DNA of 64,000 nt, taken from the NCBI GenBank assembly GCA_963749075.1, contig CAVVLJ010000017.1:832001-896000 (forward strand). Reading direction: 5' to 3'. Numbering within the stretch: position 1 is the first letter of the stretch; every line of letters starts with the position of its first letter. The position numbers and the translations under genes are program-made. Positions 1 through 64,000 of the stretch are shown piece after piece. The notes under the pieces are model-generated. The model worked only from the letters and a program-made list of their open reading frames with translations, did no database searches and had not been told where the DNA came from. This DNA comes from an uncultured Pseudomonadota bacterium. Its GTDB lineage: Bacteria; Pseudomonadota; Alphaproteobacteria; JACZXZ01.

Positions 1-40
1 CATCCAGGCCCGCCCCGGCGGGCCGCACCGCCCTCCCGGC

Positions 41-1444
41 TCATGGGGCGTTCGTGTGCTTGTGCCGCCGGCCCGGCTGCTGCTGGTCGCCGCCCGCCGG
101 CGTCGCGGGAGCCTTTGCAGCACCCGCCGCCGCCGCGGGCGGCGTTGCCGCACTTCCTGCGGGCGCCGGCGCCGCCGCACTCCCCACGGGCGCCTGCGTT
201 GCCGTGCCCGCTGCGGCCGCCGGTGCGGCGGCCTTGGCACCGCTCTCCTGGCGCAGCGAGACCTTGGCGCCGTCGCGCAGCTTGTCGGCGCCGTCCACCA
301 CCACGCGGTCGCCGGGCGAGATGCCCGAGCTCACGGCGACGCGCTCGCCCTGGGTGGGGCCCAGCTTGATGGGCTTCACCGCGACCGTATCGTCGGCATT
401 GATCATATAGACGAAGGTGCCGGGCGCGCCGCGCTGCACTGCCGCACTCGGGATGACGGTGGTGTCGTGCAGCGTGTCGACCAGCAACTGGATATTGACG
501 AACTGGTTGGGATAGAGGTTCTCGGGGTCGTTGGCGAAATCGGCGCGCATCTTGAGCGTGCCGGTCGTGGTATCGATCTGGTTGTCGACGTTGGAGAGCA
601 CGCCGGTCGCGAGCTTGACCGTCTGGCTGCGGTCATAGGCGACCGCCTGCAGCTTGGCGCCCGAGCGCAGCCGCTTGAGGATGGCCGGAAGATTGTCCTC
701 GGGCACGGTGAAGATCACCGAGATCGGCTGCATCTCGGTGATCACCACGATGCCGTTCGCGTCGCTCAGCTGCACGTAGTTGCCCTGATCCACCTGGCGC
801 AGGCCGACGCGGCCGGTGACCGGCGCCGTGATGTGGCAATAGACGATGTTGAGCTTGGCGGTATCGATCTGCGCCTGATCGGTCTTGACCGCGCCCTCGA
901 GCTGGCCCACCAGCGCCGACTGGGTGTCCAGCGTCTGCTTGGCGATCGAGTCCTGCTTCACCAGCGTGCGGTAGCGCGCGAGGTCGAGATTGGCGTCGGT
1001 CAACTGGGCCTGGTCCTTGACGAGCTGGCCCTGCGCCTGCGCGAGCGCCAGCTCATAGGGCCGCGAGTCGATCTCCGCCAAAGGGTCGCCCTTATTGACG
1101 AGCTGGCCCTCCTGGAAGTCGAGGTGCATGAGCTGGCCGTTGATCTGCGTCTTCACCGTCACGGTGGCGAGCGGCGTCACGGTGCCGAGCTCATTGAGCA
1201 GCACGTCGATGTCGCCCTTGACGGCGGCCGCCTCGACGACCGGCATCGGGCCGTTCATGGCGAAACGCCCGCGGGGAGCCTGCGCCGCCGGGCGCGTATG
1301 GATCCACCAGCCGACCCCGATCGCCACGGCGAGGACGGCGGCGAGCCCGAGGAAGAGGCGCAGGCGCGAGCGGGGCCGGGGCGCCGGCGGGCGCAGCTTC
1401 GGCTTGCCTTTCTCGGTTTCCGGCGGCGCGATCACATCGTTCAT
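41..1444 (-). CDS. mdtA: RND efflux periplasmic adaptor subunit, MdtA/MuxA family
   Basis: N-terminal TM anchor; LGTVTPLATVTVKTQINGQL, ITAPVTGRVGLRQVDQGN and NQIDTTTGTLKMRA motifs; Ala/Pro-rich tail. Confidence 0.88.
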   Translation of the reverse strand: MNDVIAPPETEKGKPKLRPPAPRPRSRLRLFLGLAAVLAVAIGVGWWIHTRPAAQAPRGRFAMNGPMPVVEAAAVKGDIDVLLNELGTVTPLATVTVKTQINGQLMHLDFQEGQLVNKGDPLAEIDSRPYELALAQAQGQLVKDQAQLTDANLDLARYRTLVKQDSIAKQTLDTQSALVGQLEGAVKTDQAQIDTAKLNIVYCHITAPVTGRVGLRQVDQGNYVQLSDANGIVVITEMQPISVIFTVPEDNLPAILKRLRSGAKLQAVAYDRSQTVKLATGVLSNVDNQIDTTTGTLKMRADFANDPENLYPNQFVNIQLLVDTLHDTTVIPSAAVQRGAPGTFVYMINADDTVAVKPIKLGPTQGERVAVSSGISPGDRVVVDGADKLRDGAKVSLRQESGAKAAAPAAAAGTATQAPVGSAAAPAPAGSAATPPAAAAGAAKAPATPAGGDQQQPGRRHKHTNAP

Positions 1445-1719
1445 CTGAGACCGTCAAAAAGCGGGCACCCCACGGTGCGGACGGGGGGGTGCGCAAGCAT
1501 CCGGCCGACTTCCCGGAAAGAAGCCGGCGATGCCCGCTTCTATATATGCCGAACGAGGAGATTCCCTGTCTACCAATGCTCCCCCGAGGCCGGGACCGGT
1601 GCCGCGATTGTCCGCTATTATTGCTTTTTGACAAAGGCCATTTGCAGCCGCGGCGATCCCCGGCCGGGGGCGCCGGAGGCGGGCTCGACAGCCGCCCGGG
1701 GCTGCGGCATGGTGCCGGC

Positions 1720-3237
1720 ATGGCACGGACCCCGAAGAGGCGCCCTCGGACGCGGCGCGACTCGGCGGCACTCCTCGACAACCTCGCACTCGACGAGGCC
1801 GCGGGCGGCGGCCGCGCGCGCCAGGTCTACCGCTCGATCCGGGCGCTCATCCTCTCGCGCGCGCTCAGGCCCGGCAGCAAGCTGCCCTCCACGCGCTCGC
1901 TCGCCCGCCACCTCAAGCTCGCGCGGACGACCGTGATCGCCGCCTTCGAGCTCCTTGCCGCGGAGGGCTATATCGAGGGCGCCCACGGCTCCGGCACCTT
2001 CGTGCCCGAGGCGCTCGAGCGCGAGCTCCTGGCGCGGCCCCAGCGCCGCGCGCTTGCCAAGGCGCCGAGCCGGCCGCAGCTCTCGGCGCGCGGCCAGTTC
2101 CTCCGCCGCCTGGCGCCACGCGCGGCCGCCTCCGAGCTCAGGATCTTCGCGCCGGGCATCCCGGCGCTCGACGCCTTCCCCTTCGAGGAGTGGCGGCGCC
2201 TCCTCGCGCGCGTGAGCCGGCGCGAGGGCCGCACGCTCTTCCATGCCGCCGACCCGCGCGGCTGGCCACAGCTGCGCCGGGCGATCGCCGCCTATCTCGG
2301 CCCGGCGCGCGGCGTGCTGTGCGAGCCCGATCAGGTGATCATCCTCTCGAGCGCGCGCCAGGCGGTCGATCTCGCGGCGCGCCTGCTCGCCGATCCGGGC
2401 GACACGGTGTGGGCCGAGGAGCCGGGCTATCCCGAATCGCGCGCCGCACTCGAGGCCGCGGGCCTGACGCTGGCACTGGTCCCGGTCGACGCCGAGGGCC
2501 TCTCGACCGAGGCGGGCCGCAGGCGGGCACCCCATGCCAGGCTCGCCTCGGTGACGCCGTCGCACCACTATCCGCTCGGCACCACCATGAGCCTCTCGCG
2601 CCGGCTCGACCTCCTCGAGTGGGCGCGGGAGAGCGGCGCCGTCGTCATCGAGGACGATTTCAACGGCGAGTTCCGCTACGGCGGGCGGCCGCTCACGGCA
2701 CTCTACGGCCTCGACGGCGGCGAGCGCGTCATCTATGCCGGCACCTTCAGCCGGGCACTCTTCCCGGCGCTGCGCCTGGCCTACATGGTGTCGCCGGCGC
2801 CGCTCACCGACGCCTTCGTGGCGGCGCGCGGCCAGCTCGACGGCTACGCCGTCGCCGTGACGCAAGCCGCCGTGGCCGAGTTCATGGAGGCGGGCTCCTT
2901 TGCCGCCCACATCCGGCGCATGCGCGCACTCTACAAGGAGCGCCAGGAGACGCTTCTGGCGCTCGCCCGGCGCCATCTCGCGGGCGCCCTCGAGCTGGAG
3001 GCGGCCGACGCCGGGCTCCATCTCGTGGGGCGCCTGCCGCCGGGCGTCTCCGACGAGCGCGTGGCGGCGGCACTCGCCGGCACGCGCGTCGCCCCGGGCC
3101 TCCTCTCGCGCTTCTACGGCGGCGGCAAGGGTGCGCGCTCCGGCCTCCTCCTCAACTACGCCCCCTGGGACGCGCCCGAGCTCCACGAGGGCGTGCTGGC
3201 GCTCGCGAGTGCCATCGCGGCGGCGAGGGGGCGCTGA
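1720..3237 (+). CDS. MocR/GabR-family regulator (GntR wHTH + PLP aminotransferase domain)
   Basis: LPSTRSLARHLKLARTTV..AEGYIEGAHGSGTFV wHTH; TPSHHYPLG, IEDDFNGEFRY, GTFSRALFPALRLAY. ATG at 1720 chosen within ORF 1489..3237. Confidence 0.88.
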   Translation: MARTPKRRPRTRRDSAALLDNLALDEAAGGGRARQVYRSIRALILSRALRPGSKLPSTRSLARHLKLARTTVIAAFELLAAEGYIEGAHGSGTFVPEALERELLARPQRRALAKAPSRPQLSARGQFLRRLAPRAAASELRIFAPGIPALDAFPFEEWRRLLARVSRREGRTLFHAADPRGWPQLRRAIAAYLGPARGVLCEPDQVIILSSARQAVDLAARLLADPGDTVWAEEPGYPESRAALEAAGLTLALVPVDAEGLSTEAGRRRAPHARLASVTPSHHYPLGTTMSLSRRLDLLEWARESGAVVIEDDFNGEFRYGGRPLTALYGLDGGERVIYAGTFSRALFPALRLAYMVSPAPLTDAFVAARGQLDGYAVAVTQAAVAEFMEAGSFAAHIRRMRALYKERQETLLALARRHLAGALELEAADAGLHLVGRLPPGVSDERVAAALAGTRVAPGLLSRFYGGGKGARSGLLLNYAPWDAPELHEGVLALASAIAAARGR

Positions 3238-3325
3238 GCAAGGGAGACGAGATCGCCGGCGGATTGTGGTAAGACGTGCGCCGCTGCGGAAGAGCGGCGG
3301 GCGGCGAGGAGAGAGGGAGGACGCC

Positions 3326-3574
3326 ATGCTGCAACTACGGCCGAGCTGCGAATGCTGCGACCGCGAGCTGCCGCCCGCATCGGCGGAGGCGATGATCTGC
3401 TCGTTCGAATGCACCTTCTGCCGGGCCTGCGCCGAAGGCGTGCTCGGCGGGCGCTGCCCCAACTGCGGCGGCGAGCTGGTGCGCCGCCCCATCCGGCCGG
3501 CGGAGAAGCTCGCCAAGTATCCGGCGTCTCGGGAGCGCAAGGTCAAGCCGCAAGGCTGCCCGGCCGCGGCGTGA
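3326..3574 (+). CDS. DUF1272 family small Cys-rich protein
   Basis: MLQLRPSCECCDRELP..ICSFECTFC..C..CPNCGGELVRRP; GGAGG RBS upstream. Confidence 0.85.
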   Translation: MLQLRPSCECCDRELPPASAEAMICSFECTFCRACAEGVLGGRCPNCGGELVRRPIRPAEKLAKYPASRERKVKPQGCPAAA

Positions 3575-3579
3575 GCGCC

Positions 3580-4332
3580 ATGAACGCCATCGTTCTCGCG
3601 GGCAAGAGGGCCGTGGTCACGGGTGCCGCGCGCGGCATCGGCTACGCCATCGCCGAGCGCCTCATCGCCTCGGGCGCCGCGGTTGCCGTGTGGGACCTCG
3701 ACGAGCGCGCCGCGCACGCCGCGGCAGGACGGCTCGCGAGCCGCGGCGAGGCCCACGCCGAAGCGCTCGACGTGACCGACGAGGCGGCGATCGCGCGGGC
3801 GCTCGCGGCCACGGAGAAGCGCTTCGGCGCCGTCGACATCCTGGTCAACAACGCCGGCATCGCCGGCTCCAACGCCAAGACTTGGGACTACGACCCGGCC
3901 GAGTGGCGGCGCATCGTCGAGATCGACCTCGTCGGCGTCTATCTCTGCTGCCGCGCCGTGCTGCCCGCCATGCTGGCGCGGGGCTACGGCCGCATCGTCA
4001 ACATCGCCTCCGTCGCCGGCAAGGAGGGCAATCCGAACGCGTCTGCCTACAGCGCCGCCAAGGCCGGCGTCATCGCGCTCACCAAGTCGCTCGGCAAGGA
4101 GCTCGCGCAGAGCGGCGTCATCGTCAATTGCGTGACGCCCGCGGCCGTCGAGACCGACATCTTCGCCCAGATGTCCAAGGCGCACATCGACTTCATGCTC
4201 TCCAAGATCCCCATGGGCCGCTTCGGCAAGGTCGAGGAGGTGGCGGCACTCGTCGCCTGGCTCGCCTCTGCCGACTGCTCGTTCTCGACGGGCGCCACCT
4301 TCGACATCTCGGGCGGGCGCGCCACCTACTGA
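3580..4332 (+). CDS. SDR oxidoreductase, 2-dehydro-3-deoxy-L-rhamnonate dehydrogenase-like
   Basis: TGAARGIG, NNAG, YSAAK; KEGNPNAS and C-terminal FDISGGRATY typical of this subfamily. Confidence 0.8.
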   Translation: MNAIVLAGKRAVVTGAARGIGYAIAERLIASGAAVAVWDLDERAAHAAAGRLASRGEAHAEALDVTDEAAIARALAATEKRFGAVDILVNNAGIAGSNAKTWDYDPAEWRRIVEIDLVGVYLCCRAVLPAMLARGYGRIVNIASVAGKEGNPNASAYSAAKAGVIALTKSLGKELAQSGVIVNCVTPAAVETDIFAQMSKAHIDFMLSKIPMGRFGKVEEVAALVAWLASADCSFSTGATFDISGGRATY

Positions 4333-5867
4333 GCGCCCGCGCGCGCCCCGTGCGACCGCGCGAGCGGCAGGATCGCGAGCGAGAGCACGAAGATGAGGCC
4401 CAGCACGAGCCACGCCTCGTTGAAGGAGAGCACGAGCGCCTCGGGCTTGATGTAGGGTGCGAGGTACGCCTTGGCCACCGCGGCGGGCATCGCCCTGGGC
4501 GAGACGAGCGGCGGCAGGTGGAGGAGACGCGCGGTCGCGGCATCGCCGGCCTTGAGCCGGGCGAGGAGTGCCGCGGCATGAACCGCCGGCCGCTGCTCGA
4601 GGATCGTGTCGACGAGTGCGATGCCGATGGCGCCGCCGAGATTGCGCATGAGGTTGAAGAGGGCGCTCGCGTTGGCGATGGCGTCGCCCACGCGGCCCTC
4701 GAGCGCCATGGTGGCCGTCGGCAGGATGCACAGCATGAGGCCGGCGCCGCGCAGCGCCTGCTGCCAGCAGAGGCCGAAGAAGTCCGTCTCGTCGGTCATG
4801 AAGCCGTTGCCGATCAGCCCGGCGGCGAAGAGCGCGTAGCCGAGCGCCGTCACGAGGCGCGCGTCGTAGCGCTTCTCGGCGGCGGCGGCGATGGGCGCCA
4901 CCACCAGCTGTGCGGCGCCGGTCACGATCATGATCTCGCCGATCTCGAGCGGCGTGTGGCCCCGCACGTAGCCGAGGAAGAGCGGCAGCAGGTAGATCGA
5001 GCCGTAGAGGCCGATGCCGAGCACGAAACTGTAGGCGCAGCCGACGGTAAAGACGCGATCCGCAAAGGCGCGGAGATCGACGAGAGGCTCGCTGCGGCGG
5101 AGGCACTGCCGCACGGCGGCGAAGCCGCTCACGGCGAGGATGGCGAGGAGCGTTGCGACATAGAGCCCGTGCCATTCCCGCTTCGGCCCCTCCTTGAGCA
5201 CGATCTCGAGGCTGGCGAGGAACACCGCGGCAAACGCCACGCCGGCGTAATCGAGCCGCGCGAGAAGACGCCACTCGGGCCGCCCCACGCGCACCAGCGC
5301 GCCGACCGCGAGCACGACCACGAGGCCGGGGGGAAGGTTGACGAGGAAGAGCCAGTGCCAGGAATAGGTCTCCGTGATGTAGCCGCCCACGGCCGGGCCG
5401 AGCGTCGGCGCCACCATGGCGAAGACGCCGGCGATGGTGGTGGCCAGCACATGGTCGCGCTGCGGAAACATCACGAAGACCGCGGTGAAGACCGTCGGGA
5501 TGACGGCGCCGCCGCAGAAGCCCTGGATCACGCGGAAGAAGACGAGCGACGCAAAGCCCCCGCTTGCGGCGCAGCCGACGCTCGCCACGAGGAACCCCCC
5601 GATCGAGGCGGCAAAGAGCCCGCCCAGCGTGAAGACCCGCGTGAGCCGCGCGGTCAGCGGGATGGCGACGATCTCGGCGATGAGATAGGCGGTCTGCACC
5701 CAGCTCAGGTTGTCGGGCGCGATGCCGAGCGCCTTCTGGATCTCGGGCAGCGAGCTCGCCACGATCTGGATGTCGAGAATCGCCATGAACATGCCGAGGC
5801 ACATGGCGAGAAAGCCAAACCATGCCGCGGACCGGGCGTGAGCTGCGATTTCCACACTCTCCGTCAT
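4326..5867 (-). CDS. DHA2 (EmrB/QacA) MFS transporter
   Basis: MFMAILDIQIVASSLP, WHWLFLVNLP, FNLMRNLGGAIG; multi-TM pattern. Confidence 0.9.
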   Translation of the reverse strand: MTESVEIAAHARSAAWFGFLAMCLGMFMAILDIQIVASSLPEIQKALGIAPDNLSWVQTAYLIAEIVAIPLTARLTRVFTLGGLFAASIGGFLVASVGCAASGGFASLVFFRVIQGFCGGAVIPTVFTAVFVMFPQRDHVLATTIAGVFAMVAPTLGPAVGGYITETYSWHWLFLVNLPPGLVVVLAVGALVRVGRPEWRLLARLDYAGVAFAAVFLASLEIVLKEGPKREWHGLYVATLLAILAVSGFAAVRQCLRRSEPLVDLRAFADRVFTVGCAYSFVLGIGLYGSIYLLPLFLGYVRGHTPLEIGEIMIVTGAAQLVVAPIAAAAEKRYDARLVTALGYALFAAGLIGNGFMTDETDFFGLCWQQALRGAGLMLCILPTATMALEGRVGDAIANASALFNLMRNLGGAIGIALVDTILEQRPAVHAAALLARLKAGDAATARLLHLPPLVSPRAMPAAVAKAYLAPYIKPEALVLSFNEAWLVLGLIFVLSLAILPLARSHGARAGAQ

Positions 5868-5898
5868 GGGCGCGCCGGCGCTCCCGATCGTTCGGCCA

Positions 5899-6738
<840 letters not shown>

Positions 6739-6780
6739 CTATACTCTCTGCTGCCCAAGAGCCACCCCGAGGATATTGCC

Positions 6781-8322
6781 ATGGCCGTGAGCCCGGCGCT
6801 GACCATCCGCCTCAACCCCGCCGACAACGTAGTGATCGCGCGCGCCGACATTCTCCCCGGCACCGCGATCCCGGGCGAGGGGGTGGCAACGCGCGGGCAC
6901 ATCCCCTCGGGCCACAAGCTCGCCGTGCGCGCCATCGCCGAGGGCGAGGCGATCCTGCGCTACGGCCAGATCATCGGCTTCGCCACGGCGGCCATCGCGG
7001 CCGGCGAGCATGTGCATACCCATAACTGCGGCATGCAGGACTTCGCGCGCGACTATGCCTATGGCGTGAACGCCAGGCCGACCGAGGGCGCCAACGACGT
7101 GGCGAGCTTCGCCGGCATCCGGCGCGCCGACGGCCGCGTGGCCACGCGCAACTACCTCGGCATTCTCACCTCGGTCAATTGCTCGGCGGGCACCGCCAAG
7201 CTCATCGCCGAGGCCTTCCGCACCAATCCCTTCACCGGCGAGGGCCTGCTCGCCCAATACCCGAACGTCGACGGCGTCGTGGCGCTCACTCACAAGACCG
7301 GCTGCGGCATGGCCGGCGAGGGCGAGGGCATGGACGTGCTGCGCCGCACCATCGCGGGCTACGCGCGCCACCCGAACTTCTTCGCCGTGCTCATGGTGGG
7401 CCTCGGCTGCGAGGCGAACCAGCTCGGCGGCATCTTGCGCGCCGAGGGCCTGGCCGAGGGCGAGCTCCTGCAGACCATGACCATCCAAGAGACGGGCGGC
7501 GTCGCCAAGACCGTGCGCGAGGGTGTCGAGCGCATCAAGGCGCTGCTCCCCGAGGCGCAGAGGGCGCGGCGCGAGACGCTGCCGGCGAGCCACATCACGG
7601 TCGGCCTCCAGTGCGGCGGCTCGGACGGCTATTCGGGCATCTCGGCCAACCCGGCCCTCGGTGCGGCCTCCGATCTCCTGGTGCGCCACGGCGGCACGGT
7701 CATCCTCTCGGAGACGCCGGAGACCTACGGCGCCGAGCATCTCTTGACGCGCCGTGCCAAGAGCCGCGCGGTCGGCGAGAAGCTCGTCGCGCTCATGAAG
7801 TGGTGGGAGGAATATACCGCCAGAAACGGCGGCGAGATGAACCACAACCCCTCCCCCGGCAACAAGGCGGGCGGCATCACCACCATCCTCGAGAAGTCGC
7901 TGGGTGCCGCGGCCAAGGCGGGCACCACGAACCTCGTCGAGGTCTACCGCTATGCCGAGCCGGTCGAGGCCAAGGGCTTCGTCTTCATGGACACCCCCGG
8001 CTACGATCCGGTATCGGCGACCGGCCAGGTCGCGGGCGGCGCCAACCTGGTCTGCTTCACCACCGGCCGCGGCTCGGTCTACGGCTGCAAGCCGGCACCC
8101 TCGCTCAAGCTCGCCACCAACACGCCGCTCTACGAGCGCATGCGCGACGACATGGACATCAACTGCGGCACCATCGTCGACGGCAGCGAGACGGTCGCCG
8201 AGTGCGGCAAGCGCATCTTCGAACTCATGCTCAAGACCGCGTCGGGAGAGAAGACCAAGAGCGAGGCGATGGGCCTCGGCGACGACGAGTTCGCCCCCTG
8301 GCAGCTGGGCGCCGTGATGTAG
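6781..8322 (+). CDS. uxaA: UxaA-family (altronate/galactarate) dehydratase with N-terminal SAF domain
   Basis: IRLNPADNVVIA..GHKLA..YGQIIGFA..HVHTHN, ATRNY, GLGCE, LQCGGSDG, NPSPGNKAGG, FTTGRG. Confidence 0.88.
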   Translation: MAVSPALTIRLNPADNVVIARADILPGTAIPGEGVATRGHIPSGHKLAVRAIAEGEAILRYGQIIGFATAAIAAGEHVHTHNCGMQDFARDYAYGVNARPTEGANDVASFAGIRRADGRVATRNYLGILTSVNCSAGTAKLIAEAFRTNPFTGEGLLAQYPNVDGVVALTHKTGCGMAGEGEGMDVLRRTIAGYARHPNFFAVLMVGLGCEANQLGGILRAEGLAEGELLQTMTIQETGGVAKTVREGVERIKALLPEAQRARRETLPASHITVGLQCGGSDGYSGISANPALGAASDLLVRHGGTVILSETPETYGAEHLLTRRAKSRAVGEKLVALMKWWEEYTARNGGEMNHNPSPGNKAGGITTILEKSLGAAAKAGTTNLVEVYRYAEPVEAKGFVFMDTPGYDPVSATGQVAGGANLVCFTTGRGSVYGCKPAPSLKLATNTPLYERMRDDMDINCGTIVDGSETVAECGKRIFELMLKTASGEKTKSEAMGLGDDEFAPWQLGAVM

Positions 8323-8365
8323 CGAGGCGCTGCGGCCGCCGCGCCAGCGCGAGAAGAAATCCCGC

Positions 8366-9668
8366 TCAGCCGAGCTCCGCCTCGATCCAGCGCGCTTCGG
8401 CGAGGAGCTCCTGGTCGCGCTGGAAGCGGCCGACGAGCTGTACGCCGACCGGCAGGCCGCGCTCGCCTCGTCCCGCGGGGAGCGAGAGGCAGGGTACGTG
8501 GAGCAGCGTCCATTGCCGGTTGAAGACGGGATCGCCGGTGGCCAGGCCCAAGGGCGCCTCGCCGGGAGCGCTCGGGGTGAGGAGCGCTGCCACCTTGGCG
8601 AAGACGCCGTCGAAGGCGGCGCGCGCGGTGGCGGCGTGGTGGAGGGCCGCCTCGTAGTGCCGCTCGGGAATGGCCTGGGCCTCCTCGAGGAGCTCGACGA
8701 GCTTGACGCTCAGCTTCTCCCGGTGGCCGCGCAATTCGCCGCCGTAGGAGAGCCGCGCCTCGAAGGCGAGGATCGTCTGCTGCACCTCGTTGAGCTCGCG
8801 GCAGGCCTCGGGCAGCTCGAGCTCGACGACCTCGATGCCGGCAGCGCGCAGCACGCCGGCAACGCGCTCGAGCGCTGCACGAGTTCGCAGGCTCGGCCTT
8901 CTCCCAATATTCGGTGCGGCAGAGGCCGATGCGCCTCGGGCGCTCGGAGACGAGCTCGGGGAGCGCGGTGTCCTCGCCCGCGAGCACGCGCCACAGGAGC
9001 TCGGTATCCGCAATTCCGCGCGCGAAGGTGCCGAGCGTATCGAGGGAGGGCGAGAAGGGCTTGACGCCGGCGATGTCGATGGCGCCGTGGCTCGGCTTGA
9101 AGCCCACCACGCCGCAAAAGGACGCGGGTCGCAGCACCGAGCCCGCGGTCTGGCTGCCGAGCGCCGCCGGCACCATGAAATCGCCGACCGCCGCCGCCGA
9201 GCCGCTCGAGGAGCCGCCGGGCGTATGGGCCGCATTGTGCGGGTTGCGCGTCTTGCCGGGCGTGAAGAAGGCGAACTCGGTGGTCACCGTCTTGCCGAGG
9301 ATGACCGCACCCGCCCGGCGCAGCTTGGCGACCGTGGCGGCGTCGGCCGCCGGACGGTTGCCGGCGTAGATGGGCGAGCCGTGCTCGGTCGGCGCATCGC
9401 GCGTGTCGAAGATGTCCTTGATGCCGACCGGCACGCCGTGGAGCGGGCCGCGCGGCTCTCTGCGGTCGCAGGCCCGCGCCGCGGCGAGCGCTGCCGCCGG
9501 GTCGAGGTGCTGCCAGGCCGCCACCACGGGCTCGCGCGCCGCAATGCGCTGAAGGCACGCGTCGACGAGCGCCTCGGAGGAGAGCGCGCCCTCCCTGATG
9601 CGCCGCGCCGCCTCGGCCGCCCCCAGCTCGTTGAGCCGCTCGCCGGTTCCGCTCTCAGCCCACGTCAT
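8366..9668 (-). CDS. Amidase signature family protein (frameshift at ~8885)
   Basis: PLHGVPVGIKD, GKTVTTEFA, TPGGSSSGSAAAV, GSQTAGSVLRPASFCG in ORF 8130..9701; C-terminus (GLPVGVQLVG) in ORF 8366..9235; removing one base at 8884-8885 gives WEKAEPATRAALERVA. Confidence 0.85.
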
Positions 9669-9820
9669 GCTCCGCTCTCCCAGCTCCGCTCGGGCCGGCA
9701 CTCTCCTCTATAATGCCGCTGCCGTCGAGCCCTGCGGCACGCTGGCGGCACTTGCGCCCGACGAGCCACCTGTGATTGTCTTGCCGGGCGGCTCGCATTC
9801 GGGCCACGAGGTAGAGCGAC

Positions 9821-10621
9821 ATGAGCGATCGTCCCGCCGCCTCCATGGCACGCCCCCTCGGCGGAGCGCGCAAGACCCGCGGGCTCAAGGCGCTGCTGGC
9901 GACGACGGGAGCGGCGCTCGGCGCGCTTGCCGTGCTTGCCGCCCTCGCCTCCGCCTTCGGCACGCGTCTCGGTCTCTGGCAGTTCCGCCAAGGCTTCCAG
10001 ATACTCACCTTCGCCGGCTATGGCGGCACGGTTGCGGCTGCGGTCTCGCTCCTCGCCCTCGTCTGGCGGCGCGAGCGCCGTGCGCGCAGCGGCCTCCTCT
10101 CGGCACTTCTCGGCCTCGTGCTCGGCTTCGCCAGCTTCGCCTATCCCGTCTATCTCCGCCATGTCGCAGAGAGCGTGCCGCGCATCCACGACATCACCAC
10201 CGACTTGGTACACCCGCCGGCCTTCGTGGCGGTGCTGCCGCTGCGCGCCGGTGCGGAGAACCCGCCCACCTACGGCGGGGCCGAGGTCGCGAAGGAGCAG
10301 CAGGAGGGCTATCCCAACATCAAGCCGCTGCATTTCGCGGCACCGCCAGCTGCGGTCTTCGCGGCGGCGCTGGCGACGGTCAAGGATTTCGGCTGGGAGG
10401 TGGTAGCGTCGGTGCCGGCCGCGGGCCGCATCGAGGCGACCGACACCACCTTCTGGTACCACTTCAAGGACGACGTGGTGATCCGCATCGCCGCCGACGG
10501 AGGGGACACGCGGGTCGACATGCGCTCGGAGTCGCGCGTGGGGCGCAGCGATTTCGGCGTGAATGCCCGGCGCGTGACGCGCTACCTCGCGGCGCTCGAG
10601 CGCCGCATGGCGCGCGGCTAG
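9821..10621 (+). CDS. DUF1499 domain membrane protein
   Basis: Three N-terminal TM segments; PRIHDITTD..PP.F, GRIEATDTTFWYHFKDDVVIRI, RVDMRSESRVGRSDFGVNARR. Confidence 0.85.
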   Translation: MSDRPAASMARPLGGARKTRGLKALLATTGAALGALAVLAALASAFGTRLGLWQFRQGFQILTFAGYGGTVAAAVSLLALVWRRERRARSGLLSALLGLVLGFASFAYPVYLRHVAESVPRIHDITTDLVHPPAFVAVLPLRAGAENPPTYGGAEVAKEQQEGYPNIKPLHFAAPPAAVFAAALATVKDFGWEVVASVPAAGRIEATDTTFWYHFKDDVVIRIAADGGDTRVDMRSESRVGRSDFGVNARRVTRYLAALERRMARG

Positions 10622-10638
10622 AGCGCGCTCCGCGGAAC

Positions 10639-12192
10639 TTACTCCGGCGGAGGCCGCGTGCTGAGCGCCGCCGTCGTGCGCAGCGGCAGCTCCTTGAGGA
10701 AGAAGGAGGCGACGAAGCCCAGCACGGTGATCGCTGCGGCCATGAGGAACAGCACACTGAACGAGCGCTCGAGCCCTCTTAAGAGGAGCGACCTGACCGC
10801 CGGCGTCAGCGCCCCCATCCCGCCCGTGGCGCCGTGCAGCAGATCGAGGGCCGGATGCGGGCCGAGCGCCTCGTGGCCGGGGATGGCGGCGACGCGCGCG
10901 TCGAGCTGGGCGAGCAGCACCGAGCCGAGCATGGCGACGCCGAAGGCGCCGCCGAGCGAGCGGAAGAAATTGACGGCGCCGGTGGCCGTACCGAGGTCGC
11001 GCAAGTCGACCGCGTTCTGCACCGAGACGATGGAGACCGGCATCACCATGCCGATGCCGAGCCCGAGAAGCACCATCCAGGCGCCCGCCGCAAGCTGCGC
11101 CGTCTCGGCGGTCATCAACGAGAGCAGCACCAGGGCGGTGCTGGCCAAGGCGAGGCCGAGGCAGGGAAAGATCTTGTAGCGGCCGGTATGGCTCACGATC
11201 CGCCCCGAGGCATAGGCGCCGACGACGATGGCGCCGGTCAGCGGGATGAGCAGCACGCCCGAGCCCGAGGCGGAGACGCCGTCGACCAGCTGGAGGTAGA
11301 GCGGCATGAAGATGATGGCGCCGAACATCGCCATCGTGGTGAGGAAGGCGACCAGGCCGGAGACGGAGAACACCGGGTTCTTGAAGAGGCGGAGCGGCAG
11401 GATCGGCTCGCGCGCGAGACGCTCGCGGAAGCCAAAGACGACGAAGAGGACGAGGCCCAGGAGCAAGAGCCCGACGATCGGCGCCGAGAGCCAGGGCAGC
11501 TCGACGCCGCCCCAGGTGGTGACGAGCAAGAGCGCCGTGACGGCGGCGATGAGGAGAGCGGCGCCGGCGTAGTCGATCTCGCGCTGGGTGCGGTGCACCG
11601 TGAGCTTGCCGAGGGCCTTCCCGGAGATGAGGATGGCCGCGACGCCGATCGGCAGGTTGATCCAGAACACCCAGCGCCAGCTCAGATGCTCGGCGAAGAA
11701 GCCGCCCAAAACCGGCCCGCCGACGCTCGTCGCCGCGAAGACGGCGCTGAAATAGCCCTGATAGCGACCGCGGTCGCGGGGTGCGATGACGTCCGCGATG
11801 GTGGCGTGCGCCATGGCGATGAGGCCGCCGCCGCCGAGGCCCTGCAGCGCGCGGAAGAGGATGAGCTGGGTCATGGTGCCGGCGAGCGCGCAGAGCACCG
11901 AGGCCACGAGAAAGAAGACAAGCGCCGCCTGCAGCATGACCTTGCGGCCATAGAGATCGGATAGCTTGCCGTAGATCGGCGTGGTCGCCGTGGAGGTGAG
12001 GAGGTAGGCCGAGACCACCCAGGACATGTGCTCGATGCCATGGAGCTCGCGCGCCATCGTGGGCAGCGCCGTCGCGACGATCGTCTGATCGAGGCCCGCC
12101 AGCAGCATGCCGAGCATGATGCCGGAAAGGATGACCATGACGTTGTGGTGGCTGAAGCTGACCGGAATGGCCTCCGCGGGACGGGCCTCCAT
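10639..12192 (-). CDS. MDR/DHA2 MFS transporter
   Basis: LDQTIVATALP, YGKLSDLYGRK, RALQGLGGGG, WRWVFWINLP. Confidence 0.9.
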   Translation of the reverse strand: MEARPAEAIPVSFSHHNVMVILSGIMLGMLLAGLDQTIVATALPTMARELHGIEHMSWVVSAYLLTSTATTPIYGKLSDLYGRKVMLQAALVFFLVASVLCALAGTMTQLILFRALQGLGGGGLIAMAHATIADVIAPRDRGRYQGYFSAVFAATSVGGPVLGGFFAEHLSWRWVFWINLPIGVAAILISGKALGKLTVHRTQREIDYAGAALLIAAVTALLLVTTWGGVELPWLSAPIVGLLLLGLVLFVVFGFRERLAREPILPLRLFKNPVFSVSGLVAFLTTMAMFGAIIFMPLYLQLVDGVSASGSGVLLIPLTGAIVVGAYASGRIVSHTGRYKIFPCLGLALASTALVLLSLMTAETAQLAAGAWMVLLGLGIGMVMPVSIVSVQNAVDLRDLGTATGAVNFFRSLGGAFGVAMLGSVLLAQLDARVAAIPGHEALGPHPALDLLHGATGGMGALTPAVRSLLLRGLERSFSVLFLMAAAITVLGFVASFFLKELPLRTTAALSTRPPPE

Positions 12193-12510
12193 GATGCGGC
12201 GGTTCCTTTCCTCTCCGTTTGCAAGGGTGCGCGCTCAGCACCAGTTACGCATTTCGCCGCGACCGTCAATCGGAGGCGCTGCGCACGGCGCCTTTTGCCG
12301 CGGCTCGTGCGGCGGGCGGCGGAGCAGCGCAGACTCCGCCGATGAAAGCCATGCGGTTATTGCAATCCATTGCCGAGGCGCGCGCCCCCGATTGCCGCAT
12401 CGCCGGACGCGCGGGCGCACTTTCAGGGCCGCGCCGCGGGGCGAGCAAGCATTCGGGAAGGGCTCGCGAACAAAAAATGGTCAAAAAGATATCCCCAACT
12501 ATATAAAGTA

Positions 12511-12540
12511 TTGACAAATCCGCACACCACAACATATGCT
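12511..12540 (+). promoter_or_regulatory. sigma70-type promoter with AT-rich upstream element
   Basis: TTGACA (12511-12516), 18-nt spacer, TATGCT (12535-12540), preceded by an AT-rich tract in a GC-rich background. Confidence 0.7.
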
Positions 12541-12648
12541 ACAACCGCTCGCACGTCGTGTGCGCCCGCGTGACGTTGCCCGGCGAGTTCGCTCCTTGCT
12601 CTCGTCCAGCCCGTCCCGCGGCGGGTGTGTCTTGCAAAGGGGAACCAC

Positions 12649-12720
12649 ATGGCAGTCAAGAAGAAGGTCGTGAAGAAGGCCAAGCCGGCCAAGAAGGCAA
12701 AGCGCAAGACGAAGAAGTAG
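12649..12720 (+). CDS. 23-aa lysine-rich peptide MAVKKKVVKKAKPAKKAKRKTKK
   Basis: AAAGGGGA RBS, ATG..TAG, all Lys encoded by AAG, flanked by promoter and terminator. Confidence 0.65.
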   Translation: MAVKKKVVKKAKPAKKAKRKTKK

Positions 12721-12787
12721 CGCTTGTCGGCGCGGGCCTGCATGCCCCAGCGAGACGCGGGGCGTGCAGGCCCGATGTCCAGTTCGC

Positions 12788-12822
12788 TCCCGGCCACGCC
12801 CTCGCGGCCGGGATTTTCATTT
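12788..12822 (+). terminator. Rho-independent terminator
   Basis: TCCCGGCC..GGCCGGGA stem followed by TTTTCATTT. Confidence 0.7.
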
Positions 12823-12880
12823 GCAGTGCAGCACAGCCGTCGTCCGCCGGCTCGAGGTCGCGCCGAGCCGCGAAGCGCGC

Positions 12881-14017
12881 TCAGTCGTCGGCCGCCGCCT
12901 CGATGCGCGGAGGGCGGATGAGCCGCGCGCCGGGCCACAGCTTGGCTTGCACGCGCGCATATTGCGGCGGATAGGCGAGCTCGGCGCCGAGCGCCTCGGC
13001 GGCATGCCACACCCAGCGCGGATCGTCGAGCAGTGCCCGCGCCAGCGCCACCATGTCAGCCTGTCCCGAGGCGACGATCGCTTCCGCATGGTGCGGCTCG
13101 ACGATGAGGCCGGCCGTGCGGGTGGTGATGTTGCTCCCGCTCCGCACCCGTGCCGCGAGCGGAACCTGGTAGCCGGGCACCAGGTTCTTCGGCGCCGCCC
13201 CGGGTACCACGCCGCCGCTCGAGACGCAGACGTAGTCGAGGCCGAGCGTCTTGAGCCGGCTGGCGAAGACCACCGCATCCTCGACCGTCGCCCCGCCCTC
13301 GAGCCAGTCGCTGCCGCTGATGCGCGCGCCGAGCACGCGCGCCGCCGGCCACGTCTCGCGCAGGGCGGCGGCGATCTCGAGCGGCAGGCGCATGCGGCCC
13401 TCGAGATCGCCGCCATAGGCGTCCTCGCGCCGGTTGGCGAGCGGGGAGAAGAATTCCTGGAGGAGATAGCCGTGCGCCGCGTGAAGCTCCACGACATCGA
13501 CGCCGAGCCTGAGCGCGCGCCGCGCCGCCGTCACGAAGGCGTCCTTGAGACGCCCGATGCCGGCCGCGTCGAGCGCCTTGGGCGTGTGCCAGCCGGCATC
13601 GAAGGGCAGCGCCGAGGGGGCGAGCGTCGGCCAGGCCCCCGCCTCCGAGGCGAGCGCGCGGCCGCCCTGCCACGGACGCTCTGCCGAGCCCTTGCGCCCG
13701 GCGTGGCCGAGCTGGATGCCGACCGGCACGCGGCTGCCGATGTTGCGCACGAGCTCGAGCACGCGCTTGAGTGCCGCCTCGTTGGCGTCGGAATAGAGGC
13801 CGAGACAGCCATGCGTGATGCGGCCGTGGCGCTCGACCGCCGTCGCCTCGATCATCAAGAGGCCGGCGCCGGCGAGCGAGAGACTGCCGAGGTGCTGGAG
13901 GTGCCAGTCGGTGGCGCTGCCGTCCTCGGCGCTGTATTGGCACATGGGCGCCACCACGACGCGGTTGGCGAGCGTGAGCGGGCCAAGCGGGAGCGGCGCG
14001 AAGAGCGGGCTGGTCAT
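12881..14017 (-). CDS. NADH:flavin oxidoreductase (old yellow enzyme, YqjM/NamA-like)
   Basis: NRVVVAPMCQYS, QLGHAGRK, ELHAAHGYLLQEFFSPLANRREDAYGG. Confidence 0.9.
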   Translation of the reverse strand: MTSPLFAPLPLGPLTLANRVVVAPMCQYSAEDGSATDWHLQHLGSLSLAGAGLLMIEATAVERHGRITHGCLGLYSDANEAALKRVLELVRNIGSRVPVGIQLGHAGRKGSAERPWQGGRALASEAGAWPTLAPSALPFDAGWHTPKALDAAGIGRLKDAFVTAARRALRLGVDVVELHAAHGYLLQEFFSPLANRREDAYGGDLEGRMRLPLEIAAALRETWPAARVLGARISGSDWLEGGATVEDAVVFASRLKTLGLDYVCVSSGGVVPGAAPKNLVPGYQVPLAARVRSGSNITTRTAGLIVEPHHAEAIVASGQADMVALARALLDDPRWVWHAAEALGAELAYPPQYARVQAKLWPGARLIRPPRIEAAADD

Positions 14018-14109
14018 CGGCGGAAACCCTCGTTCATGGCGGCGCGCATTTGGCTCCCGCGGCGGCGTCCCTGGCAAGGGACACCCCTGCATGGCGGCCA
14101 TGCCCGAGC

Positions 14110-14868
14110 CTAACGCAGGCAGCCGAAATAGCCCTCGAGCTTGTCGATGCGGCCGGCGATGGCCGCGGCGCGCTCGGCGATATAGGGCGTCGGGCGCTCG
14201 GGCGACCAGCGCCGCGGGTTGGGCAGCACCGCCGCCATGAGCGCCGCCTCGTGGAGCGTGAGCCGCTGAGCGCTCTTGTGGAAGTATGCCTCGGACGCCG
14301 CCTCGGCGCCGTAGATGCCGTCCCCCCACTCGATGACGTTGAGATAGACCGCCATGATGCGCCGCTTGGGCCATAGGGCGTCGATGAGGTAGGCGAGCCC
14401 CACCTCGATGCCCTTGCGGAAGATGCCGCCGCCCGGCCAGAGGAAGAGGTTGCGCGCGGTCTGCATGGTGATCGTGCTGGCGCCGCGCAGGCGTCCCTCG
14501 GATTCGTACTCGGTCATCGCGTCCGAGACCGCATTCCAGTCGACGCCATGATGCAGGCAGAAGCGGTTGTCCTCGGAGGCGATGACGGCGAGCTGCAGCT
14601 CGCGCGAGATGGCCGCGAGCGGCACCGCATGGCGGTCGATCCTGCCGGCCTCCGGCAGGCGCAGCAGCATGAGTGGCGTCGCCGGCGGATCGACCCAGCG
14701 ATAGAGCAGGCTGAGGGCCAGGACGAGCAGCAGGAGGGCCGCGGCGGCACGCAGCACGAAGCGCATCAGGTGCCGCACGAAACGGCGCAAGTGCCTCCTC
14801 CGCGGCCGTGGCGCGGGCTCGCTCAGGATCGGCCTCAGGGACCCGCGGTCGGGCTCGTCCATCGACAT
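14110..14868 (-). CDS. mtgA: Monofunctional peptidoglycan glycosyltransferase
   Basis: IASEDNRFCLHHGVD, RGASTITMQTARNLFLW, RKGIE, YLNVIEWG. Confidence 0.92.
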   Translation of the reverse strand: MSMDEPDRGSLRPILSEPAPRPRRRHLRRFVRHLMRFVLRAAAALLLLVLALSLLYRWVDPPATPLMLLRLPEAGRIDRHAVPLAAISRELQLAVIASEDNRFCLHHGVDWNAVSDAMTEYESEGRLRGASTITMQTARNLFLWPGGGIFRKGIEVGLAYLIDALWPKRRIMAVYLNVIEWGDGIYGAEAASEAYFHKSAQRLTLHEAALMAAVLPNPRRWSPERPTPYIAERAAAIAGRIDKLEGYFGCLR

Positions 14869-14892
14869 GCGATGCGCGCGCGGAGCCCGGCG

Positions 14893-15774
14893 CTATTTGA
14901 GGCCGAGCACGCCGCTCGTCAGAGAGCGCGGATCGCGCGGGCCCCAGCGCCCGTTCTCGACGGCATGGAAGAACCCGGTGAGCGCTGCGTTGAAGGCGTC
15001 GGGCTCCTCGAGGTTGATGGTGTGGCCCGACTTGGGCATGACGGCGAGGCCCGAGGAGGCGATCGCGCGCTTCATGAGGAGCGCCGGCTCGAGGCACGGC
15101 TCGTCCTCGTCGCCCGTCACGATGAGCGTCGGCACCTCGAGCGCCTTCATGCTCGGCACCAGGTCCCAGAGCGACGGGCGCATCATCTGCACCCCGCGCA
15201 TGGTATTGGCCGAGCCCTTGGCGGAATGCTCGGCAAGCTGCCCGGCGAACTCGCGCCAGCCGCGCGGGTCCTTGTTCTGGTACTGCACGCGCGCGGCCCC
15301 CACCGCATATTTCTCGGCGAACGGCTTGCTGCCTTGCTCCTCGAGCATCTTGGCGGTCGCCTCGCATTCGCGGAGGAAGATCTTGCGCCTTCCTGCCTCG
15401 GCGCCGTAGCCGCAGCCCGCCACCACGAGCGAGCGGGCCGTTGCCGCGTGGCGGAAGCCGAAGTGCAGAGTGGCGAAACCGCCCATGGAGAGCCCGACGA
15501 CGTGGGCCTTGGCGATGCCGAGGTGCTCGAGCACGGCTGCGATGTCGTCGCTGGCGCGCGCCTGGGAATAGCTCGCCGCCGCCTCCGGCACGTCGGAGGG
15601 TGGGTAGCCGCGCGCGTTGAAGGCGATTCCGCGATAGAAGCGCGAGAAGTAGCGCATCTGGGGCTCCCAGCTGCGATGGTCGCCGGCGAACTCGTGCACG
15701 AAGATCACCGGCAGGCCGCTGCCCGCCTCCTCGTAATAGAGCCTGACCTTGTCGTCGGTCACTGCGTGAGGCAT
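14893..15774 (-). CDS. Alpha/beta fold hydrolase
   Basis: LYYEEAGSG.PVIFVHEFAGD, GLSMGG nucleophile elbow, GDEDEP, SGHTINLEEP. Confidence 0.88.
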   Translation of the reverse strand: MPHAVTDDKVRLYYEEAGSGLPVIFVHEFAGDHRSWEPQMRYFSRFYRGIAFNARGYPPSDVPEAAASYSQARASDDIAAVLEHLGIAKAHVVGLSMGGFATLHFGFRHAATARSLVVAGCGYGAEAGRRKIFLRECEATAKMLEEQGSKPFAEKYAVGAARVQYQNKDPRGWREFAGQLAEHSAKGSANTMRGVQMMRPSLWDLVPSMKALEVPTLIVTGDEDEPCLEPALLMKRAIASSGLAVMPKSGHTINLEEPDAFNAALTGFFHAVENGRWGPRDPRSLTSGVLGLK

Positions 15775-15896
15775 GCGCTTTCCTCCCTCGATCCGGCGCT
15801 CTCCTTCATCGCGCGAGGCCGCGGGCGGGAGCGGCACGGCACCAGCCCGGGCAACTCTCGCCCGCGGCGCCGCGCGAGGCAAGGGGGCAGCGCCGC

Positions 15897-17339
15897 TCAA
15901 TCCCCGTCGGGGGCGGGCGTCATCTTGGTCATGCGCGGGGCGGCGGGCGGGCGGCCGGCCATCTCGGCGCCGGCGTCGGCGGGGAGCGGAAGGAAGACGA
16001 GGCCCGCGAGCGCCGCGATGCAGCCGACCGCGAAGAAGGCCGGCCAGAAATCGCCGCTCACGAGGTGATCGCCGCCGCGCGCCGCGATGGTGATTTGCAG
16101 GATGAGGGCGCCCGTGCCGACGCCGATGCTGGCCGAGAGCTGCTGCGCCATGCTGGTGAAGCTCGTCGCCTTGCTCATGCGCGCACTCGGCACCTCGGCA
16201 TAGGCAATGGCGTTCATGCTGGTGAACTGGAGCGAGCGGAAGAAGCCGCCGGCCAGCAGCACCGCGAGGATGAGCCAGGACGGAGTGGAGGCACGGAAGA
16301 GCCCGCAGGCGGCGAGCAAGCCGCCGCCGATGAGCGCGTTTCCGATGAGTATCCGGCGGAAGCCGAAGCGGCGCAGGATGGGGCCCGCCGTGATCTTCAT
16401 GGTGAGCGCACCGGCGGCGGAGGCGAAGGTGAGCATGCCGGAGTGGAAGGGATCGAGGCCGAAGCCCTCCTGGAGCATGAGCGGCAGGAGGAAGGGCGTG
16501 GCGCCGATGCCGATGCGGAAGAGGAAGGAGCCGGCGACGCTCGCGCGGAAGGTGGGGATGCGCAGCAGCGCCAGATCGATGATGGGATGAAAGATGCGGC
16601 GCGCGTGGCGGACGTAGAGGAGCAGCGCCGCGGCGCCCACGCCCAGGAGGAGGATCACGAGATAGCCCGGCAGGATGCTGCGTCCCGCCGCCTCGAAGCC
16701 GAAGACGACGCCCGTCAGGCCGAGCGCCGTCAGGAAGAAGCCGGGAATGTCGAGCGGCGCCACCCCTTCCTCGCGCGTATCGGCGATGAAGAGCGTCGCC
16801 AGCAGGATGCCGAGCGCGCCCATGGGCACGTTGATCCAGAAGATCCAGCGCCAGGAGATATAGGTCGTGATGAAGCCGCCGAGCGGCGGCCCGAGGACGG
16901 GACCCACGAGCGCCGGCACCGTGAGATAGGCGAGTGCCCGCACCAGCTCGGACTTGTGCACCGAGCGCAGCAGCACCAGCCGGCCGACCGGCACCATCAT
17001 CGCACCCCCCATGCCCTGGAAGATGCGCGCCAGCACGAAGCCGGCAAGCGAGTTCGAGAAGCCGCAGAGGATCGAGCCGGCCGTGAAGATGCCGATCGCG
17101 GCGCGAAACACCGTGCGCGCGCCGAAGCGGTCCGCCACCCAGCCGCTCGCCGGGATGAAGACGGCGAGGCTGAAGAGATAGGAGGTGATGGCGAGATTGA
17201 GCTGCAGCGGATTCTCGCCGAGCGAGCGCGCGATGGCCGGCAGCGCCGTCGCCAGCACGGTCGAGTCCATATTCTCCATGAAGAGCGCGCACGCCACGAT
17301 GAGCGGGATCAGCATCTGGCGCGGCAGCGGGGGAACCAT
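15897..17339 (-). CDS. DHA2 MFS transporter (MdtD/HsrA-like)
   Basis: ACALFMENMDSTVLATALP, SGWVADRFGAR, GAMMVPVGRL, GFFRSLQFT. Confidence 0.9.
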   Translation of the reverse strand: MVPPLPRQMLIPLIVACALFMENMDSTVLATALPAIARSLGENPLQLNLAITSYLFSLAVFIPASGWVADRFGARTVFRAAIGIFTAGSILCGFSNSLAGFVLARIFQGMGGAMMVPVGRLVLLRSVHKSELVRALAYLTVPALVGPVLGPPLGGFITTYISWRWIFWINVPMGALGILLATLFIADTREEGVAPLDIPGFFLTALGLTGVVFGFEAAGRSILPGYLVILLLGVGAAALLLYVRHARRIFHPIIDLALLRIPTFRASVAGSFLFRIGIGATPFLLPLMLQEGFGLDPFHSGMLTFASAAGALTMKITAGPILRRFGFRRILIGNALIGGGLLAACGLFRASTPSWLILAVLLAGGFFRSLQFTSMNAIAYAEVPSARMSKATSFTSMAQQLSASIGVGTGALILQITIAARGGDHLVSGDFWPAFFAVGCIAALAGLVFLPLPADAGAEMAGRPPAAPRMTKMTPAPDGD

Positions 17340-17488
17340 CGGCGCTCGAATCTCGACAGGGTTCGCAGGCCAGCATAGGTGGCCCGCGCACCGCGAGATA
17401 TACGAATTTCTCGCACGTGCCATGCGGCGGCAAGGCGCTGCGGGCCGCCGCTCGGCGCTCCACGCCCTCCTGCTCGGGCCGGCGGCTA

Positions 17489-17530
17489 ATTAGGAATGCG
17501 TCGCATTTTCATTGCGAACGACTACGAATT
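17489..17530 (+). promoter_or_regulatory. Putative alphaproteobacterial Fur/Mur box(es) upstream of the porin gene
   Basis: ATTAGGAATGCGTCGCATT (17489-17507) and the weaker ATTGCGAACGACTACGAAT resemble the 19-bp AATGCRAnTnnnTYGCATT-type box. Confidence 0.5.
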
Positions 17531-17611
17531 GCGATATTTGATTGAGGCGCCGCGAGCGGAAGCCCGCCGGGGGACGAGACCAGGGGACGAGATCAGGTGG
17601 AGGTCGAACCG

Positions 17612-19099
17612 ATGTCGAAGCGCCAATTGCCGCCAAACCGCGCGTCGAGCCGTTTCAAGCTCTGGCTCATCGGGCTGGCATTCTCGGCGGGCGGTGCGCT
17701 TGCCGCCCTGCCGGCTGTACCTGCGCTCGCACAGACCGCGGCGAGCACCCAGTCCGCGAGCGATGGGGACGGCAAGGATTTCTGGGCCGGATTTTGGCAC
17801 CGCCAGACCATGCTGGGCGACATTTTCGGGTTGCGCCCGTGGCTCGGCACCTACGGCATCACCTTCAATCTCCAGGAGGTCAGCGAAATCCTCGCCAATG
17901 CCACGGGCGGCACCAGGCAGGGCTATGCCTACGAAGGGCTGACCACCATGACCCTGCAGCTCGACACCGACAAGGCCTTCGACTGGGACGGCGGCACCTT
18001 CAACGTCAGCGCGCTCCAGATCCACGGCCGCAACCTGAGCGCCGAGCGGCTCTTGACGCTGCAGACCGCGAGCGGCATCGAGGCGAGCCGCGCCACGCGG
18101 CTGTGGGAGCTGTGGTACCAGCAGGCGTTTCTCGACGGCGCCTACGACGTGAAGCTCGGCCAGCAGAGCATCGACCAGGAATTCATCAGCAGCCAGTATT
18201 CGGCGCTCTACGTCAACACCATGATGGGCTGGCCCATGCTGCCCTCGGCCGACCTCTACGCTGGCGGCCCGGCCTATCCACTCTCCTCGCCCGGCGTGCG
18301 CTTGCGCGCCAAACCGAGCGACGCCTTCACGGTGCTGGCCGGCGTCTTCGACGACAATCCGCCCGGCGGGCCCTTCGCCGCCGACCCGCAGCTGCGCGGC
18401 GCCGAGGCCTCGGGCACGCGCTTCAACCTCAGCACCGGCGCGCTCTTCCTCGCCGAGCTGCAGTATTCGCTCAATCAGCCCTCGCTCGGAGAGATGGATA
18501 CCGGCACCAAGGGCGAGCTCGGCATGCCCGGCACCTACAAGCTCGGCTTCTGGTATGACACCGCGAGCTTCCCCGACCAGCGCTTCGACAATACCGGCCT
18601 CTCGCTCGCCGACCCGGCCAGCACCGGCATCCCCGCGATACACAGAGGCAACTACAGCATCTACGGCGTGGTGGATCAGATGATCTGGCGGCCGGCGCCG
18701 GATAGTCCGCGCTCGCTCGGCGCCTTCGCCCGCCTCATGGGAGCCCCCTCCGACCGCAACCTGGTCGCGTTCAGCGTGAATGCCGGCCTCAATCTGAAGG
18801 ATCCTCTGCCCGAGCGCGAGAACGACACCTTCGGCGTCGGCTTCGGCCTGGCCAAGGTGAGCAGCCGCGCCGCAGGGCTCGACCGCGACACCGGCTTTTT
18901 CGGCGGCGCGCCCTACCCGGTGCGCAGCAGCGAGAAATTCATCGAGGCCACCTACCAGTACCAGATGACGCCTTGGTGGCAGCTGCAGCCCGACGTCCAG
19001 TACATGTTCAATCCGGGCGGCGGCATCCAGAACCCCGATACCGGCGCGCGCATCCGCAACGAGCTCGTCTTCGGCGTGCGCACGACGATTACGTTCTGA
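17612..19099 (+). CDS. OprB-family (carbohydrate-selective) porin
   Basis: Signal peptide; LGDIFGLRPWL, RLWELWYQQ, KLGQQSIDQEF, EATYQYQMTPWWQLQPDVQY; C-terminal Phe. Confidence 0.88.
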   Translation: MSKRQLPPNRASSRFKLWLIGLAFSAGGALAALPAVPALAQTAASTQSASDGDGKDFWAGFWHRQTMLGDIFGLRPWLGTYGITFNLQEVSEILANATGGTRQGYAYEGLTTMTLQLDTDKAFDWDGGTFNVSALQIHGRNLSAERLLTLQTASGIEASRATRLWELWYQQAFLDGAYDVKLGQQSIDQEFISSQYSALYVNTMMGWPMLPSADLYAGGPAYPLSSPGVRLRAKPSDAFTVLAGVFDDNPPGGPFAADPQLRGAEASGTRFNLSTGALFLAELQYSLNQPSLGEMDTGTKGELGMPGTYKLGFWYDTASFPDQRFDNTGLSLADPASTGIPAIHRGNYSIYGVVDQMIWRPAPDSPRSLGAFARLMGAPSDRNLVAFSVNAGLNLKDPLPERENDTFGVGFGLAKVSSRAAGLDRDTGFFGGAPYPVRSSEKFIEATYQYQMTPWWQLQPDVQYMFNPGGGIQNPDTGARIRNELVFGVRTTITF

Positions 19100-19159
19100 G
19101 GCGGCGGGCGAAAGGCCGCGAGTTGCGCCAACTTGACTCGCGCGGCGGCGGGTCATATG

Positions 19160-19178
19160 ATTGCAAATCATTCGCATT
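19160..19178 (+). promoter_or_regulatory. Fur/Mur-type box
   Basis: ATTGCAAATCATTCGCATT, near-palindromic 19-mer ~50 nt upstream of an iron-transport operon. Confidence 0.72.
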
Positions 19179-19226
19179 GTCAGCGCCGCGCCGCCGGTCG
19201 CACGGGAGAGAGGAGGGTCGGACCAC

Positions 19227-20387
19227 ATGGCACGCATTTGGACAAGCATCCGAGGATGCAAGACAGGCAAGCGCCGCGGCGCGCGGAGCCTGCTGCTTGC
19301 GGCGGCGTCGCTTCTCGTCATCGGCGCGGCCGCGGCCGATTCCCAAGGCCTGCTCGAGACGCTGCACCGCCACAGCACGCTCACCTCGACCGTCCCGGAC
19401 AACGGCGACCTCAACCCCTACGCCATCGTGGTGGCGCCGGTCTCCGCGGGCGTCATCCAGAAGGGCGATATCCTCGTCGACAACTTCAACGATTCGACCA
19501 ACCTGCAGGGGCTCGGCACCACCATCGTCGACTTCAACCCGGCGACCAAGAAGATGTCGCTCTTCGCGCAGATCCCGAGGAAGCTCGCGGGCTGCCCGGG
19601 CGGCGTTGGCCTCACCGCGGCGATGATCATGCTCAAGGCGGGCTGGGTGATCGTGGGCAGCACGCCGAGCGACGACGGCACGACCAAGACCAAGGGCGCC
19701 GGCTGCCTCATCGTGCTCGACGCCAACGGCAAGGTCGCCGGCACCATCGCGGGCGCCAACATCAACGACCCGTGGGGCAACATGGCGGCGATCGACAACG
19801 GCGACCGCGCCACGCTCTTCGTCAGCAACGCCGGCTTCGGCGTGGGCTCCCCCGAGGGCGAGCCGCCGGTCATCAACAAGGCGACCGTGCTGCGCATCGA
19901 GCTCGCCATCGCGCAAGGCAAGCCTCCCGCCGTCGCGAGCCAGACCGTGATCGCCGACGGCTTCGGCCAGCAGGCCGATAGGAGCGTCTTCCTCATCGGC
20001 CCGACCGGCGTCGCCCTCTCCACCGACAACAAGACGCTCTACGTCTCCGATGCGCTCGGCAACCGCATCGTCGCGATCGACGAGCCGGTCACGCGCACGA
20101 CGAGCGCCGGCACCGGCCGCGAGATCACCAAGGACGGCCTGCTGCGCCGGCCCTTGGCGCTCGCCGTGACCCCAGGCGGCCATCTCCTCGTGACCAACGC
20201 GCTCAACGGCCAGGCCGTGGAGGTTGACCCCGCCACGGGCAAGCAGCTTTATGCGCGCTGGATCGACGCGGACAAGGCGCAGACGCCGCCCGGCAACGGC
20301 GACCTCTTCGGCATCGCCATGACGCCGGCGGGCGACGGGTTCTACTACGTGGAGGACGACGTGAACACGCTCGTGCTTGCGAAGTGA
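19227..20387 (+). CDS. Exported beta-propeller (NHL-like) protein
   Basis: Signal-like N-terminus; repeated blades NPYAIVV, DPWGNMA, GPTGVAL..LYVSD, RPLALAV..LLVTN, LFGIAM..FYYVED. Confidence 0.7.
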   Translation: MARIWTSIRGCKTGKRRGARSLLLAAASLLVIGAAAADSQGLLETLHRHSTLTSTVPDNGDLNPYAIVVAPVSAGVIQKGDILVDNFNDSTNLQGLGTTIVDFNPATKKMSLFAQIPRKLAGCPGGVGLTAAMIMLKAGWVIVGSTPSDDGTTKTKGAGCLIVLDANGKVAGTIAGANINDPWGNMAAIDNGDRATLFVSNAGFGVGSPEGEPPVINKATVLRIELAIAQGKPPAVASQTVIADGFGQQADRSVFLIGPTGVALSTDNKTLYVSDALGNRIVAIDEPVTRTTSAGTGREITKDGLLRRPLALAVTPGGHLLVTNALNGQAVEVDPATGKQLYARWIDADKAQTPPGNGDLFGIAMTPAGDGFYYVEDDVNTLVLAK

Positions 20388-21709
20388 GTGCTGCCGGCAA
20401 ACACACGCGCCGCGGTTTTTTTGCCGCGGCGGGCGGGCTCGTGGCCACCGCCGGCCTCGGCCTCGCCGCGCGCGCGGCAACGGAAGCGCCGGCGGAGGCG
20501 AAGGGTGCGCCCTCCCCTCCTCCCTCCCCTCCTCCTTCCCCGGGCGCTGCGGCGAGCGGGAGCATGGCCGAGCCCTTCTGGGGCGAGCATCAGGGCGGCA
20601 TCGTGACGCCGGCCCAGAGCCACACCTATTTCGCCACACTCGATCTGGCGACCGCGAAGCGCGACGAGCTGGTGGAGACGCTGCGCGGCTGGACGCTCGC
20701 CGCCGCCGCCATGACCCGCGGCGAGACGGCGCGGCCCATGGGCTCGGACCTCGCGGTCGCCGGCGGCGACTCGGGCGACGCGCTCGGCATGACGCCGGCG
20801 CGGCTCACGCTGACCTTCGGCTTCGGCGCCGGGCTCTTCGTCAAGGACGGCAAGGACCGCTATGGCCTGGCGGCCAAGCGGCCCGAGGGGCTCGTCGACT
20901 TGCCCAAGTTCAACGGCGACCAGCTGGTGGCCAACCGGACGGGCGGCGACCTTTCCATCCAGGCCTGCGCCGACGATCCGCAAATAGCCTTCCACGCCGT
21001 GCGCCAGCTCGTGCGGCTGGCTTATGGTGCGGCCGAGATGCGCTGGGCGCAGAGCGGCTTCGTCGCCAACCCCGAGAGCAAGGGAACGCCGCGCAACCTC
21101 ATGGGATTCAAGGACGGGACCAACAATCCGCCCATTGCCGACGCGAATTCGATGGCGAAGGCGGTGTGGGTCGGCGAGGAGGGGGCGGAGTGGATGCGCG
21201 GCGGCAGCTACATGGTCGTGCGCCGCATCCGCATCGCCTTGGAGCACTGGGACCGCACGCCGGTCGATTTCCAGGAGGAGACCGTCGGCCGGCACAAGTA
21301 TTCCGGCGCGCCGATCGGCAAGGAGAAGGAGTTCGACGCGGCCGACCTGGATGCCGCCGACAAGGACGGCAATCCCGTCATCGCCGAGCACGCCCATCTG
21401 CGCCTGGCCGCGGCCGCGAGCAACGGCGGCTCGCAGATCCTCCGGCGCGGCTATTCCTACAACGACGGGGTCAACTTCACGGCCGAGCGCTGGCCGCCCT
21501 GGCGCCAGGGAATGGAGTATGACGCGGGCCTTCTCTTCGTCTGCTACCAGCGCGATCCGCGCACCGGCTTCATCAAGATCTTCGAGAACATGTCGAAGCT
21601 CGACATGCTCAACCAGTTCACGACCCACACCGGTGGCGGCCTCTTCGCCTGCCCCGGCGGGATGGTCGAGGGCGAATTCATCGGCCAGCGTCTCTTCGAG
21701 GCGGCATGA
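20384..21709 (+). CDS. efeB: Tat-exported DyP-type heme peroxidase (EfeB-like)
   Basis: TRRGFF Tat motif; PFWGEHQGGIVTP, GGDLSIQACADD, RNLMGFKDGTNN, ILRRGYSY, GLLFVCYQRDP. Confidence 0.88.
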   Translation: MSAAGKHTRRGFFAAAGGLVATAGLGLAARAATEAPAEAKGAPSPPPSPPPSPGAAASGSMAEPFWGEHQGGIVTPAQSHTYFATLDLATAKRDELVETLRGWTLAAAAMTRGETARPMGSDLAVAGGDSGDALGMTPARLTLTFGFGAGLFVKDGKDRYGLAAKRPEGLVDLPKFNGDQLVANRTGGDLSIQACADDPQIAFHAVRQLVRLAYGAAEMRWAQSGFVANPESKGTPRNLMGFKDGTNNPPIADANSMAKAVWVGEEGAEWMRGGSYMVVRRIRIALEHWDRTPVDFQEETVGRHKYSGAPIGKEKEFDAADLDAADKDGNPVIAEHAHLRLAAAASNGGSQILRRGYSYNDGVNFTAERWPPWRQGMEYDAGLLFVCYQRDPRTGFIKIFENMSKLDMLNQFTTHTGGGLFACPGGMVEGEFIGQRLFEAA

Positions 21710-21765
21710 CCGGAGAGGACCGCGGCGCCGCCGCGCGTCACGGCCACCAGCAAGGAGGATACGGA

Positions 21766-22137
21766 ATGAACGCCATGTCTCGCCGCCGATGCGGCGCCCT
21801 CGCCGCCGCCTTCATGCTCGCCGCCGGCGCCGGTGCTGCGCTCGGCGCCTGGTCGCCTGCGCGCGCCGACGAGGCGACGGTGATCGCGGTGACCATCGAG
21901 GGCCATCGCTTCACGCCGGCGGAGATCCACGTGCCGGCGGGCAAGCCTGCCATTCTCGAGATCGAGAACAAGGACCCGAGCGCCGAGGAGTTCGATTCGC
22001 ACGCGCTCAAGGTCGAGAAGGTGATCGCCGGCGGCACCAAGGCAAGCGTGCACCTGCGGCCGCTCGACCCGGGACGCTATCCTTTCATGGGAGAGTACCA
22101 TGAGAGTACCGCCAAGGGCGTCGTGATCGCCGAGTAG
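21766..22137 (+). CDS. Cupredoxin-domain periplasmic protein (EfeO N-terminal domain/FtrB-like)
   Basis: Signal peptide; FTPAEIHVPAGK..ENKD..AEEFDS..LKVEKVI..PGRYPFMGEYH; AAGGAGG RBS. Confidence 0.85.
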   Translation: MNAMSRRRCGALAAAFMLAAGAGAALGAWSPARADEATVIAVTIEGHRFTPAEIHVPAGKPAILEIENKDPSAEEFDSHALKVEKVIAGGTKASVHLRPLDPGRYPFMGEYHESTAKGVVIAE

Positions 22138-22145
22138 CGCGCCCC

Positions 22146-22979
22146 ATGCTCGCAGCCCTCGTCATCGTCTTCCGCGAGGTCATCGAGGCCGGCCTCATTG
22201 TCGGCGTCGTGCTCGCCGCGACCGCGGGCGTACCCGGGCGTGGCGCGCGGGTCGCCTTCGGCATCGCGGCCGGCGTTGCGGGCGCCTGTCTCGTGGCGCT
22301 CTTCGCCGGCGAGATCGCCGCACTTTTCGCGGGATCCGGCCAAGAGCTCTTCAACGCCGGCGTCCTCGCTCTCGCCGTCGGCATGCTCGCCTGGCACAAC
22401 GTCTGGATGTCGAGCCACGGCCGTGCGATGGCGCGCGAGATGCGCAGCATGGGGAAGGACATCGCCGCCGGACGGCGGCCCTTGCTGGCGCTCTCGGTGG
22501 TGGTGGGTATCGCTGTCCTGCGCGAGGGCTCCGAGATCGTGCTCTTCCTTTACGGCATCGCCGCGTCGGGCGGCACCTCGGCCATGGAGATGACGCTCGG
22601 CGGGGCGCTCGGCGTGCTCGCCGGTGCCGGGGTCTCGGCGCTCATGTATTTCGGGCTGCTCGCCATACCGGCGCGCTTCCTCTTCACGGCGACCTCCGGC
22701 CTCATCACGCTCCTCGCCGCGGGACTTGCCTCCCAGGCCGCCGCCTTCATCCAGCAGGCGGGCTACGCCGAAGTGATGTCGTCGACCGTATGGAACAGCG
22801 CCTGGCTCCTCTCGGAGGATAGCTTGATCGGCCGCCTGCTGCACACGCTCATCGGCTATTCGGACTCGCCGAGCGGCCTGCAGCTCGTGGTCTATCTCGC
22901 AACCATCGCGGTCATCCTCGTCCTGATGCGCCTCGTCCACTCCCGTCCAGCGCCCGCCCGCGAGCCGGCCGCGAGCTGA
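22146..22979 (+). CDS. FTR1-family iron permease (EfeU/FtrC-like)
   Basis: Two RExxE motifs (REVIE, REGSE); multi-TM; C-terminal LHTLIGYSDSPS. Confidence 0.9.
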   Translation: MLAALVIVFREVIEAGLIVGVVLAATAGVPGRGARVAFGIAAGVAGACLVALFAGEIAALFAGSGQELFNAGVLALAVGMLAWHNVWMSSHGRAMAREMRSMGKDIAAGRRPLLALSVVVGIAVLREGSEIVLFLYGIAASGGTSAMEMTLGGALGVLAGAGVSALMYFGLLAIPARFLFTATSGLITLLAAGLASQAAAFIQQAGYAEVMSSTVWNSAWLLSEDSLIGRLLHTLIGYSDSPSGLQLVVYLATIAVILVLMRLVHSRPAPAREPAAS

Positions 22980-23121
22980 GCGCGCCGCTCGCCGAAGGGC
23001 GTCACCCTCGCGCCCGTTTGCTCGCGCAGCTGGCACGAGTAGCTGCGGCTACCAGTGATTGCGATCACTTGCCAATCGGCGCCCTGCCGATAGAATCGCG
23101 GCGCAACAATGGGAGGCTGCC

Positions 23122-26100
23122 ATGCGTTGCCTTTGGCGCCCGGCTTCGCGACGTGGACGCTCCTCTTGGCTCACAGCCGGCGCCCTGGCACTCGTAGCAC
23201 TCTCTTGCGCGACGTGGGGCGCGAGCTCCTGCTACGCTGCGCGCAAGAATTTCGGAGGCTCGCAGAACTCCGGAACCTACGTCGAGCCGACGGCGCCCGC
23301 CCCAGCCGAGAGCGGCGAGCCGGCGGCAGCCGTAGCACCTCAGATTTCCCTCGAGCAAGCGCGCAAGATCACCTCGTCGCTCGGCGGTGAAGGCCCTCAG
23401 CTGCCGCCGCGCACCGTCTCCGACATCACCGCCGTGCTCGACCGCGAGAAGCCGGACCCGGCCAAGGTGGCGGCCGCCCGCGCCATAGCTGAGAAGGAGC
23501 CGCCAGCGGGTCTCGACGCGGCCGCCCTCGCGCGCTTCTATGCCGATCGCGGCAATGCCGCCGGGGAACTGGGACGCGCCGCCCAGGAGCTCGCCGATTT
23601 GCGCAAGGCCGTCGAGCTCTTCGAGCCGATCAGGAGCACAAAGATAGACGATTACGCGCAAACCCTGAAGGGCCTGGCGCAGACCGAGGAGCGCGTTGGC
23701 CATCTGCGGGAGAGCATCAGGCTGCACGAGAAGCTGGCCGAGTTCTCGGCCAACACGCGCGGCATCGTCGGCGGCGCCATCATCGAGTATTACAGCCTGG
23801 TCTTCGGCAATATCCAGATCGGCGACGTGACCGCGGCCGGATCCTGGCTCTCCAAGCTGCAGGCGCTCTTGACCGGCACGCCTTGGAGGGGCCGTGGGCT
23901 GACGCGCCTCAACACCTTCCGCTCGCGTTACGACGGCGCCACGGCGGCCTATCTCAACGCCCAAGGCAAATACGCCGAGGCCGAGGGCTATTTCCGCCGG
24001 GCGCTCGTCGAAAACACCACCGCGACCGAGGAGTTCGAAACATTGGGACGTGGTCCTGGCGCCGGGCGTGATGGAGACGGCCGGCGATTTCATCTTGGGC
24101 AACCTCGCCCTCAACCTGGCGCACCAAGGCCGTCTGATCGATGCGGAAATCGCCGCCCGCCGCGCACTGCTCGACCAGCTTCACATGCGCGGGCGCTACG
24201 CCAACGAGACGGCGAAAATGCTTACCACGCTGGCCTACGTGATCGCCGCACAAGGGCGCAACGCCGACGCGGAGAAGCTCGACCGCGTGGCGATCGACAC
24301 CTACCTCGCTCTCGGCCACGCACCCGACTCGCTGCCGCTCAACAGCAGCCGGCGCAATCTCGCCGCCGCCCTCGTTGCTGAAGGGCACTGGGCCGACGCG
24401 CTTGCCCAATACGACCTCATCCGCCGGGGTGCCGCCAACGACCCGGCGCAGCTTGGCAGCCTGCTCGGCCACAATCTCGACTTCGCCGTGGCCGCCCTTC
24501 ATGGCGGCCGCGGCCAGGCTGCACTGGAGGTCTCCCAGCGGGCGCTCGAGGGACGCACCCGCTTGTTCGGCGCGAAGCATTACGACACCGCCGAGGCGCG
24601 CGGCTTCCATGCCATGGCCCTCGCCGCGACGGGGAGCAAGGCGGCGGCACTTGCGGAATACGCGGCGGCCGTGCCGAGCCTCCTCCAGGCCTCGCGGCAG
24701 TCGAGCGATGACGAGAACGAGGGCACCGACCAGGACTTCCGGCTGCAGCAGATTCTCGAGGGCTATCTCGAGCTCCTCGCCGAGCCGGGGAGCGCGAGCG
24801 GCGCGGTCGCGGAGGCCTTCCGCATCGCCGATGCCGCCCGCGGCCGCACGGTGCAGAAGGCGCTCGCGGCCTCGGCCGCGCGCGCGGCGGTGGGCGATCC
24901 GGCGCTCGCCGACCTCGTGCGGCGCGAGCAGGATGCCAAGCAGCGCATCGCCGGGTCCAACGCCCTCATCTCGAACATCCTCCTCATGGCCTCCGACCAG
25001 CAGGACGCCCAGGCGGTCGAGGCCTTGCGCAAGGAGATCGACGAGCTGCGCGCCGCGCGGGCGACGATCCGCGCCGAGATCGAGAAGCGCTTTCCCGACT
25101 ACATCAATCTCATCGACCCCAAGCCGGCGACCGTCGCGGAGGCGCAGACGGCGCTCGAGCCGGGCGAGGCGCTCATCGCGACCTACGTGGGCGAGGAGCG
25201 CAGCTATGTCTGGGCGGTGCCGAAAGCAGGGCCGGTCGCCTTTGCCGCGGTGCCGCTTAAGCGCACGGAGGTCGAGGCCATGGTGGCACGCCTGCGCAAG
25301 GCGCTCGATCCCAACGCGTCGACGCTCGGCGGCATCCCGCCATTCGACGTGGCACTCGCCTACAAGCTCTATTCGCTCTTCTTGAAGCCGGTCGAGGCCG
25401 GCTGGAAGGGCGCCAAGCGGCTCCTCGTGGTGTCCCACGGCGCCCTCGCCCAGCTCCCCTTGGGCCTCCTCGTCACCTCGCCCGCGAGCCTCGAGCGCGA
25501 GAAGCCCGACGAGCCGATGTTCGCCTCCTACCGCAAGGTGCCCTGGCTGATCCGCGAGGTGGCGGTGGCGGAGCTGCCCTCGGTCGCCTCGCTCGCGGCC
25601 CTGCGCGCGGCCCGCGCGGGCAGGGAGGCGGCTAAGCCCTTCGTCGGCTTCGGCGATCCCTGGTTCAGCGCGAAAGAGGCCGCCGAGGCGCGCGCCGAGG
25701 CCAAGCCGCAGGTGGCCGCCCTCGAGAGCCGCGGCGCCCAGGCCGCACTCGCCACGCGCGGCGTGCCGATCCACCTGCGCAGCGTGCCGAGGACCGAGGC
25801 CGCCAACCAGGCCGAGCTCGCCATGCTGCCGCGGCTGCCGGAGACGGCGGAGGAGGTGCGCGAGGTGGCGGTGGCGCTCAAGGCGGATCCGCAGGCGGAC
25901 GTCTTCCTCGGCGCGCGCGCCAGCGAGAAGACCGTGAAGACGATGCGGCTCGACGACCGCCGCGTCGTCATGTTCGCCACCCACGGCCTGGTGCCGGGCG
26001 AGCTCGACGGCCTCTCGGAGCCGGCATTGGCGCTTTCGGCGCCGCAGCTCGCCGGCGGCGGCGGCGACGGCCTCCTCAAGATGAGCGACATCTTGGGCCT

Positions 26101-26467
26101 CAAGCTCAACGCCGACTGGGTGGTGCTCTCGGCCTGCAACACGGCGGCCGGCAACGGGGTCGGCGCCGAGGCGGTGTCGGGGCTCGGGCTCGCCTTCTTC
26201 TATGCCGGCACCCGGGCGCTTCTCGTGACCAACTGGCCGGTCGAGACGACCTCGGCCCGGGCGCTCACCACGACGCTCTTCCGCCGCGAGGCCGAGAGCC
26301 CGGGCCTGCCGCGCGCGGAGGCGCTGCGCGAGGCGATGCTGGCGCTGATCGACGGGCCCGGCCTCGTGGACCCGGCGCAGAAGCGGAGCCTCTTCAGCTA
26401 TGCCCACCCGATCTTCTGGGCACCCTACTCGCTCGTCGGCGAGGGCGGCGGCGCTCTCACCCATTGA
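23122..26467 (+). CDS. Signal peptide-TPR-CHAT (caspase-like) protein, split by one frameshift at ~24035
   Basis: N-terminal part in ORF 23059..24381 (signal, TPR-like helices); C-terminal part in ORF 24050..26467 with CHAT motifs FATHG, VVLSACNTA, AFFYAGTRALLVTNWPV, HPIFWAPY. Deleting one T at 24034-24035 joins the frames. Confidence 0.8.
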
Positions 26468-26534
26468 GGGGGGACGGCCCCGGGCCGCCGGCTGCGGGCT
26501 TGTCGGGACGATCCGTAGCGTGGATGATCGTGTC

Positions 26535-27218
26535 ATGAAAAACCGCCTTTGGCTTCTCACGGCCGCCCTCTTCGGCTTGGCACCGGTGATACTCCCCGCC
26601 CGGGCGGCGGAGCCGGTGGCGCTCGTCGAGAACGTCACCGGGACGGCGGCGGGCGTCGACTTCATGGAATATCTCTCCCCCGGAAAGGTGATCCGCCTCG
26701 GCGTCAAGGACGAGCTAGTGGTGGATTACTTCCATTCCTGCGTGCGCGAGACGATCACCGGCGGCACCGTCACGGTGGGCGCCGAGAGGAGCAATGTCGC
26801 GGGCGGCGCCGTGCATCGCGAGCGGGTCGAATGCGACGGCGGCCGCATGAACCTCTCCGCGCACCAGGCCGCCAACAGCGGCGTGGTGGTGTTCCGCGGT
26901 CCGCCCAAGCCGGCAGCGGGCGGCGAGGAGGCGGCGGTCGAGCGCACGCTTTACGGCCTCTCCCCGCTCGTCGATCTTCGCGGCGGCGGCGATCTGGTGA
27001 TCGAGCGGCTCGACCAGCCGGCCGACCGGCTGGTGCTCGACCTCAAGGCGGCCCAGCTCGAGCGCGGCACGTTCTACGACTTCGCCAGGCACGGCATCAG
27101 CCTGGCGGCGGGCGGCATCTATCGCGCGACCGCCCATGGCCGCAGCGTCGTCTTCAAGATCGATCCCGCAGCACGGCCGGGCGAGGCGGCTCTTGCCGGA
27201 CGGCTCCTCCAGCTCTGA
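26535..27218 (+). CDS. Secreted hypothetical protein (beta-rich, two Cys)
   Basis: Signal peptide MKNRLWLLTAALFGLAPVILPARA; co-oriented between the CHAT and CHASE2 genes. Confidence 0.75.
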   Translation: MKNRLWLLTAALFGLAPVILPARAAEPVALVENVTGTAAGVDFMEYLSPGKVIRLGVKDELVVDYFHSCVRETITGGTVTVGAERSNVAGGAVHRERVECDGGRMNLSAHQAANSGVVVFRGPPKPAAGGEEAAVERTLYGLSPLVDLRGGGDLVIERLDQPADRLVLDLKAAQLERGTFYDFARHGISLAAGGIYRATAHGRSVVFKIDPAARPGEAALAGRLLQL

Positions 27219-27240
27219 GCAGGGCACCGTCAGGAGCGCA

Positions 27241-29373
27241 TTGCGCCGGCGCGACTGGCTTGTGGCGATCGCGGCGGCGGCCATGGTCAGCATCGCCCTC
27301 AACCTCGGTTTCGGGAACCGGCTCTCCGGCACCTCGATCGATCTCCTCTTCTGGCTGCGCTATCGCCTCTTCGGCGCCCTCCACGAGCGCGATGCCTCGC
27401 CGGCCGTGATCGTGGCGATCGACGAGGAGACCTATCGTACGCCGCCCTTCGTCGACATCCCCAACGCCCTCTGGACGCAGGAGATCGCCAAGGTGCTCGA
27501 CGCCCTCGTCGCGGCGGACGCCAAAGTGGTCGGCTTCGACGCCATCTTCCCCGCCTCGATCGAGCGCTTCGTCCCCGGCTTCGACCGCCCCTTCCTCGTC
27601 TCATTGCGCAAGGCGGCGCGGTTGGACAAGGTGGTGCTGGGCGAGGCGCAGCACCAGCGCTATCCCATCCATCCCTTTCCCGCGCAGAGCTTCGCCGTCG
27701 AGAACGAGCGCAACATCCGCTCCGTCAATCTCTTCAGCGACGACGACGGCATCATCCGCCGCATTCCCTTGACGCTCGAGCGCGAGAACGCGGGCGGCGG
27801 CAGCCGCAACGAGCCCTCGATGGCGCTCGAGCTCGCCGCGCGCGCCGAGGGCGTCGAGCCCAAGGCCGGATCGCACGGCGTGCTCTCGCTCGGCGGCTAC
27901 GCCGTTCCGGGCTCGAGGCGCGACGCCATGCTGGTGAACTTCGACGGCGGCGACGACATCCCGAGCTATTCGCTCGCCGATCTCCAGGCCTGCGCCGCCC
28001 AAGGGAACGCCGCCTATTTCCGCGAGCATTTCGCGGGCAAGGTCGTGCTCATCGGCGCCGTGCTCGACGTCGAGGACCGCAAGCTCACCTCCAAGCGCCT
28101 CATCACCGCGCCCGACGCGCCGAGCACGGGCGTGCGCTGCGCGCATCAGCCGATGAGCGGGCTCTTCCGCGGCGATCTCGTGCGCGACACCATCCCCGGC
28201 GTCTATATCCTGGCGACCGCGGTCGACAATCTCCTCCGCCGCGACGCCCTCGGCGAATTCTCGCCGCTCGCCGAGACCGGTTTCGTGGCGCTCCTTGCGC
28301 TTGCCATAGCCCTCGCCACCATGCGGCTCAGGCCGCCCGCGGCCGGCGGCGCGCTCGTCCTCGGCACGGCGCTCTGGGCCGGCGTCGCCCTCCTCGCCTT
28401 CCGCGAGGATCTCGTGCTCCCGCTGCTGGCACCGCCGCTCGCCGCTGGCATCACCGCGGCCCTGCTGCTCGGCTACCGCTTCGCCGTGACCGACCGCGAG
28501 AAGCGCGTGCTCAAGAGCAGCTTCGGGCTCTATCTGGCACCGGCGCTCGTCGAGCGCATGATCGAGTCGGACCGCCTGCCCGAGCTCGGCGGCGAGTTGC
28601 GCAATGTGACGGTGCTGTTCTCCGACATCGCGGGCTTCACCGGCATCTCGGAGCGGCACACGCCCCACGAGCTCGTGGCGCTGATGAACGAGTATCTCAC
28701 CATGATGACCGACATCATCGAGGCCGAGGGCGGCTTCGTCGACAAATACGTGGGCGACGCCATCACCGCGGTGTTCGGTGCACCCCTCGACGATCCGGCG
28801 CACGCCCTGCACGCGGTGCGCGCGGCACTCGGCTGCCGCGACCGCCTCGACGAGCTCGAGCGCTTGGGCGGCGCCTTCCAGGGCGAGCGTATGCGCGCGC
28901 GCATCGGGGTCAGCACCGGCGATGCCCTCGTCGGCAACATCGGCTCGCGCCGGCGCTTCAATTACACGGCGATGGGCGACATCGTGAACCTGGCCGCACG
29001 GCTCGAGGGCGCCAACAAGATCTACGGCACCGCCGTGCTCGCCGCCGAATCGACGCGCCGGGCCGCAGGCGACGCCATCGACTGGCGCGAAATCGACCGC
29101 GTGCGCGTCATGGGTCGCGGCGAGGCCGTCTCGATCTTCGAGCCGCTGGCGATTGCCGGCGCCACCAGCCCCGAGACGTCCAGGCTCAGCGCCGCCTTCG
29201 CGGCCGCACTCGCCGAATACCGCGCCGGGCGCTTCGAGGCGGCGGCGCAGCGCTTTCAGGCGCTCGCCGCGGCGGATGCACCCGCCCGCCTCTTCGCCGC
29301 GCGCGCCAAGGCCTGGCTCGGCCTCGCCCCGCCCCAGCCGTGGGACGCGGTGACGACGCTCGAGACCAAGTGA
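27241..29373 (+). CDS. CHASE2-domain membrane adenylate/guanylate cyclase
   Basis: VIVAIDEETY, VVGFDAIF, DDDGIIRR (CHASE2); three TMs; TVLFSDIAGFT, DKYVGDA, NYTAMGDIVNLAARLEGANK. TTG start with AGGAG RBS. Confidence 0.9.
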   Translation: MRRRDWLVAIAAAAMVSIALNLGFGNRLSGTSIDLLFWLRYRLFGALHERDASPAVIVAIDEETYRTPPFVDIPNALWTQEIAKVLDALVAADAKVVGFDAIFPASIERFVPGFDRPFLVSLRKAARLDKVVLGEAQHQRYPIHPFPAQSFAVENERNIRSVNLFSDDDGIIRRIPLTLERENAGGGSRNEPSMALELAARAEGVEPKAGSHGVLSLGGYAVPGSRRDAMLVNFDGGDDIPSYSLADLQACAAQGNAAYFREHFAGKVVLIGAVLDVEDRKLTSKRLITAPDAPSTGVRCAHQPMSGLFRGDLVRDTIPGVYILATAVDNLLRRDALGEFSPLAETGFVALLALAIALATMRLRPPAAGGALVLGTALWAGVALLAFREDLVLPLLAPPLAAGITAALLLGYRFAVTDREKRVLKSSFGLYLAPALVERMIESDRLPELGGELRNVTVLFSDIAGFTGISERHTPHELVALMNEYLTMMTDIIEAEGGFVDKYVGDAITAVFGAPLDDPAHALHAVRAALGCRDRLDELERLGGAFQGERMRARIGVSTGDALVGNIGSRRRFNYTAMGDIVNLAARLEGANKIYGTAVLAAESTRRAAGDAIDWREIDRVRVMGRGEAVSIFEPLAIAGATSPETSRLSAAFAAALAEYRAGRFEAAAQRFQALAAADAPARLFAARAKAWLGLAPPQPWDAVTTLETK

Positions 29374-29411
29374 GCGAGTGATTCATATCAAACGCCTGCT
29401 ACCCTGAGCGT

Positions 29412-29469
29412 AGGTCCGTTGAGGGTGGAGAGCGGACCTGATGCGATGGCATTTCAAGGGCCGTTCGTG
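29412..29469. repeat. Palindromic element A (29412-29439) plus left half of inverted element B (29458-29469)
   Basis: AGGTCCGTTGAGGGTGGAGAGCGGACCT. Element B continues after the intron (31453-31466) and its reverse complement matches A at 19 of 26 positions. Confidence 0.7.
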
Positions 29470-31452
29470 GTAGAGTCGAGGTGTGGCGCGGTGGCTGTAG
29501 GCCGAACATATCTGTTCCCGCCCCTTTCGTCTGGCGGTGCCTCACTGGTTCGACCTTGGCTCCGTTTCCACACCCCGCTCATCGAACCGGACGTGCGGAT
29601 CTCCCGCATCCGGCTCTCGGACAAGACCTCACGCTTTCACCCACGCCACGTCGTGTCCCAGCCGGGTCAGGCGTACGAGCCCGAAGTGCCCGTAGAGGTG
29701 CGGGAGTGGATAGCTCCCGCCCTTGCGCCGCCTGACTTTGTGCTTGGAACGCAACCACCGGCGCAACCGCACAGCCGTGTAGTTGTCGAGCGCCCGGTAC
29801 GCCTTGTTGACGGTGCCTACCTGGAAGTAGTTCGCCCATCCGCGCAACGTGCGGTTCAACTTGCCCACCAGCTCCGTGGTCTCTTGCCAAGTCCCCGATC
29901 GGGCGGTCAGCACGTGGACCTTCTCCACCACGCGCTTGATGCTCTTCTTCGATGGCCGGTGACCCAGGCGTGCCTGGCCGGTCCTCGCTGAATACATCCG
30001 CCCGAACGTGTATCCCAGGAAGTCGAGCTCCCCTTCCGGTACCTTGCAGATTCGTGTCTTCTCCTCGTTGACCGTGAGTTTCAGCCGACTCATGATCTCG
30101 CGCAGTCGTTGCAAGGCCTCCTCGGCTTTGCCCTTCCTGCACAGGATCACGAGATCGTCGGCGTAGGTCACGATGCGCGTGCCGAGACTTCGCTCGAGCC
30201 CGAGCTTCTTCCACCCCAGCACGAACCGGCGCATGTAGAGATTTGCCAGCAATGGTGAGATGGGTGAGCCCTGCGGGATGCCGCGCCGGGTGTCCCGGGC
30301 TTCGGTCGTGCGTGTCTTCCGTCCTCGATCGTCGGTTTCTTCCACGGGGCATTCCAGCCACATCTTGAGCAGATGCAGCACGCGCCGATCGACGATGCGG
30401 CGCGCTACCGACTTCAACAGCTCGGCATGGGGGATGCTCCCGAAGTAGTCCGCGAGATCGGCGTCAACGACTTCCGGATGGCCACGGAACAGCAGCTCTC
30501 CCACCTCGCCTACCGCCTGTTGGGCGTTTCGCCCGGGACGGTAGGCGTATTGCTCCGGTGGAAGGCCGGCTTCGAAGATCGGTTCCAGCACCAGCATCGC
30601 TGCTGTCATGCAGACCCGATCCCGCAAGGTCGAGATGCCCAGCGGCCTGAGCTTGCCGTTGGCCTTCGGGATGAACACTCTTCTGATGGGGTCCGGCCGG
30701 TAAGTCTCCTGCCTGAGTGCAAGCACCAGTTCGCCGAGCCACCGTTGCACCCCGTATGCCTCGATGTCCGCGAAGTCCTGTCCATCCCCTCCCGGAGCGC
30801 CCTTGTTGGAGCGGCACTGGGCATAGGCGTGAGCCAGGATGTCCTCACGGCTGATCTTGTCGTACAGGGCGTAAAAGCGATAGCCGGCTTCTGCCTTCGC
30901 TTTCGCGTGCAACGCCATCTGCAGTTTCTGAACACTCTTCGGAGTTGATAGGTTGCCCAATCTCCAGGTCCCTCACCGCGTATTGCGTCTGTCTTGAACT
31001 GAGGCCCCTTCCCTCCACCGGCGTTACCCGGCTTCAGCGGTACTACGAACCTCTCCGCCACCCCACGGCGCCCGGCCTGTCCCTCGCGGGCGTCCGGTTG
31101 GTCATCCCTGACCACGCCTTGGAGCTTCCCGTGTTGCGTACGCTTTCCTTGTGTACATGCTGCCGCCACTACCCCGGTGCAGCGCCTGGCCGTAGGTTTC
31201 GCTCATTCACCCAGGCGTATCAGCCTTCCCCGAAAGGGTCGTCGGGTTGGCCTGCACATCGTCCTTTTCGAGGCTTGCTCGGCGTTTACTCGCGTTGCGG
31301 CCTGCACACTCGCGCGGTCACCAATTCGTGACCCGCTATCCGAAGGCTTCAGCCATTTCGTTGCCTCCATGACTGCTCCGATTGCTTCCGGCTGGAGCGC
31401 TTGCCGGGTGGGACTTGCACCCACTGGAAAGCGCCGCCTTGTCACGGCGCAC
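29470..31452 (-). mobile_element. Group II intron (IIB-type, non-IIC), apparently complete
   Basis: 5' GTGCG at 31452; domain V GAGCCGGATGCGGGAGATCCGCACGTCCGGTTC (29616-29584, AGC triad); 3' end ..CTCGACTCTAC at 29470; RT ORF ends just before domain V. Confidence 0.92.
29629..30960 (-). CDS. ltrA: Group II intron reverse transcriptase/maturase, no endonuclease domain
   Basis: [44 protein letters not shown], maturase LRGWANYF. Confidence 0.95.
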
Positions 31453-31742
31453 ACCCTAAGCGGACTCCCCGACCGTCGACATCAGGTTCTTTTAGATGCT
31501 TAGATGGGGGACACGCAGCCGTTTCAATTCGCTCTTCCGGCTGGCCGCGTAGAGCGACAGCTCCAGGAGTTCGAATCGTCCCCGGCGCGTCAAATTCGGA
31601 ATAGCTGCCGCATCCAGGGCTTACCTCAGCCTGCGCGGGATGAAACTGGGCACCCTGCGGGCGCAAGACGCCTATGGTCGTTTAAGCTCGAAAGTGGTTA
31701 GGTAAGGCGTACACTGTCTGCGAGCTCTCGAGGAGGCAAGCC

Positions 31743-33494
31743 GTGGTCGGTGAGCGGGTGGAGCGACGCCTTACAGCCATTCTCGCGGCCGATGTCGCCG
31801 GCTATAGCCGGTTGATGGGCGCCGACGAGGAGGGCACGCTTGCCCAGTTGAAGGCGCATCGGCGCGGCCTCGTCGATCCCAAGATCAGCGAACATCGTGG
31901 GCGGATCGTGAAGACCACCGGCGACGGCATGCTGATCGAGTTTCCCTCCGTCGTCGATGCGGTGCGCTGCGCCGTCGAGGTCCAGGAAGGTATGGCCATC
32001 CGTAACGCCGACGTACCGAAGGGCCGTCGGATCGAGTTCCGGGTAGGAATCAACCTCGGGGACGTTATCGTCGATGGCGATGACATCCATGGCGATGGCG
32101 TCAATATCGCGGCCCGGCTGGAAGGGTTGGCGCAATCTGGGGGCATTTGCTTATCGCAGACCGTCCTCAACCACGCGCGTGGCAAGGTGCCGCTCGAAGC
32201 CGAGGACGCGGGTGTTCAGACGCTAAAGAACATCGACCGGCCGGTCCATGTCTATCGCGTGATATTGGGGCCAACCGCGCGGCGTGCCGCATCTACGGAG
32301 TCGGCCTTACCCCTGCCCGACAAGCCGTCGATCGCCGTGCTCCCCTTCGTCAACATGAGTGGCGATCCAGAGCAGGAGTTCTTCGCTGACGGCCTCACCG
32401 AGGACATCATCACCGAGCTGTCCCGTTTCCACGACCTGGTCGTCATCTCCCGCAACTCGGCATTCGTGTACAAGGGCAAGACGGTCAGGGTCCAAGACGT
32501 CGCGCGCGAGTTCGGCGTCCACTACATCGTCGAGGGGAGCGTGCGCAAGGCGAGCGACCGCGTCCGCGTCACGGTGCAGCTCATCGACGCCGAGGCCGAT
32601 CGGCACATCTGGGCCGAGCGCTACGACCGCAAGCTCGAGGACATCTTCTCCGTCCAGGACGAGGTGACCACGGCGATCGTCGCCACGCTGCCCGGCCGCG
32701 TCGAGGCCGCCACGCATGACCGCGCGAAGCGCAAGACGACCGGCAACATGGCGGCTTATGAGTGCGTGCTCGCGGCCAAGGTGCTGCACCACCGCTCGGT
32801 CCGGGAGGACAACGCCGAGGCGCAGCGCCTGCTCGACCGTGCGCTTGCGCTCGACCCGAACTATGCCCATGCTCACGCCTGGAAGGCATGCGTGCTGGGC
32901 CAGGCGTGGACCTATGGATGGTGCGCGGATCGTGACGCCACCTTCCAGCAGGTGGCCGAGGAGTTGGAGATCGCTCTGGCACTCGACGACAACGACAGCG
33001 ACGTGCACCGCGTCCTCGCCGCAGTGAGCCTGGTACACGACAATCACGACAAGGCCGCGTACCATCAGGAGCGGGCGCTCGCACTCAATCCCAACTACGA
33101 CCTCGTCGTGGTGCAGCAGGGCGAACTTCTGACGTGGCTGGGGCGGCCGGAGGAGGGCATCGATTGGATCAAGAAGGCGATGCGCCTCAACCCGTACCAC
33201 CCCGAGCGCTTCTGGAATCACCTGGGCCGGGCGTATTTTATGGCGCGTCGCTACGCCGAGGCGGTCGAGGCTTTCAGTCGCATCACCAGGCCGGATCACA
33301 CGCATCACGCATTTCTCGCGGCCTCCTTGGCTCAGATGGACGACCAGACCGCGGCAGCGGCACACACCCAGGCGGTGTTGAAACGAGAACCGAAATTCTC
33401 CGTGCAAAGTTATCTGGCAACGTTGCATTACAAGCGCGACAGCGACCGTGTGCACCATCGCGAGGGCTTGCGCAAGGCCGGGCTGCCGGAGTGA
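31743..33494 (+). CDS. Class III adenylate cyclase-TolB-like-TPR protein
   Basis: ERRLTAILAADVAGYSRLM, KTTGDG, GDGVNIAARLE, LPDKPSIAVLPFVNMSGDPEQEFFADG, C-terminal TPRs; GGAGG RBS. Confidence 0.92.
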   Translation: MVGERVERRLTAILAADVAGYSRLMGADEEGTLAQLKAHRRGLVDPKISEHRGRIVKTTGDGMLIEFPSVVDAVRCAVEVQEGMAIRNADVPKGRRIEFRVGINLGDVIVDGDDIHGDGVNIAARLEGLAQSGGICLSQTVLNHARGKVPLEAEDAGVQTLKNIDRPVHVYRVILGPTARRAASTESALPLPDKPSIAVLPFVNMSGDPEQEFFADGLTEDIITELSRFHDLVVISRNSAFVYKGKTVRVQDVAREFGVHYIVEGSVRKASDRVRVTVQLIDAEADRHIWAERYDRKLEDIFSVQDEVTTAIVATLPGRVEAATHDRAKRKTTGNMAAYECVLAAKVLHHRSVREDNAEAQRLLDRALALDPNYAHAHAWKACVLGQAWTYGWCADRDATFQQVAEELEIALALDDNDSDVHRVLAAVSLVHDNHDKAAYHQERALALNPNYDLVVVQQGELLTWLGRPEEGIDWIKKAMRLNPYHPERFWNHLGRAYFMARRYAEAVEAFSRITRPDHTHHAFLAASLAQMDDQTAAAAHTQAVLKREPKFSVQSYLATLHYKRDSDRVHHREGLRKAGLPE

Positions 33495-33564
33495 TCGGTG
33501 CCTGATCCAAGGCTAGGTAAAGGAACACCACGCCATTAATCGCTCAATTCGTCCACCCGACCTA

Positions 33565-33588
33565 ATGTCCCTTGTGACCCAAAGCGGA
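33565..33588. repeat. Palindromic element C
   Basis: ATGTCCCTTGTGACCCAAAGCGGA, same pattern as reconstituted element B (GGCCGTTCGTGACCCTAAGCGGA). Confidence 0.65.
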
Positions 33589-33641
33589 GTGCGCCGGGAG
33601 AGCGGCGAGGAGTAGGTAGTGCAAGTCCACTACGATAAAGG
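33589..33641 (+). mobile_element. Probable 5' remnant of a second, different group II intron
   Basis: GTGCGCCGGGAGAGCGGCGAGGAGTAGGTAGTGCAAGTCCACTACGATAAAGG starts with GTGCG directly after element C. Recognised from memory as a bacterial intron 5' end; no RT or domain V follows. Confidence 0.55.
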
Positions 33642-33728
33642 TCCGTATGCGTGATACGTCCGGTACGCCGTGCCATGAATAGCCGAAACCGAGGGTAATG
33701 TAGTGACGGTCGGTCTGCCGGCTGAGGG

Positions 33729-35105
33729 TTAATCGGTCGGTCGAATGTTCTGATTTACCCGAAAGAAGTTCTTGGGATCGTACTTCATCTTGATGCCGGC
33801 CAGACGCTGATAGTTGTCTCGATAGGTGGCTTGAACGCGGTCCTGGCCCTCTTCCATCATGAAGTTCACGTACGCGCCACCCGCCGAATATGGACGCATG
33901 GCGTCCCAATAGTCTTTGCACCATGCCGTGATTTTTTCGCTGTTGGCGGGGTCGGGGTCCACGCCCACGATCGCCTCGGCGAACAGCGCTTCGCGGAAAC
34001 TGTATGCGGTATCGTTTTTGCCGACGCGCTGTGCCGCGCCATTGACGGGATAGAGGTGCATCGTGGAGAGCATGGTCGGTATCTTAGACCCGTGTTCGAC
34101 GTGCCGGGCAATGGCTTCATCGCTCAATTCCGTGAAGTTGTCAGCCCGCCAATACCATTGCAGGCCGGGAACGAACAGAGGGTCAAACAGGCTTTGCACG
34201 GCCGGAAATGGCGCAGGCCCGACGTGGTCAAAAAGCGGGTTACCCAGCGATCGCATCGGCTTCAGGGATTCTTCCGTCTGTTCGGCAGACCCGGTGCAGC
34301 ACCACACGATGCCGCATACTTTCTTATGGTGGAGATGCTCAGGGAACATTGGGGCGGGCGGGACGACAAGAAAAGCGAAAAAGCCGCTTACCTCCTCGGG
34401 AGCTTCCTTGATGAAGTCTCGATAGGCGCTGAGGACATTCGCGGCCTCGTCGAGCGGCCAGAACGTCGGGCCGAAGTGGACCATCTTGACCGGATGGAGC
34501 CGAAATTCGAAGGAAGTGACCACTCCGAAGTTTCCGCCACCGCCGCGCACCGCCCAAAACAGATCGGGATTCTCTTCGCTGCTCGCCGTCACGAAGCTCC
34601 CATCGGCCAAAACCATGTCCACAGAGAGCAGATTGTCGATCGTCAGGCCGAACCTGCGCGTGAGATAGCCGATACCTCCGCCCAGGGTGAGCCCAGCCAC
34701 TCCGGTGGTGGAGATGAAGCCGCATGGTGTGGCCATGCCGAAGGCGTGCGTTGCATGATCCACGTCGCCCCAAACGCACCCTGCCTCAACGCGGACGGTT
34801 CTGTCCGCGGGGTTCACGCGAATGCCCTTCATTCGTGAAAGGTCGACCACCAGACCGTCGTCACAGGTCCCTAGGCCGGCGCCGTTATGGCCGCCGCCGC
34901 GAATTGCCGTCAATAGGTCATTTCCCGCGCCAAACTCCACCGCCGCTATAACGTCGGCAACGTCCACGCACCGCGCAATGAGACGTGGGCGTTTATCGAT
35001 CATTCCGTTATAGACCTTGCGCGCGGATTCATAGGCGGCATCCGTCGGCTGAATAAGCTCCCCACGGAAAGAACTCTTCAATTGATCTACAGATTGTGGA
35101 GGCAT
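33729..35105 (-). CDS. FAD-binding oxidoreductase (BBE/6-hydroxy-D-nicotine oxidase-like)
   Basis: IRGGGHN, GVAGLTLGGGIG, DLFWAVRGGGGNFGVVT, KYDPKNFFRVNQNI; visibly lower GC than flanking host genes. Confidence 0.92.
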   Translation of the reverse strand: MPPQSVDQLKSSFRGELIQPTDAAYESARKVYNGMIDKRPRLIARCVDVADVIAAVEFGAGNDLLTAIRGGGHNGAGLGTCDDGLVVDLSRMKGIRVNPADRTVRVEAGCVWGDVDHATHAFGMATPCGFISTTGVAGLTLGGGIGYLTRRFGLTIDNLLSVDMVLADGSFVTASSEENPDLFWAVRGGGGNFGVVTSFEFRLHPVKMVHFGPTFWPLDEAANVLSAYRDFIKEAPEEVSGFFAFLVVPPAPMFPEHLHHKKVCGIVWCCTGSAEQTEESLKPMRSLGNPLFDHVGPAPFPAVQSLFDPLFVPGLQWYWRADNFTELSDEAIARHVEHGSKIPTMLSTMHLYPVNGAAQRVGKNDTAYSFREALFAEAIVGVDPDPANSEKITAWCKDYWDAMRPYSAGGAYVNFMMEEGQDRVQATYRDNYQRLAGIKMKYDPKNFFRVNQNIRPTD

Positions 35106-35278
35106 AGGGTTCTCCCGATCACCATGATGTTTGATCCCCATTCAACCGACGTTCCCCGTGTGTGACCGACCAAACCAGCCCTCTTTTGGGGAGGGTACGC
35201 CAATCGCGGCTGCCGACAAAGCCGGAATTCGACATTGCTGAGCTGAATTTCGGAAAGGCGTGATCCGTAGTCGGTCGA

Positions 35279-35350
35279 ACTTCCGCTTCAGGCACGTCTC
35301 TTCTGTTAGCCGCGGTGCATCGTGATGGCGCCTCTTGGACGCAGAGCGGG
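35279..35350. repeat. Degenerate palindromic element pair D
   Basis: ACTTCCGCTTCAGGCAC (reverse complement GTGCCTGAAGCGGAAGT) followed by GGCGCCTCTTGGACGCAGAGCGGG; shares the TCCGCTT/AGCGG ends. Confidence 0.4.
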
Positions 35351-35682
35351 TGGTGAGCAGCCGTACCCGGGGCGCCGAACATTCCCCCCGAGGTGAACCG
35401 GCATTGGAAAGGCTGCCTCTCGCCGGCTGCGATCGCCGCCCGCGCCAGCATCAGAGGGGCCATCATCGTTAGTGGGGCTACAAATGGCGGAAGAAGTGCA
35501 CTTTCAGCACGGAAAAGCTGTGAGAGTACCAGCCCTGCAGGTCGGGCGACTCGATGATTTGACTGCTCGGCAGCGATTGCGATCAAATATCGTTGTGACG
35601 ACACCCCGGTGAGACGCAAAATAATGTTTGCGGACCGCGAATCCGGGGAATGTCGATTAAGTCGATTAAGGAGGGTGTAACT

Positions 35683-36111
35683 ATGGCGGCGTCACACAAA
35701 GGCGAATGTTTCTGCGGGGCGGTTCAGGTGGAGGTTTCGGGCGAACCTGAAGGCATGGGCTATTGTCACTGCCAATCATGCCGATCCTGGTCGGGCGGCC
35801 CGGTCAATGCCTTCACTCTATGGAAACCTGACGCCGTACGGATCATCAAGGGTGCTGAGCATGTCGCCACATTCCAAAAGACGGAAGTAAGCCAGCGCCA
35901 ATTCTGCACCAAATGCGGCGGCCACCTCATGACCAACCATCCTACGCTGGGACTCGTCGATGTGTTCGCTGCGACGTTGCCGACGCTCAAGTTCACCCCC
36001 GGCGTCCACGTGAATTATGCGGAGACAGTTCTGCCCATGCGGGACGGACTCCCTAAGCTGAAGGATTTTCCCAAGGAATTTGGCGGTTCTGGTGAAGTCG
36101 TTCCGGATTAG
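35683..36111 (+). CDS. GFA (CENP-V/DUF636) Zn-binding protein
   Basis: GECFCGAV, YCHCQSCR, RQFCTKCGGHL; AAGGAGG RBS; lower GC. Confidence 0.92.
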   Translation: MAASHKGECFCGAVQVEVSGEPEGMGYCHCQSCRSWSGGPVNAFTLWKPDAVRIIKGAEHVATFQKTEVSQRQFCTKCGGHLMTNHPTLGLVDVFAATLPTLKFTPGVHVNYAETVLPMRDGLPKLKDFPKEFGGSGEVVPD

Positions 36112-36280
36112 AAGACGACGGTGGCTTGTGGCTAGAGGAGAAGCTATCACTCAGTCCCCCTTTATGCGTGAAATAGCCCGATAAACAGGCGCTGGTCAGC
36201 CGAATAGACAATTGCCCACCGCTCGCGGTTTAGTGCACCCAAGGTCCGCAACATTGCGGACCAACGCCCTCCTCCACTCA

Positions 36281-36310
36281 GGGTCCCCTTTGGGTTCGTG
36301 AGCGGGCATT
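36281..36310. repeat. Palindromic element E
   Basis: GGGTCCCCTTTGGGTTCGTGAGCGGGCATT (reverse complement ..GCCCGCTCACGAACCCAAAGGGGAC); perfect hairpin GGTCCGCAA-CA-TTGCGGACC just upstream at 36243-36262. Confidence 0.55.
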
Positions 36311-36389
36311 CAAGCGGGTACCGAGGGTCTGATTCGCTCCACTAGCTCCACCGTCTACCGGCTTGACCGGGCGTGCGACCGGATGATCT

Positions 36390-36767
36390 TTGTTTGGATC
36401 GGACATCGCGGAGGAGCCTATCGATGGACGCGCGGGCGAGGAAAATCGATGCCGCGCGGTGTACGAGGCGCTTCTCGAGCGGATCGAGGACCTCGAGGAT
36501 GCCGTGCGGCTCATCGAGGACGAACGCGACGAGGCGAAGCGAGATTATCTGCCGGCCGAGCTCGTCGCCCGCCTGGTCGCCGGCGAGCACCCGGTCAGGA
36601 TCTGGTGCTACCACCGCGGCCTCAAGCTCGCCGAGCTCGCAGCCAATAGCGGCGTCGCGGCGAGCTACGTCTCCGAGATCGAGACCGGCAAGAAGCCGGG
36701 CTCGGTCGCTGCCATCAGGAAGCTCGCGGCGGGCCTCAAGGTCGAGGTCGACGACCTGATCCGCTGA
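36390..36767 (+). CDS. XRE HTH antitoxin-like protein (HigA-type), N-terminus possibly truncated
   Basis: YEALLERIEDLED..LPAELVARLVAGEHPVRIW..RGL..AELA..GVAASYVSEIETGKKPGS; no toxin gene upstream. Confidence 0.7.
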   Translation: MFGSDIAEEPIDGRAGEENRCRAVYEALLERIEDLEDAVRLIEDERDEAKRDYLPAELVARLVAGEHPVRIWCYHRGLKLAELAANSGVAASYVSEIETGKKPGSVAAIRKLAAGLKVEVDDLIR

Positions 36768-36894
36768 CCCGAGTACCGCCCACGCGCCGTTGCGTGGACC
36801 GCGGCGGCGGGTTATCGTCGGGCTTCGGAGCGCGCTTGGAGAGACGTCGAGCGCACGGCCGCCTCGGCGACGGCCGCGCGCGCTGGGGGTGGCG

Positions 36895-38448
36895 TTGGGG
36901 TACCTGCCGAACTACGACGAGGACGTCTTCATCAGCTACGCGCACAATGACGACGACGTCTATGCGTCGGAGCCGCGCGGCTGGGTGACCCAGCTCCATT
37001 ACGACCTCGAGCAGCGCGTCACCGGCTACCTCGGCTCCCAGGCGCGCCTCTGGCGCGACATCGAGATCCGCAACAACGAGCATTTCGACGAGAAGATCTC
37101 CAACCGCCTGGCCAAGACGGCGACGCTGCTCTCCGTCATCAGCCCGAGCTTCATCAAGCGGCCGTGGTGCCTGCGCGAGCTCGAGGAGTTCGCCCTGCAC
37201 GCGGAGGGCGGCACCGGCATCCGCGTCGACGAGGAGCGCTCGCGCATCTTCAAGGTCGAGAAGATCCCGATCGACCGCGACGCCCTTCCCTCCCCCATGC
37301 AGGGGACCAAGACCTACCGCTTCTACGGCCCCGATCCGCGCCAGCCCAACCGCAGCCACGAGTTCCGCCCGCAACTCGGCGGCGATTACTTCCTGCGCTA
37401 CTACGAGGAGATGGACGAGCTCGCCAAGGACATCGCCACGGTGCTGCGCGAGCTCGCCGAGCTCACCGCGTCGGGCGGCGCGCAGCCGGGAGCCGCGGCG
37501 CAAGCCCAGCTCGCCGTCTACGTCGCCGAGACCACCTCGGACCTCGACGACAAGCTCGGCGAGGTGCGCCGCGACCTCAAGGACCGCGGCTATCTCGTCC
37601 TGCCCTCGGCCGATCTCCCCTACCGCGCCAAGGACTATCGCGACAAGGTGCGCGAGTGCCTCAAGCGCGCGGCCCTCTCGGTGCATCTCGTGGGCGCGCA
37701 ATACGGCTTCGTGCCCGAGGGCGAGGCGAGCAAATCGAACGTCTGGCTGCAGCACGACCTGGCGATCGAGCGCGGCGCCGATGCCGGCTTCGAGCGGCTC
37801 ATCTGGATGCCGCCGGGTCTCTCGCCGAGCGACGAGCGCCAGCGCCGCTTCGTCGATTACCTGCGCGAGGACCCGGCGGCGCAGAAGGGCGCCGACCTCC
37901 TCGAGACCAAGCTCGAGGACCTGAAGACGGTGATCCAGGAGAAGCTGCGCCAGATCGGCGAGCGCAACTCGGCGAAGCAACGCCGCCCCCAAGCCGCGCG
38001 CGCGGCGGCGCAGCGCAAGGCCGCCGGCGAGCCGCTCCGCATCTATCTCATCTGCGATCCCCTCGACCGCCAGCAGCCGCAGCTCGTGGCGCTGCGCCGC
38101 TTCCTCCTCGCCAAGGGCTACGAGCCGATGCTGCCGAGCGAGAGCGAGGACGAGGCCGAGACGCTCGCCGACCACATCGACAATCTCGAGCTGTGCGACG
38201 CCTGCCTCGTCTATTACGGCGCCGGCTCGGCCCGCTGGTTCGACGCCAAGCTCAAGGACTTCCGCAAGATCCTGAGCCGCCGCCCGCAGCCGGTGCTCGC
38301 CAAGGCCGTCTACATCGCAGCACCCGAGACCCCCGCCAAGGCCGAGGTCGAGACCAACGAGGCGCTGGTGCTCAAGGGGGGTGCTGCCTTCGCGCCCGAG
38401 ACCCTGGCACCCTTCCTCGGCCGGCTCGGCAGCGCCGCATCGGCCTGA
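36895..38448 (+). CDS. TIR-domain protein with two further TIR-like (DUF4062-type) domains
   Basis: DVFISYAHND..SPSFIKRPWCLRELEEF (TIR with catalytic-position Glu); VYVAETTSDL..SVHLVGAQYGFVP; RIYLICD..CDACLVYYG. Start TTG 36895 or GTG 36889. Confidence 0.82.
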   Translation: MGYLPNYDEDVFISYAHNDDDVYASEPRGWVTQLHYDLEQRVTGYLGSQARLWRDIEIRNNEHFDEKISNRLAKTATLLSVISPSFIKRPWCLRELEEFALHAEGGTGIRVDEERSRIFKVEKIPIDRDALPSPMQGTKTYRFYGPDPRQPNRSHEFRPQLGGDYFLRYYEEMDELAKDIATVLRELAELTASGGAQPGAAAQAQLAVYVAETTSDLDDKLGEVRRDLKDRGYLVLPSADLPYRAKDYRDKVRECLKRAALSVHLVGAQYGFVPEGEASKSNVWLQHDLAIERGADAGFERLIWMPPGLSPSDERQRRFVDYLREDPAAQKGADLLETKLEDLKTVIQEKLRQIGERNSAKQRRPQAARAAAQRKAAGEPLRIYLICDPLDRQQPQLVALRRFLLAKGYEPMLPSESEDEAETLADHIDNLELCDACLVYYGAGSARWFDAKLKDFRKILSRRPQPVLAKAVYIAAPETPAKAEVETNEALVLKGGAAFAPETLAPFLGRLGSAASA

Positions 38449-38455
38449 GCCGCCT

Positions 38456-41400
38456 ATGCCCGACGAACCGCGGCTCCACCCCTTCCCGGGCCTCAGGCCC
38501 TTCGAGACCGACGAGGAGTACCTCTTCTTCGGGCGCGAGGGCCAGAGCGAGGAGATCCTCCGGCGTCTCAGGCGCAACCGCTTCCTCGCGGTGGTCGGCA
38601 GCTCGGGGAGCGGCAAGTCCTCGCTCGTCCGCGCCGGGCTCCTGCCCTATCTCTACGGCGGCTTTCTCGCCAAGGCCGGCTCGCACTGGCGCGTCGCCAT
38701 CTTCCGACCCGGCAGCGACCCCTTGGGCGGCCTCGCGCGCGCGCTCAACGACGCCGCCGTGCTCGGTGCCGGGGGCCTGAGTGCCGAGGACGCGGCGCGC
38801 AACGCCGTCCTCCTCGAGGTGACGCTGCGGCGGAGCGGGCTCGGCCTCATCGAGGCCGTGCGCCTCGCGCGCCTCGAGGGTCACGAGAACGTCCTCGTCG
38901 TCGTCGACCAGTTCGAGGAGCTCTTCCGCTACGCGGCTGCCGGCGGGGCGCCGAGCAAGGAGGGCGACGCCGACGCCTTCGTCAAGCTCCTCCTCGAGGC
39001 GAGCGGGCAGAGCGGGCTGCCGATCTATGTCGTGCTCACCATGCGCTCGGACTTCATCGGCGACTGCGCGCGCTTCCGCGACCTGCCGGAGGCGGTGACC
39101 GCGGGGCTCTTCCTCATTCCCCGCATGACGCGCGACCAGCGGCGCGCCGCCATCGAGGAGCCGGTGCACGTGGCGGGCGCCGAGATCTCGCGCCGGCTCG
39201 TCAACCGCCTCTTGAACGACGTGGGCGACAACCCCGACCAGCTTCCCATCCTCCAGCACGCGCTGATGCGGGGCTGGGACTATTGGACGGCGCGCGCGGG
39301 CGAGGGACGGCCGCTCGATCTCGAGGACTACCAGGCGATCGGCGGCATGGCCGAGGCCCTCTCGCGCCATGCCGACGAGGCCTATGACGGGCTCGCGGAC
39401 GAGCGCCAGCGGCAGATCGCCCGCCGGGTCCTCCAATGCCTCACCGAGAAGGGCACCGACAACCGCGAGACGCGGCACCCGAGCACGGTCGCGGCCATCG
39501 CCGCGGCCGCCGGCGTCGAGGCGGCGGAGGTGATCGCGGTCGTCGAGGCATTCCGCCGGCCGGGCCGCTCGTTCCTCACACCCTCGGCCGAGGTGCCGCT
39601 CGAGGCGAGCTCGGTCATCGACATCTCCCACGAAAGCCTGATCCGCGGCTGGCGGCGGCTCAAGGGCTGGGTCGAGGAGGAGGCGGAGTCGGCGCGGGTC
39701 TACCGCCGCCTCGCCGAGACGGCGGCGCTGCGCGCGCAAGGCCAGGCCGGGCTGTGGCACGATCCCGATCTCGCGCATGCGCTCTCCTGGCAGGCGCGCG
39801 AGCGGCCCAACGCCGCCTGGGCGGAGCGCTACCACCTTGGCTTCGAGGCGGCGATGGCCTTCCTCGAGGAGAGCCGGGTCGCGCGCGACGCCGAGAAGGC
39901 GGCCGAGGAGCGCCGCCGCAACGAGGCGTTGCGCCGCGCGCGGCGCGTGACCGCGGCGGTCACCTTCGCCCTCGCCGTCGTGGCGCTTCTCGTCGTCTAC
40001 GCCTGGGGGCAGAAGCGACAGGCCGAGGAGAAGCAGCGCGAAGCGACCCTCGCCGCCGAGGACCTGCGGGTGGAGGCGCGCCAATCGCGAAGACAGCTCT
40101 TCTCCGATCAGCAGACCATCACGGCCATGACCGACACGCTGATCGACAACGCGGCGCTCGAGGGCACCCTCTATCCGCGGCGGCGCAAGGTGACCGCGCT
40201 CACCGAGATCGGCGATCACGAGGGCGCCATCGCCCAGCTCGATACCATCCTCGCGGCCGATCCCGAGAACCTCGCTTCGATCTTCGATCGCGGCTACGAA
40301 TACCTCCTCGTCGGACGTCCCGAGAAGGCCATCTCCGACATCCGGAAATACCTCGGCAAGCACGAGGAATGGAACGCCTACAGCAATCTCGCCATTGCCG
40401 AGGCGATGCGGCGCAACTACGGCGCGGCGATCAAGGCCATCGAGCAGGCGATCGCGCATCACGATCCGACGAGCCTCAACATCTTCGACAGCGAGGTGGC
40501 GCCGGAAATCCAGGAGGCCACGCGCCATACCATCCTCTTTGCCGACAGCGCCAGCCTGTTCGTCGCCCTGCATTATGAATTGGCGGTGCTCTATGCCTTC
40601 ACGGGCGATCCCCGCTTCGAGAAGGCGCTCGATGAGGCCAACGCGGAGGAAGGCAAGTTCCGGGGCTCGAGCGACGCATACCTGTTGGCGCTCAACTGGG
40701 CATGGCTCGACGTAAGGGCGCAGGAGCGCGACGAGAACGGCGAGCTCATCGACTACGGCGTCTACGCCGGCAAGGGTGCCCTCTGGGAGCGCGCGGCGCT
40801 GAGCCGTCCGCGCTACGGCGATTGGGCCCGGCAGTCCTTCCTCGCGTTCCAGAAGGCCTATGCCGCGCGCCCCGAGCCCCGCTATGCGGCGCTCGCCGAG
40901 TGGGTGGCACGCCAGCTCGGCAGCCAGGAGCTCGGCGGCGGCGAGACGATGGCGGCCGAGAGCGAGGATCCGCGCGACATGGAATTGCGCGCCGAGGAGC
41001 TCGAGAGCCGCACCTGGGGCGAGGACCCCATGTCCCATGCCGAGGCGCAGCGAAGCTACAGCTCCGCCATCGAGCTGCTCGAGAAGGAAGTCGCCGGCAA
41101 CGACCTGCGGCGGCGGGACCTCCTCATCGCCCTCCATCTGCGCCGCGGTCAGATGCGCCTCGACGTGAACGACGCCAAGGGCGCGCGGGACGACGCCAAG
41201 CGCGTCATAGCGCTCGACGGCACGGTCTCGGACGCCTATCGCCTCCTTGCCCGCACGGACCTCGACGACAAGGAGCGGCGCGGCGATTATGAGGCGGCGC
41301 TCAAATACGATCCCGCCAACCCCGATGCCCTGCAGGATTACGCGGACATGCTTGAGCGGACCGCGCCCGGCCCGCAGCGCCAGGCGGATCTCGAGCATGC

Positions 41401-41914
41401 CATGGCGCTGCTCAAGAGGCGCATGCACGCGGCGGTCTCCTGGTCCTCGGACTACGAGCAGCTGGCGCGGCTCGAGCTCGAGCTCGGACACGCGGGCGAG
41501 GCGCTCGCCTCGGCGAGCTCGGCGATCGCACTCGCTCCCGGCAAAGGCGGGCTCTACCTCCTGCGCCGCGACATCGAGAAGGGGCTCGGGCGAAGCGAGA
41601 GACTTGCCACCCTCCATCTCGCCGCGGGCTACCGCGCGGGCGGCGACGCTCTGGCGCGCAACGGCCGGTATGGCCCGGCGCTGGCGTTCTACATGCGGGC
41701 ACTCAAGACCGTCGCGTCGCTCGCGGGCGCCGAGGACGACGACGAGCGCTTCGAGCTCGAGGCGTGCATGCGAACGCTCTCCGAGTTCCTCACCGCGAGA
41801 TATTCCGAGGACTACGCCAGCCGGTTCTGGCGCAGCATTGCCGCTGCCGCATTCCTCGAGGGCCGCCGCGAGCTCGTCGACGCGGAGGCTCGCCGGGTCG
41901 AAACGGAGCATTGA
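38456..41914 (+). CDS. nSTAND1-type NTPase with TM helix and C-terminal TPR array
   Basis: PFPGLRPF..FFGRE, Walker A GSSGSGKSSLVRAGL, Walker B VVVDQFEELF, LTMRSDF, LPILQHAL, HESLIRGW; hydrophobic VTAAVTFALAVVALLVVYAWG; TPR-like repeats. Confidence 0.88.
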   Translation: MPDEPRLHPFPGLRPFETDEEYLFFGREGQSEEILRRLRRNRFLAVVGSSGSGKSSLVRAGLLPYLYGGFLAKAGSHWRVAIFRPGSDPLGGLARALNDAAVLGAGGLSAEDAARNAVLLEVTLRRSGLGLIEAVRLARLEGHENVLVVVDQFEELFRYAAAGGAPSKEGDADAFVKLLLEASGQSGLPIYVVLTMRSDFIGDCARFRDLPEAVTAGLFLIPRMTRDQRRAAIEEPVHVAGAEISRRLVNRLLNDVGDNPDQLPILQHALMRGWDYWTARAGEGRPLDLEDYQAIGGMAEALSRHADEAYDGLADERQRQIARRVLQCLTEKGTDNRETRHPSTVAAIAAAAGVEAAEVIAVVEAFRRPGRSFLTPSAEVPLEASSVIDISHESLIRGWRRLKGWVEEEAESARVYRRLAETAALRAQGQAGLWHDPDLAHALSWQARERPNAAWAERYHLGFEAAMAFLEESRVARDAEKAAEERRRNEALRRARRVTAAVTFALAVVALLVVYAWGQKRQAEEKQREATLAAEDLRVEARQSRRQLFSDQQTITAMTDTLIDNAALEGTLYPRRRKVTALTEIGDHEGAIAQLDTILAADPENLASIFDRGYEYLLVGRPEKAISDIRKYLGKHEEWNAYSNLAIAEAMRRNYGAAIKAIEQAIAHHDPTSLNIFDSEVAPEIQEATRHTILFADSASLFVALHYELAVLYAFTGDPRFEKALDEANAEEGKFRGSSDAYLLALNWAWLDVRAQERDENGELIDYGVYAGKGALWERAALSRPRYGDWARQSFLAFQKAYAARPEPRYAALAEWVARQLGSQELGGGETMAAESEDPRDMELRAEELESRTWGEDPMSHAEAQRSYSSAIELLEKEVAGNDLRRRDLLIALHLRRGQMRLDVNDAKGARDDAKRVIALDGTVSDAYRLLARTDLDDKERRGDYEAALKYDPANPDALQDYADMLERTAPGPQRQADLEHAMALLKRRMHAAVSWSSDYEQLARLELELGHAGEALASASSAIALAPGKGGLYLLRRDIEKGLGRSERLATLHLAAGYRAGGDALARNGRYGPALAFYMRALKTVASLAGAEDDDERFELEACMRTLSEFLTARYSEDYASRFWRSIAAAAFLEGRRELVDAEARRVETEH

Positions 41915-41929
41915 AGGAGCGGCGGAGCG

Positions 41930-43069
41930 TCACTTCTTCGCCTTGTCCGTGGGCGGCGCCACGCCGTAGGCCGTCTCCAGCAGCTGCGCGGACTTCTCCT
42001 CCTTCTCCTGGCGCAGCACGGCCGCGAGATCCCTGACGATGGCGGCGACGCTCGCGCTCCCCTTGCCCTCGACCGCCTCGTAAATGGCGAGCGCGTGACG
42101 GAAGTTCTGCTCGGCCTCCTTGAGCCTCTCCTCCTGCCACGAGTAGAGGCGCGCCAGCTCGAAATAGCGGTAGCCCGTCACGCGGAGGTCGGGCCAGTCG
42201 TGGTCGAAGGTCGCGGTGACGTCGCGAAGCAGCTCCTCGGCCTCCTTGAAATCGCGCGCGGCGGCCGGCCCCTCCTTCTTCGCGCGATGCCGGTAGCCGC
42301 TCGTCATGTCGAGCTCCGCCAGCTTGAATTTGACCGTGAGAGGGTCGTCCTCGCCGAGCATATTGCTCGCGGCAGCCAGGCGATTGAGCGAAAAGCGCCG
42401 GCTGCCCTCCATGAGCTGAGCGTTCTTGCTGTCCGCCGTTGCCCAGATCTTGAGCGCCGCGCGGTCGTCCTCCTTGGCCTCGTCGAGGCGGCCCTCCTCT
42501 TCGAGAATGATGCCGTGCCAGGCAAGCGTGAGGGCGGTCCTGGTGTCGCCTTCGGCCAGCAGCTTCCGCTGGAGCGCCAGCTCGACAAGGCGGCAGAGCT
42601 CGGCTTCCTTGAGCCGGAGGGCCTCCTTGCGCCGGCTGTCGTCGCTCTCGGGACCGTCGTCGAGCGCTCTCCAGCGCGAGAAGTAGTTGTAGGCCAGCCG
42701 CGCGAAGCTGTTCGCCGCGGGCAGCAGCGCTGCATCCGCCGACGCGAGGCCCGGCGGTGCCTGGCGGGCAAAAATGTCCTCGGCCCGCTTGTTGCCGAGG
42801 TCGATCTCGGTGAAATCCAGCATGAGCTGCGTGAGCGCGGGACGCGGACCGGCGGGATCCCTCTCCTTGGCGACGTCGCCCGCGGCCATCAGCAGCGCCT
42901 CGGCGCCGGCGAAATCGTCGGCCGCGGTCGCGTCGACTGCGGCATCGACGTAAGCCTGCCAGGGATCGGCGGCGGCTGCCGCGCGCCCCGGCGCAGCCAG
43001 GGCGCAGGCCAGGAGGAGCAGGAGCGCCGCCGTCAGGGAGCTGCCGCGGCGGCGCAGCGCTGCGATCAA
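41930..43069 (-). CDS. Exported TPR protein
   Basis: Signal-like LTAALLLLLACALAAPGRAAA; repeats such as EAEQNFRHALAIYE and AKEDDRAALKIW; start uncertain. Confidence 0.68.
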   Translation of the reverse strand: MIAALRRRGSSLTAALLLLLACALAAPGRAAAAADPWQAYVDAAVDATAADDFAGAEALLMAAGDVAKERDPAGPRPALTQLMLDFTEIDLGNKRAEDIFARQAPPGLASADAALLPAANSFARLAYNYFSRWRALDDGPESDDSRRKEALRLKEAELCRLVELALQRKLLAEGDTRTALTLAWHGIILEEEGRLDEAKEDDRAALKIWATADSKNAQLMEGSRRFSLNRLAAASNMLGEDDPLTVKFKLAELDMTSGYRHRAKKEGPAAARDFKEAEELLRDVTATFDHDWPDLRVTGYRYFELARLYSWQEERLKEAEQNFRHALAIYEAVEGKGSASVAAIVRDLAAVLRQEKEEKSAQLLETAYGVAPPTDKAKK

Positions 43070-43242
43070 GCGGCGACGGCAGCAGAAATGCCCCGTCGCC
43101 GCGCCAGCGCGCAGACCCGAGTGGAATTCCGCCTGCAAGGGTGAGGCACCTCCGCTCGCGCCATGATGCCACGAGCACTCCCTTGCGCCAAGACCAGCGC
43201 GGCGATTGCAGGCGCGCGGCGCGCCGCCGATCGGGTTCAATT

Positions 43243-43305
43243 CAATTATACGTGATATAATTGTCCAATAAGCACGTTTGACACGTCCATTTCGGATATT
43301 ATCGT
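43243..43305. promoter_or_regulatory. AT-rich operator-like inverted repeat and probable promoter
   Basis: CAATTATA-CGTGA-TATAATTG (43243-43263); TTGACA (43278-43283) with TATCGT 16 nt downstream. Confidence 0.5.
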
Positions 43306-43419
43306 CATGAGGGGCGCCGCTGCGAGCTGGATCGCTTACGGGCGCCTTACAAGACCCGCCGAAGCGCAGTCTGCGCCCGGCGTCGCGCGTAGAAGGATAG
43401 AGAGCAAGCGAGGCCGCAC

Positions 43420-43608
43420 ATGCCGATCGAACCCCTTCGCAGTTGGCGCCATGCGGGCGACGAGCCCGCACTCCACGAAGTTCTCGCCGACCCGCTGGTG
43501 CATCTCGTGATGCGCCGCGACGGGATCACGGCCGGCGAATTGCAGAGCGCCATCGAGGGCGCACGCGCGAGCCTGCGGAGGGGTGTTTGTCCGTGCGCCG
43601 TTGCCTGA
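43420..43608 (+). CDS. Small conserved hypothetical protein
   Basis: EPALHEVLADPLVHLVMRRDG pattern recalled from small alphaproteobacterial proteins; GAGG RBS. Confidence 0.65.
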   Translation: MPIEPLRSWRHAGDEPALHEVLADPLVHLVMRRDGITAGELQSAIEGARASLRRGVCPCAVA

Positions 43609-43848
43609 GCGCGGGCCGGCCGAGCCGTGAGCGACGGGCCGCGCACACGTGGAAGTGAACGCGATTCCGCGCGCGCGGCCGCCTCGCCGCTTTCCGCCTC
43701 AGCGGCAAGTTGCTATCATTTGTCTCGAGTGCGCGCTCGTCCGGGCAGCGCCGGCCGACGGCATGGTTTCCTTGCGGCTGCGGCGCCAGTACTTTGAGCG
43801 CCGCGCTTCGGCCACCGCCAATCCGCCAGCCGCTCACGGAGGGTTCTG

Positions 43849-44598
43849 ATGGCGCAGCATGACGCATTCGGCCGCGCGCGCCGCGCTTTCCTGCGCCTCG
43901 CCGCCGCCACGGCGCTCATGGCCACGGCACGGCCGCTCGCCGCCTCCGCGCAATCGGCCGGCGCTGCCGCGCTCAAGATCGGCGTCATCGGCTCGGGCCG
44001 CCTCGGGGGCACGGTCGGCTCGCTGTGGGTCAAGGCGGGCCACCCGGTGCTGTTCTCCTCGCGCAAGCCCGAGGAGCTCAAGGGCCTCGTCGAGAGCCTC
44101 GGGCCGCTGGCGCGCGCCGGCACCGTGGCGGAGGCCATCGCATTCGGAGAGGCGATCCTCGTCGCCGTGCCCTACGCAGCACTACCGCAGCTCGGCCGCG
44201 ATTACGCCGCGGCACTCGCCGGCAAGGTGGTGCTCGACGCCTGCAATGCGATCGCCGCCCGCGACGGCGAGATCGCAAACGAGGCGAAGGAGAAAGGCGT
44301 CGGCCTGACCAGCGCCAAATACCTGCCGGGCGTGCGCCTGGTGCGCGCCTTCAACACCTTGTCCTACAGGGTCCTCTTGAGCGACGCGCACCGCGCCGGA
44401 GCGCCCGTGGCGATCCCCCTTGCCGGCGACGACCCCGCGGCGCTCAAGGTGGCCTCGCTTCTGGTGCGCGATGCCGGCTTCGATCCGGTGGTGGTGGGTC
44501 CGCTCGCGCGCGCCAGCGATTTTGCCAGCGGAACGCCGGTCTACCTGCAGGAGCTGACGGCGCCGGAGCTGCGTCGGCGCCTGTCGGTCAAAGAGTAA
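43849..44598 (+). CDS. Tat-signal NADP oxidoreductase (F420-dependent NADP reductase family)
   Basis: ARRAFL Tat motif and AxA site; KIGVIGSGRLG, FSSRKP, VAVPY, LDACN, LVRAFNT, AGDD. Confidence 0.88.
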   Translation: MAQHDAFGRARRAFLRLAAATALMATARPLAASAQSAGAAALKIGVIGSGRLGGTVGSLWVKAGHPVLFSSRKPEELKGLVESLGPLARAGTVAEAIAFGEAILVAVPYAALPQLGRDYAAALAGKVVLDACNAIAARDGEIANEAKEKGVGLTSAKYLPGVRLVRAFNTLSYRVLLSDAHRAGAPVAIPLAGDDPAALKVASLLVRDAGFDPVVVGPLARASDFASGTPVYLQELTAPELRRRLSVKE

Positions 44599-44605
44599 GC
44601 CCGCC

Positions 44606-45949
44606 ATGGCTGAGAGCGACGGCACCACCACCTTGCACCGCTGGGTCGCGCGGGCGGTTCCGGTGACGCCGGCGGAGCTCGCGGCACTGCTCTGGTCCTT
44701 CGCCTATTTCTTCTCGCTCCTCGCCGGCTACTACGTGCTGCGGCCGCTGCGCGACCAGATGGGCATCGCCGGCGGCGTGCGCAACCTGCCGTGGATGTTC
44801 ACCGCGACCTTCCTCGTGCTGCTCCTCGCCCAGCCGCTCTATGGCGCGCTCGTGGCGCGGCTGCCGCGCGCGCGCTTCATTCCCACCGTCTATCACTTCT
44901 TCGTCGTCAACCTCGCGGCCTTCTGGGTGCTCCTCACGCTCCACGTCGCCACCGTCGAGGTGGCGCGCGTCTTCTTCGTCTGGGTCAGCGTCTTCAACCT
45001 CTTCGCGATCACGGTGTTCTGGTCCTTCATGGCCAACATCTTCACGAGCGAGCAGGGCAAGCGCCTCTTCGGCTTCATCGGCGCCGGCGGCACCGCGGGA
45101 GCGCTCCTGGGGCCGATCATCACGATCTGGCTCTCGGTCCCGCTCGGGCCGGTCAATCTCCTCATCGCCGCGGCCGTCCTCCTCGAATTCGCCGTCCTGT
45201 GCGCGCGCCGCCTGGAGAGGGCCGCGCGTGCCGGGGGCCACGTGCCTGAAGCGCCGCGCGCGGCCGCAGCCACAGCACCCGACGCCGAGCAGGCGCGCAT
45301 CGGCGGCAGCGCCTTCGCCGGCCTCATCGAGGTCTGCCGCTCGCCCTATCTCCTCGGCATCGCCGCCTGGGTCAGCCTGCTCTCCTTCACCGGCACCTTC
45401 CTTTATTACCAGCAGGCGAACATCGTCTCGGCGACCATCCATGGCGCGGGCGCGCAGACGCGGCTCTTCGCCGGCATCGATCTTGCGGTCAGCCTTCTTA
45501 CGCTGGCGACGCAATCCTTCGCCACCGGGCGCCTCCTCAAGCGCTTCGGCATCGCACCGGCGGCGGCGGCACTGCCCGCCGTCTATGTCGTGGCCTTCTC
45601 CGTCTTGGCCGTCGTACCCGGCCTCGCCGCCGTGGTCTTCTTCCAGACCATCCAGCGCATGATGAATTTCGCGATCTCCAACCCGGCGCGGCAGGTCTTC
45701 TACACCGTGGTCGCGCGCGAGGAGAAGTACAAGGCGAAGAACCTCATCGACGTGGTCGTCTTCCGCGGCTCGGATGCGCTCTACGGCTGGCTCTTCCTCA
45801 GCCTGCAGACGCTCGGCCTCAAGCTCGCCGCGATCGCCGCCTTCGCCATCCCGGTGGCGCTCGGCTGGTTCGTGCTATCGGCAGCGCTCGGCCGCACGCA
45901 GGAGCGCCGCGCCGCACTCATTGCTCCGCAGCCGGCGCAAGGAGACTGA
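44606..45949 (+). CDS. MFS-fold NTP/NDP exchange transporter homologue (Npt/TLC, AAA family)
   Basis: YYVLRPLRD, FWSFMANIFTSEQGKRLFG, EEKYKAKNLIDVVVFRGSD; multi-TM. Confidence 0.8.
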   Translation: MAESDGTTTLHRWVARAVPVTPAELAALLWSFAYFFSLLAGYYVLRPLRDQMGIAGGVRNLPWMFTATFLVLLLAQPLYGALVARLPRARFIPTVYHFFVVNLAAFWVLLTLHVATVEVARVFFVWVSVFNLFAITVFWSFMANIFTSEQGKRLFGFIGAGGTAGALLGPIITIWLSVPLGPVNLLIAAAVLLEFAVLCARRLERAARAGGHVPEAPRAAAATAPDAEQARIGGSAFAGLIEVCRSPYLLGIAAWVSLLSFTGTFLYYQQANIVSATIHGAGAQTRLFAGIDLAVSLLTLATQSFATGRLLKRFGIAPAAAALPAVYVVAFSVLAVVPGLAAVVFFQTIQRMMNFAISNPARQVFYTVVAREEKYKAKNLIDVVVFRGSDALYGWLFLSLQTLGLKLAAIAAFAIPVALGWFVLSAALGRTQERRAALIAPQPAQGD

Positions 45950-45950
45950 C

Positions 45951-46865
45951 ATGACCCGCCTCACCAGACGCGATTTCACGGCGCTTGCCGCAGGGCTGGG
46001 TGCTGCCTCGCTGCTGCCGACGCTCGCCTCGGCACAGGGCTCTGCCCCAGCCGTCATTGCCAAGACCATTCCCTCGAGCGGCGAGCGCCTGCCGGCGGTC
46101 GGCCTCGGCACCTCGGGCGTCTTCGACGTAGGCAGCGACGCGGCAAAGCGCGCGGTCCTCGCCGAGGTGGTGCACAACCTCGTCGCCGGCGGTGGCAAGA
46201 TCATCGACACCGCCTCGACCTACGGCTCCTCCGAGGGGGTGGTGGGCGACCTCGTGGCCGCGGCCAAGCTGCGCAAGGACGTCTTCATCGCGACCAAGCT
46301 CGAGTCGCCGGACGCGGCCGAGCTCAAGCAGTCGCTCACGCGGCTGCATACCCCGCAGGTCGACCTCCTCCAGCTCCACAATGTCAACGAGAAAGGCCAG
46401 TCGCTCGCGCAGTTCCGCGACTGGAAATCCAAAGGCGTGTGCCGCTACATCGGCATCACGTCTACCTTCCACGGCGATTTCGGCGCCGTCGAGGCGGTGC
46501 TGCGGCGCGAGAAGCCGGATTTCGTGCAGATCGACTACTCGCTCGACGACCGCGAGGCGGAGAAGCGGGTGCTGCCGCTCGCCCTCGAGGTGAAGGCCGC
46601 CGTGCTGACCGCGCTGCCCTACGGCCGCGGCCGCCTCTTCCGCGCCGTGCACGGCAAGCCGCTGCCCGATTGGGCGAAGGAGTTCGACGCCGCGAGCTGG
46701 GGGCAATTCTTCCTCAAGTACCTCATCGGCAACGAGGCGGTGACGGCGGTCATTCCGGGCACCGCCGATCCGGCGCACATGAACGACAATCTGGGCGCCA
46801 TGCGCGGCCGCCTGCCCGACGCGGCCGAGCGCGCGCGCATGGTCGCGTTCGTGCAGTCGCTGTAA
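45951..46865 (+). CDS. Tat-signal aldo/keto reductase
   Basis: TRRDF Tat motif; VGLGT, IDTASTYG, FIATK, DLLQLHN, VIPGT; starts 1 nt after the transporter stop. Confidence 0.9.
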   Translation: MTRLTRRDFTALAAGLGAASLLPTLASAQGSAPAVIAKTIPSSGERLPAVGLGTSGVFDVGSDAAKRAVLAEVVHNLVAGGGKIIDTASTYGSSEGVVGDLVAAAKLRKDVFIATKLESPDAAELKQSLTRLHTPQVDLLQLHNVNEKGQSLAQFRDWKSKGVCRYIGITSTFHGDFGAVEAVLRREKPDFVQIDYSLDDREAEKRVLPLALEVKAAVLTALPYGRGRLFRAVHGKPLPDWAKEFDAASWGQFFLKYLIGNEAVTAVIPGTADPAHMNDNLGAMRGRLPDAAERARMVAFVQSL

Positions 46866-47009
46866 GCGGCGCTGACGGACGGCGGCGGCAGGCACGGCGC
46901 CGCCCGTTGCGGATATCTCCGAACGTAACTATGTTGCTGCTGCGGCGTCGCCCGCGCCGGGGCATCCGCCGCGCCTCGGCAATTCGCAACTGACACTATG
47001 GGAAGCGCC

Positions 47010-47522
47010 ATGAGAACGACCGCAATGCGCCTTGTGCCGCTCCTCTCCCTCATCCTGGTCCTCTCGGCAGCGCCGATCGCGCGCGCGGCGGCGCCGGATC
47101 CCATGCTGGTGAACCGGGTCGTGGCACTCGTGAACGAGGCCCGCCAGCAACAGGGGCTGGCTCCCGTGGTCATCAACGGGAAGCTCATGCAGGTCGCCCA
47201 GGCCTTTGCCGAGGATCTCGCGAGCCGCCGCACGCTCGCGCACACCGACGCAGAGGGCCGCGACATCGGCCAGCGCTTCATGGCCGCCGACTACGTCTAT
47301 TCGCTGGCCAACGAGGCGGTCTACGGCGGCACCTCCAGCCCCGACGAGGCCGTGGCCACGCTGCTCTCGCAAGCCGGCAACCGCGACGCGCTCCTCAATC
47401 CGGCCGCTCACGACGTGGGCGTCGGCTATGCCTTCCGGCCCGACGACACGGCGAACCTCGGCCTCGGCTCCTATTGGGTGATCGATCTCGGCACTCAGGT
47501 CGAGCGCGGCCCGGGCCCGTGA
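47010..47522 (+). CDS. CAP/SCP-domain secreted protein
   Basis: Signal peptide; LVNEARQQQGLAP..LMQVAQAFAEDL..LAHT..ALLNP..VGVG..YWVIDLG. Confidence 0.82.
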   Translation: MRTTAMRLVPLLSLILVLSAAPIARAAAPDPMLVNRVVALVNEARQQQGLAPVVINGKLMQVAQAFAEDLASRRTLAHTDAEGRDIGQRFMAADYVYSLANEAVYGGTSSPDEAVATLLSQAGNRDALLNPAAHDVGVGYAFRPDDTANLGLGSYWVIDLGTQVERGPGP

Positions 47523-47537
47523 GCCGCCGGCGCGCCC

Positions 47538-48647
47538 TCATTTCGTGACGGTCACCGGCGCGCTCAGATAGCGCTCCACCACCGCCATGTCGGGATCGCA
47601 GCCGAGGCCCGGCCCCTCGGGCACCGCGACCTTGCCGCCCTTCGCTTGCAGCGCGGCGCCGAAGGGGCTCGCCTCGAGCTCGAGATAGAGGCGCTCGAAG
47701 GGCGCCTCGTGGGGAAGCGTTGCGGCGAGATGCAGCGAGGCGAGATAACCCGGGCCGAAATAGGCGCAGTGCGGCACCAGGCGCACGCCGAACGCCTCGG
47801 CGAGCGCCACCACCTTCCGCATCTCGCTGATACCGCCGATCTTGGTGACGCTCGGCTGCGCCACGTCGATGGCACCCGCCTCGAACATGTGGCGGAAATC
47901 GTGGAGGCCGCTCGCGTTCTCGCCGGCGGCGAGCGGGATGCCGCACGCGCGCACGCGCGCCAGGCCGCGGTGATCCTCGGGCGGCCACACCGGCTCCTCG
48001 AGCCAGGCGAGACGAAGGGGGAGGAGCGCTTCGGCCATCTCGCGCGCCTCGGCCACCGACCATGGGCAGTTGGTATCGAGCATCAAGGCGACATCGGCGC
48101 CGAGCGCCTCGCGCGCGGCGGCGACCGGCGCCAGCGTGATCTCGTGGAGCTTGACGGCGCGGTAGCCCTCCTGGGCCGCGCGCGCCGCCGTCTCGCGCAC
48201 GCTGCGCGGCTCGCCGTAGCGCAGCAGGCTCGCATAGGCGCTGAGCTCGCGCCGCGCGCTGCCGCCGAGGAGCTCGAAGAGCGGCCGGCCGCAGCGCTTG
48301 CCGGCAATGTCCCAGAGGGCGATGTCGATCGCCGAGAGGCCGTAGACGACCGGGCCGTTGCGTCCGAAGAGGTGGAGCTTCTGCGCCATCTCCGCCATGA
48401 GCGCCGTGATGTCGCCCGCCTCGCGGCCGATGAAGTGGGGAGCGATCAGCGTATCGATGGCCGTCTTGGTGGCGGGAGCTACGGCATGCCCGAAGCCCTC
48501 GCCCCAGCCGCTCAAGCCCTCGTCGGTCTCGAGCTTGACGAGAAGCATGGCCATGCGGCTCCAGCTTTGCCCCGCGAGCATCTGGGTCGCGGCACCGGTG
48601 GCGAAGGGAATATGGGCGAGGAGGGTCGAGATCGCCGTGATCTTCAT
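47538..48647 (-). CDS. Mandelate racemase/muconate lactonizing enzyme family protein
   Basis: ETDEGLSGWGE, SAIDIALWDIAGK, LMLDTN, WLEEP, AAGEN, QPSVTKIGG. Confidence 0.9.
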   Translation of the reverse strand: MKITAISTLLAHIPFATGAATQMLAGQSWSRMAMLLVKLETDEGLSGWGEGFGHAVAPATKTAIDTLIAPHFIGREAGDITALMAEMAQKLHLFGRNGPVVYGLSAIDIALWDIAGKRCGRPLFELLGGSARRELSAYASLLRYGEPRSVRETAARAAQEGYRAVKLHEITLAPVAAAREALGADVALMLDTNCPWSVAEAREMAEALLPLRLAWLEEPVWPPEDHRGLARVRACGIPLAAGENASGLHDFRHMFEAGAIDVAQPSVTKIGGISEMRKVVALAEAFGVRLVPHCAYFGPGYLASLHLAATLPHEAPFERLYLELEASPFGAALQAKGGKVAVPEGPGLGCDPDMAVVERYLSAPVTVTK

Positions 48648-48833
48648 GGGGCGGCAGCCTCCCTTGTGCGCGCCGGGGCGCGCGGCGGGCGAGGATAGCC
48701 CATTCGAATCGAGGCTCGCCAGCGCCCCGCCGACGAGGGCGGCACGATTCAGCTCCGCTGGCGTTCGTGCTAGACTCGCCTGCCCGCGGCCCGTTCGGGT
48801 CGCTGCGGCCGGTCTCGGCAGACGGGGGGAAGC

Positions 48834-49706
48834 ATGTGGCGGATCATGTTGGGCATCGTGGTTGCAGCACTCCTCTTGGGTGAGGCCAACGCCCAGCAGC
48901 AGCAGAAGCGGGCGGCAGCCGCCTGGATCACCGACAAGAAGGGCTGCCGCGTGTGGGACCCGGAGCCCAAGCCGGACGAGAGCGCCGCCTGGGACGGGCC
49001 TTGCCCGAACAACGTCGCCAGCGGAAAGGGCGTGCTGCAATGGTATCAGGGCGGCAAGCCGACCGATCGCTATGAGGGCGAGTACGGCGATGGGCGGCCC
49101 AACGGCAAGGGCGTCTATATCTGGGCGAACGGCAATCGCTACGAGGGCGAGTTCAAGAACGCGCTGCCGAGCGGCCACGGCGTCGTCGCGATGGCGAGCG
49201 GCTCGCGCTACGAGGGCGAGTGGGCGGAGGGCAGACCTAACGGCCACGGCGTCTATCAATGGTCGAACGGCAACCGCTACGAGGGCGAATTCAAGAACGC
49301 GCTGCCGAACGGCGAGGGCGTCGCCACCACGACAAGCGGCTTCCGCTACGAGGGCGAGTGGAAGGACGGGCTGCCCAACGGCCACGGCGTCAAAGCCTGG
49401 GCGAGCGGCGAGCGCTACGACGGCGAGCTCAAGAACAATCAGCGCAACGGGCCGGGCGTCTTCGTCTATGCCGACGGCAGCCGCTACGACGGCGAATGGC
49501 AGGACGGGCGCCGCAACGGCCGCGGCGTCTACGCCTGGACGAACGGCAACCGCTACGAGGGCGAGTGGAAGGACGATCGCGCCGAGGGTCAGGGAACCTA
49601 CCGCACGGCTGCGGGCGAGGTTTTCACCGGCACGTGGAAGGCCGGCTGCTTCCGGGAGGGCAAGCGCAGTGCCTGGGTTGACATCGCGAAGCCGGCATGC
49701 AAGTGA
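48834..49706 (+). CDS. Secreted MORN-repeat protein (one module)
   Basis: Signal peptide; tandem YEGE(W/F)KxGxPNGxG repeats. Confidence 0.88.
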   Translation: MWRIMLGIVVAALLLGEANAQQQQKRAAAAWITDKKGCRVWDPEPKPDESAAWDGPCPNNVASGKGVLQWYQGGKPTDRYEGEYGDGRPNGKGVYIWANGNRYEGEFKNALPSGHGVVAMASGSRYEGEWAEGRPNGHGVYQWSNGNRYEGEFKNALPNGEGVATTTSGFRYEGEWKDGLPNGHGVKAWASGERYDGELKNNQRNGPGVFVYADGSRYDGEWQDGRRNGRGVYAWTNGNRYEGEWKDDRAEGQGTYRTAAGEVFTGTWKAGCFREGKRSAWVDIAKPACK

Positions 49707-49774
49707 CTGCGGCGCGCGGCACGGGGGCGGGGCCACCGCTTGCCGCCGCGGGTATGCGTGAGAAGAGACGGCGC

Positions 49775-51415
49775 ATGAGGCGTATCGCATTGGGCTTTGC
49801 CTTGGCCGTCTCGGCCCTTGCGGTGTGGGCGTCGAGCCGGGCCGAGGCGCAGCAGCCGGCGGAGCCTCAACCGGGATGGATGGCGGACGCCAAGGGATGC
49901 CAGGTGTGGAACCCGGACCCGGCGCCCAATCAGAGCTTCAGCTGGAGCGGCGCCTGCAAGGACGGCTTCGCCGACGGCACGGGCGTGCTGCAGTGGTACG
50001 AGAACGGCAAGCCCACCGACCGCTACGAGGGCGGCTTCAGCACCGGCCACGCCAACGGCCATGCGATCTATGTCTGGGAGAACGGCGACCGCTTCGAGGG
50101 CGAGTTCAAGGACGACCTGCGCAACGGCTATGGCGTGGTCAAGTTCGCCGACGGCGACGTTTACAAGGGCATGTTCAAGGACGACCGGCGCCAGGGCTAC
50201 GGCACCGTCGTGTTCTCCAACGGCGACAGCTACGAAGGCGAATGGAAGGACGGGCTGGCCAACGGGCAAGGCACGCGCAAGGATGCCGACGGCGAGGTCT
50301 TCACCGGCATCTGGGTGAAGGGCTGCTTCCGCAAGGGCGACCGCCTGGCCTGGATCGGCGCCGACGAGGCGGACTGCAGGAGGATGCCGCAGTATCAGCA
50401 GCCGACGCAGGAAGCCCAAGCGCCGACGGCCCAGGCATCGCCGGCGCAAGGACAGCCGGCGCAGCCCGCGCAGGCAGCGCCCGCCCAGCCCACGCCCACG
50501 CAGACGCCGCCCGCGCAAGCGGCGCAGGCGCAGCCTCAGCCCGCTCAGCCGCAGCCTGCCGCGCAACCGCCGCAACAGCCCGCGCCGCAGCCGGCGCCTC
50601 AGGCTGGCCAGACGCCATCGGTGCAGGTCGAGACCCTGCCGCCGCCGTCTCAGGCGCAGCCGGGACAGGCACCGCCGCCTCAGGCACAGCCCCCTCAGGC
50701 ACAGCCCCCTCAGGCACAACCGCCTCAGGCGCCGCCACCTCCGCAAGTGCAGCCGCAGCAGCCGGCTGAGGCGCCGCCGGCTCAGCCGCAAGCGCCGCCG
50801 CAGCAGGTCCAGGCCCCTGCCCCGCCACCGCCGGTCGCGTGGATCGCCACAACGGCCGGATGCCGGGTGCGCAACCCGGAGCCGAAGCCGAACGAAAGCG
50901 TGAGCTGGAGCGGCCGCTGCGCAAACGGCGTCGCCACGGGGACCGGCCGGCTGCAATGGTTCCTCGCCGGCCGCCCGAGCGAGCGCTATGACGGCCTCAT
51001 GAGCGAGGGCCGCCCGGACGGGCGCGGCATCTATGTCTGGGCCAACGGCACCCGCTACGAGGGCGAGTTCAAGGACGGCGCCCAGAGCGGCCGCGGCAGC
51101 AAGCTGTGGAGCAACGGCGACCGCTACGACGGCGAGTTCAACGACAGCAAGCGGGACGGCAAGGGGCTCTTCGTATGGGTCAGCGGCGACCTCTACGACG
51201 GCGAATGGAAGGCCGGCGTGCGCAGCGGCGAGGGCGTCTATGTCTGGGTCGGCGGCAATCGCTATCAGGGCGCCTGGAGCGACGGCAAGGCGAACGGCAC
51301 GGGCACCTTTACCGAGGCGGGCGGCGAGATCTACTCGGGCAACTGGTCGCAGGGCTGCTTCCGCGACGGCCAGCGCTGGGCCGCGGTCGGAGCGGATCCG
51401 GCCGCCTGCAAGTGA
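49775..51415 (+). CDS. Secreted protein with two MORN-repeat modules and a Pro/Gln-rich linker
   Basis: Signal peptide; MORN repeats on both sides of a long P/Q/A low-complexity linker. Confidence 0.88.
   Translation: MRRIALGFALAVSALAVWASSRAEAQQPAEPQPGWMADAKGCQVWNPDPAPNQSFSWSGACKDGFADGTGVLQWYENGKPTDRYEGGFSTGHANGHAIYVWENGDRFEGEFKDDLRNGYGVVKFADGDVYKGMFKDDRRQGYGTVVFSNGDSYEGEWKDGLANGQGTRKDADGEVFTGIWVKGCFRKGDRLAWIGADEADCRRMPQYQQPTQEAQAPTAQASPAQGQPAQPAQAAPAQPTPTQTPPAQAAQAQPQPAQPQPAAQPPQQPAPQPAPQAGQTPSVQVETLPPPSQAQPGQAPPPQAQPPQAQPPQAQPPQAPPPPQVQPQQPAEAPPAQPQAPPQQVQAPAPPPPVAWIATTAGCRVRNPEPKPNESVSWSGRCANGVATGTGRLQWFLAGRPSERYDGLMSEGRPDGRGIYVWANGTRYEGEFKDGAQSGRGSKLWSNGDRYDGEFNDSKRDGKGLFVWVSGDLYDGEWKAGVRSGEGVYVWVGGNRYQGAWSDGKANGTGTFTEAGGEIYSGNWSQGCFRDGQRWAAVGADPAACK
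50678..50730 (+). repeat. 15-bp tandem repeat (PQAQP) in the linker
   Basis: CCTCAGGCACAGCCC twice plus degenerate copies. Confidence 0.75.
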
Positions 51416-51440
51416 GGCGGCTCAGGAGCGCGTAAGCCCG

Positions 51441-51767
51441 TCAGCGCCGCCGTGCCGCCGCCCGCGCGAGATAGGCCGCGAACCAGGCGAGCAGCAGCGG
51501 GAGCAGCGCGAGCGCCAACATGGCCTCGTAATTCTCCGCGTGGAAGCGCATCTCGCTTGCATAAGCCTGGTCGGCGGCGTCTTGGCAAAACTTCGCCTTG
51601 TCCGCCTCGCCGGTCGCGTATTTCTCGCACATGTGGCGCGTGGCCTCGGCGTAGAAGTGGGCGCGCGCCGGGCTCGGCCTGTGGCTCTCCACGTAATACA
51701 CGAGGGCAGCCAGGAACCAGGCAACCGACAGCAGGATGGCGATGAGCCGCCGCCGCCGCGCGGACAC
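51441..51767 (-). CDS. Small two-TM hypothetical protein
   Basis: GTG with AAGGAG RBS; two hydrophobic segments around a loop with two Cys. Confidence 0.6.
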   Translation of the reverse strand: MSARRRRLIAILLSVAWFLAALVYYVESHRPSPARAHFYAEATRHMCEKYATGEADKAKFCQDAADQAYASEMRFHAENYEAMLALALLPLLLAWFAAYLARAAARRR

Positions 51768-51873
51768 GACGGTCAGCTCCTTGACCTCGATGAACGCGCC
51801 ATCGTCGCGATCCCGCAGCACTCCGCTTCGCGCATCGAGGGGAGGGCGCGCCCTGCGCCCATGAGGCCGGGCG

Positions 51874-54441
51874 TCAGCTGGTGAAGCGCTGCCACCAGCC
51901 GCGCTTCTTCGGCAGCTGCGCCTCCTCGTCGCGGCCGACCTCGATGACCGGCATCGCCGGCGGCCGCTCCGGGTCGGCGGCGGCGCCGTCCACGGGTGCC
52001 GTCTCCGCCGCCGCAAGGGGGCTCTCTTGCACCTCCTCGTGGCGGGGCGCCTGGTGCTGCTGCGGCTGCGGGGGCAGAGCCGGTGCGGGGACATGCTCGT
52101 GGGCCGCCGCCGGCTCGTCCACCGTCACCCAGGCGGGTGCTGCGGGCGCATGTTCGACAGGCGCCGCCGGCTCGTGCACCGTGACCCACGCGGCCGCGGC
52201 GGGGGCATGCTCGACGGCTGCCGCCGGCTCGCGCGCCTCGCTCCAGTCGGGTGCCGCGGGCGTCTCGGGGGTGGGGGCGGCGGCGGGCTCGCCGAGCGGC
52301 TGCTCGCTGCGCCGGCGGCGGCCGCCGCGCCGGCCGCGGGCACGGCGGCGGCGGTTCTCGCGCTCGGCAGCACCAAGCGGCGGCTGTGCTAAGGGCTCGG
52401 GCGGCGCTGCGGCGGCACCCTCGGCGCCCTCCTCCGGCCCCGCGCCGGGCTCGTCCGCGAAGAACGGCAATTCCGCGGCATCCTCCGAGGGGTCCAGGGC
52501 ATCGCGGCCCGCTGCTGCGGCCCCGGCGGCCGCGCTGTCCTCCTCGCCGCCGCGACGGCGCCGCCGGCGCCGGCGGCGGCGCTTGCGGACCTCGCCAGCC
52601 TCGCCCTGGGGACGCTCCACCGCAGCCTCGACGGCCACGGCCTCACGCTCGGCCGGGCTCTCGGGCGCGCTCTCGGCCGTGCTCTCGGGCGCGCTCTCGG
52701 CCGTGCTCTCGGGCGCGCTCTCCGGGAGCTCCTCCGGCTCCGGCGCCGGGGCGGCCTCGAGGCCGGCCGCGCCGCTGACGGTCTCATGGCTCACCGGTGC
52801 GAGGACCTGCTCGTCGGCGGCGGCGAGCTTGACGCGCTCGAGGCGGTAGGCGGGAGGCACGAGAGCGTCGTCGGTGTCGACGAAGACGCTGAAGCGGTAG
52901 CGCCGCTCGAGGTCGGCGAGCGTGGCGCGCTTCTGGTTGAGGATGTAGAGCGCCACCGCCGTCGGCACCGTCAAGCGGAGCTCGGCGCTGCGCTGGCGGA
53001 TGCCCTCCTCCTCGAGCCCGCGCAGCACGTGCAGGACCGTCGATTCGGTCGAGCGCACCCAGCCCGAGCCGGCGCATTGCACGCAGTGCATCATGGTGGC
53101 CTCGATGAGGCTCGGCCGCAGGCGCTGGCGGGAGAGCTCGAGAAGGCCGAAGGGGCTGATGCGCCCGATCTGGATGCGCGCGCGGTCGGCGCGCATCGCC
53201 TCCTTGAGGCGGCGCTCGACCGCCGTGTTGTTGCGCTGCTCCTCCATGTCGATGAAGTCGATGACCACGAGACCGGCGAGATCCCTCAAGCGGAGCTGGC
53301 GCGCGATCTCCTCCGCCGCCTCGAGATTGGTCCTGAGCGCCGTCTCCTCGATGTTGCGCTCCTTGGTGGAGCGGCCGGAATTCACGTCGATCGAGACGAG
53401 CGCCTCGGTCGGCGTGATGACGATGTAGCCGCCCGACTTGAGCTGCATGGACGGGCTGTAGATCAGGTCGATCTGGCTCTCCACCTGGAAGCGGTGGAAG
53501 AGCGGGATGACGTCGTCCTTGTAGGAGTGCACGCGCTTGGCGTGGCTCGGCGTGAGCACGCGCATGAACTCCTTGGCGGCGCGGTAGCCCTCCTCGCCCT
53601 CGACCTGGATCTCGTCGATGTCGCGGTCGTAGAGGTCGCGGATCGCGCGCTTGATGAGATTGGCCTCCTCGTAGATGAGGGCCGGCGCCGTCGACTTGAG
53701 CGTGAGATCGCGGATCTCGTCCCACAGGCGCATGAGGTACTCGAGGTCGCGCTTGATCTCGGCCTTGCTGCGCTCCATGCCGGCGGTGCGCACGATGACC
53801 GACATGCCCTCGGGAATCTCGAACTCCTCGAGGATGCTCTTGAGCCGGCGGCGGTCCTTGAGGTCGGTGATCTTGCGCGAGATGCCGCCGCCGCGCGGCG
53901 TATTGGGCATCAAGACGCAATAGCGCCCGGCGAGCGAGAGGTAGGTGGTGAGCGCTGCACCCTTGTTGCCGCGCTCCTCCTTGACGACCTGCACCAGCAT
54001 GATCTGCCGGCGCTTGATCACCTCCTGGATCTTGTAGTGCCGCGGTGCTCGGAAGCGGCGGGGTGCTACCTCCTCGATATCGTCGCCGCCGACGGTCTCC
54101 ACCTCCTCGCCCTCGCCGCCCTCGCCGCCGCCGCCCTCGGAGGAGCGCTCGGCATAGGCGCGGTCCTGCTCGAGAAGCGCCTCGCGGTCGGCGATCGGGA
54201 TGCGGTAGTAGTCGGGATGCACCTCGTTGAAGGCGAGGAAGCCGTGGCGGTTGCCGCCGTAGTCGACAAAGGCCGCCTGCAGCGACGGCTCGACGCGCGT
54301 CACCTTGGCAAGATAAATGTTGCCCTTGAGCTGTTTCTTGGTGGCGGTTTCGAAATCGAAGTCTTCGAGACGGTTACCCTTCAGCACCGCCACCCGCGTT
54401 TCCTCGGGGTGGGCGGCGTCGATCAGCATACGCATTGCCAT
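51874..54441 (-). CDS. rne: Ribonuclease E
   Basis: MLIDAAHPEETRV, KGNIYLAKVTRVEPSLQAAFV, SIDVNSG, IDFIDM, CxxC Zn-link, disordered C-terminal domain ending KKRGWWQR. Confidence 0.96.
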   Translation of the reverse strand: MAMRMLIDAAHPEETRVAVLKGNRLEDFDFETATKKQLKGNIYLAKVTRVEPSLQAAFVDYGGNRHGFLAFNEVHPDYYRIPIADREALLEQDRAYAERSSEGGGGEGGEGEEVETVGGDDIEEVAPRRFRAPRHYKIQEVIKRRQIMLVQVVKEERGNKGAALTTYLSLAGRYCVLMPNTPRGGGISRKITDLKDRRRLKSILEEFEIPEGMSVIVRTAGMERSKAEIKRDLEYLMRLWDEIRDLTLKSTAPALIYEEANLIKRAIRDLYDRDIDEIQVEGEEGYRAAKEFMRVLTPSHAKRVHSYKDDVIPLFHRFQVESQIDLIYSPSMQLKSGGYIVITPTEALVSIDVNSGRSTKERNIEETALRTNLEAAEEIARQLRLRDLAGLVVIDFIDMEEQRNNTAVERRLKEAMRADRARIQIGRISPFGLLELSRQRLRPSLIEATMMHCVQCAGSGWVRSTESTVLHVLRGLEEEGIRQRSAELRLTVPTAVALYILNQKRATLADLERRYRFSVFVDTDDALVPPAYRLERVKLAAADEQVLAPVSHETVSGAAGLEAAPAPEPEELPESAPESTAESAPESTAESAPESPAEREAVAVEAAVERPQGEAGEVRKRRRRRRRRRRGGEEDSAAAGAAAAGRDALDPSEDAAELPFFADEPGAGPEEGAEGAAAAPPEPLAQPPLGAAERENRRRRARGRRGGRRRRSEQPLGEPAAAPTPETPAAPDWSEAREPAAAVEHAPAAAAWVTVHEPAAPVEHAPAAPAWVTVDEPAAAHEHVPAPALPPQPQQHQAPRHEEVQESPLAAAETAPVDGAAADPERPPAMPVIEVGRDEEAQLPKKRGWWQRFTS
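52657..52721 (-). repeat. 24-bp tandem repeat (ESAPESTA, ~2.7 copies) in the RNase E tail
   Basis: GCTCTCGGGCGCGCTCTCGGCCGT repeated exactly twice plus a partial copy. Confidence 0.85.
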
Positions 54442-54904
54442 CAGGCAGGCTCTCCGGCGCACGCCGCTTCGGCGACCCGCGCGAACAACGGGCGGCAGCG
54501 TGCCTTGGCTATGCGGAGCGGGTTCCCGCGGGCTCTACCCGCCGAACACGGCACCCGCAAAAGAGAGCAGGGCCATGACGGGGATCGCGTCAGGCGACCG
54601 CTTTCGCGGTCACGGTTGAACCCGTCTCCGAATGTTCCACACATCGCCCGCAGCTTGACCGGCATGCCGGGCCTCGGCGGCCAGGGCCGCCCCGATCGTC
54701 AAGGGGGCCCCGCCCGCGCGCCTGCCCGGCAGTACGCGGCGCCCGCCCTAGAGATGCGGGCTAGGCGGCTGCGGCGGTTCGCATGCCTAACATACCGGGC
54801 GCAGCGCCCGGGAACAATTGAATATTATCGGGAGGCAACCCGGGCGGCCGGGCCGGCATGGCGGGTGGGGGTGCCGTGGGCGGCGGCTCGGCCGCGTCTT
54901 TTCA

Positions 54905-54933
54905 TTGCACTCCCGAGTCGCTATCCGTATATT
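54905..54933 (+). promoter_or_regulatory. sigma70-type promoter of amiC
   Basis: TTGCAC-17 nt-TATATT with a GAGTC (GANTC) in the spacer. Confidence 0.6.
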
Positions 54934-54944
54934 TGGTAGGCAGA

Positions 54945-56183
54945 ATGGAACGGAACCGCAACCTGTGGCGCGCCGGCCGGCTCACGGCGATCGCCGTAGC
55001 GCTTGCGCTCGCCTGCGGCGCCGTCCCCGGCCGGGCGCTTGCCCGTGTTGCGGCCGAGCCTGCCGCGACCGGCGTGCGCATCGCTGCCGTAACACCCGCT
55101 ACGCGCTTCGTCCTCGACCTCACAGCGGACGTGCCTTTCAAGGTCTACACCATGCGCGAGCCCTATCGCGTGGTGGTGGATCTGCCCGAGCTCACCTGGC
55201 GGGTGGCCGCCGCGGCCGCGGCGCAGCACGGCGGGGTGATCGAGCGTTTCCGCTTCGGCCTCTTCAGGCCGGGCACCTTCCGCGTCGTGCTCGACGTGAG
55301 CCGGCCGGTCGCCGTGCACGGTGCTATCGCGCTGCCGGCCCGCGGCAGCCGCGTTCGCCGCCTGGTGCTCGACCTCGTCCCGGTGAGCAAAAGCGAGTTC
55401 GACCGCAGCTACGTCGGCCCGCCGGCGCCCGAGCCGCCCGGCTTGCGGCCGCCGTCCGCGCCCGCGGAGAAGGCGAAGCCGGGCGACGGCAGGCACGTGG
55501 TGGCGATCGACCCCGGCCACGGCGGCGTCGATCCCGGAGCCACCGGCGTGAGCGGCACCTACGAGAAGGAGCTGACGCTGGCGGCCGCCAAGGAGCTCAA
55601 GCGCCAGCTCGAGACCGGCGGGCGCTACCGCGTCGTCCTCACGCGCGACAAGGACGTCTTCCTCACCTTGCGCGAGCGCGTGCAGGTCGCGCGCTCCGCC
55701 CATGCCGAGCTCTTCATCTCGCTCCACGCCGACAGCATCGGCAGCGACAACATCACGGGGAGCTCGGTCTACATGCTCTCGGACAAGGCCTCCGACGCGC
55801 AAGCCGCAGCGCTCGCCGCCGACGAGAACAAGTCCGACGTGATCGCGGGCGCCAACCTCAACGCGTACTCGGACGAGGTCGCGGACATCCTCATCGACCT
55901 CGCCCAGCGCGAGACCAAGAACGATTCCGCCAAATACGCGCACGAGCTCGTGCAGGAGCTCGACAAGAGCGGCCGCGTCCTCGAGCACGCCATCCGCTCG
56001 GCCGGCTTCGCGGTGCTGAAGGCGCCCGACGTGCCCTCGGTGCTGCTCGAGATGGGCTATCTCTCCAACCCCGCGGAGGAGCGCGAGTTGCGCGAGCCCG
56101 CCTATCGTGCCAAGCTGATGGCTGCGGTGAAGCGTGCGGTCGACCTCTACTTCGCGGAGCGCGACCGGTTGACGAAGTCATAA
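54945..56183 (+). CDS. amiC: N-acetylmuramoyl-L-alanine amidase (AMIN + Amidase_3)
   Basis: TRFVLDL..PYRVVVDLP AMIN domain; IDPGHGGVDPGA, EKELTL, FISLHADS, VLLEMGYLSN. Confidence 0.92.
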   Translation: MERNRNLWRAGRLTAIAVALALACGAVPGRALARVAAEPAATGVRIAAVTPATRFVLDLTADVPFKVYTMREPYRVVVDLPELTWRVAAAAAAQHGGVIERFRFGLFRPGTFRVVLDVSRPVAVHGAIALPARGSRVRRLVLDLVPVSKSEFDRSYVGPPAPEPPGLRPPSAPAEKAKPGDGRHVVAIDPGHGGVDPGATGVSGTYEKELTLAAAKELKRQLETGGRYRVVLTRDKDVFLTLRERVQVARSAHAELFISLHADSIGSDNITGSSVYMLSDKASDAQAAALAADENKSDVIAGANLNAYSDEVADILIDLAQRETKNDSAKYAHELVQELDKSGRVLEHAIRSAGFAVLKAPDVPSVLLEMGYLSNPAEERELREPAYRAKLMAAVKRAVDLYFAERDRLTKS

Positions 56184-56270
56184 CTCCGCCGCAATTAGTC
56201 GCCTAGCATGGCGCCCCGGCGCGCGCGTTCGGCGAGGCTTCGCGGGGCAGCGGACCACGGCTCGACCAGC

Positions 56271-58745
56271 ATGATGAAATCGATGCTCAAGCGGCTGCTG
56301 CGCGCGTTCGTGCTGGTGGCCGTGCTCGCTCTTCTCGCCGCCGGCGGGGCGGTCGCCCTCTTCTACCACTACGGCCGCGGCCTGCCCGACTATCACCAGC
56401 TCGCCGACTACGAGCCGCCGATCGCCACGCGCGTGCTGGCCGGCGACGGGCGGCTCCTCGCCGAATATGCCACCGAGCGCCGCGTCTTCGTGCCCATCGA
56501 GGCGGTGCCCAAGCGGGTGATCGAGGCCTTCCTCGCCGCCGAGGACCGCAACTTCTATAGCCACCCGGGCATCGACATCTTCTCGGTCATCCGTGCGGCG
56601 CTGCAGAACCTCATGCACCTCGGGCAGAACCGCCGGCCGGTGGGCGCCTCCACCATCACCCAGCAGGTCGCCAAGAACTTCCTCCTCACCAACGAGGTTT
56701 CCTTATCGCGCAAGATCAAGGAGGCGATCCTCGCCTTCCGCATCGAGGGCACCTTCACCAAGGAGCACATCCTCGAGCTCTACATGAACGAGATCTACCT
56801 GGGCGGCGGCTCCTACGGGGTTGCCGCCGCGGCGCTCAATTACTTCGACAAATCGCTCGACCAGCTCACGCTCTCCGAGGCCGCTTTCCTCGCAGCGCTG
56901 CCCAAGGCGCCCAACAACTACAACCCGAGCCGCTATCCCGAGGCCGCCAAGTCGCGGCGCGACTGGGTGATCGACCGCATGGCCGAGGACGGCTACGTGA
57001 GCGCCGGCGAGGCGGCCGCCGCCAAGCGCGAGCCGCTCGTCGCGCACAAGGGCGGCGAGCCCGAGTTCGCCAATGCCGGCTATTTCAGCGAGGAGGTGCG
57101 CCGCGAGCTCGTCAGCCGCTTCGGCGAGAAGGCGCTCTACGCGGGCGGCCTTTCGGTGCGCACCACCGTCGATCCCACCCTCCAGGGCTATGCGGACCAG
57201 GCGCTGAGGGACGGGCTCGTGGCCTACGACCGCCGTCACGGCTGGCGGGGTGCGCTCGGCAAGATCGAGATCGGCGCCAATGCGGACGACGGCGCCTGGG
57301 CAGCACCGCTCGCCGAGTTCCAGCGCCCGGTCGGCCTCGGCAAATGGCAGCTCGCGGTCGTGCTCGGCGTCGACGAGGCGGGTGCCGCCATCGGCCTCGG
57401 CAAGGGCGAGAGGGGCCGCATCCCCTTCGCTGAGCTCAAATGGGCGCGGCCGGAGCTTCCCGACCAGCGCACCGGCCCCCTGCCGCGCCGCGCCGCGGAC
57501 GTGCTCGCCAAGGGCGACGTGGTCGCGGTCGAGGCGGTCGACAAGGCGGCCGACGGCAAGCCTCTGCCGGCCGGGAGCTACGCGCTCCGCCAGATTCCCG
57601 AGCTGAGCGGCGCCATCGTGGTGCTCGACCCGCATACCGGCCGCGTGCTCGCCATGAGCGGCGGCTATCAGTTCGAGCGCGGGCGCGACGAATACGACCG
57701 CGCGGTGCAGGCCAAGCGGCAGCCCGGCTCGGCCTTCAAGCCCTTCGTGTACCTCACCGCCATGGACAACGGCTTCACCTCGTCGTCGCTGGTCCTCGAT
57801 GCGCCCTTCGTGATCGACCAGGGCCCGGGCCTGGGCAAATGGAAGCCGGCCAACTACGAGAAGAACTTCCACGGGCCGATGCCGCTGCGCTACGGCCTCG
57901 AGCATTCGCGCAACCTGATGACCGTGCGCCTCGCCCAGAGCATCGGCATGGACAAGGTGGCCGCTACCGCCGAGCGCTTCGGCATCGTCGACCAGATGCC
58001 GCCGGAGCTCGCCATGTCGCTCGGCGCCGGCGAGACGACGCTTCTGCGCCTCGGCACCGCCTACGGCGAGCTCGTCAACGGCGGCAAGAAGATCACGCCC
58101 ACGCTCATCGACTGGGTGCAGGACCGCCACGGCAAGCTCGTCTACCGCCACGACCAGCGCCCATGCCCCGAGTGCGACGACGTGAGCTGGCACGACCAGG
58201 ACGTGCCCGACATCCCCGATACGCGCCAGCAGCTCGACGATCCGCGCAGCATCTACCAGGTCGTCGCCATGATGCAGGGCGTCGTCGAGCGCGGCACGGG
58301 CGTGCGCGCGCGGATCCTGGGGAAGCCCGTGGCGGGCAAGACCGGCACCACCGACGACGACAAGGACACCTGGTTCCTCGGCTTCACCCCCGACCTCCTC
58401 TGCGGCGTCTACATGGGCTTCGATCAGCCGCGCACCCAGGGGCCGGGCGAGCAGGGCTCCTCGGTGGCGCTGCCGGTCTTCATCGATTTCATGCAGCAGG
58501 CGCTCAAGGACAAGCCCGCCATCCCCTTCCGCATCCCGCCCGGCCTCACCATGGCGCGCGTGCGCGAATCGGACGGCCTCGCCGCCGCACCCGGCGACAA
58601 GGGCATCGTGCTCGAGCCCTTCAAGCCCGGCACCGTGCCGCAGGCGGCAGGCCCGGTGCTCGACGGCAGCGTGGACGGCTCGGACACCGGCGAGCCGCCG
58701 CCCCGCGTGCCCGCCGCCTCCGAGGGCACGGGTGGGATTTATTGA
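56271..58745 (+). CDS. mrcA: Penicillin-binding protein 1A
   Basis: AAEDRNFYSH, GASTITQQVAKN, RKIKE; RQPGSAFKP (SxxK), SRN, GKTGT. Confidence 0.95.
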   Translation: MMKSMLKRLLRAFVLVAVLALLAAGGAVALFYHYGRGLPDYHQLADYEPPIATRVLAGDGRLLAEYATERRVFVPIEAVPKRVIEAFLAAEDRNFYSHPGIDIFSVIRAALQNLMHLGQNRRPVGASTITQQVAKNFLLTNEVSLSRKIKEAILAFRIEGTFTKEHILELYMNEIYLGGGSYGVAAAALNYFDKSLDQLTLSEAAFLAALPKAPNNYNPSRYPEAAKSRRDWVIDRMAEDGYVSAGEAAAAKREPLVAHKGGEPEFANAGYFSEEVRRELVSRFGEKALYAGGLSVRTTVDPTLQGYADQALRDGLVAYDRRHGWRGALGKIEIGANADDGAWAAPLAEFQRPVGLGKWQLAVVLGVDEAGAAIGLGKGERGRIPFAELKWARPELPDQRTGPLPRRAADVLAKGDVVAVEAVDKAADGKPLPAGSYALRQIPELSGAIVVLDPHTGRVLAMSGGYQFERGRDEYDRAVQAKRQPGSAFKPFVYLTAMDNGFTSSSLVLDAPFVIDQGPGLGKWKPANYEKNFHGPMPLRYGLEHSRNLMTVRLAQSIGMDKVAATAERFGIVDQMPPELAMSLGAGETTLLRLGTAYGELVNGGKKITPTLIDWVQDRHGKLVYRHDQRPCPECDDVSWHDQDVPDIPDTRQQLDDPRSIYQVVAMMQGVVERGTGVRARILGKPVAGKTGTTDDDKDTWFLGFTPDLLCGVYMGFDQPRTQGPGEQGSSVALPVFIDFMQQALKDKPAIPFRIPPGLTMARVRESDGLAAAPGDKGIVLEPFKPGTVPQAAGPVLDGSVDGSDTGEPPPRVPAASEGTGGIY

Positions 58746-58849
58746 GATCATGTTGCGGCTCGGGAGCCGCCGAGGGCACTGCCCGCGATCACCAGGCGGT
58801 GATCTCATTTCCAGCCGCACGCCGCCCCGCCGACTGCGGCGAATCGTAT

Positions 58850-58963
58850 AGTCCAATGGACTACAGGGAGTGATTGCCAGAGGCCGTCCATTGGACTAGA
58901 GCGTGGTCCAGTGAAATCGAATCGGGCATTCACATCGTCATTCCCGCGAGAGCGGAAATCCAG
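58850..58963. repeat. Cluster of palindromic/REP-like elements
   Basis: TAGTCCAATGGAC with inverted copy GTCCATTGGACTA; CGTCATTCCCGCGAGAGCGGAAATCCAG resembles a CGTC-type REP. Confidence 0.55.
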
Positions 58964-59000
58964 CTCATGCTCTGGCCGAGAGTTACGGCAGGAGACAACG

Positions 59001-59297
59001 ATGAGCAAGGTGGCTGACGGCATTCGTCGCGGTCTGGAGGACGCCGTGGCCTATGCCAAGGGCAGAGCGGACGAGAGCCGGTACCGCGTCCATGTGCCGA
59101 AGAAGATCGACGTGCGCGCCATCCGCGCGAGGCTGGGCATGACGCAGGAAGAATTCGCGCGACGCTTCGGCTTCAGCGTCAATACCCTGCGGCATTGGGA
59201 GCAGGGCAAGCGGCAGCCGGAGGGGCCGGCGCGCGCCTATCTCCTGGTCATCGACCGGGCGCCCAAGATCGTGCAGAGAGCATTGAAGGCGGCGTGA
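59001..59297 (+). CDS. XRE HTH antitoxin-like protein (HigA-2/NadS-like)
   Basis: IRRGLEDAVAYAKG..IDVRAIRARLGMTQEEFA..VNTLRHWEQGKRQPEGPARAYL; AGGAG RBS. Confidence 0.88.
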   Translation: MSKVADGIRRGLEDAVAYAKGRADESRYRVHVPKKIDVRAIRARLGMTQEEFARRFGFSVNTLRHWEQGKRQPEGPARAYLLVIDRAPKIVQRALKAA

Positions 59298-59367
59298 GGG
59301 CGCGGGCGCAGGAATATTCGGGCGAATGGCCCTTGCCCAATGGGGCCTCCCGCTCTAAGACAACGCC

Positions 59368-60514
59368 ATGCGCAGCGAAATCGAAGCGATCGCGGGCCAA
59401 ATCGAGCAGTCCCTCGAGCTGCTGAGGAGGCATCTTTGACTTGGACGGCGCCGAGCGGAAGCTCGTAGCACTCAACGCGCGCGCCGAGGACCCCAAGCTG
59501 TGGGACGACCCTGAGGGCGCCCAGCGCCTGATGCGCGAGCGCACGCTCGTCGAGAAGAAGGTCGCCGGCTTCCGCGCCCTCGAGCGCGAGTACAAGGACA
59601 GCCTCGAGCTCATCGAGATGGCGGAAGCGGAGGGCGACGCCGGCGTTGCCGCCGACGCCGAGGCCAGTTTACGCGCCGTGGCTGCTCGCGCCGCCAAGGA
59701 GGAGCTCGCGAGCCTGCTCTCGGGCGAGGCGGATGCGAACGACGCCTTCCTCGAGGTGCACGCCGGCGCCGGCGGCACCGAGTCCCAGGACTGGGCGGAG
59801 ATGCTGCTCCGCATGTACATGCGCTGGGCCGAGCAGCGCGGCTACAAGGTTGAGTTCATCGAGGAGAGCCCGGGCGAGGAGGCCGGCATCAAGTCCGCCA
59901 CGCTCAAGGTCTCGGGCGACCACGCCTACGGCTGGCTCAAGACCGAGTCGGGCGTGCACCGCCTGGTCCGCATCTCGCCCTTCGATTCGAACGCGCGCCG
60001 CCACACGAGCTTCGCCTCGATCTGGGTCTATCCGGTGATCGACGACACCATCGCCATCGACATCCAGGAGAAGGACCTGCGCATCGACACCTACCGCGCC
60101 TCGGGTGCGGGCGGCCAGCACGTCAACCGCACGGACAGCGCCGTGCGCATCACCCACCTGCCGAGCGGCATCGTCGTGCAGTGCCAGAACGACCGCTCGC
60201 AGCACCGCAACCGCGCCACCGCCTTCGCCATGCTCAAGGCGCGGCTCTACGAGGAGGAGCTCAGGAAGCGCGAGGCGGCCCTCCAGAAGGAGCACGAGGC
60301 CAAGAGCGAGATCGCCTGGGGCCACCAGATCCGCTCCTACGTGCTGCATCCCTACCAGATGGTGAAGGACCTGCGCACCGGCGTGGAGACGAGCGACTCG
60401 AAGGGCGTGCTCGACGGCGGCCTCGACCGCTTCCTCGAGGCCTCCTTGGCTGGGCGCATCAAGGGCGGCGAAGGTCCCGCCGCGGAGGCCGGCGCAGCAC
60501 CGCCCGCCACGTAG
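59368..60514 (+). CDS. prfB: Peptide chain release factor 2 (programmed +1 frameshift)
   Basis: [23 protein letters not shown], then AGGAGG-CAT-CTTTGAC shift site; SPF and GGQ motifs. Confidence 0.97.
59425..59440 (+). promoter_or_regulatory. prfB autoregulatory +1 frameshift site
   Basis: Internal SD AGGAGG, 3-nt spacer, CTT TGA C. Confidence 0.95.
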
Positions 60515-60571
60515 CCACCCTCTTTGAAATGAGATGAAAGAGCAGGATACCCGCCTGCCGCGGGCGGCAAC

Positions 60572-60658
60572 TCACACCAGAATCGACAGCAAGAGCAGCG
60601 AAACGATGCCCACGGCCATCGCCGCCATGGGCAGGATCATGTACCAGTCACGTCGCAT
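60572..60658 (-). CDS. 28-aa single-TM small protein [28 protein letters not shown]
   Basis: AAGGAGG RBS ~9 nt upstream of ATG; intergenic; hydrophobic. Confidence 0.55.
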
Positions 60659-60850
60659 CGCCCGCCGCCTCCTTGTTGCGCTGCGAACGTGATACGCCGG
60701 AGGGCGCGCCCACCTTGCGCCGGTACCACGCGGTCCTGCTCGCGATGGCGTGACTTGAAAGCGGGCGCCGGGCATGACATCTCAAGGAGGCGGCGGGCGG
60801 GGGCGGGCCTTTTGCCGCCGCGCGCCGCGAGGCTTTCGGGAGAGACCGCC

Positions 60851-61513
60851 ATGTGGGCATTCGCAAGGAAAAAACTCGCGCTGCCGACGCGCGAGGAGGC
60901 GCTGCCGGGACGCGCCACGCCCATCCGCTCGGGCGAGCGCCACTTCGTCAGCGGCCGGCCGCTCAAGCCACCCTTTCCCGCCGGCCTCGAGCAGGCGGTC
61001 TTCGGCCTCGGCTGCTTCTGGGGCGCCGAGCGCTGCTTCTGGCAGGCCAAGGGCGTCTACGTCACCGCCGTCGGCTATGCCGGCGGCGAGACGCCCAACC
61101 CGAGCTACGAGGAGGTGTGCAGCGGCCTGACCGGCCATACCGAGGCCGTGCTCGTCGTCTATGATCCGAAGCTCGCGAGCTACGAGAGCCTCCTCAAGCT
61201 CTTCTGGGAAAGCCACGACCCCACCCAAGGCATGCGCCAGGGCAACGACGCAGGCACCCAGTACCGCTCGGCGATCTATGCTTACGGTGCGGCCCAGAAG
61301 CGCGCCGCCGAGGCCTCGCGCGATGCCTTCCAGAAGGCGCTCAATGCAGCCGGCCACGGCGCCATCACGACCGAGATCCGCGGGGCGCCGCCCTTCTACT
61401 ACGCCGAGGACTATCACCAGCAGTACCTCGCCAAGAACCCGCACGGCTATTGCGGGCTCGGCGGCACCGGCGTGAGCTGCCCGGTCGGCATCGCGGCAAG
61501 TGCTGCGGAGTGA
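60851..61513 (+). CDS. msrA: Peptide-methionine (S)-S-oxide reductase
   Basis: [60 protein letters not shown]. Confidence 0.96.
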
Positions 61514-61542
61514 AGCCGCACTGGTGCCTCGGACCGGGTGCG

Positions 61543-61662
61543 GCGGGTCCTTCGAGACGCTCGCTGCGCTCGCTCCTCAGGATGAGGCTAACTCTTTCTG
61601 CCACACACAAATTTAACTCATCCTGAGGAGTGCCCCGAAGGGGCGCGTCTCGAAGGACCCGC
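61543..61662. repeat. Inverted REP doublet (CTCATCCTGAGGAG..GTCTCGAAGGA type) between convergent msrA and bcp
   Basis: Arms 61543-61586 and 61617-61662 are reverse complements with variable internal loops, separated by a 30-nt spacer. Confidence 0.85.
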
Positions 61663-61730
61663 GGTGGCGCTGCAAACCTCCTTGCAATGTATGAACACCG
61701 CAATAGCGGGCGTGGTGCGCTGCTCCGCCC

Positions 61731-62195
61731 TCACAGCCGCTTGAGTGCCGCCAGTACCTCCTCGACGTGGCCGGGGATTTTCACCTTGCGCCACACGCCG
61801 CGCACCTTGCCGGCCTTGTCGATGAGGAAGGTGGCGCGCTCGATGCCCATGTACTTGCGGCCGTACATGCTCTTCTCCACCCAGGTGCCGTAGGCGCTGC
61901 ACACGGCGCCGTCCTCGTCGGAGACGAGGGCGAAGGGGAGCTTGTACTTGGCCTTGAACTTGTCGTGGGAGGCGGCGCTGTCGCGCGAGACGCCGATCAC
62001 CGCGGCATGCGCCTTGCCGAAGTCCGGCAGCGCGTCGCGGAAGCCGCAGGCCTCCTTGGTGCAGCCCGAGGTGTCGTCCTTCGGATAGAAGTAGAGGATG
62101 ACGTTCTTGCCCTTGAGCTTGGCGAGGCTGAGCTTGCCGCCGCCGTCGGTCCCTGCTGTGAAGTCGGGCGCCGCATCGCCTACATCGACGCTCAT
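61731..62195 (-). CDS. bcp: Thioredoxin-dependent thiol peroxidase (BCP/PrxQ)
   Basis: LYFYPKDDTSGCTKEACGFRD, KSMYGRKYMGIERATFLID. Confidence 0.95.
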   Translation of the reverse strand: MSVDVGDAAPDFTAGTDGGGKLSLAKLKGKNVILYFYPKDDTSGCTKEACGFRDALPDFGKAHAAVIGVSRDSAASHDKFKAKYKLPFALVSDEDGAVCSAYGTWVEKSMYGRKYMGIERATFLIDKAGKVRGVWRKVKIPGHVEEVLAALKRL

Positions 62196-64000
62196 GGCAT
62201 GGCCTCCTTGGTTGCTTCGCTGGCTTCGCTGGCTTCGCGGGCGGCCGCGGCGCGCGCGGCCGGCTCGGCGATGAGGGTTGCGAAATGCTTGTGGACGCGC
62301 CGCGCGGTGTCGCGCAGCTGGTGCTTGAGGGCGAGGAAGTCGGCAGCACCGGCAGCGCGCGCGATGACGCGGCGCAGGCCCTCGGGTGCTGCCGCCTCCG
62401 CGAAGCGGCGCTCCTCGGCGAGGCGGACGATGCCCTGCACCCGGCGCCAGAGCCGGGTCGCCGCGATGAGCTCGAGGGCGGTCTCGCGCGGCAGGTAGCC
62501 GCAGGCCGCGAGCCGCTCGAAGGCGTCCGTCGTATTGCTGCCGAGCACCTCGGGCCGCCGCGCCGCGTGGCGCAGCTGGAGATACTGCGCGATGAACTCG
62601 AGGTCGACGAAGCCGCCGCGCACGCGCTTGCCTTCCCAGATGTCCTCGCTGCGGTGCGTGCGCTCGATGCGCGCGCGCATGTCGGCCACGTCGAGGAGGA
62701 GCTGCTCAGCGTCGCGCTCGGCCGTGAGCACGGAGAGGAGGGCGGCCTCGATGCGCGCCGCCAAGGCGGAGGCGCCATAGACCACGCGGGCGCGGGTGAG
62801 CGCCATGTGCTCCCACGTCCAGGCCGATTGCCGCTGATAGTCGGCGAAGCCCTTGAGGCTGGTGGCGAGCGGCCCCTTCTCGCCGGACGGCCGCAAGCGC
62901 ATGTCGACGTCGTAGAGCCGGCCCTCCGCGGTGGGCGAGACGAGCGCCCCCAGCAGGCGTTGCGAGAGCCGCACGTAATAATGACTGGGGGCGAGCGGCC
63001 GCCGCCCGTCGGAGGCCTCCACCTCCTCGGCTGCCTCGTAGATGAAGAGGAGATCGAGATCGGAACGTCATGGTCATCTCGCGGCCGCCGAGCTTGCCGA
63101 GGGCGACGACGGCGAGCGAGCCTGCCGCGATGCGGCCGTGGCTCTCCGCGAGCTCGGCCGTGACCGGCTCGGCGAGGGCGCCGATCACGCTTTCCGCGAT
63201 GTCGGCAAGCATGGGCCCGGCCGCCTCGGGGTCGAGCGTGCCGCGCAGCATCTGCGCGCCGACCTGGAATTTGCGGTCGTTCGCCCAGCGCCGCGCGATG
63301 TCGAGCACGTCCTCGAAGTCGCGCGCCTGGCGAAGCGCCTCGGCGAGGCTCTCGCCGAGCGCCGGCTTAGCCGGCAGGCTTGCGAAGAAATCGCTCGAGA
63401 GCACGGCGTCGAGGAGAATGGGATGCTGGGCGAGCTGCGCAGCGAGGCGTGGAGCGCTCCCCATGATGTCGGCCACGAGGGCGAGCAGGCCCGGGTTCGA
63501 ATGGAAGAGGGCGAAGAGCTGCACGCCCGAAGGCAGGCGGGAGAGGAAGCGGTCGAAGCTCATGAAGGCCGCGTCGGGATTGACGGCGCGGCCGAGCGCC
63601 TGGAGGAGTGCCGGGGTGAGCTCCGTCAGGAGCTCCCGCGCGCGCGTGCTGCGCATGGCGCGGTAGCGGCCGTGGTGCCAGCCGCGGATGGTGGCCGAAA
63701 CCGCCTTGGGCTCCCGGAAGCCGAGCTTGGCGATGGTCAGAAGCGTCTCGGGGTCGTGGTCGGCGCCGGTGAAGACGAGATTCCCGGCGGCCGCACCCAG
63801 TTCCGGCGCCTCCTCGAAGAGGCGCCCGTAATGCCCCTCGACGCGCCTGAGATGGCGGAGGAGCTCGGCGCCGAAGCTCGCGGCATCGGCGAAGCCGAGG
63901 AAGACGGCCAGTGCCGCGAGCCCGTCCGGGCGGCTCGGCAGCGTCTGGGTCTGCTGGTCGTCGATCATCTGCAGGCGATGCTCGACCTTGCGCAGAAAGG
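62192..64000 (-). CDS. glnE: Bifunctional glutamine synthetase adenylyltransferase, 3' part (frameshift at ~63065; 5' end outside window)
   Basis: LRKVEHRLQMIDDQQT, WHHGRY, LGKLGGREMT|SDLDLLFIY, LYDVDMRLRPSG, WEHMALTRAR, GGFVDLEFIAQYLQL. Confidence 0.92.

Follow-up and report, generated by a model that had tools for sequence, protein, structure and literature searches.

Three tightly packed plus-strand genes at positions 43849–46865 of the window (the whole stretch of 64,000 nt that was analysed) form one operon-like module, encoding an FNO/STEAP-like NADP-binding protein, a 12-helix carrier of the MFS type and an aldo/keto reductase (AKR). Both enzymes carry N-terminal twin-arginine (Tat) signal peptides and are predicted to be exported to the periplasm. 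The reading that we favour, with somewhat less than even confidence, is that a carrier of the NTT/TLC branch serves the exported enzymes by moving NADP(H) or a similar nucleotide. The recurrence of this gene arrangement among related genomes, together with the conservation of the paired arginines (RR) of the signals, is beyond chance.

The three-gene operon of the original prediction, with gaps of 7 and 1 nt, was confirmed from the ORF coordinates. The gene for the FNO-like protein (43849–44598, + strand, 249 aa) follows an RBS-like GGAGG (43838–43842, + strand), read from the sequence 6 nt upstream of the first ATG, and is succeeded by the carrier gene (44606–45949, + strand, 447 aa). The third ORF is open over 45774–46865, with a plausible start at the ATG at 45951 (MTRLTRRDF...), which gives an AKR of 304 aa (45951–46865, + strand). 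A scan of 43300–47600 gave neither a promoter consensus nor a terminator, a result of little weight in DNA of 70% GC. The host is a free-living soil bacterium with a genome of 5.5 Mb, in which the carrier gene is single-copy. The sequencing runs listed as containing this DNA are of soil-metagenome DNA, with no RNA run among them.

The predicted Tat signal peptides span residues 1–34 of the FNO-like protein (43849–43950, + strand) and residues 1–28 of the AKR (45951–46034, + strand). The motifs pointed out earlier, ARRAFL in the first ORF (core RRAFL) and TRRDF in the third, are present, and behind each lie a hydrophobic stretch (h-region) and an ASA-Q site at which cleavage is predicted. They also proved to be conserved. 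Signal peptides were judged manually and with regular expressions: all 58 full-length FNO homologues show RR, an h-region and an AxA-like site, with an invariant R12 column, and of 55 full-length AKR homologues 53 have retained RR and 52 have an AxA-like site. TatC is encoded in the host genome (PF00902, 246.8 bits). Arginine-rich N-terminal extensions are common in the ORFs of high-GC genomes, and the RR N-termini might instead be membrane anchors or untranslated leaders that do not work as export signals, the enzymes then using the ordinary NADPH pool in the cytoplasm or at the membrane face. This is very improbable in view of the invariant RR columns with a hydrophobic stretch and AxA-like site behind them (58/58 FNO, 52/55 AKR), and of the host's own AKR paralogues, four of six being without an RR-type N-terminus. 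In two homologues RR is replaced by Sec-type signals, as expected if export itself is under selection.

The FNO-like protein matches F420_oxidored (PF03807) at 54.8 bits, above the Pfam cut-off, and its relatives in the PDB by sequence are 4huj, 2raf, STEAP3 and FNO. The best folds for its structural model (pLDDT 88.4, low over residues 1–40) are 4huj, STEAP3 (2vns) and the F420:NADPH oxidoreductase 5n2i. In the homologue alignment the GxGxxG motif (G48, G50 and G53) is invariant, and S70-S71 is almost so; Ser or Arg residues that accompany the Rossmann motif serve the 2′-phosphate and go with a preference for NADP. The AKR matches Aldo_ket_red (PF00248) at 88 bits, again above the Pfam cut-off, and has 6kik and 5dan as its PDB relatives. 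Residues D86, Y91, K116 and H143, which we take to be the catalytic Asp-Tyr-Lys-His tetrad of the aldo/keto reductase family, are invariant in 35/35 aligned sequences, as are R6-R7. No description of a Tat-exported or periplasmic AKR was met in full-text literature searches.

For the carrier, an ATP/ADP-translocase-family transporter had been proposed from its motifs; fold and motifs bear this out, while the Pfam TLC cut-off is missed and the relationship is a distant one. The carrier matches MFS_1 (PF07690), as do 35 of 35 relatives, with a score of 34.3 bits, just over the cut-off of 33.4, and matches TLC (PF03219) at 19.5 bits, under the gathering cut-off of 21 and over residues 132–178 alone. 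Among 35 close relatives a TLC match at E <= 0.01 occurs in 16, and a score of at least 21 bits was reached by 34 of the 60 family representatives (50% identity) that were scored out of 150 listed, the best being 56.5 bits. Neither sequence nor profile searching of the PDB gave a match, and the link to the NTTs came from fold comparison alone. The carrier model (pLDDT 84.1) has 12 long helices and a central loop. Foldseek placed AtNTT1 and CpNTT1 on top (E of 1.7e-10, vs 5e-6 for LacY), and VIA-align superimposed 415 residues on 9j3l (Z 35.4, rmsd 2.9 Å), with Z values of 35.3 for 9j3m, 31.8 for 9j3n and 27.5 for the next MFS structure.

An alignment of 14 members of the carrier clade with six canonical TLC proteins, to which the carrier is 16–18% identical, revealed the common motifs Y..LR..(K/R)D, FW.F...KR, S.YL and E.K.K...D....R. 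Fifteen columns are invariant, including E24, Y42, R46, W139, R153, K374 and R387, and E372, K376, K378 and D382 are nearly so. The best explanation, from model and alignment, is that the carrier belongs to the NTT/TLC branch of the MFS, as a distant member. At two positions the canonical residues are replaced: the Lys of the TM1 motif of canonical TLC proteins is an invariant Arg (R49) in the carrier clade, and their TM7 Glu aligns with a Tyr in the carrier. The signature charged residues of AtNTT1 are K155, E245, E385 and K527 (PMC3306366, PMC10654386), and its K155R mutant has lost ADP binding (PMC3306366). If the TM1 Lys corresponds to K155 of AtNTT1, R49 would count against the favoured reading. 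By position, K527 of AtNTT1 may have its counterpart among K374/K376/K378 of the TM11 motif, and E245 in E149.

The departure from canonical NTTs at TM1 is one of several points in favour of another explanation, in which the carrier moves a substrate or product of the enzymes (a carbonyl compound, a sugar derivative or a lipid-like molecule) and the enzymes are exported with tightly bound NADP(H), working by a GFOR-like ping-pong reaction or a redox-neutral isomerisation. We regard this as somewhat less probable than the favoured reading. Operons that combine an enzyme with an MFS protein usually centre on a shared substrate, which would suit it. On the other hand, the nearest solved folds of the carrier are nucleotide carriers, and we know of no structural feature in these enzymes that would make their NADP non-dissociable.

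Conserved linkage between carrier and enzymes, another expectation of the original prediction, was found in the related loci. Among 80 loci of carrier relatives, 70 have an enzyme neighbour and 10 are without: both enzymes lie on the same strand within 1.3 kb in 43, the FNO-like gene alone in 17 and the AKR gene alone in 10. Start and stop codons often overlap at these loci, the linkage is kept across two proteobacterial classes (Alpha- and Betaproteobacteria), and the module is carried by cultured isolates of Variovorax, Xenophilus and Rhodoferax. At 31 of the 80 loci, listed without one or both enzymes, there was no sign of another exported NAD(P) enzyme, with the proviso that the GC3 filter applied to ORFs overlooked real genes in a later set and may have done so here; the neighbours there were varied (TctC, FAA hydrolase, BioB-like, FeoB and others).

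The same association was seen across the phylum. In an even sample of 401 Pseudomonadota genomes, 16 of the 20 carrier matches of at least 487 bits were examined; at 14 of these loci a same-strand exported NADP-type enzyme adjoins the carrier, and two are without one. The neighbour is an AKR at ten of the 14 (two also with an FNO), an SDR with RR at three and an SDR with a Sec-like signal at one. A single locus bears the label Gemmatimonadota, but sampling the phylum of its genome returned the Pseudomonadota set over again. Judged from their sequences, what the AKR, FNO-like and SDR neighbours have in common is a cofactor and an export signal. That three unrelated folds alternate beside one carrier would follow more readily from a cofactor in common than from a common substrate, and so argues against a carrier of the enzymes' substrate or product. 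The conservation of the carrier, which exceeds that of the enzymes, points the same way: at 41 of 44 loci it is better conserved than either enzyme, with median identities of 71.8% for the carrier, 64.2% for the AKR and 58.6% for the FNO-like protein. More distant clades of the carrier family adjoin a GMC oxidoreductase, or ManC-like and AmiC-like genes.

A survey of signal-bearing against signal-less homologues, suggested at the outset, supports coupling to the carrier for the FNO-like proteins and for the AKRs in part. Signal-bearing FNO-like proteins (at least 260 bits) occur in 8 of the 401 genomes, and a carrier is present in all eight, while signal-less FNO-like paralogues occur in carrier-free genomes. 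Of 37 genomes with the Tat-AKR clade, 22 are without the carrier family, one weak match excepted. RR is kept in 18 of 20 AKRs examined from carrier-free genomes, showing that such genomes retain an RR-bearing AKR and suggesting that Tat-AKRs of this clade can work without a carrier. A membrane protein of about 220 aa, taken as DUF6064, follows 12 of the same 20 AKRs. Both observations favour a carrier that moves the enzymes' substrate: same-clade Tat-AKRs would then do without it in those 22 genomes, and the DUF6064 protein, often the alternative partner of the AKR, is unlike a nucleotide carrier. There is also a known Tat substrate with bound NADP in GFOR, as cited in a passage of PMC13673990. 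GFOR-like Tat substrates with tightly bound NADP need no cofactor supply, which counts against a carrier that supplies it.

The carrier might also transport a different nucleotide or an anionic cofactor, with ATP/ADP, flavins, nucleotide sugars and F420 as candidates, or scavenge external nucleotides. Its linkage to the enzymes would then reflect co-regulation, for instance under envelope stress, rather than any direct hand-over. The substrates of characterised NTTs are ATP/ADP, further nucleotides or NAD, according to parts of PMC5381601, and a related carrier clade (about 220 bits) adjoins a ManC-like nucleotidyl-transferase gene. F420 would be a candidate in so far as true FNOs bind it, the F420 ligase CofE is encoded in the host genome, and excerpts of the literature give F420 as a cofactor of Tat substrates. 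CofE was found in just two of five other module-bearing genomes, and F420 was rejected as the general shared cofactor. The codon overlaps and the persistence of linkage across two proteobacterial classes exceed what loose co-regulation would give, and a need for ATP import is not evident for a free-living bacterium with a 5.5 Mb genome. We consider this explanation improbable.

Under the favoured reading, the FNO-like protein and the AKR would fold in the cytoplasm and then be exported to the periplasm by the Tat system, while the carrier, encoded between them, would sit in the inner membrane. It would move a nicotinamide nucleotide, most likely exchanging NADPH for NADP+, and the exported NADP(H)-dependent oxidoreductases would thereby turn over outside the cytoplasm. 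NADPH and NADP+ differ by one negative charge, so the membrane potential could drive the exchange. A precedent is offered by PamNTT4 and C. trachomatis Npt1, given as NAD transporters in sections of PMC5381601. More tentatively still, free-living Alpha- and Betaproteobacteria may keep an extracytoplasmic NADP(H) supply, in which an NTT-derived exchanger of NADPH for periplasmic NADP+ powers Tat-exported AKR, SDR and FNO-like reductases. Periplasmic phosphatases and nucleotidases, together with leakage through porins, would oppose a free nucleotide pool.

The periplasm is, to our knowledge, usually taken to be without NAD(P)H, and the few NADP enzymes that we know of there keep their cofactor bound; the literature searched held nothing relevant on periplasmic NAD(P)H. 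The conserved arrangement described here may feed a nicotinamide cofactor to that compartment. Extracytoplasmic NADP(H) exchange, if real, would overturn the view of a periplasm without pyridine-nucleotide metabolism. The carrier would let exported NADP(H) enzymes of three folds turn over in many soil and freshwater Proteobacteria, and a first role would be found for many uncharacterised NTT homologues of free-living bacteria. Run in reverse, the exchanger would harvest reducing power from periplasmic oxidations. Even if the carrier has another substrate, there is a conserved Tat-AKR family, often paired with a membrane protein (the carrier or DUF6064), which was not met in the literature searched. 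With the module present in Variovorax, Xenophilus and Rhodoferax isolates, the question can be tested in culture.

The three proteins can each be set beside known systems. The STEAP oxidoreductase domain and FNO are the nearest solved folds and sequences to the first gene product and have the same NADP-binding Rossmann motif, but the STEAP domain is fused to a haem membrane domain, whereas the FNO-like protein here is separate, soluble and signal-bearing, and F420 biosynthesis is not a common property of the genomes with the module. Reductases of the 2,5-diketo-D-gluconate type (6kik, 5dan) are the best solved sequence matches to the AKR, whose D-Y-K-H tetrad is intact; those enzymes are cytoplasmic, in contrast to the present clade with its conserved Tat signal.

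With the NTT/TLC family (PF03219, TC 2.A.12: AtNTT1, Chlamydia pneumoniae NTT1, Rickettsiales Tlc, PamNTT4 and Npt1) the carrier has in common the 12-helix MFS fold and motifs in TM1, TM4/5, TM7 and TM11. It is about 60–80 residues shorter than canonical TLC proteins, and while these occur, in the same class, in genomes of 0.5–2.5 Mb, the carrier belongs to a free-living soil bacterium of 5.5 Mb. NTT-domain proteins are described in part of Major, Embley and Williams 2017 (PMC5381601) as occurring widely among free-living Proteobacteria and in further phyla, with no function assigned, and NAD transport is proposed there for PamNTT4-like clades. The operon, neighbour and periplasm passages of that paper (377 sequences) make no mention of Tat-enzyme neighbours of NTT homologues, and a linkage to exported NADP enzymes, as found for the carrier, is not reported in the NTT literature consulted, these passages included.

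A parallel among exported enzymes is GFOR of Zymomonas mobilis, whose NADP does not dissociate. Like the predicted enzymes of the module, GFOR is Tat-exported, periplasmic and NADP-dependent (as cited in a passage of PMC13673990). It belongs to the Gfo/Idh/MocA family, retains its bound NADP and lacks a carrier of its own, whereas the module enzymes have other folds and are encoded beside one.

The module consists of three genes on the plus strand. ORF1 (43849-44598; 249 aa) encodes an FNO/STEAP-like NADP-binding oxidoreductase (FNO-like; Pfam F420_oxidored, 54.8 bits), and GGAGG lies 6 nt upstream of its first ATG. ORF2 (44606-45949; 447 aa) encodes the carrier, which matches MFS_1 at 34.3 bits (cut-off 33.4) and TLC below threshold, at 19.5 bits against a Pfam cut-off of 21. 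ORF3 is a long ORF (45774-46865) with a plausible ATG start at 45951, giving an aldo/keto reductase (AKR) of 304 aa (Aldo_ket_red, 88 bits). The original prediction had claimed intergenic gaps of 7 and 1 nt; both were confirmed. An NCBIfam scan of the three proteins found nothing specific beyond Pfam. The source genome (G000; 5.49 Mb, 96% complete) encodes TatC and a single copy of the carrier, and DNA of the window occurs in soil-metagenome sequencing runs. The next genes, for a secreted CAP/YkwD-family protein (46998-47522, plus strand) and a mandelate racemase/muconate-lactonising-type enolase (47538-48680, minus strand), were placed outside the module because their synteny is seen only in the nearest relative (L001). 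Beyond them, the plus-strand ORFs 48834-49706 and 49697-51415 have hydrophobic N-termini and many G-x-Y-x-G-E/D-W repeats, MORN-like by eye; in the latter, two repeat blocks are joined by a long Pro/Gln/Ala-rich linker.

The N-termini of the two enzymes, MAQHDAFGRARRAFLRLAAATALMATARPLAASA/QS and MTRLTRRDFTALAAGLGAASLLPTLASA/QG, each combine a twin-arginine motif (RR), a hydrophobic stretch and an AxA site. All of the full-length FNO homologues (58/58) have the RR, h-region and an AxA-like site, and 53 of 55 full-length AKR homologues have the RR; the two exceptions are L036, where the start was wrongly assigned, and L060, an opposite-strand gene without RR. The module enzymes are very probably exported. 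That their signals are non-functional is highly improbable; in ORF3, R6 and R7 are invariant among 35 aligned sequences, as is the AKR tetrad (D86, Y91, K116, H143). The nearest relatives of ORF1, by sequence and by fold, are SMa0349 (4huj), STEAP oxidoreductase domains and F420:NADPH oxidoreductase, and its GxGxxG motif is invariant among homologues. Residues 41-249 were modelled with pLDDT >90 and residues 1-40 poorly, as expected of a signal peptide. Genome G000 also carries a second Tat-FNO paralogue (C17:949720-950439; ARRDFL, 57% identical) and a second, distant Tat-AKR-like gene (C17:352435-353364; RRRTLL), both unlinked to the carrier and on the same contig as the window, outside it. 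The presence of CofE (F420-0:gamma-glutamyl ligase, PF01996, 267 bits; G000:C23:74683-75342) means that this alphaproteobacterium may make coenzyme F420. F420 as a general cofactor was ruled out, since CofE is found in G000 but in only two of five other module-bearing genomes.

A word-indexed search with the carrier returned more than 7,000 matching proteins, including one of Rhodoferax sediminis; identity is 71-85% for the best 120, whose automatically assigned names include 'NTP/NDP exchange transporter', 'MFS transporter' and 'AAA family ATP:ADP antiporter'. The profile of 35 close relatives, 16 of which match TLC, recovered 12,937 clusters (50% identity) at E <= 0.001 and 2,273 at E <= 1e-30. 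TLC scores reached the Pfam cut-off in 34 of 60 family representatives scanned out of 150 listed. Neither carrier sequence nor profile matched a PDB chain. With the AlphaFold model (pLDDT 84.1, pTM 0.85), Foldseek placed AtNTT1 and C. pneumoniae NTT1 on top (1.7e-10 to 2.8e-9; LacY 5e-6), and VIA-align gave Z-scores of 35.4, 35.3 and 31.8 for three NTT entries and 27.5 for the next MFS protein. When 14 carrier-family members were aligned with six canonical TLC proteins (small-genome members of the same class), identity between the groups was 16-18%, yet 15 columns were invariant, including the TM1 motif Y..LR, FW.F...KR, S.YL and the TM11 motif E.K.K...D....R; in TM1 the canonical Lys is replaced by an invariant Arg in the carrier clade. 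The modelled fold and common motifs, taken with the low identity, place the carrier within the MFS as a distantly branching, non-canonical member of the NTT/TLC family. At residue 144 the window carrier has Asn (FMANIF), against Asp (FMADLF) in at least 90% of 119 family representatives.

Linkage was counted at 80 loci from species-representative genomes, scoring same-strand genes within 1.3 kb. Both enzymes neighbour the carrier at 43 loci, the FNO-like gene alone at 17, the AKR alone at 10 and neither at 10, counts that are lower bounds given the short length of some contigs and the missing starts of a few matches. The hosts are Alpha- and Betaproteobacteria, mostly MAGs, with Variovorax and Xenophilus isolates. 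Most junctions show an overlap of start and stop codons, and at 41 of 44 loci the carrier is better conserved than either enzyme. One long ORF upstream of a carrier (L044:1741-3786) holds TPM_phosphatase and truncated F420_oxidored domains in one frame; it could represent a gene fusion or the decay of an FNO-like gene. Locus L074 is labelled Gemmatimonadota and its genome (G406) falls into the Pseudomonadota sample; an error in the public label or in the binning is possible.

Among 401 genomes drawn evenly from the phylum, the carrier-family profile matched 55 at E <= 1e-20, with 20 matches of at least 487 bits in 17 genomes. Sixteen of these were examined, with G000 and three others from a single genus set aside, and at 14 an exported NADP-type enzyme adjoins the carrier on the same strand. 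AKRs are the neighbours at 10 loci, all with RR and two also with an FNO-like gene; SDRs of NCBIfam subfamilies PRK05854 and PRK06197 account for three with RR and one with a Sec-like signal. At one of the two remaining loci, in G064, an FNO-like gene lies 3.3 kb off and has a Sec-type signal. Carrier-family clades further removed have different neighbours. At 370-420 bits (L098, L100, L101, L103), a divergently transcribed GMC oxidoreductase gene or a beta-lactamase-family gene adjoins, with DUF4442 near, and an exported NADP enzyme is absent from these four loci. A clade at ~220 bits (L104-L121; e.g., L110:3552-4823, L111:3542-4807) comes from one genus of 46-55% GC, which also has a second carrier paralogue (~180 bits); its carriers are flanked by a ~1,100-aa protein and by ManC-like (mannose-1-phosphate guanylyltransferase) and AmiC-like (AMIN-domain amidase) genes, both assigned by reading N-termini.

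Exported NADP(H) enzymes of three folds are linked to the carrier; all that they share is cofactor class and destination. Two characterised NTT relatives carry NAD, according to part of the text of Major et al. 2017 (PMC5381601). Given three partner folds and relatives that move nucleotides, two of them NAD, the simplest mechanism would be NADP(H) carriage across the inner membrane, serving the exported enzymes, a reading we offer tentatively. It is distinctly improbable that the carrier moves a different nucleotide or cofactor, or that the linkage reflects nothing more than co-regulation.

Signal-bearing FNO-like proteins (>=260 bits) occur in eight of the 401 genomes, five of them of one genus, and the carrier is present in all eight. 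Carrier-less genomes held a signal-less FNO-like paralogue (G069) and four weaker matches starting past the signal region. The AKR clade occurs in 37 genomes, including 15 of the 17 carrier genomes; of the 22 without the carrier, 21 lack any match and one has a weak 890-aa match. This carrier-less majority weighs most heavily against a strict dependence on the carrier, and it keeps alive a model based on the Tat-exported, NADP-bound glucose-fructose oxidoreductase (GFOR) of Zymomonas mobilis, in which the enzyme retains its cofactor while substrate or product is what the carrier transports; we consider this possible, if somewhat unlikely. Twenty of the 22 carrier-less AKRs were examined: RR is kept in 18, and none of the 20 loci has a carrier or FNO-like gene within 3.5 kb. 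At 12, a ~220-aa protein with some six predicted helices is encoded directly downstream (gap of 0-28 nt or overlap): L133:4523-5179, L136:4433-5116, L142:4511-5194, L144:4510-5172, L139:2918-3568 and L143:2832-3545 (the last two on the minus strand), and six more loci. Five of six scanned match DUF6064 (PF19540), which was not found in G000. With either the carrier or a DUF6064 partner beside it, the Tat-signal AKR thus seems always to be paired with a membrane protein, of two unrelated kinds, and the carrier-less loci raise the question of the role of DUF6064.

Full-text searches turned up no publication that describes either a Tat-exported AKR or a supply of NAD(P)H to the periplasm. Portions of Major et al. 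2017 (PMC5381601) describe NTT homologues in free-living bacteria as of unknown function and suggest NAD transport for PamNTT4-like clades, and a 2026 Tat review (PMC13673990) includes NADP (GFOR) and F420 among Tat-substrate cofactors. New here are SDRs as carrier partners in the evenly drawn genomes, the presence of the carrier in every sampled genome with a signal-bearing FNO-like protein, the Tat-AKR genomes that lack the carrier, and DUF6064 as an AKR partner.
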